Shown piece after piece: positions 1 through 64,000 of a stretch of DNA of 64,000 nucleotides. The stretch's first letter is position 1. The number at the start of each line of letters is the position of its first letter. The notes beneath the pieces are model-generated. The model had not been told where the DNA came from and searched no databases. It saw only the letters and a program-made list of their open reading frames with translations. A program made the position numbers and the translations under genes. The DNA lies in assembly GCF_018977255.1 (NCBI RefSeq), contig NW_024704742.1, forward strand, positions 76,262,001 through 76,326,000, given 5' to 3'. The DNA comes from Callorhinchus milii. Lineage: Eukaryota.

Positions 1-479
1 CCCAGGTTGTCCAATTGCCCACACCGGAGAATTTGAGAAGGAGATCCAGAGAGCGAGTTCAGTGCTTAATGTGCAGTGCAGGTGTGAATCATATTGCTCC
101 TGATTCTCCAAGTGGAGTCGGGCACTGGGTTCAAGCAGGACTCCTGCTGCCGGAGACTCAATTTACACTGCAAGTTTGGTGGTGATTCACCTGGAGAATC
201 GCAGGGATTCAATACGAGATTTATTAGCATACTAATAAATGTATAGTATTATACAAACACAGCAGATCACTCAAACCAGCCATTATGGTTCAGGTGGATG
301 TTAAAGATTCCATGTCACTATTTGAAAAGAGAGTGGCCAACAATCCCCCAAAATTAAATTGGTCACCCACTCCATGGCTGTTTGTGGGATAATGCTGTGC
401 ACAATTGGCTGCCCCATTTCGCCCACAAAATATGCAGTCAAAATATACTCCACCAATACAGGTGGAGTCTGCATCCCTG

Positions 480-770
480 TATACTGTAAAGTGAATTCAC
501 TGTATATTTTGTGGGCGAAATACAGCAGCCGATTGCGCACAGCAGTGTCCCACAAACAGTTGTGGATTGAAGTGACCAATTGAATTTTTTTTCAAAAAGG
601 AATTACCCCAGAAAAATGATCCGCTAATTGACTAACAACCGGGTTCCTACTTACTATTAGGTAAAGAGAGGCTAGTGGAGTAAGGAAACTTTCCCAAACA
701 TTTCGCCCTGTCTGGAATTGAACCCAGGTCTCTCGTTTGCGAGGCAAGTGCCGAGCTACAGGACTCCACT
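480..770 (-). mobile_element. tRNA-derived SINE with Deu-like core (family A)
   Basis: tRNA-like head, GGGTTCAATTCC B-box and the TGTTTGTGGGACACTGCTGTGCGCAAT core; many copies in the window. Confidence 0.85.
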
Positions 771-787
771 AGACTCAACAAATAAAA

Positions 788-1103
788 TAGCTCAGTAGTT
801 AGAGCACTCATCTTGCAAGCGAGAGACCTGGGTTTGATTCCTGGCAGGGCAAAACCTTGGGCAAGTTTCCTTACTCCACACACCTGATAATAATCCCTCA
901 AGAAAAAACAAAACAATAATAAATTGGTCATTTCAATCCATGACTGTTTGTGGGACACTGCTGGGCGCAATTGGCTGCCACATTTCATCCACAAAATATA
1001 CAATCAATTCACTTTACAGTATATTCTGTGAAGCGCTTTGAAACATCTAGAAGACATGAAAAGCGCTATATCAAATGCAAGGATTATTATTATTATTATT
1101 ATA
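788..1103 (+). mobile_element. Family A SINE, internally deleted subfamily
   Basis: TAGCTCAGTAGTTAGAGCA A-box, GGGTTTGATTCC B-box, Deu-like core, L2-like tail and (ATT)n. Confidence 0.88.
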
Positions 1104-2039
1104 AATAAGGAATGACTGTGATGGGAATGTGCTAAAAAATAGATTTCAAACCACAGGGACCTGTTCCAGTTTGAGTGAATTCCCTGTGTATACAGATTGG
1201 AACCAACTGGCCTCATTGATTCTATGATTATGTGCTGCTTAATAAAAAGGTGTAATCATGGGCAGTGGGCAAATTGCATGTCACTGTTTTGTACATCCCA
1301 CTGTATGTTTCTCTGCTGTCGGAACAGGAGGAATACTGTTGCTACTAACTGGTGCTATACCACCCAAAAGGACATTGGGAAAAATACTTGGAATTCTCGT
1401 GGGAACCCTTTTTTCAATAGACGTGTGGGTTTGTGTGCATGAGAGTGTAGGTGTGCATGCACAACCTTTTGTGAGAACAGAACATCTAGTGTGTTTATCA
1501 AGCACTGCTAGGTTAGTATAACCTAGGTATGAGCATGGCCAACATGCCTTAACCCCAGCTTCAGAAGGGTATCCGATTGCACTTTGTTCCCGGCATTTAC
1601 CACCCCGGCAATCCGTATCAGCCTTCATGAGCAAATCTGCTGGAAATGTGTGAACTTGTGCCAAATTGTGATGAAGTTTAGTGATGTGGGACCCACACCC
1701 TCTGTGGGCTGGTTTGAGATTGCCCAAACTTATTTCATATACATTTTTAAGTGGTTTTAGTCACCACCTGGCTGAGTGCTGAAGCCAGAAAATGTTCAGC
1801 TCTGTGAATAATCGTGCGTTGCCTCTGACTGCCGTCAGGCTCCCAAGAATGAAGGCAGGAGCCTGTGATCCATTGACCTCTAAAATAATCAACTAATTAC
1901 AAATCAAAATGCAACAATAAAGCTCCTTTCACATCGGGAAGATGTGCAAAGGCCCTGGACAGTCAGGGGTTTGTACCCCAGATGGGGGTAGGATTCCAGA
2001 GGGGAATACCCGGGAAAAGTTGATTTTCAACTTGATTTT

Positions 2040-2872
2040 TCAACTCCTGATTGGCTCACACCAGCGCCTCTGCACCTCAGGCTCTGGCAGCAACAACCTC
2101 CATGGTTGCACACTTCAATTCACCAAGCCAGTCAGGAACCTAGGGGTCTTGTTCGACCCTCAATTGTCTTTTCTTCCCCACATCCAAGCAATGACACGCT
2201 CTGCCTTCCCTCACCTCCGTAACATCACCCGACTCTGCCACTACCTCACCCTTCAGGCCGCTGAACCTCTTGTTCATGCCTTCATCACCTCCAGGCTCGG
2301 CTATGCAAATGTCCTACTTGTCGGCCTTACCAACTCCTCCCTCCACAGGCTGCAGATAATCCAGAACTCTGCAGCCCGTGTCCTCTCCCGCACCAAACTC
2401 CGTGACCCCATCTCACCCATTCTCGCCCGACTCCATTGGTTCCCTATCCTTCAGAGGATCCAGTTCAAAATCCTAGTCCTCACCTACAAAGCCCTCCATG
2501 GCCTCGCCCCACCCTACCTCTGCGACCTCCTAACCCTCTACCAACCCGCCCGCTCCCTCTGCTCAGCTGACTCCGGCCTGCTCCACGTCCCCCGACCCAC
2601 CCGCCCCACCATTGGCGAGAGAGCCTTCAGCTACTCTGCCCCCAACCTCTGGAATTCCATCCCCCAATCACTCCCCCTCGCCCCCTCCTTAGCCTCCTTC
2701 AAGTCCCGCCTCAAAACCCTCCTCTTCGACCATGCCATCGGCCACCACCCTTCCCCTCCCCTCTCTTACCCCCACAACTCCAGCTCGGGTCTGAAATGCT
2801 GTACACTGTCCAGCGCCTTAGGACATCCTCCTGACGTGAAAGGCGCTATACAAATATAATCTTCTTGTTGTT
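2040..2872 (+). mobile_element. 5'-truncated L2 LINE (ORF2 C-terminus and 3' tail)
   Basis: VRNLGVLFD, LVHAFITSRL, IQNSAARVL and LHW.PI..RI.FK motifs. Tail GACGTGAAAGGCGCTAT...(GTT)n. Confidence 0.92.
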
Positions 2873-3020
2873 TTAAAATTATTTTAGGCAGTTGACACAT
2901 TACTGGAAGGTGACTGAGATTTGCAACAACCTTTTAGAAGCCAAACAATTGAATACACAAAGTGTATTCTTAATGCTATGCCCTTGTTACTGATGTGTTA
3001 CTTTGGTTTCTTACCTCTAG

Positions 3021-3128
3021 GAATTCAAACATTTGGGAAAAACGTAGTTGTGGTTGGAAGGTCAAAAAATGTAGGAATGCCAATTGCAATCCTTTTGCAC
3101 ACTGATGGAAGACACGAAAGACCCGGAG
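3021..3128 (+). CDS. MTHFD2L: MTHFD2L internal coding exon (equivalent to human exon 5)
   Basis: ctag|GA...GGAG|gtaaga, 108 bp, phase 1-1. Encodes (G)IQTFGKNVVVVGRSKNVGMPIAILLHTDGRHERPG, the nucleotide-binding region of MTHFD2-family enzymes; GIQTFGKN is MTHFD2L-like. Confidence 0.95.
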
Positions 3129-6100
3129 GTAAGAGATAACTTAATGTTAATAAAGATTAAAATACATTCATAGATTGCTCCCATCAAAGCCCTAAATTTC
3201 TCATGCGCTTAGCCTTAAGGCTATTGCCTTAAATTTGAAGAATTTTAGAAAATGCTTAAATGCTGTCTTAATTTGGAAGACAGTTCAGAAGAGTGGCTTC
3301 CAAAAGTGTGGCACAATCTTAAGATTTAAGACAATGTTCCTAAGTCTAACATCATGAGCTTTGTAGGGCCTCTGATGATTGCAGGGAAATTTAACAAATT
3401 TTGGGCGTAATTGCAGGGAGTTAATTGGTGCTATTGAGAAACACATTTTACTGCCAAACTACATTTTTTCACTTTATTGATATAAACTAAACATGTAGAA
3501 ATAACACATGATAGATTTTTGCATTTTTTTTAATTTGAACGCTTTCTTTAACAAAAACTGCTGGTGGGGGGAGACAGGCTCAAAGGTTGAATGGTCAATT
3601 TCCAACCAGCACTACATTTGAAAATCTGAAGATCCACGGAACAACAAAAACAACAAAATTACATTTATAGAGCGCCTTTCACGTCGGGAGGACGTCCCAA
3701 GGTGCTGGACAGTCAGGGGTCAGGACCTGAGCATGGGGGAGGGGTGGGGTAGGGGAACACCAGCTTTGCTCACCAAGCTCACTAGTGTCCTGACTGTGGG
3801 ACTACAGAAGGTCAGCACCTCCTGTCTCTCGGGGCCATCACCATACACACACACAGAGAGAGACACACTCACAGACACACACATAGTTACAGAGGAGAGA
3901 CACATAGACAATCTCAATAACGTGGGGTCGGGGTGAGTGAAGCACATTTCTGCCCGCGCAGCTGGCACCATCCCACTCCGCCCCACGCAAACAACCAGCA
4001 GCAGTGCGCAGTGTCCTGGAGCCAAGCAAACTGCATTTAAGCAGGTTTTCGTGAAGGGTGTTGTTTTTAGCTGATTCCGCTGAAAAATTGCAGCCGTACG
4101 TTTTTATTGGCCCAGGTTATCAGGAAAGAACTGTTTCAAAATCATCCCAACTTTTCAGTTCACATCCTACAGACAATGATTTTAGAGAGACTCTTTCTGA
4201 AGTGAGGGTAAAACTCTTATCAAGCAACAGATAGGTAGAGAGTCCCACCAGCTCCTATATTGCTTGCTTCTTACTAAGTAGCCAATTTGCACACTGCAGC
4301 GTCCCACAAACAGCAATAAAACCAATTTCATCTGGGAGATTGTTGGCCAGAATAATGGGAGAAACTTCCTTCTCTTTTTAATTAGTGCCACGGGATCTTT
4401 AAGGTCCACCTGAACAGGCTGACAGGTCCTCGGTTTAACATCTCATCTGAAGCATGGCACCTCTGACAATACAGCAGCCCCCCAGTAGTAGAATGGTTTG
4501 CCATCTTGGATTATGTTGATATTTAGGTGGGTATATCTAGGGCATGTTGATGACTTTGACATTATGGATTTGTCATGAAGCTTGGTATTATACTCACATT
4601 GGATTGCACTAACTCTACTGCCAAGCAGGACATCACATCCAAGAACTCTTCTTCTAACTCCAGAGTTTATTTTCTGATATTCTGCATTTGATATAATGCC
4701 TTATCACATCATTGAGACATCTCAAAACCCTTCACAAGATAGACTGTAAAGTGGTGTGACTGCGTTTATTTTGTGGGTGAAGTGGTTAATAATTATGCAA
4801 ATCTTAGTTGTTAACCTCTCCCTTCTACTTGTCCTGGATTTGACCATGGTCTGGGAAACTGAAATCTCGCATGTTTGACACATCACAATTTCCTGTAGGT
4901 TCTTTGACTTGCCTGAACAGCTCTCTATTTGTTCAGATTGGCCTGGAAGCTTGGAAGCTGCTGGTTCCTTTTTTATTGTAACATCCATCAGCACTTTGCT
5001 TCACAGCTTTGAGTTGGAGTTTTTGGGGCTACTGGGAATCAAGGATTATCTGTACCTTTTCTCAACTGACCAAAGGCTTCAAAATATGTTCCATCGTATC
5101 AGCATAAAACCAGCAGTACATACTCGGAATGTAATTTTTTTTAGAATATCCTACACAGTTGCTACACCCTTCATGCTTTCTTGAAATTGGGGGTTTAGCA
5201 CAGCCTACCGTGTAACTGAGATAACTGGTTAGTAGGCTCACATAACAGTACAACAACAACAACAAGGTTGCATTTATAGAGCGCCTTTCACGTCGGGAGG
5301 ACGTCCCAAGGCGCTGTACAGAGTACAGAGGAAGCTCAATTATTATTAATTATTAAGGACAGCCATTGGTTTATCTCATCTACTCATCCAAAAGATTTAA
5401 TCAAGGCATCTTCACCTAATAATCCTGAATCTTTAGGTTGAGGTTCAACGGTGATTTACAATGCTCCTGACTAGGCCACGTATTATTTTGTCCCAATGAT
5501 TTAATTTAGAATATAAGGGCAGGAGTATATTGTTCATGAATATTTCGGTTAAAATTCTGGCACTATAAAGCTAAGATCTAACTGAGCCTACACTTAGTGA
5601 GACTATTGAAGCACTAATATATTTCACCATAAATCAACATGCCATTCAACTGGGAAATTGAAACATTACAAGATGAAACAATGATTTATAAAATGCATGA
5701 CTAATGATAGAAAATTGACCATGTATAATCCATGTTAGCAGAGTTAGAATACATTAGTTTCAGGTAAGTGGTGCCGATTGGTTTTCTTGTCTATCTATCC
5801 AATATTCCAATAGATTCCTTCAAAACCTTTGAATTTCCAGGAATTTGACCATTTCCTCTTGAAGCCCTTTTTTACTGTTTGTCCCATCACCCATGCTGAT
5901 AGTTTGTTCCGCATAACTTCCATCCTTTTATGAGAAAAAGCTCTTTTGCACTTTTTATTTACTATTTTTAATCCTTTATTTTGAAGCTATAACCACTTGT
6001 TGTGAATTTTGATTTGGAAGAAAAACTAATTTGCATTTAAATTTTCTAAACGTTTATAATTATAATTGATTCTATCAAATGACCCCATCCGGCTTTTTTT

Positions 6101-6502
6101 CAAGAAAGAATAGTCTAAGGAAAGCCTCATAGCTGTGAACCCTACTTTTTAAATAAAGGGAGAAAAACCAACAACATCCTTCACATGGAGTAGCGCATCA
6201 GAAAGCTTAACAGTGGTGTAGCTTGATGGCGAGCTCGGCTGACGTGACCATAGGCACAGTCGAAGAGGGAGGTCACGAAGGTGATCTGAAGATGGGAAAA
6301 GAGGTGCCAGGTTGAGGGATTGAGGCAGAGAGTTCCATAGTTTTGGGATCCAGTGACTGAAGGAGGTCCACCAATGGTAGAGAGGAAGAGATGAGGGACA
6401 GAGGCTAGAGCTAGCTAAGTGAACAACAACAACAATAAAATTACATTTGTATAGCACCTTTCACTTCGGGAGGACGTCGCAAGGCGCTGGACAGACAGAG
6501 TT

Positions 6503-9500
6503 TAACATAACATAACATGTAGGAGCAGGAGTAGGCCCTACGAGCCTGCCTCGCCACTCAATCATGGCTGATCTTCTAATCTAACTCCAGCTAATAACCT
6601 GACCCTGCCTTATCCCCATATCCCTTAATCCCTTTTGCAATAAGAAATCTATCCATCTCATTCTTGAATATGTTCAAGGACTGAGCGTCAACAGCCCTTT
6701 GGGGTGGTGAGTTCCATATTCACCACCCTTTGAGTGAAGAAGTTCTTCCTCATCTCAGTGTGAAAGGGCTGGCTTCTGATTTTAAGGTTGTGACCCCTGG
6801 TTTTAGTTTCTCCAACCAGGGGAAACAATCTCCCACTATCTACTCTATCATGCCCTTTGATGATCTTATAGGTTTCTATAAGATCCCCTCTAATTCTTCT
6901 ATATTCTAGAGAATATAGGCACAAATTGGTCAGCCTATCCTCGTGACTCATCCCCTTCATCCCTGGTACTACTCTAGTAAATCTACGCTGCACCCCCTCC
7001 AAGGCAAGTACATCCTTCCTTTAATGAGGAGACCAAAACTGGACACAGCATTCCAGGTGTGGTCTCACCAGGGCCCTATACAGTTGCAGCAAGACTTCCC
7101 TACTCTTATACTCTAATCCTTTCATAATGAATGCTAACATACCGTTCGCCTTCCTAATTGCTGCTGCACCTACAGACTAACTTTCTGTGATTGGTGTACA
7201 AGGACACCCAAGTCCCTCTGGACGCTAACACATTCCAATCTCTTCCCTTCTAAAAAATAACCCGCTCTACTGTTTTTGCTACCTATAGGTGGATGACTTT
7301 GCACTTCCCTACATTATACTTCATCTGCCACCTACCTGCCCAATCACCTAACCTATCTATGTCTCGCTGCATTTTTTTTTAATGTCGCCCTCTGTGTTGA
7401 CACTTCCTCCTTGTTTTGTGTCATCCGCGAATTTAGATATATTAACTTCAATGTCCTCATCTAGATCGTTGATGTAGATGGTAAATAGCTGAGGCCCAAG
7501 GACTGATCCTTTTGGCACTCCACTAGTCACATCCCGCCAATCTGAAAAGGACCCGTTTATCCCTACTCTTTGTTTCCTATCCGTTAACCATTCCCCAATC
7601 CATATTAATATGCTCCCCCCAATTCCATGGGTCCTTATCTTTTGGACTAACCTTTTATGCGGCACCTTATCGAATGCCTTCTGGAAGTCCAAATAGACCA
7701 CATCGACTGATTCACCCTTATCTAGTTTACTGGAAATATCCTCAAAAAACTCTATGAGATTTGTCAAACATGACTTCCCTTTTGTAAAGTCATGTTGACT
7801 TGGCCTAATTATATTGTGCTCCCCTAATACCGCATTACCACATCTTTAATCAATAATTCTAAATTTTTTCCTATCACTGATGAGAGACTAACCGGCCTAT
7901 AGTTCCCCATCTTTTCCTTTCCACCTTTTTTAAATAGTGGTGTGACATTTGCGATCTTCCAATCCATGGGGACTGTTCCAGAATCCAAGGAATTTTGGAA
8001 GATCAGACATAAGGCCTCCACTATCTCATAAGCTACCTCTTTTAAAACCCTGGGATGCAAGCCATCCGGACCAGGGGATTTGTCACTTTTTAGTGCTAAC
8101 AGTTTCCCTAGCACCAATTCTCTACTAATGAAAATTTCCCTAAGTTGCTCCCTGTCCTTATCCCTTGGTGCATCTCTATTGTTGGCAGACTTGTTGTGTC
8201 TTCTAGGGTGAAGACAGATGCAAAGTACCCATTTAGGGACTCTGCCATGTCCTTATCCCCCATTACAACTTCTCCCGTCTCTGACTGAAGTGGACCTACA
8301 TTTACCCTCACTAGCCTATTCCTCTTAATATATTTGTAAAAACTTTTACAATCAGACTTAATGTTCCTAGCTAGCTTACGCTCATACTCCTTTTTCTCGC
8401 TCTTAATGAGTTTTTTAGGNTTTTTTGCTGGTTTCTAAAACTCTCCCAATCTTCAGATTTGCTGCTTTTCTTGGCAGTTTTATAAGCTTTTTCTTTTAAT
8501 TTGATGCTTTCCCTAACTGCTCTAGTTAGCCACGGATGAATTGCTTTCCCTGTGGTACTCTTATTCCGCAAGGGAATATGCGACCGCTGAGAATTTTGCA
8601 CTACATCCTTAAATATTTGCCACTGTTGATATACATTTTTACCTCTTAATCTTATTCTCCAGTCTATTTTACCTAAATCTTTCCTCATACCTACAAAATT
8701 AGCCTATTTAAATTCAGAATACTTGCTTCGGATTTAACTATATCCCTCTCTAACTCAATGCAGAATTCAATCCTATTGTGATCACTCTGCCCTAGAGGAT
8801 TCTTAATACCTGCACTGCCAACTAGCCCTGTTTCGTTACACAAAACAAGATCTAGGGTGGCCTGTCCCCTAGTTGGTTCCTCGGCATGCTGCTCTAGAAA
8901 GTTATCTCTCATACACTTAATGAACTCTTCTTCTGACCTACTTTTACCGATCTGGTTTTCCCAATCTATGTGGACATTGAAATCACCCACTATTATCGCT
9001 TTACCTTTCCCATGTGCTCCACTGATTTCTTCATTAATACCCTGTGCTATATTGTGATCACTGTTTGGGGGTCTATAAACCACTCCCATTAATATTTTCT
9101 GCCCTTTATTATTTTTTATTTCCACCCATATTGTCTCGACCTCCTGGTCATCGGATTTCAGATCCTTCCTCTCCACTGCTTTTATTTCATCCCTAATTGA
9201 CAGGGCTACCCCCCACCCCACCTAATATCCCACAGTGCCTATCTTTCCTGTAAACTGAGAACCCTGGAATATTTAATGCCCTAGATCTCCTTGTAACCAT
9301 GCTTCAGTGATGGCTACTAGATCGTACCCATATGTGTCTATCTGTGCTTTTAATTCATCAGTTTTATTCCGAATGCTTCGCACATTCAGCTATAACATTT
9401 TAAATTTCCTACAATTTCTTCTACTCTGATTCCTTATCTACTTTGCCAAGCTTCTTACCCCTAGTTAACATATTCCTATTATCTGGCATGCTATTTTGCA

Positions 9501-9745
9501 CTGTCATCTTTACTTTTTCTAATGTTAACTTATGGATTCTCTTACCTATATATCCCCCCCCCCTTTACTAGTTTAAATTCCTATTTATTTCCCTGTTAAT
9601 TTGTTTAGCTAGGACATTTGTCCCAGCATGATTTAAATGCAGCCCTTTTCTCTGAAAGAGCTCTCTTTTCCTTCAATACTCATGCCAATGGCCCATAAAA
9701 AGAAACCCCTGAGTTCTGCACCTCTCTTTTAGCCACGCGTTCAAG
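6503..9745 (-). mobile_element. 5'-truncated CR1 LINE: end of ORF1 (esterase-like) plus a disrupted ORF2 (endonuclease and reverse transcriptase)
   Basis: ORF pieces carry GVVYRPP and GDFN (APE endonuclease), [31 protein letters not shown] and KFADD (RT), and the CR1 C-terminus. Near 9600-9740 the frame reads NAWLKERCRTQGF...GLHLNHAG (SGNH-esterase-like ORF1). (ATGTT)n tail at about 6503-6518. Frameshifts are present. Confidence 0.93.
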
Positions 9746-10561
9746 AAGTGAAGGGTGTGGGTAGAGGAGTGGGGTGCCTGGGCATGAAATGATTTGTATG
9801 CAACTGTAAAGTTCTTGAATTAAACCTGTTTTGCAATAGGGAGTCAGGACCTTGTTGTAATGTGGATTTATTTACAAATCCCAACATTTATTTATGAAAA
9901 AAAATCCGCTTTAAAAGCCCTTGCTCTAACAAAATGGCTAACAACCAGGTCATTGGGTTTCCATTGACATCACTTCTGAGTTATCTGGTTGAGATATGAC
10001 AAAGAATATTGCAAAGGAAGAAACTCACCTAAACACCCACACAAAGTTGCAATCTCCATTTCTTCATCACTTATATTTACTGAAGACACATGGAACTAAG
10101 CCAGGCTAAATTCCTTTTATTTTCTAACTTCCTGTTATTTTGTAAATCACCAATGGGAGTAACTCTTTTTGTTCTGGGGCTTGCACTCCTTTTCCATTCC
10201 TTGCTCAAGTACACTCATGCAAGAAATTCTTTCTCTCACGATGTAGCCACAGACTCCTGTGGGCGAGTAACTTCTGCTATTTCCTTTGCATTGCATACAT
10301 ATATAGGAGAAACATCAATTATGTAATCAATTGTAATCCACATTACAACAAGGTCCTTCTGTAACTAATTCTTTGTTCACTTTTGACATGAACCTGGGTA
10401 AATACAGCTCAAGTTCCATCCTTTGAGTATCCTGAGATGCCAAAACATCATTATGTTATGTTATATTAAACATCAAAGTCTTAAAATGTAGACTTTTCTC
10501 CCAGAATATATATATACATATATTGTGTAGTTTATACATTGAGTGTACGTTTATATAATGC

Positions 10562-10627
10562 ATATAGTAAATAATATAATAATAAGATAGTAAATAATAA
10601 TAATATAGTAAATAAAGTATAGTAAAT
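10562..10627. repeat. AT-rich degenerate minisatellite (ATAGTAAAT core, four times)
   Basis: ATAGTAAAT recurs four times with AAT-rich spacers. Confidence 0.7.
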
Positions 10628-11299
10628 CCCTGATAAGACCCTGGTTTAACTTGTCAATACCACTTAAGTCGCCATGCTATCAATATCGTGGTGGCTTTCC
10701 ATGCATAATGTTAATACGGGACTCTGCTTTTACTAGTCACATTCTAGAAATTCTTGTAAATACTTACTTTGGATAACCATCCTGTAAGATGGTGTTTTGC
10801 TTCACAGAGGCCTCCTGCCCTTTCCTGGGACTCGTTTGGCCACTCGGTGGAGGTTGGGTGCACATGCTCAGATGCATCACTGAGGCCTCTGGTCGCCTGG
10901 AGAGCCTCACCGTGGCCTCCCGCCCTGTCCTGTGACAGAATGGGGCAGGAGGCCACAGTTCGGCCTTCCATTAGATGAGGCCTCTGCAACAGAATAGGGT
11001 GGGAGGGCATGGCATGGCCCTCCAACAGATCAGTGACCTCTGCGATTCATCTGAGCATTCACACTCAGCCTCTACTGAGCCCCCGCATCAGTCACAGCGC
11101 TCCTTTGTGGCCCAGAAAGACCTATGTCTAACTTGCCACTCAACTGGTTACTGAGCCCTTTAGCCTTGAAGTGACGCGTTATCAGGCATTTACTGTATAT
11201 GTGTGTGTATTTATGTATATATATTTACATGTAAGTATACATAAACCATATACTTTTTTTCTTTCAATTTCTCTGCTGGAGCTATTGGATTTCCTCTTC

Positions 11300-11492
11300 C
11301 TTATTGATTGATAAGGTTTAGCATAGGAGGCTTGATGAAAACAGTTGAGGTGTGTTGGGTTGAAGGGAATTTGCAACATGGAAAGAAGTTGTCTGAAGGA
11401 CAGAAATCAGAGTAGGGGTAAATAGATGATTTTTCAGATTGGAGGGATTCTAAACAGTGCTGTCTCCTAGAGGGTCAGTGATAGGACCATTA
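11300..11492 (+). mobile_element. Degenerate CR1 RT fragment
   Basis: CAGAGTAGGGGTAAAT...TCAGATTGGAGG...GGGTCAGTGATAGGACCA resembles RVG.NG.FSDW...GSV.GP. Confidence 0.6.
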
Positions 11493-11513
11493 CACAAAGT
11501 TTCTCCTGGTTTA

Positions 11514-11830
11514 ATAATGTAATAATAATCCTTGAATTTGATATTGGGCTTTTTCATGTCTTCTAGACATCTCAAAGCGCTTCACAGAATATGCCGTAAA
11601 GTGAATTGACTGTATATTTGTGGGCGAAACGTGGCAGCCATTTGTGTACAGCAGTGTCCCACAAACAGTCGTGGATTGAAGTGACCAATTTTATTATTGT
11701 TTTTTTTCTTGAGGGATTATTATCAGGCATTTGGAGTAAGGAAACTTGCCCAAGGTTTCGCTGTGCTGGGAATTGAACCCAGGTGTCTCACTTGCAAGGC
11801 GAGTGTTCTAACCACTGAGCTACAGGAATT
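11514..11830 (-). mobile_element. Family A SINE, same deleted subfamily as 788-1103
   Basis: Shares the CCTGATAATAATCCCTCAAGAAAAAA deletion junction. Confidence 0.88.
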
Positions 11831-14104
11831 CGCTATTTTGAATAATATTTGAAAAGATAGTATGCAAAATTGCATATTCAAAGGAAGTTCAGATCAAAAA
11901 GACCCTTCAGCCCATTTGATGTAATCACTCCACAATACCCACCCTATTGTCTTTAATGTGATCAGGTTATAACTAATCAATCTCCATCTATTTTTTGCAC
12001 TTATTACTATGTATGTGGCAAAGCAAGAAACTGAAGGGAAGAATGGAGCAGCTTCAGATGATATTTTCTCACCTGCTAAGCTGTATGCAGCTAGTTAAAT
12101 GAATACCTATTACCAGCTTGAGAGGATGGACAGTGTATATGTTTTAGATTGGTTTCATGGTGTATATAAGACATTGCAATGGGTTATATTATACTGGAGT
12201 TTACCCATTATTATTCCACAGGATAGATCACAAGCTGAGTGGAATAAGCATAGCTGAAACAGGGTGCATTTTAGCTCTGTGTTCTACATTAAAATTATTG
12301 TTAAACCAATTAAGGAGCATGCTATGGGTGGGAGGGAAGTGTGGGGAGTTGGGGTGGCGGGAGAACATGGGATTGTGAAATTATACACCATTTATAATTG
12401 GCTGCCGCATTTCACCCAGAAAAAAATAAGGTCTATATTCTGTGAAGCGCTTTGAGATGTCTAGAAGACGTGAAATGTGCTATATCAAATGCAATAATTA
12501 TTATTATTATTTAGCTTCCTTATGTCTGGAACCTCCTCCCAGTAGTTGATTCCACAACAATGTGATGAAAAGTTTACTTACATGTGGACCCAGTAGAGGA
12601 ATAAATGTGTCACTTTAATCGCATCATGCGGATTTCCTAACATCTTGAGAGTAAAACCGCATGACATTTCTGCAGCATATAGCGTGCCAAGAGCCATCCA
12701 TGGGAGGTATTCACACTTAAAGGTGGGGTCCTATTTCGGTAAGGCCTATCATTAGATCGTTTGATGGCAATGTTGTCACCATCTTATTGTTGTTTTTGAA
12801 GTGGTTTTACCATCTAATCCGAAATAATCCAATAAATTGCCCTGTCTGTATGTGTCACTTTGGTTCTCAGCCAGTTACTTTGTTTAAAGTAATGAACTAG
12901 TTTGAAATTGTTTGACATCGGGAGTACATGTGAAGCCAGTGTTCATTGTCTGAATTGGCATTGGAAGATAGGAAATGGATGGCAAAGCAACTCAATAGTC
13001 GACCAAACCGTGTCTTTCCGATGTGAAGGGTGCTATACAAGTGTAATTTTTTTTTTTGTCACTAAGGATCACTCGTTTCAAAGACCCCAAACTTTACATG
13101 GTCTTTACATTGTGATCATTATCTTAAAAGTTTTAAATTTGTCTGGAATTTTGGAAAATACTTAAATTCATTCTGAATTTGGTTGCTACTTGTCATAGGT
13201 CTTAAAAAGATTGTTTGGAAAAAATGTTTCAAAATTAACATCAAATTTTAAGAATTTTCCGCATTCTGCACAATCTTAATGTTTAAGATAATAATAATCC
13301 TTGCATTTGATATAGCACCTTATCATGTTGTTGAGACATCTCAAATCGCTTCATAGAATGTACTGTAAAGTGGATTGACTATGTATTTGGTGGTATTGAT
13401 TTTAAGTTAGGGAAGTTAAAGAGAAATTTTGGACATCTGGTCCGAAATCTGACAATCTAAGCCTGTTGGACCATTTTGTCTCAAATGTTTAAGATTGTGG
13501 TCATCAGGTGAGGTATGAAATAGTTTCCCTTCAGACATCCCAGTGCTAGTATCAATCATGTCCAGGTTATTTAGGTGCAGGATGAAATATAGAATATATA
13601 CAATGCAGAAATCTATACCCACAATTTGCCTAAGCTTTAAACTCTTAAGGTTTAACCGTGGGTGACTCTTAGTGTCAGGACAGTTCTTGAATTAAAAGAC
13701 TTTAGGGCAGTCTTAGTGGTGTAGTGAATGGAGTTGCAGGTCTCGCTGTTTTGAATCCTGGTTTCAGCTGATTTTATTGGTCTCAGCGTGGGATGTATTG
13801 AGGAGGCTAAATTAGCCCCAACCTTTCAAGGATCAGTGAGAGGAAAACCATTGAAGAATTCCACTCATAGTTCCACCACAGGTTGTGCACGAGGTGTAAC
13901 AGCTGGATGGGGAGAGGTTGGGCTTGGTGTGATACCCTCCACATTCAAGTTGCTTGTCAACACTCACTGCAAGGTTCGCAAATGAACAATAGCCAATTTG
14001 AGAAGGGAACAGCTGGGCAATACCCACTTACTTGTACCTCACGGAACATTGGCCTGAGTCATTGCCATCAGTATTAATAATAATAATATAATGGTTTAAT
14101 AATA

Positions 14105-14390
14105 CAATAATAATCTTTACATTTGCTATAGCGTTTTATCACGTTGTTGAGACGTCTCAAAGGGCTTCACAGAATATACTGTAAAGTGGATTGACTATAT
14201 TTTGGGGGTGAAACATGGCAGCCAATTGCACACAGCAGTGTCCCACAAACAGTCGTGGAATTTTTTTTGGGGCGAGGAAAAGCGATCCGCCAATCGATTA
14301 ACAACCTGGTTCCTAATTACTGCTGGGTAAACAGTGTGTGGGCTAAGGGAACTTGTGAGGAGCGTGTGCTAGCCATTATGTTACGGGACT
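14105..14390 (-). mobile_element. Family A SINE, degenerate
   Basis: Tail, Deu-like core and partial head. Confidence 0.8.
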
Positions 14391-17300
14391 CCACGGTTAT
14401 TAGTAATATTATTATTACTATTATTAGTTGTAGTAGTATTATCAGAAGTGATTAGTTCTTCCATTGGGGTGTTTGGAGAATCAGAGGATAGGTTATGGAA
14501 CACTAAAGTTTAGATGTGAGTTAAAAAATGCCATTAATCTGGAGTTGGTTGATGTGTCTGCTTCACAAGGGAATGGACACCGTATAACAACAACAAGGAA
14601 GTAACCTGAAAAAATATAGAGTAACTTCCTTCCCCTCCCCTATCAAAACACTCTTATTGCATATTTTTCAGTTAAAGAGGACTATTAGTATTCTTGAGTG
14701 CACCATTGACCCCAGCAGAATGACATGCTATGCAATTTTGAACGCTGTCTTCTCTGTAGTCCCTCTTTCTTGACTGATTCCACTTAAAGGCTTCAGTTCT
14801 TTTCCAGTAAGTGATATTCTGTTTGTAAGATTTCTTGACTAACTCACCATTATTTTGAAGTTGCACATTGTTGGCTGCTCTGTGTTGTTTGTGGGAAATT
14901 CCATAATGAACAGTTATCAAAAAGATCACTGTCGTTGTTTAGATCAGTGCGAAATTAAACCCTCCAAATCTCACTTTTGTAAAATTATCTCAGCTTACTG
15001 CCAACTCACAGGGGTTGAAAAAACCTTGTTGAAAAAACAACCAGAGCTAATGACATCTTTACACTGAATAAACTGCCTCAGAATGTAAAGTGTCTCTCCT
15101 GTAGGAAACTTCACGTATGTCGTGTTGACCCACAAAAACTCAGTCCTGGTCTGATATTGTCTCCAAGCCGATGCATCACATATTTGCATGATCTAACTAG
15201 GGTTCCCTACTAGAGGTACACTTTACATTGTGATGCCATCTGGTTAGCGTTAACACAGTAATTTTCCCAACGAGCATTGTTTCAAAATTCGTGGACTTGT
15301 GAAGCCATACAATTGCAGGAAACATTGGTATTTAATGCAGGAAGTTCAATTTTGAATCATTACACATATCTACCAATAGCACCAAAGCCTTCAATGCAAA
15401 TACTTTTTATTTAATAATGCTTTAACCATCCAATAAATATATGTGCACTGGATTAAAAGATACAATGCCAGTAGTTTGGGATAAGATACCAGATGTGTTG
15501 GCAAATAGCTTGCTGTAGGGTGTAGGCCATCAATTTGAGAGAAACAAAACTGTCACAGCTGTTAGTCACAGGTGAAAGCAATTTTTCACATTATATCAAG
15601 GATGCAGTGAGATGCAAGTCTGCTTCAGATGGTAGCATTCTAGCCTCTGAGTGAGAAGACCACTTTGAACTCTGTTTTGACTGACGCTCTAATACAGTGC
15701 AGGGGGAGTGCTGCATTATTTGAGTTGTCCTTCAGATGAGATGTTCACCCAGGTTCCATCTACCAGTTCAAGTGGGCAATTAAGATCATTTGAAAAGAAA
15801 AGAGAGTTTCTCCCAGTGTCTTGTCCAACAATCCTCCAAATAAAATTGGTCATTCACTTCATTGTGGGACATTGCTGTGCACAAATTGACTATCATGTTT
15901 GCCTACAAAATACACAGACACTTTACAATAAATCATTTAAGATGTCTTCCTCGCATGCAAGATGCAGTATCAAATGCAGGAATTATTATACATGGTCAGT
16001 ATCACTACTTCACTGAAAGAAAGAAAAGCAGAGTTCCACTTTGAACCAAGGTTTTGGTGAGATCAGGTTTTGGTCAGATAAGATAGCTTCACAACAGTTT
16101 CAAATGAGGAAGATTAAGAGATCTTGGCTCATTTGCATGGGAAGAAAGCCCGCTTCTGTGTGCAAGGGACTCAAACATTTATATGCTGTTTGTTTAAAAT
16201 GGACAAACTACTCCTTTCAGGCGGTGGGAGATCCATTACATACCTGATAGCAGGTCTGCAACCTATGCCAATGACAAATCTTCCCAACTTAACAGACAAA
16301 TTAACATCTCCTGTGGCATGGAAAGAGTCAAGGGAGAACTGAGGCAATAGCAACATTATTGTTGTGAAAGTAATGGTATTAATCATAACCTCCATAGGAA
16401 TTTCCCTTTGGCTTTCATGTGTAATCTAAGTTAATGTAATCCACAAAAGTGTTTCTTTGGAATAATGACTGTGCTGTTCAAGTTCCTCCTCCAACCTTTG
16501 TGGGTTAATGGTTTATTTGAGTAGAGCAGGTATTACAATGAAACCTGAGGGAAACTAGATTTATTATAAGAAGGAACTGATCTGGTTCAACTTTGATTCA
16601 TTTGATGTCCTTGGGCTGTCATCCCGACGTGAAATGCGCTACATAAATACAATTTGTTGTTGTTGTTGTTGTCCCCCCTCACTTTCCGTGTCTCAGGTGA
16701 CTAATTTGGTGAAGTAACTGATATATGAGCATGATTCTCAGTGCAGCCACAACTATTTATTTTATTCATATTTATTAATATTTGATTAATATTTTACTAT
16801 ATTTTGCCCACAAAATACACAGTCACTTTACTTTACAATATATTCTGTGAAGCGCTTTGAGATGATTCATTCTTCCTATTCAGCTCCAGTTAACCCTGCA
16901 AGCCAAAGCCAGAATGATGGGGTGGTCCTAGCTAGGCAAAGCAGAGGGAAACTTAGCAGACAGCGATATTAATAGCAAGCTATGCGGTTTTAGCTGGTTA
17001 AACTTCAGCAGTACTCCAATGCACACTCTGAAATCCGCAAGCCTTAGCTCTTTCCAACCTGTGTCGAATATTCTTTAAAATTATGTAAGCAGGATGTGTG
17101 TCTCTGGAGAGAGAATGCAAATTCCATTCCAAACATGGAATTTCCATGTGTAGGTGAGATGCATAGAACTGTCAGTTTGGTTTGGATACTCTCAAGCATG
17201 GTGATGGGTTTAGCCACGTGTTCAGATACCCAGCAGATCTAAAAAAAATACACTGATGAGAGGGAAACAGTTGACTTAGAAGTGTGACACATGCATTGCG

Positions 17301-17545
17301 TTATAACAATCTTACCCCAGCCACTGAAATTTTACAAAGAGCGATGGTAAAAGAGAAAGAGAAATTGGATGACTGAAAGAGGCCAGGAACAGCGACTTGA
17401 GGAAATTTATTACATTTTCATGGTTTGCCTATAGTATAAAAGCAGCGGTGTGTTACAGTAAGAAAATTCAGATATGTATTACCAATCAAATGAAATGACT
17501 GTAAGCTACTTACAGATGTTTAATCACCATTTTTGTACTTTACAG

Positions 17546-17638
17546 GTGATGCAACAGTGACTATCGCACACAGGTTTACCCCTAAAGAGCAACTTGTTGC
17601 TCATACTCGACTAGCAGACATTGTAATAGTTGCTGCAG
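17546..17638 (+). CDS. MTHFD2L: MTHFD2L internal coding exon (equivalent to exon 6)
   Basis: tacag|GT...GCAG|gtaagc, 93 bp, phase 1-1. Encodes (G)DATVTIAHRFTPKEQLVAHTRLADIVIVAA. Too short for the ORF track. Confidence 0.95.
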
Positions 17639-19984
17639 GTAAGCCCCTCACAATAATTAGTATAGATAAATATATATATAAAATACACACACTCAGTGCT
17701 GGTGTATTATGAATTGTTGCTATTTGGCCCAATTCACTAATGCAAAATGCTGCTTGTATGCTTGTTGTTGAGGAAAACTAGATTTATTACAAGAAGGAAC
17801 TGACCTTGGGTTTCTTCCTTAGTCCCACTTTGATTGATCTGACGTCATTGGGATGTCCTCCCGACGTGAAAGGCGCTTCATTTTGTCTACTCTTTGTCCT
17901 TTACAGTTTCATACTTGACCAAATATCAATTGCTTTTGATGTTTAACTATTCACTTTTATGTACAACATATCTGGTCTGCTCAAGTTGCATTTGGATTGA
18001 GTTCCTTGCAGTAAGACACTAGTAAGATCCAATGAATTTTAGTTTTTATTGGGAATGAAAAAGCACTCCTCTTGAAATTGGTACTGTTACTGGCATCTGG
18101 TCACTGGAAAATATAGCTCATGATGTAAACTATTTCTTCTTCATTTATTTGTGAGTTCTCAGCTCTAAGGTGATCGCTTTGTGGATTTGATATGTCCACA
18201 CATGAGTCCAGGGCTTCTTCTAGGATGTTCAAAGAGGGTCTTGGAAGGAACATAAGAAGTATTCATACTTGGAAAACCAGGCGCCACTCTCGTCTGTGGA
18301 TTTTTGTGAAATTGTGTGTTTGTGAAATTATCATTTCAAAGTCAGACAATGCTGGATTAAAATCTGAATTTTAGCTCCTCAGTGCAAAGAGCCTTAGCCA
18401 CCATTTTCTGAACCATGTTTCTTGGATCACTAATGATTTTTAGGCCAAAGAAAGGTCCTGGGCAACCCCATATTAATAAAAGGGCTCAGAAGTTTAACAC
18501 CAGAGCACTTCAGTCAATTGCTGTTTTTGAAGCAAAAAACTTTGGAGAACACTTGAGGTCCCTCTAATTAACACATGTACTCATTTCTGGGAATACATTC
18601 CAAAAATTGTTGCAACACAAAGCTTGTCCAATTAGCAATAGGGGTAACTCATACTGCTTGAAGCATCAAATCGTCGCCTCCAGCGCTCTTTAAACACACT
18701 TGTAGCACGCAAACGATTTAGGAGGAAGTGTGCCGTGTTAGTTTTGTTTGCTGATGCTGCACTCTGATGCCAAAGTCACATTCCAAGGAGTGGAGTCGCT
18801 CCTTTTTCTTGTCAGGGCTGGTTTGTGGCAATAATCCGAAACATGGTTTCTCTGCTTTTATCAAATAAAATATTTAAACAACATTGCTCAATCATCCTTT
18901 TTATCAGTAACAAAATAATAGTGTTTCTTCCTCATTTACTTCCCAGTGACAATATAAGATTCACGTATATTTTTAAACTGTTGAATATCATGTAACCCAT
19001 TTGTCTTTTGACCCTCGTCTTAATAATAATTATCCTTGCATTTGATATTTGCGCCTTATCATGCCATTGCGACTCTCAAAGTGCTTCACTAGATATACTG
19101 TGATTGACTGTAGATGGGTACAATGAAGGAGCCAGTTGCACACAGCAATGTCCCCCAAAAGTTAAAGATACATTTGCTTACACTTGTTCAGATCTCAGAT
19201 GAAGGACCAAGAAAGGTAGTGCAACACACTGTCATAATTTAAGAGTAACAGAGAAATAATACAAACCGAGAAGGAGGTTGTTGGATGCCAAGCTTAAACT
19301 TTCAAAGATTGTAGGAGGAAGGAAAGACTGAGAGGGGTCAGGAGTTCAAGGCTTGTGTTTCTGGGAAAGAATGAGTTAGAGTAGCAAACCATTGTGATAT
19401 GTTTGATTTCAACAGAGGGACCCATTCAGTCCTTCCAGCCTGATTTGCAAGTTTATTAGATCATGACAGATCTTTTAATCTTTTTACTTGTAACTTTTAA
19501 TACACATAGTTTCCAAGTATATATTGATCCTGCTTTTCAAACATTTCAATTGTTTGTTTTACTATTTCCTGGGCTAGTCCATTCCACAATTTCACAACCC
19601 TCTTTGCGTAGAAATGCTTTCTGATTTCATTTCTGATGATTCTTATTCTTATCTTAAAATTTTGCTAAAATAATTTTAGAAAGGAATTAGAAACTTGAAA
19701 AAGAAGACTATTGGAGGGCATGGCGAGTGAGCAGGAGAATGAAAATTTGCTAGATGAGTCATGAAGACAGAAAAAGGGTGAAGACTTGTACCAAATGGCC
19801 TCTTTCTGAGCTGTAACTTTCTATGATTCTACAATCTGCATCTTTGTTTGCGGGACTATCTCTTGATGGCTTACTATGAATAGAGATGTGAGGTTTCTTA
19901 CCGCTGTATAATGACCTATTCTATGGGATGCTTTTGGTTATTAGGCATCGGCAAATGAAGAATATGTAGCAAATTCTGCTTTAT

Positions 19985-20910
19985 TAACAACAACAAAGTT
20001 ACATTTGTATAGCATCTTTCACATTGGGGGGAACGTCCCAAGCCACTGGACAGTTAGTGTTTCGGATTCCAGTTTGGGGGTCGGGATCGGGGAGAGTGGA
20101 GGGCAGGGGGCAAGGAGGGTGATCAAAGGCACAGTCGAAGAGGAGGTTTTTGAAACAGGCCTTGAAGGAGGCAAGGGAAGGGCAAGGCAGAGAGTCTGCG
20201 GGATGGAGTTCCAGAGGGTGGGGGTAGAGTGGCTGAAGGCCCATCCGCCAATGGTGGGGTGGGCGAGGTAGGGGAATGTGAAGCGGGCCGGAACCTGCTG
20301 AGCAGATAGAACGGGCAGGTTGGTAAGGGATAGGAGGTCGCAGAGGCAGGGGGGAGCGAGGCCATGGAGGGCTTTGAGGGTAAGGATCAGGATCTGGAAC
20401 CGTATCCTCTGTGTGATGGGAAGCTAGTGGAGTCGGACGAGGATGGGGGTGATAGGGTCACGGAGCCTGATGCGGGCTAGGTCACGGGGCTACAGAGTTC
20501 TGGATTATCTACAGCCTATGGAGGGAGGAGTTGGGGAGGCTGACAAGCAGGGAGTTTGTATAGTCAAGCCTGGATGTTATGAATGTGTGTATGAGGGTTT
20601 CGGTGGCCTTTGGTGTGAGACAGATGTGGAGCTGGGTAATATTGCGGATGTGGGGTAGAAAGGATAGTTAAGGGTCAAACAAGACCCCAAGGTTCTGGAC
20701 TGGCTCAGTGAGGTGGAGTGTGTATCCATGGATGGTGATGCTGTCAGCGCCTGAGGTGTGGAGGTGCTGACGGGAACCAATTAGGAGAGCCTCGGTCTTG
20801 TTGACGTTCAACTGTAGAAAGTTAGCTCTCATCCAGGACTTGATGTCTGACAGACATTCTGTCAGGACAGCAGTCGTCCTGGAGTCGAGAGTGGAGGCAG
20901 AGAGATAGCG
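19985..20910 (-). mobile_element. 5'-truncated L2 LINE
   Basis: DIKSWMRANFLQLNVNKTE and NLGVLFDP motifs; L2 tail with (AAC)n at the left end. Confidence 0.9.
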
Positions 20911-22574
20911 TTGCATTCATTGCATTGCATTCATCATTCTCTTTCGTGGGGGGAGGAGAAAGAGAGAGAAAGTATTTTTTTCTTGTTTATCTTTTCTATA
21001 TGACGCCATTCAGGTTAAAAAAATATTTCCTTTGGAACGATAACTGATCAGATCAACAGATTCGTTCCTCTTTGGCCCTCAACAAACATAAAACAGCCAA
21101 TTTAATTCTATTACATGTTCAAATTCCCTAAGTAATGTATTTGTTTTCACAAACATTGACGTATGTTGTGGAAAAACTATCATTGAAGGAAAGTGATTAG
21201 TAATTACATTAATATTAGCCGTCTGTTATTCCCCAGAGGGAGAAAGGCAGTGCCTGCCAGTAGCTTTAGGGTTGTTTGCTGTGTGAGGTAGGTTCTTCCT
21301 AACAACTGTATCTAACCATGCTTAAAGCAGTAAACTCAAAACATTTGATGCTATCCATGGGCTATTGAAAAGAGAGTACTGCAGCCACAAACCACAGTCA
21401 CACCACTTTACAGTATCTCTGTAAAATACTCAGATTTATTGACATAATATCTAGCTTATTTGTTCCTTTTTATAATTTCAACAGATTCAACTTAACATAT
21501 GTTTACTGGGGGTGAAATCATAATAGTCATAAATAGGAGGTTGCAACTAGCAGCTCATGCTTATAAAGATTTATACCATACCAACCTGGAATGTTCATTC
21601 GACACCCCCAGAATTGGATTTTGTCTGAGCAGAGCTCTCCCGAGTCTGCGTGATGCACATCTGGTTCCAGTTAAGAGTTTGCCCGGGTGTCTATGGCTGT
21701 TTGTTGCTTGGCTCAAATTGCTTCCTGTGTTTGCCCACAAAGTACACAATCACACTACTCTGTGAAGAACTTTGAGACATCTCAAAGCCATAATAACAAC
21801 AATAACAAAATTACATTTTAGGCACTATATCAAATGTAAGGATTATTATTATGAAGTCAATTTCGCAACAGATCCCAATCTTCTTCCATTACAAAAGGTT
21901 GTAGCACATTTATCTGAGCATAACACTTGTACGAGTGAGTTTATCATTCATTTCCACATGTGAAATATCACATGATACTTTAGTGTGAATAATACATCAA
22001 ATTACTTCCTAATTTGGAAGCTGTTTTTCTACTTTTTTCAGTTTCAGTCAATAACTGCCCAAATTTTCATTTTCTTCCCAAGAATGTAGGTGACTTCTGT
22101 TTAGATTCTACATCTAATATCACAGATTAGTTGTGGAGCATGATAAACCACTCCAGAATTATTTAATTGTATGATTTGAGGAAAATACATGCTGGGGTGA
22201 ATATAAAATTTGAGACGTGGAGTAGGGTTGGCAATTTCTAAAAATATCAAAGTATGAAAAAAGCCATGCACCTTCCCATGGATACGAGTTTTTTTATCTC
22301 CCACTTTGACAGCTTTCATCTTAAACTCGCACTACCCCTCATGAAATGTGCTTTATAAATGTAAGTTGCTGTTTTAGAAAACATTGAGGCTCACATTAAT
22401 GCTATCCATCCCTTTTGCAAATATTGCAAATTCCGTGCAGCTATATTGTTTTGTTTACAGCTAAGTCTTTTTTACATACATCAAAACCTCACCAATCTAC
22501 ATTCTTACAATCATCTTCAACCACTTTTCTCAGAAATACTTCTAGTTCACTTTAGAAACCATTCACAATTCATT

Positions 22575-22945
22575 GACAACGACAACAACTTGCATTTATG
22601 TAGCACCTCTCACACAGGGTAGCGTCCCAGAGAGCTTGACAGTGGCAGAGCATGACGCCGAGCCGGGGAGAGGGGGAGGTGACTGTAGGCACGGTTGAAG
22701 AGGAAGGTCTTCTGGCACAACCTGAAGATGGGGAAGGAAGGGGCAAGGCAGAGGGATAGAGGGAGAGCGTTCCAGAGTTTTGGGGCATAGTGGCTGAAAG
22801 CGCAGCCACCGATGGTGGAATGGAGGCCACGATGGAAATGCAAAGGGCGGAGCCAGTCGAGCGGAGGCAGCGGGTTGTTGGATGGGGGGTAAGCAGGTTG
22901 TTGAGGTAGGGAGGTGCCAGGGCATGAAAGAATTTGAAAACGTGT
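22575..22945 (-). mobile_element. 3' fragment of a second, older L2 family
   Basis: GGCAFSHYAPKLWNALPLSL. Its distinct tail (GGGTAGCGTCCCAGAG on the + strand) recurs at about 32583-32655, 40440-40520 and 62892-62946. Confidence 0.75.
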
Positions 22946-23806
22946 GTGACGATTCACTTCTCTCGTCACCTATCGCATTCGTCTTTATTCCTTTCAAAAA
23001 GTGTTTTACCTGACTTTCTTTCTCCTCTAGCTTACACACTTGTATTTCCAACCCCTGGTATTTGAGTTCTTAACCATCGTTCTACAGAATTGGCGAATTT
23101 TCTCCTTCTTTAAACTTACTCGCAGTTCGGCTGGAAAGATGATTGCAAATTCTTATGGGGACAAATTTAAATCCACCCATTGCTCATGTCAAAAAAAAAG
23201 GCAAAGGACTGCAGATAAACACAGAAGTGGCTGGGAACACAGTCTATAACCTGAAACGTTAACTCATTTTTCTCTCTCCATGGATGCTGTCTGACATTCT
23301 GCTTGTTCCCAGCGACTTCTGTGTTTATACAGAAGGCTAGTTGAGGAAGGGCAGGAGGACGCTCATGTGGAGCATAAACACTGGCATAGACCAGTTGAGC
23401 CAAATGGCCTGTTTCTGTGCTGTATATTCTAATGTTTCTAATGCATACCATTGTCATTTGCCTGAGAAGTCCTGAAAAATTATGTTATGCTTACTGTTAA
23501 TTTTCAGGCACTTCAAGTATTTCTTGTGTCTATCCTCCTACTTTGTCCCCCCCTTTCCTTTTGAAACAGTAGTTTTGCTATTGCACATTTTTTTCAGTTT
23601 GGATTTGAGCATGGTACCAACAGTCAGTAGAAGTAGAAATTTGTGTATCAGCAGCAATTTGTGTTCCATCAGAAATTTGTGTATCAGCACACTTCCCATT
23701 TCTTCCAATTAAACCAGGAAGTCAGGTTACTAGGAGACTAGGAACATCTCATGATCTTAGCCTGAAGATCATGAGATATATTATTATTATTCATTGTATT
23801 AATAAA

Positions 23807-24178
23807 ATAATAATAATCCTTTAATTTGATATAGTGCCTTATCACGTCTTCAAGACGTCTAAAAGTGCTTCACAGAATATACTGTAGAGTGAATTGACTG
23901 TATATTTTGTGGGCGAAACGCAGCAGCCAATTGCGCACAGCAGTGTCCCACAAACAATCGTGGATTGAAGTGACCAATTTATTATTATTATTTTTTTGAA
24001 AGAATTATTACCCCCGGAAAAGCGATTCACCAATTGACTAACAGCCGGGTTCCTACTTACTGCTAGGTAAACAGAGGCGTGTGGAGTAAGGAAATTTGCC
24101 CAATGTTTTGCCCTGCTGAGAATCGATCCTTGGTCTCTTGCTTGCAAGGCAAATGCTCTAACCACTGAGCTACAGGAC
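23807..24178 (-). mobile_element. Full-length family A SINE
   Basis: GTCCTGTAGCTCAGTGGTTAGAGCA...TTGCAA (tRNA-Ala-like anticodon loop), B-box-like GGATCGATTCT, Deu-like core and (ATT)n tail. Confidence 0.9.
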
Positions 24179-25145
24179 ACTTTACTCTTTACTCTTCTAC
24201 TGTTTTTTTCTCATATCTTTTGATAACATTTTTCCTTGAATATTAATCCAATTCAATTTAAAATGCTTTTATGGACTCAGCTTCACCAATTAGGCATGGT
24301 AAAGCAAAGCAATCCACATTTCAACAAACCAATACTGTATTTTACCAGCTCAAGCAGTATCTGACTTGGAATGAAGAGATTCAAGTGAGAAAATTGAGAA
24401 ACTCAACAGGAATCTGTCAGAATTCTCAAAGCAATAAATTAGTTTTTGCGTGCTGAAAGCTAAAAAACAAACAAGAAAGAGCTTGAAAACTGTCAAAAAG
24501 CATGCAGACATCCAGCTTGGCTCATGCTGCAAGGAGTTACTTTGACCAGTGTCTTTAATCAATAACTGTAACGTTGAAATTTGCATTTCATGAGGGAGGT
24601 AATAGCTTAAAAACATATTTTTAAACTTTCAGAGACAATTAAATTTGTATTTGCTTTAAAGATCTTATTGACCTTATTAGGATTGCCTGTAGAGGCAGAT
24701 TGATTCATTTTGTTAATGCCTTTTCAGCTGTCTTTTCAGTCATTTCCTTTTACAGTTTGGACATGTTCTAAATGCAAATCATTTTGAAAACACGTCATAC
24801 GTGATCTCCTGTTTCAGATGAAGTGAAGTGAGATATTCAGATGGATGGGTTTATTTAGTGAAAGGGATATGAACTAGCTTTGATTTTAGAATTGTAACTT
24901 TAACTGTTTAGATACTAAATGTCCATTCCACTTTTCAGAAGATGCATTTTTCCCCATATTTGCAGTTTCTCATGTTATCCTTCTCATAATCTACTTCTTT
25001 TACCATGCTTTTGGTCATCATTCTCCTCCCACCCTGAGCTTGGGTGGCAAGCCAGTATTGTTAATTGCCATAGGACGTTCCCCTGCCGTGAAATGTCCCT
25101 TTGTGTATATGGAAACAGTGTGGACATCAAGCCACAGGTAACAAC

Positions 25146-26630
25146 AATAATAATCCTTGCATTTGATACAGTGTCTTATCACATCATTGAGACATCTCAA
25201 AGTGCTTCACAGAATATATTGTAAAGTGGATTGATTGATTGATTATGTATTTTGCACAGCAGTGTCCCACAAACAGTCCGGGATTGAGTTAACACGTTTT
25301 TCTTTGAAGGAATTATTACCCTCGGAAAAGTGATCTGCCAAATGACTGACAACCGGGTTCCTACTTACTGCTAGGTAACAGAGGCGTTTGGAGTAAGGAA
25401 ACTTGCCTAAGGTTTTGCCCTGCCCGGGAATCAAACCCGTGTCCTCTCATTTGCGAAGCGAATGCTCTAACCAATATGCTGCAGGACTCCATTGTAAAAT
25501 ACAAACAGACTTCAGTGTTATACAGTTACTATCATACCCCACTGAGCCAGCTCTTCTCTCTTCTCTCTCTCTCTCTGTTTCTTTACCCACCTGCTACCCA
25601 GGTTCAAACTTGAATGGGCCACTTCGATAGCTTCAATTCTTCCCACTTCATCAGGACTTCACTTTCACATCAGCCCAATTTGGAGAAACGGACTATCAGA
25701 CGGTGCTCCACTGTGTAATCATACTGGAGCACAGACCCCTCCCCCACCCCGAGCCAGGCACATACAGATGTACACAGAGACTCTCACTACAACATAGGTT
25801 TAACCTCGGGAGTGAAAACCCACCACAATAACAGCAAGCCACCAACCAAATAGGGATGCAGGACCTGGGCTTGTGTGCAATGCCTGCCATCCCTCTTACA
25901 AACTCGTGCACTTGCAATCTCTCCCTGCTCCAACTATTAACCAACCTCCTATTCCCTGGTCCAGGCCAAGTTCTCTACCCTTCCCAGCCAAACAGCCAAT
26001 TGCTCACAACAGTGTCCCACAACACAGTCGTGGATTAAAATGACCAATTTATTATTTTTTTAAGGAATTATTACCCCCAGAAACATGATCCGCCAATCGA
26101 CTAACAACTGGATTCCTATTACTGCTAGGTAAACAGAGGCGTGTGGAGTAAGAAAACTTGCCCAACATTTCGACCTTCCGGAAATCGAACCCTGGTCTCT
26201 CGCTTGCGAGTCAAGTGCTCCAACCACTGAGCTACAGGACCTCATGATCAAGCCATTTAACAATAATAATCTTTGAATTTGATATAACGCCTTACCATGT
26301 CGTTGAGATGTCTCAAAGTGCTTCACAAAATATATTGTAAAATTAATCGACCGTATAATTTGTGGGCGAGACACGGCAGCCAATTGCACACTGCAGTGTC
26401 CCATAAACAGTCATGGTTTGAGTGACCAAATTATTATTATTTCAACTTTTTTTTAAGGGACTTTTACCCCAAGAAAGCCAATCGATTAACAACTGAATTC
26501 CTACTTATTGTTAGGCAAACAGGGGGATGTGGAGTAAGGAAACTTGCCTAAGGTTTTGCTCTGCCCGCGATTCAAACCCAGGTTCTCTTACTTTTTGTGG
26601 TGAGTTTTCTAACCAATACACTGCAGGTCT
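25146..26630 (-). mobile_element. Cluster of three family A SINEs (about 25146-25491, 25990-26240 and 26261-26630)
   Basis: The head, core and tail motifs recur three times in the same orientation. Confidence 0.85.
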
Positions 26631-26999
26631 CTGTCAAACAAGATGAAACAAAACAAGAACATGACAAGAATGTAGTTTGTTCAAGACTTCTGAACATAGT
26701 ACACAGATTTGCATGCAATAAGTTTCTCTATTGATATTTTTCTGCACCTTAGGGGCATTAATTGACTAAAAGAGTATGTCTTGGTTGCCTTCTCATGGGA
26801 AAATGCTTAATATCCTTTTTTTCTCTCCTCAGATCTTCATAGCTTTTAGTATCTCTCTAGTTTAGGATGTCCTCCCGACGTGAAAGGCGCTCTATAAATG
26901 TAATTTTGTTGTTGTGGTAGTTATTGCCTTTTAAAGTCTCATTTAGCTCCCCAATGACCTCATAAAGACATCACAACGCCACGTTCACCATGAATCACA

Positions 27000-28450
27000 G
27001 TATTGCACCACAATAAATACTAAGTTAGGCATGGTCAGCAATTGGTATCAGTGTCTAAATTATGGAGGAGAAATTAGAAAAGGTTGCTGCCTCTGGTTAC
27101 ATCCAGAAACCCTCCAGTTGCGTATGTGTGGATATTGTGAGAACGACATCAGGCACTCTTGTGATCATTCTATTGATCAAATAATTTGCCAACACTCACC
27201 GTCAAGGCTTACACATAAAAAATGGTCACTTGAATGATGTACAGGGAAATGCCTCAGGAACCGTATCCAAGTAGAAAGAAAAACTAGTCATGTTTAGATT
27301 GTATCCATTGTGGGCAGACTCACCCTTTTGAATCATGTTGACCAGATTACAGATCCAATCTTCCATGTGTTTAGGTTCTTTTTTTCCACTCCACATTGTG
27401 GACTGACATGACAAAACCAGAGTCTCAATCAACAGTTACTAAAGCAGGTGTTGTGTTTTTATGGTGTTCTGTGGTGTTAACACTGAAGATAAAGATATCA
27501 CCTGAATGCTTAACCACATAATTTTCTGTCATCTTCATAAATAATGAGTTAAGTGCCCAAAGCTGGGAATAACCTCAAAGTGGAAACAGGATCTCATCAA
27601 TGGCACTGTACCAGCGGTGTAGTCTACATTTCAAACTTCCCACATTGGAAGTGACATTTCCACTTGTATTTGCTCAGAACATGGCGGTAACCATATTTGT
27701 GTTTTAGATTGTTACATTTTTAAGCGGCCATTACTTCCTTGATCTTGTTGTTGTTGATCTAATGGTTGCAAGAGGCACATTTTATTCGTATTCAATTTTC
27801 AGACTTTCACATTGGGTTTGTGTATCTCTTACTAGATAATGTGTGCACTCTTAATGTCTTGACCAAACCACAGGCAATTACTATATAACTGACTGGAGCT
27901 ACAAGCTGTATGGAATAGATCTGCTGTCAGTGTGTCAGTTGGTTAGCAAACAATGACATCCCAAGGTGAAAAAGTATCTTTCAGCTTCCTTCCTATCCTT
28001 TCCAGTGTCTTGGAACTGGGGCCTGGTTCCGTGTTCTTTATCTTAATGCAATGCACCTTTGCACAGCATCTTGCATGAGTACAGATTGTAGTGATATATA
28101 TTCTGGGCAAGCTGTACATAAACACAAACTAACTTGTTCACTCGGACAGCATAAACATTGGTGCTATTTAGGAGTATCTCTCCTGGTTACGATTCATAAT
28201 AAGAATGTGTAACGTGTGTGCTTCATATCATGAGAGGGATCTATCACAGACTCAAGCTCGTCCTCACATGGTATCTGTGTCAAAAGGATAGCCAGACCTG
28301 ACACTTTGTCATGAAGAACCTCCACGCACTCCGCTCTTGAGAAGGACAAACTGCTGGTGAGAATCATTGAAATTATAGCATAGTAGGGTACCATTTGCTT
28401 GTCCACTGCAGCTAACTTCTCCAATCCCAATTCCTTGATTCTTTCCAATG
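27000..28450 (-). mobile_element. Highly degraded Gypsy-like pol (integrase region) remnant
   Basis: VDKQMVPYYAI...LHDKVSGLA and a shifted-frame HRYHVRT resemble the PYY...LAHxxHxGIVRTK region. Downstream, SAHNG...F and DGE weakly resemble SDNG.QF and NG..ER. Recognised by eye only. Confidence 0.4.
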
Positions 28451-29259
28451 TTTGTCATATTGTTCTATTTTTTCATATTGTTCCTCTTTACAAATGTTAA
28501 TACAATTCTCTTTGTAATGTTCTTATAATCTGAGTTTGTGACATAGGATTCAATATTCTAAAACCTCTATGGATGAAACACCAACAATAACAAATTGCAT
28601 TTATATAGTGCCTTTCATGTCAGGAGGACATCCCAAGGCGAAAAAGTGTCTCAGCTTTCTTCTTAACTCTTCCAGTGTCTATCCGGAACTGATACCCCCT
28701 TATTACCTAACCAGTCACCAAACAGCCGGAATCATCTTCCACTACTTATAATTCTTTCACTTGATATAGTGCCTAATGTTGTTGACATCTCAAAGTGCTT
28801 CGCAGTATACACTGTAAAGTGGTGTGACTGTGTATTGCAAAATTTTGAAGACCTCCTGTGGATTCCCTCTAAATATTCCCTGTTCTTGTGTAAAATTCTA
28901 TGGGAATTAATCTCCTAATGCTAGGACAAATCTCAGCATTTCAAGCTTGTAGTGTAAAATGAAACCGGTTTGATATATGGGGTAATAATAATGAGATTAA
29001 CCTTGTCAGTTGAGACATTCCTACGGACTTACCTTAACGCGTGGCTGAATCAAAACCTCAAACCTTGCTCCATGACTTGTTTTTTTCAGCCAAACCACAA
29101 CTTGTGGCTGGAGATTGAGATGGAGAAAGATTTCATGTATATAGAGAGAGAAGGTCAAGATAGGGCAACTTCAATAAATAACAAAGAATACAATGAGATG
29201 TGGCAAGAGCAGTAAAAAGAGACAATGTGCCAATCTGATATAATATAACGTATTATATA

Positions 29260-29900
29260 AGGGGTGTTCATATGAATGCAAGTATAAGGAACAAAATGCG
29301 TGAGCCAGGAATGTTGGCAAATAGGGAAGAAGTCAACATTGTGGGAATAAATTAAATTTAGTTCAGAAGCAATGAATTTACCTGTTGGGAAATGAGTGTT
29401 TTAGACAGGACAAAGATTAGGGTTAAGGGGTGGCAATATATATTAGGGAGGGATTAAATATAACTGATGTTGAAAGTGAATCTGGGCCTTTTTGGTTAGA
29501 AATAAAGCAGAGACTTTATTGATAGAAATATGCTAGAGGGTGCCCAACCATCAGAGGAGGCAGATGTATTGCTTTGCGATATCATAACAATAGTAAATCC
29601 CAGGGCTTCAAAGTAGGGAATTAATTTTCCTCAATATAAGTTGGAATTTACAATGCAGACAGTCCGCACTTGAATGATTTTTTGACTTATAAATACACAG
29701 TCGCTACACTTTACAGTAAATACTGTGAAGCATATTGATAAATTTTGATGACGTGGTAAGGCACTATATCTAATGCAAAGGTTATTATTATTTTATTATT
29801 TACCATTATTATAACAGTTTATTGCAATTGTGCAGGATTCATTTCTAAAACATGCAAATGAACCAAAACGACAACGGCAACTGGATCTGTTTTTAATTGA
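29260..29900 (+). mobile_element. Highly degenerate CR1 endonuclease fragment, interrupted by a SINE tail
   Basis: AATGCAAGTATAAGGAACAAA (NA.SIRNK-like), DR...GG.VA-like and EP.R...LDL-like remnants. Confidence 0.5.
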
Positions 29901-30160
29901 CAATGAAGAATCCTTTCCTTTCACTGCTTAGCAAAATGTAATAGTTGAGGGCAAATAACCCTAGATTACTTGCAGAGATCTCCTTTCAGACATCTTGGAA
30001 AATTCATCAGCTGAGCTCTGGAACTCTGTCTTTGCCTCCTTCAAGAACTGATGTGTGATGTAGGAGGCTGAAAGAAATCATTGGACAAAATTTAAACTTC
30101 TTAACAAATCTGATTTTATGATGATCCTGATGACATATTCTAGTTTGTAATGCAGTTACG

Positions 30161-31157
30161 GTGATGTATGCGGATGACACCCAACTCTACCTTTCCTCCT
30201 CTACCCTCAACTCTACCACCACCGATGTCCTGACAGCCTGCCTGTCCGACATCGAGTCCTGGACGAGAGACAACTTTCTTCAGCTCAATGTGCGCAAAAC
30301 TGAGGTCCTCCTGATTGGCTCACGTCAGCGCCTCCGCACCTCAGGCGCTGACACCATCAGCATCCAAGGCTGCACTCTCCACCTCTCAAAGCCACTCAGG
30401 AACCTCGGGGTTCTGTTCGACCCTGAGCTGTCCTTTCTCCCTCACATCCGCACCACAACTGGCACCGCCTTCCATCACCTCCGGAATATCGCCAGATGAT
30501 GGCACTACCTCACCCCTCACGCTGCTGAAACTCTGGTCCACGACTTTATCACCTCAAGGCTGGACTATGGGAACTCTCTCCTCGTCGGCCTTCCCGCCAC
30601 CTCCCTCCACAAGCTGCAGGTCATTCAGAACTCTGCAGCTCGTGTACTGTCCCGCACCAGGCTTCGCGACCACATCACTCCCACCCTCGCTCGCCTCCAC
30701 TGGCTCTCCATCCCCCAGAGGATCGAATTCAAGATCCTCATCCTCACCTACAAGGCCATTCACGGCCTTGCTCCCTCCTACCTCTCCAACCTACTATCCC
30801 CCTACCTACCTGCCCGTACCCTCCGTTCCTCTGGCTCCAGTCTGCTCCACATCCCCCGCCCCAACCGCCCTACCATTGATGGCCGGGCCTTCAGCCTCTC
30901 AGCCCCTAGGCTCTGGAACTCCATCCCCCAGTGCCTTCGCCGCCTCCTCCCTTTCCTCCTTCAAGGCTGGCCTCAAAACCTTTATCTTCAACCGTGCCTT
31001 CAGCTCCCCTCTCGACTCTCTACCCCCTCCTCCCTCCCTTTCCTCCCCTCACCCTGACCATTTCCCCCCTGCTCGGGTCCCGACCCAACTGTTCAGCGCC
31101 TTGGGATGTCCTCCCGACGTGAAAGGCGCTCTATAAATGAAATCTTGTTGTTGTTGT
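30161..31157 (+). mobile_element. 5'-truncated L2 LINE, young subfamily
   Basis: YADDTQLY through to an intact tail, with one in-frame stop at about 30497. Closely similar to the copy at 52531-53570. Confidence 0.93.
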
Positions 31158-32986
31158 ATTGTGGTAGAACACAAAAATCTGCTCAGTTGTTTCAATGAGA
31201 GAAAAGCCTATTCAAGAAGGATTACTTAGATCGTAAGTTCACCTACAAATACACAATATACACTACATTTTACAGTAAGTCTGCATTTGATATAGTGCCT
31301 TATCGTGTTGAGATGTCTCAAACGTGATAAGGCAATATATCAAATGCAAGGATTATTATTGTATTATCATTAAATGCTGATGGAGGACAAAAGATGAGGG
31401 TGGATAACTTGCTGCAGCTGTTCAATGTAATGCCTCATGACAGTTAGTCAGTTGACGTCCATACTATTGTAAATCTATCTGTACAGGTGTGGACTGCAGG
31501 TGGCATTACCGTGAAGCAATCCCACTGTCGACAGGAGTTGATGTCAGCTTTGTCCCTCCTTCCACCAGAAACTAGATTCTTCATTTTTTAGACAATGATT
31601 ATGATTTCACCACTTTAGATTTTGACATCAGTGTCAAGGAATATAAAAGAATCAGAAACACAACTGGGTTCTGTTTCTAATTTTCCGCATGGTCTCTCAC
31701 AGGTATCTGATTACCCCTTATCTCTGTATCTCTCTTTGTGAAACTTTCCCTATTGCAAAACATGATGAAACACATGAGTACTTTGAGTTCATGTCTTGAG
31801 CTGACTAATTATTTTTATAAACTCACACTTTTTTTGTGAGTTAGAAGTCAACTCGTATTAGCTTTGAGAGGAAAGGCATTGTCCAGTGCAGAGTTGGACC
31901 ATATAGACTGGAAGCTCACAGGTTTGAATGCCAGTCGGTGCTGAGTTAGTTGATGTTGGTGACTCAAGCAACTGAAGTGCTAACAATTGATCTCAGCAAC
32001 CTGAATTAGGGTATCAGCCAGGCTTGTATCTCTTGACCGTTGTCCATATAGCCCTTTTTGGAAAGATACTCCTTTTTGCAAAGTGTCCTTGTGTGCACAT
32101 TGGGTTAAAAACCTCACCTGAAATGCTCCCTGAGCTTGCCAAAAGTATAGTTTGCTTGAGATAGTGAATGTTGAATAATGGATTAATTTGTACTTTGTGT
32201 ATTTTTGAAAAGGTATCTGGGTGCCTCCAATACCCCCTGAAAAAACAATCTCTTGAGCATGGCTTTGGTCAGCATCCCTAAACTTTCCTTTCCTACTTGC
32301 TCGATGATCCCCATCATTTCTGAAAAGCATTTTGAGACATTCCTCCTTCTATATAAGTGTAAGTTGGAGCTCTTCAGTGCATGCCTCCCTTGTGATACAA
32401 TCCAGAATTGCTGTTATCCCGTAGGTGGTGCTTTCCTCTTTTCTCTTTGTAGGAACCTAAGAATTTACGGGGCTGAAAAAGTGTTAGTGTTAATATATGA
32501 GATTTCCATATAGGAAACACACCAATAGTAATAATAATAACACTAAAGTGTATGTGGAAAGAGCAGGGGAATGGGGTTTGTCTAACAACAACAACAACTT
32601 GCACTTATATAGAGCCCTCCACGCAGGGTAGCATCTCAGAGTGCTTAACAGTGGGGGAGTAGGTCTCTAGTGGGAGATCTGACACCAGCACAGACATCAT
32701 GTTTGGTTGGCATCCTTCTTTGCTGTAAACTTTCCATAGTTTCTTTGACTATGACCACTGAGTGTATTTGTACGTTGCTCAATTGACCGTATTTTAACTT
32801 TCTATTAATCTTTTTTTACCTACAGCTCAGGCAACCCAGTTTGACTTTCCCTTCATTCATAGTCTTTGAGGTCAATTTCACTTCCCCTCCACAAGTGTAA
32901 AAGTACAGAATGAATGAATGGAGCAGCTCGCCAGAGATCATTGCACTGAGCTTCTGTAGTGACATTGAATTATTGATTTGTTCCAG

Positions 32987-33112
32987 GGATTCCAAAACTG
33001 ATCACTGCAGATATGGTGAAAGATGGAACAGTCGTGATCGATGTTGGAATTAACCGCATTCAGGATCCTGTAACAGGGAAGATGAAATTAGTAGGAGATG
33101 TGGACTTTGAAG
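32987..33112 (+). CDS. MTHFD2L: MTHFD2L internal coding exon (equivalent to exon 7)
   Basis: ttccag|GG...GAAG|gtaact, 126 bp, phase 1-1. Encodes (G)[41 protein letters not shown], with the DVGIN and GDVDF family motifs. Confidence 0.95.
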
Positions 33113-33717
33113 GTAACTGAGTATGTGTTCAATATGATTAAACTAACCTGACAGTCATCATGCCAATCAACTTCCTGCAACTTTCATCAAAGAAGGTGCA
33201 TTGAACAAATTATTTTTTATTGCATGTAGTGAAAGGAGCAGTGTTCGTCAATGACATGAAGCAAATGTCAGAACAACATTTCTCCACTTGTCTTTCCTAC
33301 AGGAGGAATAAATCGGCTACACTTTCATCTCTTTCATACCTTGCTCAAGTATCCATCCTTCATCTATGAGCCTATCATAGCTAAACCCAATTCCAATTCC
33401 ATGCTCACTTGACAGCCATGTACACGTGTCTTCCAGAGGCCATGATGGTGATCAGAAACAAGATCGCTGGCTGATTTTTCTCTCCTAAGACTAGGAAAGC
33501 TGATGCAAATATTAGTTCTCTTTCTGAGATTAACAAATTCAACACAGAGAGGGACGGGAATCTGTGACCTTCCAGACAGTACCTTTATCCAACAAGCCAT
33601 CTGAGAAGTTGGCAGACATTCTGAAGATTGCTTTATTCCCCCCCAACTCTTCACCAATACTTTCTCCCACCATAGATGATGTATGTCTGGTTGGGATGAA
33701 ACAACTTTGGTTAGAAT

Positions 33718-34088
33718 CATAGAATATTATAGCACAGAAGGATTCAGCCCATTATGCCTGTGCCGGCTCATTGAAAGAGCTATCCAATTAGTCCCACTCC
33801 TCGCTCTTTTCTTTTGAAAATTTCTATTGGATCTGCTTCTACTGCCTTTCAGGCAGTGAATTCCAGATGCTAATAACTTGCTAGGTAAAATAAAATCTCC
33901 TTCTCTCCTATCTTTTTTTTTCAATTATCTTAAATCCGTGTCCTCTGGTCACTGACCCGCCTGCCAGTGGAAACAGTGTCTCCTTATTTACTCTATCAAA
34001 ACCCCTGATAATTTTGAACACCTCCATTAAATCTCCCCTTAACCTTCGCTGCTCTAAGGAGAGCAATCCCACCTTCTCTAATCTCTCT
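33718..34088 (-). mobile_element. CR1 3' end fragment
   Basis: TAGAATCATAGAA tail plus TTAAATCTCCCCTTAACCTT and TTTCAGGCAGTGAATTCCAGA, typical CR1 ORF2 end and 3' UTR. Confidence 0.75.
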
Positions 34089-37000
34089 GATTGTTGTCAG
34101 TTCTCAAATTGTTTAGATACAAAGTTTAAAATATTTATCAAAAGTTTGGAACGAGATATTATAGTGATTGAGGTACAGCTGAATTCATTTTTAATTCTGA
34201 AAGATAAAAGAAATGCAAAGGCCTCCTTTCTTGTGTCAGGAAAGGAACTGGGAATTGAAAACCCCAAATTTCTCCATATCCCTGTAAAGGGCCACAAACA
34301 CACCCACTGGTTTGAGGCTGTCACTATTTGCACCCATTACCCAGTAAGTGTGGCTCCTTTTTAATTATACTGAACAACTTTTGGAGGAAAGAAAATACTT
34401 GCAATATAAAGCACCTTATCACTGAAAACATCTTAAAGCACTTCATGTGTAATAACTGTCAAACATGGTGACTGATTTTGTAGGAAGCATTTTCTTTAGG
34501 CTTAAACATGCCAAATCCATCAAACCAGGACTGAAAAGAATGAAGAAAGTAGCAGTAGAAAGTTCCACCCTGCTCCTTGACATCACAAAAAGCGCCCATG
34601 CTTTTGAAAATAATGCTTTTATTAAGAACAAATACAAGCAGAACAAATGGGGATTTTTTAAAAAGTGCCAAACCGTTCTTCATGTTCATACATATTCGTT
34701 ACATACTTAAGCAATATATTTTTCTATGACTCAATAAGCGTTTTACTTATCCAGATGCAAACTGCACATGTTCAGCAGTTTGATCTGGGACAAGGCAAAA
34801 ATTGAATGTTTAATTTCCTTGCAACAGAAAACACGTTAACTGATACATTACAGCAGGTCAAGATTGCTATCTGGCGATTGACAGACTTGATGAACTGCAA
34901 TGATAATGGAATGTTCTGGGCACTCCCCTCTTACATCTCTGACCTGCTGACCACCATCAACCTGTCCGCTCCCTCTGCTCAGTGGGCTCTGGCCTGCTCC
35001 AGGTCTCCAGCCCGACCTGCCCTACCATTGGCGGCCGAGCTTTTAGCCTCTCTGCCCCTACTCTTTGAAACTCCATCCCACAATCTCTTTGCCTTGCTTC
35101 CTCTCTTGCCTCCTTCAAGGCATGACTCAAGACACTCCCTTTTGACTGTGCCTTCAGCAATGTGAATATATTGTGAAGTGAATTGACTGTATATTTTTGG
35201 GGGAAACTTGGCAGCCAATTGCGCACAGCAGTGTCCCACAAACAGTCGCGGCTTTAGTGACCAATTTTTTTTTGTGAAGGAATTATTACCCCGGAAAAGC
35301 GATCCACCAATCGACTAACAACCGGCTTCCTCCTTACTGCCTGGTAAACAGAGGCATGATTCGATGCATCCATCTTGATGCCCTGGTTGGTTGCATTATC
35401 GCCTATGAGGGTTGTGGGTTCATGTCCCACCTTGAGGCTTCAAGCTCATGTACTCTCAGCTGATACTCCAAAGCAGTACTGGGGGTATACTGCATGTTGG
35501 CAGTGCCGTCCTTTGGATGAGAAGTTAAACCGAGTCCCGTTTGCCCGTTCAGTTGGACGTAAAAGATCTTTATTGCACTACTTGAAAAGAGAAGGGAGGT
35601 AAACACGCCAACAAACCATCAAATAAAATTGGTCATTCACCTCTTGGCTGTTTGTGGGTCATTGCTGTGCAACTTGGCTGCTGCATTTGCCTGCAACACA
35701 CAGTCACTCCACTTTACAGTGTATCTTGTGAAGCGATTTGAGAAGTTCTACTGGTGTGAAAGGCACTGTAACAAATTTAATAATAACAATAATAATCCTT
35801 GCAATTTGATATAGAGCCTTATCACGTCTTTGAGATGTCTCAAAGCACTTCATGGAATATACTGTAAAGTGAATTGACTATATTTTGTGGGCAAAATGCA
35901 TTAAAGATTATAATTATTATTAAGGCTTCTGACTTGTCATTCTAGGTGAAATAATGAAAGTCCTTGCATTTCATATGACACTTTTCATGTCAGGAGGACA
36001 TTTCAAAGCACTTCACAAGATTTACTGTAAAGGTTTAGTGACTGTGATTTTGTAGGCTCAGAGGTGGAATGTGTCATAATTATGTCAAAATGAATAGAAG
36101 CCTCACATGCAGAAGTGGAGAAAAGCTGAGAACTGCAGCACCAGGTTTGGGATCGTCTTCTAAACTCCTGCCCTCAGAAAACAAAGAAATCAGCCAACTC
36201 AGCCCCTTCCCTGATACACGTCACTGGAGCAACCTTGTCCAGGCAAAGGTGGGCCTCAGGGAGTGTCTTCAGGAAAGAAGCTGTCACTTCATATGCAGAA
36301 ATATCTACAAGAACATTATTTTATGTTTTAGAGTATTTGTTTTCAACAAAATGCATTCTCTGTAGATTTTATATCCCCTTTAACTCTCTTAATTGTAATT
36401 GTGTGTTTATTAATCTTGTGGTTTTGTTTCTACTATTCTAAACATTTCTGTCTCTGAGTAGAAGATAGTTTCCTAATATTTTTTCTAAATCTACTAATTC
36501 CATTTATGCCCTCTGCTGCTATTTATAATAATTCTTACATTTGGTATAATTCCTTTCACATCGGGAGAATGTCTTACAGCACTTCAAAGGATATTCTGCA
36601 AAATGCAATTGTAAAGTGAATAACCTGATGGAAATCCTGTGTATGTCACATCACAAATGTGGGCAACTGTAAGGATTTGGGTGACATAATTTCCAGCAGA
36701 GACTCACTTCATATCTCAAGGTCTTTCTCTGATACGAAGCACCATTGTTGCTGCCATTTTCGCTACGATTTGTGCAATAAAGACGTCCCAACCTCATAGT
36801 TTAGGTTTTCCCATTTAATATTTTGTATGATGAAGTACTTTCTTTCCAGATTGTAAAGCTCAAGTTAGCGTAGTCTTCAACGTTTGTTCTCTTTACACTA
36901 AGGATCAATTTCATTTCTCATTCCAGTATTCTCTCCAATGTGAGTGCACTAAAACCCTGGCCAGCAGGACCAAAGCAGGGCTGGGGGGGTTCGAGAGACG

Positions 37001-37285
37001 GACCAGTGTCCTGGAATTTCCGGCTAAGTGTAATTGCAATGCAGGTACCAACATTTATTGGCTTTTTCAGTGCTGAAAACTGCTGGTAAACGCTGGTAAT
37101 GGCATTGGAGTTGTTTGAATCCCACCAACAGAAGATAACAAAAAAGCTGTTTTCTGTTCATGGGATTCAAACTGAGTCGAAGTTGATCCCTGGCCATTGA
37201 AGGCCAGCAAGCACAGTGACCTGTGTGTATGTGTATTCTACTGTTATGCCTATATAACCAAGTATTCTGTTAGCCTTTTGAATTG

Positions 37286-38040
37286 CTTCCACATGTATGA
37301 TGACACCCAACTCTATCTCGCCACCTCCACTCTCGACTCCAGAACCATTAATGTTCTGACTAATTGTCTGTCTGACATCAAATCCTGGACAAGAGCCAAA
37401 TTCCTCCAGCTCAATGTTGGGAAGACAGAGGCCTCCTGCATGGCTCCCGGCAGTGCCTCCTCACCTCAGCCGCTGACACTATCACCATTCATGGCTGCAC
37501 TCTTCACCTCACCGAGCCAATCTGAAACCTTGGTGTCCTTTTCGACCCTCAGCTATCCTTCTAACCTCACAGTCGTGCCGTGACCCGTTCCGCCTTTTTT
37601 TGCCTGGCTTCAATCCTACCTTTCCCACTTCATTCTTACCTTCAAGTCCCTCCACGGTCTTGCTCCCTCCACCTCTCTGACCTCGTAACCCCATATCAGC
37701 CTGTCCGCTCCCTCCGCTCGGCGGACACCGGCCTGCTTCAGGTCCCCCGCACTTCACACCCCACCATTGTTGGTCGGGCATTCAGCATCTCTGTCCCCAC
37801 ACTCTGCAACTCTATCCCACAATCCCTCTGCCTCACCCCCTCTCTTGCCTCCTTCAAGACCTTCTGAAGACCTTCCTTCGACCGTGCCTTTGGCCACTCT
37901 CCCACCCCCCACCCCACCACGGCCCTCCACCCCTCCTGACCCCAACTCCCAGCTTGGGTCCAAAAAACCCTGACTGACCAGCACCATAGGACGTCTTTCT
38001 GACGTGAAGGGCGCAATACAAGTGTAATTTGTTGTTGTTG
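37286..38040 (+). mobile_element. Rearranged L2 fragment
   Basis: HMYDDTQLY...LQLNVGKTE, then the L2 C-terminus and tail; internal order is non-colinear (see findings). Confidence 0.88.
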
Positions 38041-38804
38041 CTTTACCACAATGCAGTGGTGTTATTCCAGTGCCCCTTTCTAAGTCTCCCTGCTGATTAA
38101 TTTCAGTTGACTTCTTATGTCCCACATATGTTTCTACTCAGGTGCAATATTTCACATTTAGCAGTGTTATATTTAATTTGCAACTGCCCAAATGCATAAC
38201 TAATCTAATTCCTCTTTCCTCTTTGTCTTCACCTCACCCCATATTGTTATATTTTCAATAAATGTGATCATCTTACAATCGGTTTCGATATCCAGATAAT
38301 TAATGTAATTTAAATACAATGAAGCGTCATTGACCTAAAAAGTTAACTAATTTTCCTCTCGCCTTGGATGCTGCCTGACGCTGCGTGTTCCAAGCGACTT
38401 CTGTGTTTATACCAGATTTCCAGCATCTACAGTACTTTGTCTTTTACTTTACAGTATATTCTGTGAAGTGCTTTGAAATGTCTCGAAGATGTGATAAGGC
38501 GCTATGTGAAATGCAAGGATTATTATTATAATTATCAACATGCCCCTCAAGCCTGATGTGAGATACCCCCAACTGCACAATAAAGTGAACCCAGGTTATG
38601 TCACATTCCACTGACTGGTTCCTCTACGGTATTATTACTGTTAATTCATATAACTGGAAACTGTCAAGGACTTACTGAATCAGATGTGACTGAAGTGCTT
38701 CATTGTAGCCCCCCTACACCCCCACTCTCATTACACACACAATTTTACAACTGGACGAAAACTGTAGCTAACAATGAAATCCTAAGAGGATGCAATTGTT
38801 ACTT

Positions 38805-39206
38805 TTAAAGTCCTCCAAGGTCTTGTTCCTCCCGACCTCCGCGACCTGCTAAAACGTTCTCAACTTGCCCACTTCCTCTGCTCAGTGGGCAATGGCCTGC
38901 TCCATGTCTCCTGCCCTTCTCCATGTCCCCTGCCCTGCTCACTCCACCATTGGGCAGTTTGGCCTTCAGCCTTTCTGCCCCTCCACTCTCTGGAATTCCA
39001 TCCTGGAGCTTACCTGCCTCGCCCAGTCCTTTGCCTCCGTGCAAGATCTTCCTCTTTGCCCGTGCCTTCGGTCATTCTTGCACCCCCATTGCCCCCCACG
39101 CCTCTTGACTCCAACCTCCAGCTCGGGTGCAACCCCTTTATTGTTCAGTGTTCTGGGATGTCCTCCGGATGTGAAAGGTGCTATATAAGAGCCATTTGTT
39201 ATTGTT
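38805..39206 (+). mobile_element. L2 3' fragment
   Basis: Degenerate L2 C-terminus (PSTLWNSI) plus the GGGATGTCCTCC...GTGAAAGGTGCTATA tail. Confidence 0.8.
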
Positions 39207-41202
39207 GGAACCAAATCCTGGGAACATAAACTCCGTTTATATAATGTGTTTCACTTGAGAAGTGATTGTACATAATTAAGCTCAAATTAAAGGTTTTGGT
39301 AATAAAAGGGAAATTAATTTTAAAAACACATCTTTAAATATCAATTCTGGAAGGAAAAAAAAGTTTTATACCTCTCGATAGTCATTTTCATATATTGACA
39401 TTTTATTCTGCATCTTTTTGTTTTTTGTGTGTGTGTGAGACCCTGCTCTGAATCTGAGGCAAATAACTGGGAGTGTTTGATACATTAGTGCATTCTGCAT
39501 GCTCCCTGCCTTACCCACTGGAAATTAGCCCTTCGGCTAAGTCTGTTTTTCTCAACGCACCCTGTAGTTACTGTTCTGAAGTTCAGACGTTCACAGTTTG
39601 TGTAATAACTCAACAAACGAAAAGCAGATAATTTTAGGCAGGTCAGTCTGTATTATCTTCTGATCCTCCCAAACTGGTTCTGAACACTGCTCCTCCTGTT
39701 ATGTTTTACGTTAAACTCAATCAGTACATTCCATTCATTGGAACCAAAGCAGATCAACCAACCAACTCATCTAATATATATAGAATTTACATAACCATAA
39801 GGGGCGAGATGGAGGCAAATTAATGTAGGCGGCTACTTAATCCAGAGTCTGAGTGCCGTTTGCTCATCCATCATAATTCCAATTCCCTGTTCTTTCAAAG
39901 TGGCTATTTAATACGAATAAGGTGTTGATTGGCAACCAGCACACATGGAACCGTACCTAAGTAGAAGGGAAGTTGAGTCAAAAATCTTAAAGAGAGGAGA
40001 GGACAAAAGAAAAATGGAGTAGAAAATTAGCAGATTATTTTTAATACAAAGATCAAAGGATGGTAAAACTACATTGTTTTAATTTACATTGATTTAGCTC
40101 CAAGAAGACCATTTGGCCCAGCAAGTCTGCACTGGCTCTCAGAGCAAGTTGTATGCTCAGTGTCACTGCCTCGCCCTATCTCCATACCTCTTCAAACCTT
40201 TATTTTTAATGAACCCATCTATTTCTCTCTTACTTGTCCAGATAATAAATGCAGCTAATTACATATAGAAACGAATAAACAAATGAGAGATCTCAGTCGG
40301 CCTCCGGTCAGTTTCGGCACTACGCCCCGAAACTTTGGAACTCTCTCTCAATCCCACCAATTTGTCCCCTCCTTCCCCCTTTTCAGATCAAGCCTGAAGA
40401 TCTTCTTCTCTGAGCATTCTTACGATCACCTCCCTGCGTCTGACTTGCTAGTGTTAAGTGCTCCGAGATGTTACCCTGCATGAGGGGTGCTATATGAATG
40501 CAAATTGTCGTCGTTGTTGATACACCATGATCTTACATATTTTAGGAATATTTGCTATAAATTCAAATTATTGGCTGCTATCGTAAATCTTACGCAGCTG
40601 TGGTTAAGGTGTGTATGTCTATCTGTGGTATTAACATTCCTTTTGCCTGTCTAATTGGACCAAATACAACAATATGCAAACAAGGTTTATAACATGTCTG
40701 GTGAGGTATTTATGCATTTGTATATTATATTTTCAGGGATTTTCTAATCTGAAGTTTGCACATTTTGGATATACAGTATTTTATAATGTGTTAACAATTT
40801 ATTATTGATATCCCTGAATTTCTCGATTGGCAACAAAGAAATCATTCACTTTCCACATCATGCTGACAAATAATATTACTGGTTTCCAGATCATAGAGCT
40901 ATCCAGCTGTCCTTAATGTTACCTGTTATCCTCTCCAAAATGTGACTTGACAACTCTCTATGCTACATACAATCATATAGGTGAGACAATATCATGCTCC
41001 ACTTATCTCTATCTCAAAAACCCTCCACCTCACACCCTCTCTCACCTCCGTTTTGGGCTAAATCTGTAAAGTGCTCTGAAATATTTTCCTTCATGAAAGG
41101 TACTATATAAGTGCAAAGGGCTGTTTCCCCTTGGCTCTGAAAGAAAGGCACGCAAAACTTGATGGATAATCAGTAATGCAAATAAAATTTATTTCCCTAC
41201 AG

Positions 41203-41318
41203 AAGTCAAGAGGAAAGCAAGTTATATCACCCCAGTGCCTGGAGGTGTTGGGCCCATGACAGTTGCTATGCTCTTGAAAAACACTCTAATTGCTGCCAAA
41301 AAGTCAGTCACCCACTGA
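41203..41318 (+). CDS. MTHFD2L: MTHFD2L terminal coding exon (equivalent to exon 8) with stop codon
   Basis: ccctacag|AA, phase 1. Encodes (E)[37 protein letters not shown], with the [11 protein letters not shown] signature. The short C-terminus and adjacency to EPGN favour MTHFD2L over MTHFD2. Confidence 0.95.
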
Positions 41319-41999
41319 AGAGCCTGCACCTGGATGGAAATGGAAAAAATCCCAATTTCAGAGTGCATCTTAAGTTCTTATATGAAAAGTTTTTTTGTTA
41401 ACTATATTTTGTTTATATTGGTTGCAATGTCTTATAAGTAAAATGCTTCCTTTTTCATTGCAGTGAAGAATCTATGTTATGGTGGTTTGGAAGAGTATGT
41501 TTACACATATCCCAGCTTGATTTACCAGACTGTTACACTTTTATGCATGTAAAGGTCCAGGATTGCAAACAGTGCTGCACCCCTTCAGTAGACCACACAA
41601 ATAGAGGTTATCCATTGAAAATGCTTTCATCTTTTATATTCAATACATTCAGTAAAATGATTTCATAAAAAAAATGATGGATAGGTGTTTCATCAAGGTT
41701 GCTAAATGGCACTCTGAAAACACAAATGACCTATACCAAACTATGATGCATACATTCCTTTAACAATTTCAACTCCAGCAAGATTGAGGTTCCTGCTCTG
41801 GTATGGTTGCTGACCTCTGATGATGTGCACTTAATAACTGGTGTCACAATTCCTCACACAAGTTCCTGGTCTCAGTGCTCAGTAAGTTTCAAGATGAAGC
41901 ACTTCCTTATATGGAACCAAGAAAGCTTTATCTAGCTCCCAAGGCATTCTCACCCATATCACCCACAAAAAATATTCAGCCTCTCTACAGTGTATCTTG

Positions 42000-43022
42000 T
42001 ATATCCTCTTTTCTACCATAAACCAACTCCTCGGTCCACCCTCCCATGCCTCTGCCACCTTCTCCTCCAACACTAAATGCGAGAACATGATGAATTTTCT
42101 CAAGTCCAAAGTCGAGGGGCTCCGCTCTGCTGCCTCAAGCCCCCCTACTGGCACCCCGTCCCCACTTCCCGCTCCCCTTCCAGCCCCCCCCATCCCTCTC
42201 TCCACATTTTTGACCCTGTCTCCCCCTCTTCGCTCACCTTCATCATTTTCCCACCATCTGCTAGCTTGACCCCGTCGCTACCCCTGTTCTCACCTCCCAG
42301 CTTCACCTCCTTGCCCCCCAACTAACAGACCCCGTTAACCTCTCCCATCCACTGGCACCGTACCCATCCCCCTAAAGACAGCCGTCATCACCCCACCCTC
42401 AAAATCCTTCCTTTGACCCATCTCTGCTCTCCAAGTATCACCCCATTTCAAACCTTCCTTTTATATCAAAGGTCATGGAACGAGTCTTCGCTTCCCAGCT
42501 TTCCTTTTTCCTCTCCCGCGTTCCCTCCATGAAACCCTCCAATCTGGGTTTTGTGCTGCTCACAGCACAGACAACCCTGGTCAAAGTGACAAATAAAATT
42601 CTGTCCACCAGGGCTCTCCTCGTGTTTCTCAACCTCTCGGAAGCTTTCAATACTGTTGACCGCTCTATTCGTCTCCACAGGCTCTCCTCTCACCTCCACC
42701 TCAATGGTTCGTTTTTTGCCTGGTTCCAATCCTACCTTTCCCACTTCATTCTTACCTTCAAGTCCCTCCACGGTCTTGCTCCCCCCACCTCTCTGACCTC
42801 GTAACCCCATATCAGCCTGCCCGCTCCCTCCGCTCGGCGGACACCGGCCTGCTTCAGGTCTCCTGCACTTCCCACCCCACCATTGTTGGTTGGGCATCCA
42901 GCATCTCTGTCCCCACACTCTGCAACTCTATCCCACAATCCCTCCAGCTCACCCCCTCTCTTGCCTTCTTCAAGTTCCGTCTGAGAACTTCCTCTTCAAC
43001 CTTGCCTTCGGCCACCCTCCCA
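42000..43022 (+). mobile_element. Internally deleted L2 fragment
   Basis: LFSTINQLL, ERVFASQL, LVKVTN and AFNTVD, then WFQSYLS fused directly to ILTFKSLHGLAP. Confidence 0.88.
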
Positions 43023-43811
43023 CGTTATTGGTGACTTATTCTCTCAAATGAGAGAATTCTAAACTACACAATATAATATCTGGCAAGTCGAACCTTGATA
43101 CCTCACTGCAATCAGGATTAGCCAACAATATAAAATGAAAGCAAGTGCCATTTTTTCAGTAAACCCCAAGTCCTTCTGAAAAGCCATACAAAACAATTGT
43201 TTGTAATAATAAGTATTCAGCATTATTGGAAGAAATGTTCTGCTTTAGCTAATTCTACAGCCCACCTTTACCATGCTTGAATAAACAAATGAGTTGTGTT
43301 TTGTTATTTGAGTCTGCAATTGCATTCTAGACGATAGGAAAAACGAGAATGTTTTTAGTTGTGCTCTGACCATCATCACACAAGTTGATGATAATGAATG
43401 GTTAAAAAATTACATTGCAAATGCAAACATATTGCAGCGATAGAGCTTTTTTCTCAATGTAATACTATATCACCATTTTACCAAAAAGCATTGCTATTTG
43501 ACTGAACAATGGTGAAGAAAACCTCTATTTCAACTTTATTTTTTACGATTTTAAAATTAACTTTTAAACAAATATGTTGGTTATTTAACTTGCGCTTGTG
43601 GTTAGAATAACCAAAAAGGAATCATGATTATTCAACTCAATAAAAAAGTTTTTGAATGGTATGTGTATTGTTCTGACTCTGCAGAGAAATGTAAATTGAT
43701 TATTAGGATAAAGGAGTTGGCAAGAGACAATAAGCATTAGGGGTTGAAATTATCCCGGATTGTAATGTTACCAATTTTGCCAGCTGTAGTGTATGCCACC
43801 AATATAGGAGG

Positions 43812-44215
43812 CAGCTTGGCTCAGTTAGTAGCCCTGTCGCCTCCGAGTCAGAAAGTTGTGGATTCAAGCTCTACATTGAACTTTGAACTCACAGTCTCCG
43901 CTGACACTCCCACCATGATGCTGGCAGATCGCTGCATTGTCAGAGGTGCTATCCTTCAGATGAATGAGCCACCTTACATCTGCCTATTAGGGTAGATGTT
44001 TAAAGATTCCAGGTCACTGCTCAAAAAGAGAAGAGTTTTATCCAGTGACCCGACTAACAATCCCCCAGATAAAATTTGTCATTCACTTCTTGGCTGTTTG
44101 TTGGACATTGCTGTGTGGAAATTGGCAGTCACGTTAATCTACAAATACACAGTGAATTCACTCGGTGAAGCAATTTGGACGATACGATAAGGCGCCATAT
44201 CAAATGCAAGGATTA
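43812..44215 (+). mobile_element. Older SacSINE1-like Deu-domain SINE (family B)
   Basis: GGCTCAGTTAGTAGC...GAGTCAGAA head, GCTGACACTCC and GTCAGAGGTGC...CAGATGA, then the Deu core and tail. Related copies lie at about 4270-4500(-), 15620-15990(+), 35385-35780(+), 48155-48475(+), 52195-52440(+) and 58065-58420(-). Confidence 0.75.
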
Positions 44216-44264
44216 TTTATACTTTTTATTTATTTTGTATTCTTAACTTTCTCCTGTTCTTCTA

Positions 44265-44860
44265 TTCCACCCCCCTAAAAACAGCCGTCATCACCCCCAT
44301 CTTGAAAAAACCTTCCCTGGACCCATCCCTCCTCTCGAGCTACCGCCCCATCTCTAACCTCCCATTCCTCTTCAAGGTTCTGGAACGAGTCGTTGCGTCC
44401 CAGCTCCACTCCTTTCTTGCCATTCCCTCTTTTAACCCCTCCAATCCGGCTTCTGCGCTGCCCACAGCACGGAAACAGCCCTGGTCAAAGTCACCAATGA
44501 CATTCTGAACATCTGTGATCAGGGCTCCCTCTGCCTCTTTGTCCTCCTCGAGCTCTCTGCTGCCTTTGACACTGTCGACCACTCCATCCTCATACACTGC
44601 CTCTACTCAATCTTCGCGGACCTGCCCTTGTCTGGTTCAATTCCTATCTCTCTACGTTGTGGCCACCCCCCTTCCCCTCCCCTCCCTTCTCCCCCTGACC
44701 CCAGCTTGGGTCTGAAATGTTGTACACTGTCCAGCGCCTTGGGACGTCCTCCCAACATGAAAGGCGCTATACAAATGTAATCTTGTTGTTGTTGTCCAGC
44801 ACCTTGGGACATCCTCCCGACATGAAAGGCATGAAATGTAATTTTGTTGATGTTGTTGCT
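44265..44860 (+). mobile_element. Internally deleted L2 with two tandem 3' tails
   Basis: [22 protein letters not shown], followed by two consecutive copies of CAGCGCCTTGGGAC...GAAAGGC...(GTT)n at about 44728-44860. Confidence 0.85.
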
Positions 44861-45283
44861 TGGGCATGGGTAGTTAGATGTTGTGTCAGAGAGCCAATGA
44901 AGAAGAAGAACAAAAAAATTATATTTGTAAAGTGCCTTTCACATTGGGCGTATGTCCCAAGGCGCTAAAGGAATAGATGTCAGTCTTTAAGCCTCACGGA
45001 GGATGTCTCAATCCTTTTCAGGTGTGCTCTGGGTCGCTTCCCTGTGTGGAGGGCGCTATATAAATGCAAATTGTTGTTGTTCTTGTGTTGATGATAAACT
45101 CAGCAATCTTTCAAACTAATAGTGGGTGGAGAAGAAGTCATGTCCAACTAATCCTCTGAGTGAGGCTATCAATTTACCTTTAGGATAAGACATAGATGTT
45201 TCACAGTTACCAAACATCTGTTACTTATCTGGGCATTGAAGAACACATGGATTTGATATACTGGGGGAATTAATACTACGAAG

Positions 45284-45602
45284 AATAACCCTTGCATTTG
45301 CTATAGCCCTTTATTACGCCGTTGAGATGTTTCAAAGCACTTCACTGGAAAGTGAAATGACTGCATATTTTCTAGGCGAAATCTGCACAACAGTGTCCCA
45401 CAAAGTGTTGTGGAATGAATGACCAAATTATTGTTTATTATTTATTTATGTATTTATTTTGAAGGGATTATTATCTCCTGAAATCAACTTAATGCTGGTA
45501 AACAGGTGTGCGGAGTAAGGAAACTTCCCTAAGGTTTCGTTCTGCCTGGGAACTGAGTTCACTTGCAAGGTGAATCTTCTAACCAATACACTACAGGACT
45601 CC
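45284..45602 (-). mobile_element. Family A SINE
   Basis: Tail, Deu-like core, GGAGTAAGGAAAC and head motifs. Confidence 0.8.
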
Positions 45603-47254
45603 ACTAAATTTAAAAATCAGTTGCGAAATGGCCTGACAGCTCGGTGCGCTCAGCCACAGGGTGGTGCCCTTGAGGCTAATAGCGCCTTTGCGGCCTTCTC
45701 TGAGGCGGTTTCTGTGAGGGGGTGGTTGTGAATAATAAGCATTTAAGGTGATGCATCAGTGAAAGTTATGGACCATTCTTTTCTTTAAAAAAACGTGTTG
45801 AGTGACATGGGAATAGGTCAGGGCATATAAGAAAGAAACCAAAGAAATCAAGTTTCCAAGAAAGAGAAAATCTGAAATGGTAGACTGCCATCTGAGATTC
45901 ATTTTAGAATTAAGATTACTAAAGCTGATCAGCCCTTCAATGAACAGGAGTGTTCAACCAGCAGGCTGCTATTGGAACAATCCCCGATTTGCTCCAATTA
46001 AACATTCTCCATTCATATAACTGTGCCATTTGGTTATTATGTTCAATATTGATATGAATCAAATATTTAACCAGTGGATAATACATCTAATCAATAATAA
46101 TCCTAGCATTTGATGTAACACCTTATAAGGGCTGAAAGCTGCGCTTGTTGGATGTCAAATAACTAACTTGTGACTATCCTCTTTAGGGGAAGGTAAGATG
46201 GCTCCAAGGTGACATGTTTGACAACGTAATGTCGGAATTGAGTCAATCCTCTGTGGTGGTTTTAGTTGTCCAGTTCCTGAGCCAGGGCACTGCTGATGAA
46301 AGATCAGTGAACCTGGCTCATTGGCAGGACTTGGGAGCAGGGATACTTAATATATGGAGACCTGTGAAGACAACCCAGCCTCTAGACTCTGCAACAAGCC
46401 AGGTTGAAAAGGCAGTATGTTGTGGTGCCTGGGCCCCACATTTTAAAATGTACTGATTGATGAGAACATAAATTGAGGACGATCACCAAGTGTTGTAATG
46501 AATTCAGAAAGCTTTGTCACAAATGGCACTTGAAGCTTTTTTTAATAATAGCTTTTAACAGAAATTGGATAAACAACTGAGAAAAAAAAGATTGTTTTTG
46601 ATCAGCTGGGTGTCTGACACGTACAGAAACCCATCAACATGCTTGAGAGTATTGAAACCAGACTTAGCAATCCACATATGTATACCACCTTCACATGGAA
46701 ATGTCCCGGTGTCTGGAGTAGAATGTGCACTCTCTCCTTGGAGGGACTTGGATTGGCAAGAGCCAAGGTTTGGGGAGCCCCAAATTGCGTTATTGCTGGG
46801 GTTTAACCAGCTAAAACCGCAAAGCTTGCCATTGAGAGCACTGTCTGGAACTAGAACCACTCTGCTCCTCAGTGCTTTGGTTTGCAGGGTTAAGAGGAGC
46901 TCAGTGAGAAGAAACACTGCTCCAAATGACTGATTTGCCCAAATCCTTGGTTAAAGGGTATGCAAAATAGCAGGGAAGAGGATTAGAGTAGATACCTCCA
47001 GTAAGGAAGCCAGCAGCAGCACAGCCACAGGACTCCTGTTCTTTAAATAATTTATGACTCTCAGCATTGGCTCCAACTGAAGCTGTGAATAATTTTTTAG
47101 AGCCAATCTGACAAGAAAGAGCTTGCATTATGATGGAACCTTGTTTCTTCAAAATATCGCAAAGCTCTTCGGAAGTAATTGCTGTCAAGTGTAGAGATTT
47201 TGGAGACAACTCGTTACTGGTTTTATGGTATCATTTTCTTTGCCTCTCAGTTAC

Positions 47255-47512
47255 AAATGTGGTGGGCGAAACTCAGTAGCCAATTGCCCACAACAGTGTT
47301 CCACAAACATTTGTGGATGGAGTGATCATTTTTTTTTTGAGGGATTATTACCCCCAGAAAGTGATCCGCCAATCGACTAACAACTGGGTTCCTACTTGCT
47401 GCTGGGTAAAGAGAGGCATGTGGAATAAGGAAACTTGCCTAAGGTTACGCCCTGCCGGGGCTTCTCATTTGTGAGGCAAGCGTGCTATCCAGCACACACT
47501 ACAGGACTCCAC
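47255..47512 (-). mobile_element. Family A SINE lacking its 3' tail
   Basis: Core and head motifs. Confidence 0.8.
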
Positions 47513-50500
47513 TCTATACACCATTATAATCCTGGACAGGCTAAGAGAGGCTTGTCACAGCCACCTGGCTGTCTGAGGGACAAAGCAGAGAAAGGCAATT
47601 CTAAAAAGGTGCGTAATGGGAGTGATGTGGAGTACATTGACCACATTGTTCATGTATCACTCGAGTGAGATCACTCGCTTTCAGTTTGTGATTTGGAAAA
47701 ACGATGAGTAACATAGAACGATGGGACAGAATGATGGGGGAAAAAATCTACTTATTAGGTGGAATCCCACCTTGTCTCGAGTTGCCCTGTGTGATGGGCG
47801 TTATATAAATGCAACTTGTTGTTGTTGAGTTTTCCCCTATTTTAGCAGAGGCCAATCTGGCTTGAGCAACTGGAACACATGATTCAGTGATCTACAGCCA
47901 TCAAAACACTTGCTCCCAAACCAGCAAATATGTTTCTTGATACCAGCTATTATTCATACTGTAATGAAACAGTTACCTTGATGACTCAATGAGTTTAACC
48001 AGTAAATAGATGAACCATACAGATTGTCTTACCAGCCTGGCAGTGTGGGAAATGCTGAGACCACTTCTTGGATCCATGGACAAAGCTCCCTTAATTAAAG
48101 TTAAAAAGGGTATTTGTTTTTCCACTTTGATGCTTTTTGTAGTAATTGTGTGTCAGGCTGGCTCAAATGGTAGCACCCTTGCCTCTATGTGAAATAGTTC
48201 TGGTCTTAAGACCCATGTTGGGACTTTGAATTCACAGTGTAGGCTAACACTCTAATACAGTGTTCTTTGTTCTTGACTACTGTCCTTCAGATACCAAGGT
48301 CAAAAGATGGATGTTAAAGATCTCCCTGATAAAATTGGTCATTCATTTCATGGCAGTTTGTGGAATATTGCAAATTGGGTGCTATGTTTGACTACAAAAA
48401 AATACACATTTATTGCACTTTACAGTTAATCCTATGAAACACTAATACCAAATGTAAGGATTATTATTTTATTATTATGGTTAAGACCAGGGCTCTGCTT
48501 GACTTTGTGATGGGAGGACAGTAGGGCAGGTATTGTGAAAGGATGAGACCAAATGGGCTGAATGGCCTTCTTCATCCAAACCTCTCTTGTGATCTTGTGG
48601 CACAACGTTGCTTCCCTCGGGTTTCCTGGTAAAGGTGGCACAAATGAATTATGTGCGATTCATTTTCTCAGCAGCAAGACTTCTACAGTAAATATTGTTT
48701 CACCCCCAAAATATACCGTCAATTCACTTTACAGTACATTCTGTGAAGCATTTTGAGATGTCTCGAAGACGTGATAAGGCACTATATCAAAAACAAGGAT
48801 TATTATTACTGGCATAAATTCAGCATTCAAATTACTGAATAGCCCAGGAATGGAGATCTGGTTACAGGTCTTGGTATGGCTTGAAGGAACAGTTTCACAA
48901 GGACCTTTAATTAACCATAATTGTTAGGGATTGTGACACAGTCACCTCACTGGACTGAAAACTTATTTTGACAGCCGAGAAAGGCTTTCCACTTAATAGG
49001 TAATGGTTGGCGCACCAGACATGATATTAAGCTAGAATGTTGACATCCATTACTGGGGAATGCCTTCATTTGCTGCCTCAGTGCACAAGCTTAAGGATAA
49101 AGAAGGCTGTGGTTATATATTAAGACACAGTGGACTCATTTGTTGTATTTTTCTATGGAATTCCTTGATAAACAATCCCATTAAAATTCCTGTGAGAATT
49201 TTATTCTGGAATTAAATCTCGTCAGGAGTTAGGAGGGAGGAGTCCCCATTTACACAATTTGGATCATTAAGATATCCTGTTGGAAAATCCTGCAAATTGA
49301 TAATAATTCTTGCATTTTATATAGCGCTTTATCATGTCATTGAGACGTCTCAAAGAACTCTGCAGGATATACTGTAAATCGGAGTAACTGAATGTATTTT
49401 GTGGGTGAAATTAGATTCCGATATGCACAATTTAGGGAGTTGCACCAGGTCTTAACCAAAACATCCAGGTGACTATACAGAGGTTGGCATATTGTTGGAG
49501 TATTTCAGTTTTCATTGACCGTCAATAATAAATGACTGTAGATTAATAATTCTGTCAGACTCTAAAGCATTATGAGAACACACAAACCATCCAGAGCTGA
49601 AATAATCAAAGGGGCAAGTTTCCAAAGAAGGCATTCAGAATTCAAATTCAGACATTCATGTGTATCAGTTCTGTAGTGTCTAGAGTTGCAGTTTGCAGAT
49701 CAGGAGCATGCTAGTTTGAATCCTTGGGTTCCTAAGAATCCTGTACCCTACCAACTCACCACTCCCTCAAATCAGCAGACACTGGGTTGCTTCATTTCCC
49801 CTGCCCTGCCTGGTCCACAATGGCCTTTCTGGAATTCCATCCCTTCACCTTGCCTCTTCCCTTGCCTTATTCAAGGTTGGTCTCAAGAGTCTTCTTTTCG
49901 GCTGTACTTTCGGTCATCTTCCCTCTCTCCACATCCCCTTTAGCCTCCACTCCTCCCAAATCCAATCCCCAGCTTGGGGGCAAATCCTTGACTATTGAGT
50001 AGCTTCAGAAGTCCTCCTGATGTGTGTTTGTAGGTGTGGGGTTAGAAAAAGAAATCAGATTGAGCAGATGAACAGAGGCCTTGGTAAATTTTAGACCATT
50101 AAAAGCATGGAATGTGAAACACAATTTGGTCTGTTGAACCCACTCCTTCCATAGATTATGCAAAACCTAGTGCGTCCTGGTCTCCACCCTACTTATTAAA
50201 TGATTTTAGGATACCCAGAAGATGCGGAAAAGGGGAGAAGATATAAGGTTATTAGAATTTCCTTATTTAGCAAAGGGAGATGTTTAAGTTAGCAAAAAAT
50301 GATATGAGAGGTCAATCCCTCAGCCTCACCCATGTTCTTTATCTATCTTTGAATTCCATCTTAAGACCTACCTGTTCAATGGTCACCTACCCCTCCCCTT
50401 TTTGCCATGCTTGGTGTCCGACCCTTCAACTGTATAGAGTACAGAGACTCTATCCTGTGGAAGGGGTACTACATAAATGCAAGTTGTTGTTATCACTAGG

Positions 50501-51729
50501 CTCTCCCAGAGAATCAAAATCTAAATGGTGTAGGCTGTCAGAGAAAGGGGAACATGGGGAGGATCACTGCAGTCATAGCCATAGCCTCAAAAATTTTGCT
50601 TCTTATCCACATATATCTTCAAATTAGCAGGTTGCTCATCTCATTGTTCTTCATATGGCATTGCTGTTGTATTTTTCCAATAAAGCAATATTCACTTTAA
50701 CCTCTAATTCATTTTATTTCATCAAGTGCTTTGAGACAGTTTGCATGAAGGACACTGTATAAATGCAGTATAAAACTAGTATAAAAGTTACTATTATTAT
50801 AGGATGTCAAAAGTACCCAACGTTATCCTTTGGTCATGACAAGTGGCAGAGCTCACTACCATTGCAGATTGATTCATTACTTCAGATCATCTTCCTTTAT
50901 GTCGAATTATAGAACATTGATAGCAGGAAAGGAGACCATTTGGCCCATTGTGTCTATGCTGTACTTGCCCCCCCAATGAGATCAAAGAAAATTTACTGCA
51001 CAGAAGCTGTCTTTTCAAGGCTAAAGCATCCAAGCTTTTTTAACCATTCTTTATAGCTCATCTATCTAATGCTCCATCAAAGCCTCTTTGCTTTCCTCTA
51101 CACAGCCTTTAGAGCCTGGGCAGCCAGAGAAAACCCCAAAGACAATCTGTTATTTGGGGAAACGTAAGGACACTATTAAGATAGTTAATAGCATGGTGTA
51201 ATGGGCCAAGCCTACTCACACGTGATGTGTTTCAATCTGCAAATTAAGAAATACAAGTTTGAAAGGCCGCCCAGAGATGCTGGTATAGGTGTGGCTAGAT
51301 TCAATTCTTTAAAGGTTAAGCAAAACATGTCTAACTGTGTGTCCGTTGTCTTAGCCACATACACACAAGATATGTGAATGATATTTTTGGAAACCGAATC
51401 AGTTTAATGGTATTTAAATGTAATAATTATAACATTCCTTGCATTTGATTTAGAGCCTTTCACATTGAAATATCTCAAACACCTTTATAGATGAATGTGG
51501 CATTAATGTGGTGTATAATACAAAAGGATAGATTTTTTTGTGATTCTATGAAATAGTGAAGAAAGGAATAGAAGGATATGGGAGGGACTAACGAGTGTTG
51601 GGAGATTCGTACGGAGGATAAACACCAGCATGGAGTAGTTGGGCCGACTGGCCTGTTTCTGTTCTGTATAATCTATGTAGTTGCCTCTGATGGGAAGATC
51701 TGTTTTTTATCAACAACAAAAAAAAAGGA

Positions 51730-52175
51730 GTGGGACACTGCTGTGCGCAATTGGCTGCCATGTTTCGTCCACAAAATATAGAGCCAATTCACTTTATAGT
51801 ATATTCGGTGAAACGCTTTGAGATTGTGCTCAGTAAAACACTTTGCAAATTTACTTTCATCCAAGTCTGCGGAATGTGTTTGACTTCTCCCTTCTGTCGA
51901 TACTTGTTGGTTACGTGTATTTATACACCTGTTGAAGTGATGCATCTGGAATACCACAATCAACGTCATTTCACTTGGTGCACCAACAGAAACCTCTGAG
52001 TATTTAATAACCTGTTTAAAATTGACAAATTGATTGCCTAGAATTTGTTATCACCACTTATTGTACAGCACGCGTTAAAGTAGAATTATGGAAAAGTATC
52101 TTAAGCACATTTTGCACACCTCGAAGATGTGATAAGGCGCTATATCAAATGCAAGGATTATTATATTATTATTAT
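51730..52175 (+). mobile_element. 3' half of a family A SINE, interrupted by a 293-bp insert copied from the EPGN 5' region
   Basis: The SINE runs to ...CGCTTTGAGAT (51824) and resumes at CTCGAAGATGTGATAAGGCGCTATATC (about 52120). Confidence 0.88.
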
Positions 52176-52530
52176 AACAAAACGTTTATATCCAGCCTTC
52201 ACGTGAGATATAAACTGAGGTCCCACCTGCCGGTGAGGTGATGTTAAACATCCCATGGCATTATTTGAGAAGCATAAGAGAAGAGAGTTTCTCATGATGT
52301 CCTAGCCAACATTTCCCAGATTCATTTGCTGTTAATTTCTTGGGACCTTGCTGAGTACAAATTGGCTGCTATGTTTCCATACAAATTCCTAGTCACTAAA
52401 CTTGACAACAATTTCCTGTGAAGCAATTTGAGATGTTTTGCTGTCACAGATACTACATCAGATGACTTTATGCATGTTCATGCTACAACCCAGTGGATTT
52501 AATGGGATGAAAATGGGGTCACTAATGACT

Positions 52531-54385
52531 ACAACAACAACAAGATTCCATTTATAAAGCGCCTTTCACGTCAGGAGGACGTCCCAAGGCGCTGCACAGT
52601 TGGGTCATGACCCGAGCAGGGGGGAAATGGTCAGGGTGAGGGGAAGGGAGGGAGCAGGAGGGGGGAAATGGTCAGGGTGAGGGGAGGGAAGGGAGGGAGC
52701 GAGGAGGGGGAAGAGAGTCGAGAGGGGAGCTGAAGGCACGGTCAAAGAGAAAGGTTTTGAGACCGGCCTTGAAGGAGGAAAGGGAGGAAGCGGCGAAGGC
52801 ACTGGGGGATGGAGTTCCAGAGCCTGGGGCTGAGAGGCTGAAGGCCCGACCACCGATGGTAGGGCGGTTGGGGCGGGGGACGTGGAGCAGACCGGAGCCA
52901 GAGGAACGGAGGGTACGGGCAGGTAGGTAGGGGGATAGTAGGTTGGAGAGGTAGGAGGGAGCAAGGCCGTGAATGGCCTTGTAGGTGAGGATGAGGATCT
53001 TGAAATCAATCCTCTGGGGGATGGGGAGCCAGTGGAGGCGAGCGAGGGTGGGAGTGATGTGGTCCCGAAGCCTGGTGCGGGACAGTACACGAGCTGCAGA
53101 GTTCTGAATGACCTGCAGCTTGTGGAGGGAGGTGGCGGGAAGGCCGGCGAGGAGAGAGTTCCCATAGTCCAGCCTTGAGGTGACAAAGGCGTGAACCAGG
53201 GTTTCAGCAGCGTGAGGGGTGAGGTAGTGCCGTAGTCTGGCGATGTTCCGGAGGTGATGGAAGGCGGTGCCAGTTGTGGTGCGGATGTGAGGGAGAAAGG
53301 ACAGCTCAGGGTCGAACAAAACGCCGAGGTTCCTGACTGGCTTTGAGAGGTGGAGAGTGCAGCCTTGGATGCTGATGGTGTCAGCGCCTGAGGTGCGGAG
53401 GCGCTGACGTGAGCCAATCAGGAGGGCCTCGGTTTTTCGCACGTTGAGCTGAAGAAAGTTGTCTCTCGTCCAGGACTCGATGTCGGACAGGCAGCTGTCA
53501 GGACATCGGTGGTCGTGGAGTTGAGAGTAGAGGAGGAAAGGTAGAGTTGGGTGTCATCCGCATACATGTGGAAGTTAACTCCATGTCTGCGGATGATGTC
53601 ACCACAGGGGGAGCATATAGAGGGTGAAGAGGAGGGGACCGAGGACAGAGCCCTGAGGGACACCACATGAGACAGTGCGGGGGGTGGAGGAGAAGCCATT
53701 CGTCGAGACGAAGTGAAGACGGTGAGAAAGGTACGACCTAAACCATTCAAGGACAGTGCCTTGAAGGTTGAGGTGGGAGGACAAGCGGTGGAGTAGGATA
53801 GCGTGGTCGACCGTATCGAATGCTGCCGATAGGTCGAGGAGGACGAGGAGACAGAGGGAGCCCTGGTCACAGATGGTCAGGATATCATTGGTGACCTTGA
53901 CCAGGGCAGTTTCTGTGCTATGGGCAGCACGGAAACCTGACTGAAGGGGTTCGAAAAGAGAATGGGTGGAAAGGAAAGAGCGCAGTTGGGAGGCGACAAC
54001 TCTTTCCAAGACCTTGGAGAGAAAGGGGAGGTTGGAGATGGGCCGGTAGCTTGATAGCTGCGACGCATCAAGGGAGGGTTTTTTCAGGGTGGGCGTGATG
54101 ATGGCAGTTTTTAATGGAATGGGGACAGAGCCAGAGGAGAGGGACAGGTTGATGATGTCAGTGATATGTGGGGCAAGAAAGTGGAGCTGGGAGATAAGGA
54201 GTGGAGTGGGGATGGGGTCAAGGGAGCAGGTGGTTGGTTTTAGGGATAGGATGAGTTCAGTGACAGAGGGTGGGGAAACGGGTACGAAGGTGTGTAGGGG
54301 AGGATGGGTAGGAGTCGGAGTGTGGGAGGGAAGGGGTGGGTGGTGGGTGGAAGTTGGAGGGGAAGTGACCGCGGAGCGGATTCCC
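52531..54385 (-). mobile_element. 5'-truncated L2 LINE covering most of the RT domain
   Basis: [50 protein letters not shown] and YADD motifs with few frameshifts. A roughly 40-bp G-rich tandem duplication lies in the 3' UTR (about 52620-52705). Confidence 0.95.
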
Positions 54386-55265
54386 TTGATTAGATTGATA
54401 GGGTTGAAGTAGATCATGGAGGTAGGGTAAATTATGTCTTGACTTTGGTTATCTCATGGTTGTTTTACCACTTATCAGGGCAAAGTGAGAATTATGAGAA
54501 TCTTAATTACATGACAAGAACAGTTAATCTCTATAATAAAATACTATTTAGCATAACAAAGATTTTCTCTTAATAATGTGTTTTGGGCCTCAGTATGTTT
54601 CTGCTTTTGCCTCACTGTTATTCTACTGTTAAATGGGTTTGATGTTTCAAATAAAAAAATTATAAAAGAATGGAAGCCCAAGGTTATTTTCTTGATTTGA
54701 TTCTTTGGTGATTTATCTTTCAAAACAAATATGAAAAATGTCCTGAAAGCAAAATCCCAATCATTTCTGTTTGTGAATGGCACAATTTCAATCCTCAGTT
54801 TTACTGTGCTGAAGTGCACAATTCAAACAGAGCTAACACCAAGCAGTATTGAGACACTGGTCATCAGCTCAGCATAGAACAACTGGACAGCAATTTAACA
54901 TTATTAAACTTAACAGGAATGAATGCCAGTTAGCATTGCTTAAAATCATGCTTGCAACTGCTTCCTTGGCTGAGATCCTGCAATGTTCTACTGTGATTGG
55001 ATTGACGCTGCATGGGCGTTTACCCACTAGGCCTTTGGAAAGGGTTAATTTGTATAGCAACGTGTTGTAACAATGTTTGCTCATCCGTAAGTGAAATTAG
55101 ATTTTGATTGAGGAGTGCCCTTTTAATATAATTTTTTTGATGCAGTATGACAGACAGCAGGAAATGCAATGTCAGTTATGAAAGAAATCCAAAAGTGAAG
55201 GTTGAATTAACATTACAGTCAAGTGAAGTATCGCCTCCTGGGCTTCTGGATCTCAGCCACATGGA

Positions 55266-55466
55266 ACTCAGAGATTTCTATTGGTGCACCAAGTGAAATG
55301 ACGTTGATTGTGGTATTCCAGATGCAACACTTCAACAGGTGTATAAATACACGTGAACAACAAGTATCGACAGAAGGGAGAAGTCAAGCACATTCCGCAG
55401 ACTTGGGTGAAAGTAAATTTGCAAAGTTTTTTACCGAGCACATTCAACAAGCACCCGTTCCTGAAT
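55266..55466 (+). promoter_or_regulatory. EPGN: Putative EPGN core promoter and 5' UTR
   Basis: Reverse CCAAT (ATTGG, 55280-55284), TGACG half-CRE (55299-55303), TATAAAT (55342-55348) and CACGTG E-box (55350-55355). No ATG lies between the TATA box and the start codon at 55467. Confidence 0.65.
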
Positions 55467-55506
55467 ATGGAATATTCAGCTGGAAAATATATCGTAATAA
55501 TAAATG
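55467..55506 (+). CDS. EPGN: Epigen coding exon 1 (start of signal peptide)
   Basis: Strong Kozak context AATATGG; encodes MEYSAGKYIVIIN, then G|gtaagg (phase 1). Joins in frame to the next exon, paralleling human MALGVPISVYLLFN-AMTA. Confidence 0.8.
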
Positions 55507-56875
55507 GTAAGGCTCTCTATTTTACAATACATTAAATCTGTTTGCCTACCTTTGGCACTTAGATTGTTTCTATAACCTGTTTAAAATTGACAAATTGATT
55601 GCCTAGGACTTGTTAACACCACTTATTGTACAGCACGAGTTAAAGTAGAATTATGGAAAACTATCTTAAGCACATTTTGCACGTTCAGCCTTGTCTTGAG
55701 GCTCAGAGTAAGCAGCAGTGTTTCTGGAAGTAATCAGCAGTATCATATCTTGGATGCTGTCAAAATGGTTCATTTCAGTGATTTACCATGGAATGTTTAC
55801 AGCACAGAAGGAGATCATGCTTTTCATTGTGTGCAGTTTTCAAAAAGCACAAGCTTATTATTATAACTTTATAACAATATCAACTTTAGAATTTGAGAAC
55901 TCCTGTAAATTAACCTGGTCCAACATAATTTCCAACACAAGACCTGAAACTAAGTACAATTATTTTAAGCAGAACTGCAATTAATTAATACTTGAAATAA
56001 TGCACTTTGCACCCCTAAGAGCTGGGACCAGTTGTATCACGAGAGCTGTCAAGGCATGAACTTTCTCAAATACATGTAAACCAAGCAAAAAGAACCTGCT
56101 CTTTTTATCAAGAAGATTGCTCATCTCTCATCGTACACTTCCTGGGGGTCATAACACCATTGCGAGTGTTGCCTGCAGTAATTGTTTTTGATTGTTAGAA
56201 CTATTGAAGAATGGAACAGTATTTGTCTGCCTGGTGTGGTGTTGTGCTCAACCACCTTGTTTCAGTTTTGTTTTCTTGCCACGTTATGCAGAATTTATCA
56301 GTCAGACTAAGATATTGTTATCGCCAGGATTAGACCTTGACAAGCAAACAATTGGATCTATCGCGTTCTTTACAATTTTTTCCCTACCTGTGCCTGTGGC
56401 ACTATCTTCAATGCAATTCATTGCTTTGCAGACATTTGGTACAGTATAGCGCCGCCTCACATTGGGAGGATGTCCCAAAGTGCTTCTCAGGATATACTGT
56501 AAAGTGAAGTGTCTATGTTTTGTGGGCCAATATGTATTTCTGTAAAGTTCATTGTCTTTCCACAAGACTGTAATGGATTGACCTTCGCTACTGTGTGAAT
56601 GTAAAGCCAATAATATAGCACCATTTTAAAGAGAGAAAATGCTACCACAATGTAACACTGTTTGTTTAACTGAAATATGAACAGACAGTATAATTATACA
56701 GAGATGTGTTAACAAATTGCGTATTTGATGCTTTCAGCTATCGATTGATAACTGCGATAAGATAAGTCATTCATGAGATAATTAGAGAGGTGTGGATAAA
56801 CAAGCCCTTTGGCCCATTTGATCTCATCCTTTCAGAATGCCCAACTTATTATCTACCTATTGCAGCATCAAAAGG

Positions 56876-57070
56876 AAGAAATTCCACCTGTGACATTTAG
56901 AGAGTCCACAATTTGACAAAATCTTAAATACAACCTTCATTTTGAAGCTGCTTTCTCTGTAGGTTCTTTGATGAACTACAGAAAATCAGCTTCAAATTAA
57001 ATTTGTCAAATTCTGGATGCTCTGAAATATTACATAAATAGAATAAATTTAGATCCAAGTGGAATTTCTC
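56876..57070. mobile_element. Palindromic MITE-like element in EPGN intron 1
   Basis: Nested inverted pairs: AGAAATTCCAC/GTGGAATTTCT, ATTTGACAAA/TTTGTCAAAT, TTTGAAGCTG/CAGCTTCAAA and TCTGTAG/CTACAGA. Confidence 0.7.
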
Positions 57071-57335
57071 GTCAGAAGCTGTTTCCTGAATCAATCCGGT
57101 GTTCTAGTCCCAACCACCCTTTCTGGAATCCCATTCCACCTGTTAACTACCCTTTATGTAAAGAAATGCTTTGTGGTATCTATCCTGAAATTATCGGTTG
57201 GAGTTGAGTACCTGTGCCCCTAGTCCTGCTGTTTGGGAGCCTCAGTGCTGGTTTGCACCTAGTTAAGCACCAAATATGAAATACAACAGAGTTCTGCTAC
57301 AGAGTTGCCATTAAATGATCATTTCTCTTTTCTAG

Positions 57336-57461
57336 CTATCATCGCAATGACTAACGCTGGGAATATATTGAGCAAGACAGCTGCCCCCGGTTTATTGTCG
57401 GCTTCAGATGTGCTTCAGAATGAGTTGGAATCTGCAGCACAAAATAAACCAGCTCAGAAAG
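57336..57461 (+). CDS. EPGN: Epigen coding exon 2 (end of signal peptide and pro-region)
   Basis: tttctcttttctag|CT...AAAG|gtatgg, 126 bp, phase 1-1. Encodes (A)IIAMTNAGNILSKTAAPGLLSASDVLQNELESAAQNKPAQK. Confidence 0.8.
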
Positions 57462-57893
57462 GTATGGACAAAGTGAAATTGCAGGTCTTCAGTTGGATGG
57501 TGGTAGTCAGAGCTTTCTCAGATGGCTTGAGTGCCCCTTGAGTGAGGGAAAGGGAAACATAAGCCTGGATTCCTGCACTTTCTAGTGTGGATGTATGTGA
57601 CTACCAGGTAAGGACTAAAATCAGACTTAGTTCTGAAGTCCCTACAGTCTTGGGTCTTGATGACAGGGCACCGTTTCCTGGCAGCCTGCAGTCTAGATTT
57701 GGACCCAAGTTGTTTTATGCAGATTGTGGAGGCCTTGGTCCAAATCCCTTTTTCCATCCAATGCAGTTCCTGATTTAATTTCTGCATGTACTTTACCATA
57801 CTGCTACGTTATGGGCAGAGTTTGGGCAAGGCTGGTAAGTTGCGGTGGGCAGGCTGGAATTTGGCACATAACCCAGCTCGAGCTGTTTGTTTT

Positions 57894-57942
57894 TGAATGA
57901 GGTGGGGATGGAGCTGAGCCAGCTCCATCCCCACCTCATTCA
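57894..57942. repeat. Perfect 23-bp inverted repeat with a 3-nt spacer
   Basis: TGAATGAGGTGGGGATGGAGCTG-agc-CAGCTCCATCCCCACCTCATTCA. Confidence 0.95.
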
Positions 57943-60735
57943 TAGAGGGCATAGAGGGTAAAGGAAATGAGACTGAGGGAAATACAATTAGAATTAATAA
58001 ATTATGTTGCAGTGAATCAGATAGGGTACAAGCAAAAAAAAGGGGCAAAAAATCTTTGTATTTGACATGGTGCATTTTACTCTGGGAGAATGTTTCAAAA
58101 CATTTCACAGGTTATACTGTACAATGACTGATATTTTGTAAGCGAACATAGGCAGACAATTTGTACCCAGCAATGTCCCACAAACAGCCCAACAATGTCT
58201 CACAAACAAACAGTGAAGTGAATGACCAATTTCCATCTGGGAGATTGTTGGTCAGAACAATGGGAAAATCTCCCTTCTCTTTTTGAGTCATGCCAAGGGA
58301 TCTTTAACGTTTATCTGATGGTACGGCACTCCCGACATTACAGACATTCCCAGCATTACATTGGAGTGTCAGCCTAGATGATTGAGCTTAAAATCCCGAT
58401 GTGGGGCTTGAGGTGAGAATATGACAGACTGAGTCATACTGAAAAGAAAGGAATTCATGGACCACGTTATTGTACATTCTATGAACATCACACTGCTAAT
58501 ACTGTTTACTAACTATTTACAGAAGGCTGCCTGAAACTTACATTAATGGTGCAATGATAGGACTACAATGTCCACACCATGTAAATTATAACAAGTGCAC
58601 ATTAACAACTAAACCATTTGTCGCTATTCCAAGCAATTTTGAAACCTCAAATCAGAAGTCAAAAACTGATTCTCTCTATACAGGCATAGAGCAGATACAG
58701 TAAATATGAGGTTAGGTTAGATTTCAGAGTTTATAATTTTAAAAAACAATACCCTTTGGGAAGATCAAGATTTTCACACAAATAATCTTTTTTACTTGAA
58801 AGCAATTTTTCACTAGATTTCTTGCTGTGCCTGCCAGTCTTTGTAATTTAAGATCCATATACTGTGGGGAGTTTCTCTTGATGTCCAAAACCAACACTCC
58901 TTCAAACACATTGGTCATTCACCTTACAGCTGTTTGGGGGACATTGCTGGTGCAAATGACTGCGTTACTTGCTTGCTAAAACAATTACTACACTTGACAA
59001 TAATTAGTTGAGACATTTTGATACTTCAACTTGTTATAAAAATATACAGATCCTTTCTTTAGGATAGTTCTCATTGTACATTTGTGATGTAGAAGGATGA
59101 GATTAGAGGTGTCGAAGGGCCTTTTTCATCTGAACCAAACCTGTAACCTTTGTGGTATGAATCTTATATTGGAAAACTTCCATTATCAGCTCATGCTGCA
59201 TCTTAATACCTGCTGATTGGTAAGGTTACCAACAAACATCAAGGGTGCCTTTCAAGATGGGCAAACTTGCCAATGAGAGGGGAATCATCCCCTTGAGCTT
59301 GGCATGATGAGACAGCTCACCACACTTGTCAGCACTTGCCATAGCTATGAAGCTCTTTGCTTAGAAAGGGTTCAGGTCAACAATTAAATATAATTATACA
59401 TTGTAGGGGAAATGGGAAGGCACAATTAATGAATGGGTGATTAAAGAGGCATATAAAATTATACATGAATGACATTCCTTTGACAGTGAGTAACATTGGG
59501 CACGTACTAATTATTCTGTCATATGGCAGACTCCAGTCAGTTGTATTGTTGATTGATTTTGTGTCCTTCTCACAAAGATCATGTAGATCATGTATCAGCA
59601 GCCCTCGGGTTGTTACATTAGTTATTTTCCAATTATATCATCAGCAAGATGGCATTTTCTTATTTTTATTTCTCATACCTTCTCTAGGTTAAAGAGAATA
59701 TAATAACCCACAGCCCATCCCTTGGATCATGGCATGTGGAACTCTTGTGACAACCTCCCCGGAGCAGGGAAGGAGTTATATGCGACACCCTTCAAACCCC
59801 AATGCAACATTCACTGACTTGTCCCGTTAACCCTCCCATTACGTCCTCTGACATCAGAATTGGAAAACGACATTGATTTCAACTTGAACGAAACATTCAA
59901 AACGTGGCCCTTTTCTACTCTTTACATTTAAAACATAATGCGTAGAAGAGCACTGTCCTTTTAGGAAAGTTGTACTAAATAGCTGATATAGCTTTCATTA
60001 TACTCTTAGCAAACATTCCCAGTTCGTTCCTTAAAGAACTCACATGTTATAATCCATGTAATAAGATGCAATTTTAAATCAATTGTATTTAATACAAGAT
60101 ATTAGAAGGTCAAGACCTCTCAAAGCACTTCAGATAATGAGTTACCCTGAAGTTACTCTGAATTCCTTTTCTTTACTGACTCTTTTGTTGCTTAGCTAAA
60201 TCTCTATCCACCCATTGACAAGTGCCCAATTCCAGTGTCAGATTATCCCATGAATGGAATCCATAAGCCTCTGGATCTATTTCCCTTGTTTTCTTTCTAC
60301 GTATCTATCTATGTAACTCAGGACAAGCTGAGATTTCAACTTGCAAATTCAGGTCAGTTCTGTTTAGTGATTCACTGACCAATACCTTCACCCACTGCAA
60401 AGAGTCTCAGGCAGTCACAACTGTTGGGAGCCAGCGGTTCAATCTGTAATAAAATTGTTGAAAGTCTTTGCTCTTAATCCAGCCTATTTACCTTAAAGAG
60501 CAATTGCAAAAGAGTGTGGATGCTTCAAAGTTGCTTTGAAAATCCAACGGCAAGTTGACAACACCTTGACTGGAGATGAAGGATTTTCTGGCTACCCACA
60601 CTATAATGTTTCAGGAATGCTCAAGCTGTTCAGTTACAGGTAGATACTATTTTAATTATACATAACAGCTTTTTCAAAATATGATGAGGTAACTACACTA
60701 CCCCTTTTATTTTGGATACAATAAAAAGTATTTGA

Positions 60736-61150
60736 TAATAATAATCTTTGCACTTGATATAGCGCCTTACTGCGTCATTGAGACGTCTCAAAGCACTTCA
60801 CAAGATATACTGTGGGCAACTGAAATTTGTGGGCAAAACGTGGCAGCCAGTTGTGCATAGCAGTGTCCCACAAACATGAAGTGAGTGACCAATTTTATTT
60901 GGGGGGATTGTTGGCCAGGACACCGGGAGAAACTCCCTTCTCTTTTCGATAGTGCCATGCGATCTCTAACGTCCACCTAAATAGGCAGACAAGGCCTTGG
61001 TTTTACGTATCATCCAAAGGACGGCCCCTCCGACAATGCAGCACACGCCCAGCACTGTATTGAGGATACATTTTGACATTCCGTATTCCACAACCTTCTA
61101 ACTCAGAGACGACAGTGTAAAGTGTCGACCACAGAGCCAGGTTGACACAA
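60736..61150 (-). mobile_element. Family B SINE, near full length
   Basis: Same motifs as 43812-44215 on the opposite strand. Confidence 0.8.
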
Positions 61151-61429
61151 GATGTGATTTTACGTCAACTGCCAATAGATTACTGCAATCTGATCCAGTG
61201 AGGTTAGTAATGAGAATCATGGCTCGGAGCAGTATTCCCAGTTTCTGATGTTACAGCAGCAGGTATGAATACACAACAGAGAGCATTGCATTAAATCTGG
61301 CTCAGACACCAGGAAAAGTTCAACAACCTTCCTTGTACTGCTTAGGGTTTATGGTTGAACATGCTTCTCCTCTGAATGTAATTTCTTGAAAGAAAGTTAA
61401 CTTGCTGTGAAAGCGGAGAAATAGCATCC

Positions 61430-61889
61430 AGTGCAGATCATCCAGAAGTTTGCAGCCTATATCCTCTTCCGGATCAGGCTTCATGCCCCTGTCAACCCCA
61501 TCCTAGGGCATCCACTGGTTCCTCAACACTCAGCAGATCAAATTCAAGATTTTTGACCTCATTTTGAAATTCTTCCATGGCCTTTTACTTACCTCTACAA
61601 CCTCCTGTGCAATACTGCCCTGGCCGTTTCCTCCACTTAGCCTGTTTCATTTCCACCTTATGATCCTCTCCACCATCGATGGGCGAGCCTTCAGCCACTC
61701 TGCTCCCGCTCGCTAGAACTCCATCTTGGAGTGTCTCCATTTCGCCCCATCTCTCTGTACCTTCAAAACCCACCTGTTTGACTGTGCTTTCAGCCACCTT
61801 TCCCTCCCAAAGCTCAGGTACCCAGCCAGCTGTGTGAAGCACTTTTGAGAGTGAAAAATGCTGTATAAGTGTAAATTGTTGTTGTTGTT
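61430..61889 (+). mobile_element. Degenerate L2 3' fragment ending about 35 nt before EPGN exon 3
   Basis: CACTGG...ATCAAATTCAAGAT (HW...IKFKI) and GGGCGAGCCTTCAGCC (GRAFS), then a (GTT)n tail. Confidence 0.75.
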
Positions 61890-61924
61890 AATGGTCATTC
61901 AACATTTTTTTGTTTGTTTCACAG

Positions 61925-62054
61925 AAGCCCAAGAACTTCCTGCAGTCCTATTAGTTCAAAAACCTTGTCATAAAGATGATAAAAGCTACTGTATGAACGG
62001 CATCTGCACCTACCAAGATGATCAGGATCAAAGTATGAAACACCGCATGTGTGT
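61925..62054 (+). CDS. EPGN: Epigen coding exon 3 (EGF domain, Cys1-Cys4)
   Basis: tttcacag|AA...TGTGT|gtaagt, phase 1-2. Encodes (E)AQELPAVLLVQKPCHKDDKSYCMNGICTYQDDQDQSMKHRMC(V). An intron between Cys4 and Cys5 is typical of ErbB ligands. Confidence 0.9.
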
Positions 62055-62732
62055 GTAAGTCTTGAAGATTTTAGATTATTATTAAACCCCTTCATAATCC
62101 TGAGACTCTTTACTGAACCACATCCAAAGTCAAAGTTGCGAAAGAAAGAGAGAAAGAAAGTTAGAGAGAAAGCTTGCTGGTTGGGGAATCGCTTTCTTAA
62201 CTTAGCGCTGACCAAATCTGAGGGGTTTATTTTGCGACATTTCTTAATATGTAATCCTGTTTGAATTTACTTGATCTGCAGGAACTCTGCCCTGGAAGTG
62301 GATTGCAGGGAAGCAGAAGTCAGCACAATGTTCTTTCGGATACTGGAAGGGCTCTCCATTAGTGGAACTCTGATTCTTAAAAAGGAACTTAAATAGGATT
62401 GGAAAAGTAAACCCAGAACAATAATTTAAAATATACCAAGATAGTAGGTCAAGAGGACATAGTTTTACAATTGCAAAGGGCAACTTCAAGATAGATACCA
62501 AGAAATGTTTCTTCAGATAGAGATAATTAACGACCGGAACAGGTTGCTAGGAAAGGTGGTTGAGGCCAGTGATGAGATTCGATAGGTTGAAAGACCTTTT
62601 TCATCTAAACTCATCTTGTCATCTTGAGAATCTGGTCGGGTCTTGATTTAGGCTTACAAAAGTAAGTCAAATTAATTATACAAACAGAACAAAGTTTAAA
62701 ATACACATGTGTGAAATCTTCCTTTGTTTCAG

Positions 62733-62885
62733 TTGTCATGCAGGATACACAGGAGACAGGTGCCAGCACATGACATTAACATCTCATACAACTGAAGATT
62801 CAGAAAGGTATATAGCCATTGTCATTGGATCAGGGTTCCTGCTCATCGCACTAGCTGGTGTTCTCTTCTATTTCATTCATTACAG
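62733..62885 (+). CDS. EPGN: Epigen coding exon 4 (EGF Cys5-Cys6, juxtamembrane stalk, transmembrane helix)
   Basis: tttcag|T...TACAG|gtaagc, phase 2-2. Encodes CHAGYTGDRCQHMTLTSHTTEDSERYIAIVIGSGFLLIALAGVLFYFIHY(R), compare human [37 protein letters not shown]. Confidence 0.92.
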
Positions 62886-62990
62886 GTAAGCACAACAACA
62901 ACAACTTGCACTTGCCCTCCATGCAGGGTAGCGTCTCAGAGCGCTTAAAACACAAGGCAGTCAGATTACAACTCCCTTTAAACATTATTA

Positions 62991-63231
62991 GGGAGAAATT
63001 CCACCTAGCTCCAGACTTACTCTCCTTATGTAGAATTAGAATGTCCAGAACTAGAACATTATTGAATTTAGTCCTAACTTTGAGCTTCGATTTCTGACCT
63101 TAGAAGAACTAAACAGATAAACAACTTAAAAATTAAGGCTGTATTTAAGAATTTGTCAAATTCAGAACACATTAAAATGCTACATAAAAAGAGTAAATCT
63201 CCTTTTGTATTGTGTTATAGGTGAATCCTCC
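62991..63231. mobile_element. Second copy of the same palindromic MITE-like family, downstream of EPGN exon 4
   Basis: GGAGAAATTCCACCTAG...TAGGTGAATCCTCC termini and TTACTCTCCTTATGTAG/CTACATAAAAAGAGTAA arms. 63113-63160 matches the reverse complement of 56911-56960. Confidence 0.65.
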
Positions 63232-64000
63232 ATAATGGAAACTGACAGATTTATGAATATTATACACTTTAAAAAAGAAAAGTTGCACTTCTGCATGAAC
63301 ATTTAAAAAAAAGTCCCCAGAAGGGCAGTCCAAGTTTCTCCTCAGCACCTAATTCCTGCTCTCACCAAATTCCTTTCTTGGCTCTATCTCCTGTCTCATT
63401 ACTTTTGCTGCTGAGAACTCTAGTTCATTAACTGGTTCTCAAAGGAGATTATTTCTGGTCAGTCGGGTATCTGACATATGCAAAAACACATCACCATACT
63501 TAAGAGTATGCAAACCAGACTGATAGTTCCAAGTTTGTATGCCATCTACACATGTACACATGTGTCTGGAATAGAAATATGCATTCTCTCCCCCAGATTG
63601 ACATACCATGCTTACCTATTTCTTGACACCATTGAGTGCAGGTTTATGAGAGCCAAGGCATGGAGACATCAGAGTATATGTTGGGATACTACTGGAATTC
63701 AACCAACTAAAATCACATTGCTTGCCTTTCAAAGCACTGCAGACTTCTCACTGTTTGTCCATTTAGGACCACCCTACCCAAGAGGGCTTTGGGTTGTGGG
63801 GTTAACAGTAGATGAGTGGAAAGGATCTTACTGACAGTGCCTTGTTTGCTCTCCAAGTCCCCTTATTGCCTCACCATGATAATTTACTTCAGTTGCAGCT
63901 GCTAGCAGTAATAAATCAATCGCTGAAAACCTAACAAGCCTCCAAAACTGATATAACTTTACATAATCACTGTCTTGATAATTCACATCAGCAACAGTGA

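Follow-up and report, generated by a model that had tools for sequence, protein, structure and literature searches.

A locally templated, two-piece insertion from the EPGN promoter and first intron inside a SINE of Callorhinchus milii

The EPGN locus and the structure of the insert

We analysed a 64-kb stretch of DNA (the window) from Callorhinchus milii (elephant shark). FolD-like exons lie on its plus strand at 3023–41297, with a stop near 41320, a pattern that fits the name MTHFD2L given in a first-pass annotation of the same DNA; we take the gene to be MTHFD2L, choosing between paralogues by synteny. The name EPGN, assigned there to a second gene, is borne out by a 51-residue exon peptide that matches 'epigen [Callorhinchus milii]' at every residue (100%; 2 matches among 32 candidates). 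The best solved relative of the EGF exon is likewise epigen (E = 0.011), and the epigen protein maps to 55467–55506, 57335–57460, 61924–62055 and 62734–62886. From the spacing to the TATA box, the transcription start site (TSS) of EPGN was predicted at 55372. The available gene models differ at the N-terminus: the NCBI epigen model (P0001) starts at 55467, unlike the UniRef model (P0002), whose N-terminus is read from repeat-derived intron 2 sequence (61679–62052) and looks like a mis-prediction.

Upstream of EPGN, a 5'-truncated LINE with an RT-like frame and a SINE-like tail occupies the minus strand at 52530–54400 (the upper bound is approximate). It differs by 4.5% from another copy in the window, and we infer that it is of L2 type. 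Its RT-like frame is long but interrupted by a few stops and frameshifts, and the element has a strong G skew (+0.46), a 41-nt tandem duplication at 52618–52695 and a 91% match to the copy at 30164–31158. A search for its target-site duplication (TSD) gave no convincing one, the best being 5 nt long.

Next to this LINE, a SINE on the plus strand is interrupted by 293 nt of inserted sequence. The 5' part of the SINE (51730–51824), which is 5'-truncated, belongs to a tRNA-headed element with an L2-type tail and extends as far as the midpoint of the palindrome in that tail; the 3' part (52118–52175) comprises the remaining tail and ATT repeats. Longer copies of the same repeat begin with tRNA-like heads, and the tail resembles that of the neighbouring LINE. 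A 7-nt A-rich direct repeat at 51715–51721 and 52176–52182 may be the SINE's own TSD. L2-dependent SINEs are known from C. milii, where CmiSINE and SacSINE1-CM feature a tRNA head, an L2-homologous tail and a CORE or Deu body (PMC5499810). The host element appears to fit this group, and we give it no family name.

The insert consists of two copied pieces and a linker. Segment A (51825–52001) is the reverse complement of 55266–55442, with 9 mismatches in 177 positions (6 of them transitions) and no gaps. It is followed by five nucleotides, ATTTA (52002–52006), and then by segment B (52007–52117), an ungapped direct copy of 55572–55682 with 5 mismatches in 111 positions. The boundaries, the mismatch counts estimated by eye, the lack of indels and the 5-nt linker had all been proposed before, and they proved exact. 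In a self-BLAST, the two matches had E-values of 1e-75 (A) and 1e-44 (B). Two matches per segment had been expected genome-wide; within the window, each has a single partner, and among the seven two-copy matches listed these are the only ones with >90% identity over >30 nt. On this scale, the reading of the segments as a dispersed repeat is not supported, and a local template-switch or repair insertion is supported instead.

Relative to the predicted EPGN TSS, segment A corresponds to −106 to +70 and segment B to +200 to +310. The donor of A, on the plus strand, thus spans the EPGN promoter and 5' UTR, with ATTGG at −92, TGACG at −73, TATAAAT at −30 and CACGTG at −22, and the donor of B, on the same strand, lies in intron 1. 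Between the two donors, 129 nt (55443–55571) were skipped; they hold the end of the 5' UTR, coding exon 1 (55467–55506), its splice donor and the start of intron 1. The earlier observation that the EPGN ATG and splice donor fall in this skipped stretch was correct (ATG at 55467, donor AATG/GTAAGG). At each joint with the SINE, the source piece is attached by its downstream end: 55442 on the left, 55682 on the right. Within the insert we found no poly(A), no poly(A) signal, no TSD of at least 5 bp and no tail repeat, and an Rfam scan of the window returned only four tRNA-like SINE heads, none of them in the insert. Taken together, this is almost certainly a real, locally templated insertion.

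We aligned the SINE halves with 13 intact copies selected within the window: consensus position 0 is the last one in the left half, and the right half resumes at +1, with nothing duplicated or lost. The claim that the insert splits a SINE is thus upheld, and the split falls at the centre of the tail palindrome. As a break hotspot, this centre did not reach significance: of the copies in the window with an internal break, the host set aside, about 2 of 10 (counted by eye) are broken within 2 nt of it (P = 0.20). A third candidate (52436) was dropped, as it is a diverged intact copy. Other rearranged SINE copies were seen in the window. At 31282–31359, two SINE tails form a fold-back fusion centred on the same tail palindrome as the insertion site. 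A copy at 16824–16864 is cut off one base past the palindrome centre, with no matching tail downstream on the same strand before 21800. At 384–553, a SINE body is duplicated in inverted orientation (384–441 plus, 553–480 minus), the fold-back being centred upstream of the tail palindrome.

Segment A and its donor also constitute a 177-bp, 95% inverted repeat whose arms lie 3.26 kb apart. The arms of such a repeat could pair within a read-through transcript, or recombine and thereby flip the interval that holds the LINE.

Age and origin of the insert

The K2P divergence between copy and donor is 5.0% (raw 95% interval 2.7–8.0%), which excludes a duplicate created by assembly. The two segments are equally diverged (Fisher P = 1.0), as a single event predicts. 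We saw no sign of gene conversion between copy and donor (longest identical runs, P = 0.57 and 0.78) and no signal of CpG loss (1 of 6 donor CpGs changed). With a SINE clock of 1.0–1.1e-9 per site per year (PMC5499810), the divergence suggests an age of about 25 My (13–40); the rate of 2.2e-10 assumed in PMC4422223 suggests up to about 115 My. The directly measured shark rate, 7e-10 per generation (PMC10587355), points to a slower clock and hence to the older side of this range.

The host SINE probably predates the insert. It differs from a five-copy consensus at 15 of 139 sites, and at 6 of 111 outside CpG. Over all sites, it is more diverged than the insert (15/139 versus 14/288, P = 0.04), a comparison inflated by CpG; at non-CpG sites (6/111 versus 12/270 pairwise), the difference is not significant, with a Fisher P of 0.12 or 0.79 depending on donor constraint.

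How could two adjacent pieces of one gene have arrived in opposite orientation inside a SINE? The proposal that the insert arose by local templated break repair or template switching agrees with its lack of a TSD and poly(A) and with its content of both promoter and intron sequence. Among the mechanisms of this kind, the one we favour, tentatively, is a two-ended, DNA-templated break repair with end joining, in which the EPGN sense strand served as template. According to this model, a germline double-strand break would have occurred in the pre-existing SINE, 3.3–3.6 kb upstream of the EPGN start. The broken 3' ends would then both have paired, over at most a short microhomology, with the sense strand at the start of EPGN: the left one at +70, the right one at +310. 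From there, both ends would have been extended towards the promoter, by 177 nt and 111 nt respectively, the first passing the start site and reaching −106. Finally, the two new strands would have come free and been sealed by end joining, with the 5-nt linker formed where they met and no SINE sequence lost. Since then the insert would have been decaying, probably neutrally.

Support for this model comes from the joints. Since both host joints lie at downstream source ends, both new strands can be read off the plus (EPGN sense) strand. The only added bases stand at the internal joint, where the two copied strands would meet. A DNA template is consistent with segment A extending to −106 relative to the predicted TSS and with segment B being intronic. 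Against the model, opposite orientation of the two pieces is expected by chance in half of two-piece events, and the geometry is therefore only suggestive. After 5% decay, the original microhomologies at the host joints can only be bracketed, at 0–4 nt, according to the letters that one assumes for the ancestral SINE. The linker ATTTA may be non-templated or may have been templated from the donor TATA box, to which a 7-nt match is not significant (P = 0.078 on one strand, 0.155 on both). The distance from donor to insertion site was originally 3.3–3.6 kb, or about 1.5–1.7 kb if the LINE came later. Templates of micro-insertions reportedly lie 2–6 kb from human deletion breakpoints, a report that we do not use as evidence.

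Both putative priming sites lie in the transcribed part of EPGN and on the strand displaced in transcription, so a single-stranded template provided by an R-loop or transcription bubble is plausible. The R-loop step is speculative: typical R-loop sequence is G-skewed, and the EPGN donor region (35% GC, GC skew −0.01) is not typical. The closest experimental parallel would be the transcription-coupled templated insertions described by Min et al. (10.1101/2022.09.30.509517) at induced double-strand breaks in a human cell line. Those insertions are alike in size (median 120 bp), in having donors at promoters and on the transcribed sides of TSSs and in showing 0–3 nt of microhomology, and displaced-strand annealing followed by NHEJ was proposed for them, a model that the position of the two putative EPGN priming sites matches; multi-donor cases made up 8.7%. 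The parallel is inexact in that, unlike here, their donors cluster around other cut sites, the enrichment being close to breaks induced at the donor itself. Neither 'inverted' nor 'orientation' occurs in the main text of that report, and so the same-strand, two-ended geometry is a reading of our own.

Serial template switching at a stalled fork, of the FoSTeS/MMBIR type, is the first alternative to be weighed, and we regard it as possible but doubtful. Here, segment A would have been copied from the plus strand and segment B from the minus strand before synthesis returned to the SINE exit point. The end of B together with the next donor bases resembles the left arm of the SINE consensus (in the top 0.3% when scored against 2000 positions in the vicinity, ACGT being common to both at the joint), a likeness that would explain the exact, lossless return. 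It fades to the top 18% when the present host letters are used, and it was one of four comparisons made; homeology at the left joint ranks in the top 14–33%. Nor does serial switching predict that the sources should neighbour each other without overlap, or that bases should be added solely at the internal joint. FoSTeS/MMBIR has been invoked for templated insertions of several pieces whose joints are blunt or share 1–3 nt of microhomology (PMC5120786). Both these events and SD-MMEJ products (PMC2943611) resemble the insert in combining more than one templated piece, inversion, joints with little or no microhomology and possibly a templated linker. They differ in scale, the former being clinical CNVs and much larger, the latter a few nucleotides beside the break.

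The two-ended geometry would also be expected of an RNA template. A LINE reverse transcriptase, acting independently of its endonuclease at a break that already existed, could have twin-primed on one unspliced sense RNA that started upstream of −106, either as read-through from MTHFD2L or from an upstream start. Twin-primed, 5'-inverted L1 copies and antisense chimeras (PMC11702581, PMC13174262) share with the insert an inverted upstream piece and a direct downstream piece, both from the sense strand, and an end-joining scar. In addition, there is a LINE about as old as the insert at a distance of 400 nt. Nevertheless, we consider this origin rather unlikely. The RNA would have had to be an unspliced transcript spanning −106 to +310, thus including sequence upstream of the TATA box. 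In the L1 data, internal breakpoints lie within 1–10 bp and TSDs measure 12–18 bp, as opposed here to an internal gap of 129 nt and an insert with no TSD, no poly(A) and no retroelement sequence. There is no RNA-editing signature either, only 2 of the 14 differences being A-to-G in the sense direction, and a donor within 4 kb would fit DNA contact better than free RNA. The earlier suggestion that the insert is unlikely to come from mRNA holds for processed mRNA, against which the missing poly(A) and TSD and the content of intron and promoter sequence argue; it does not extend to an RNA template whose transcript began upstream of −106.

RNA patches have been proposed as the source of class 2 templated insertions, which lack a TSD and poly(A) (Onozawa and Aplan, PMC5110952). 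These class 2 insertions (TSI/TSIP) are alike in being copy-paste patches of 70–400 nt of germline origin with an intact donor, and in carrying non-templated bases at a joint. At our locus, too, the donor is intact beside the extra copy, and the 5-nt linker at the internal joint is a mark of end joining. In contrast, TSIPs are defined by a distant donor, and ours is only 3.3–3.6 kb away. Furthermore, TSIPs are by definition polymorphic, and the insert is old, with no empty allele among the rows shown for four individuals. It also consists of two pieces in opposite orientation, unlike a TSIP (PMC5110952). The insert thus behaves like a class 2 insertion with a nearby donor and shows the geometry of twin priming without the marks that define TPRT. 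We class it as a repair insertion of two pieces with a local template, a type of event already described (PMC5120786, PMC2943611).

Another reading, in which the insert arrived with the SINE in one retrotransposition event involving several template switches, draws on the similar ages of SINE and insert, which are indistinguishable at non-CpG sites. We judge it very improbable: synthesis would have had to come back to the SINE RNA at the exact exit base, with an antisense template for segment A in between, and the all-site comparison, CpG-inflated as it is, makes the SINE the more diverged of the two.

The locus offers a germline case, both clean and dated, of an insertion made from two pieces of local template. 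The geometry of such an insert tells which donor strand could have been single-stranded, and so bears on start regions as repair donors. Should same-strand geometry be common and sense-biased genome-wide, it would constitute a fossil test of the R-loop donor model, which one locus cannot show. No paper joining EPGN and Callorhinchus appeared among the 10 of 530 literature matches listed.

Contigs from other individuals

At least 7 of 24 sequencing runs listed contain the window or part of it, all under one species label. We compared four of them (X1–X4), which are four samples of one study and each hold 76–83% of the window words; three further runs, with shares of only 0.07–0.11, were left out. 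The first-pass annotation had expected reads to span the junctions of the insert. For the joint between SINE and segment A, a contig crosses in all four runs at a depth of 11.8–17.1 (6–13 for flanking contigs), with a SINE-side overlap of 30 letters in three runs and 40 in one, so that a single run reaches a 31-letter threshold. Contigs likewise run from segment A through the linker into segment B in 4/4 runs, and in three of the four a donor contig with the seven expected differences is present beside the copy contig. The joint between segment B and the SINE (52117/52118) is bridged in 0/4 runs among the records listed, although a gap in such contigs is no proof of absence. Copy-specific letters of segment B were also found in 0/4 runs among those records, 52037–52150 being without a copy-specific contig. 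The right joint is read from the window sequence alone.

Where segment B should continue, at 52042–52073, depth is 0 in X1, X3 and X4. In X2, one 699-nt contig crosses the linker, carries donor letters in segment B and then leaves the window. Its depth (7.9) is flank-like, so that the intron does not look duplicated, a weak argument. Copy and donor are identical over the first 35 nt of segment B, and the SINE tail adjoining the missing joint has a depth of about 1.5 million. Short-read assemblers drop short paths into very high-depth nodes. The likeliest explanation of the gap is graph cleaning beside the high-depth SINE tail, together with these 35 identical nucleotides. An assembly artefact, or a haplotype in which segment B does not return to the SINE, could account for the unbridged joint, the zero depth and the X2 contig, but is barely credible: copy and donor are told apart by 14 differences in 288 sites, separate donor and copy contigs coexist in three of the four runs, the missing part adjoins an extremely deep repeat, and the identical start of segment B allows a chimeric path.

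An empty allele would appear as a SINE without the insert. We saw none among the rows shown for the four individuals; rows joining 51823 to 52119 with CG between, at a depth of 30–70, are best read as other SINE copies. At 96% likeness, depth over 51880–52017 in the four contig sets was 12–40, compared with about 8–20 in the flanks, and one contig per run showed other letters. Elsewhere, the window differs from the four individuals by 6-nt insertions behind 50617 (50617–50619) in three of them, by C>T at 51075 in all four and by single-run changes at 50595 and 52271.

The copied promoter

In the inverted copy, the TATAAAT box, with a predicted start site at 51895 on the minus strand, is intact. 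Both this box and 16 nt around the predicted TSS are identical to the donor, and TGACG is kept. The donor ATTGG (reverse CCAAT) corresponds to GTTGG in the copy, and CACGTG to CACGTA. The first-pass annotation was thus right about which motifs agree and which differ; its further statement that the copy lost CCAAT and CACGTG goes beyond the comparison, since an outgroup is needed to tell the mutated side at each site. Motifs occupy 23 of the 177 nt and contain 2 of the 9 differences, against 1.2 expected (P = 0.33), a chance rate at low statistical power. TATA-like matches are frequent in the region, with 8 per strand in 41400–55300.

The suggestion that the copy forms a TATA cassette able to drive an antisense transcript towards MTHFD2L found no support in these motif differences or in the sequence downstream of it. 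On the minus strand, ATTAAA at 51408 and AATAAA at 50718 (about 0.5 and 1.2 kb away) precede the first strong 5' splice-site match at 49760. Up to the stop region of MTHFD2L, about 10.5 kb away, there are 10 AATAAA and 3 ATTAAA, 13 poly(A) hexamers in all. A transcript that meets poly(A) sites early, with no splice donor before them, is usually short and unstable. Since poly(A) hexamers come before any such splice site, an antisense transcript from the copy would be unlikely to reach MTHFD2L.

Judged from its sequence, the insert resembles a commonplace scar of DNA repair that has been decaying slowly, and nothing in it points to a function. A more elaborate reading is highly unlikely: that same-strand twin priming on the transcribing gene created a working second EPGN core promoter, retained for tens of My and firing away from EPGN or competing for enhancers, and that such copies at SINE-tail palindromes would be a recurrent route of local promoter duplication in an L2/SINE-rich genome. 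Were the copied TATA cassette active, it would represent instant promoter duplication by repair, which one locus cannot show.

One of the differences between copy and donor concerns a potential start codon. In the copy, an ATG at 51860 on the minus strand opens a 23-codon frame. The donor has GTG at the corresponding position (55407), in frame with the EPGN start and 20 codons upstream of it, and the difference is probably a plain transition.
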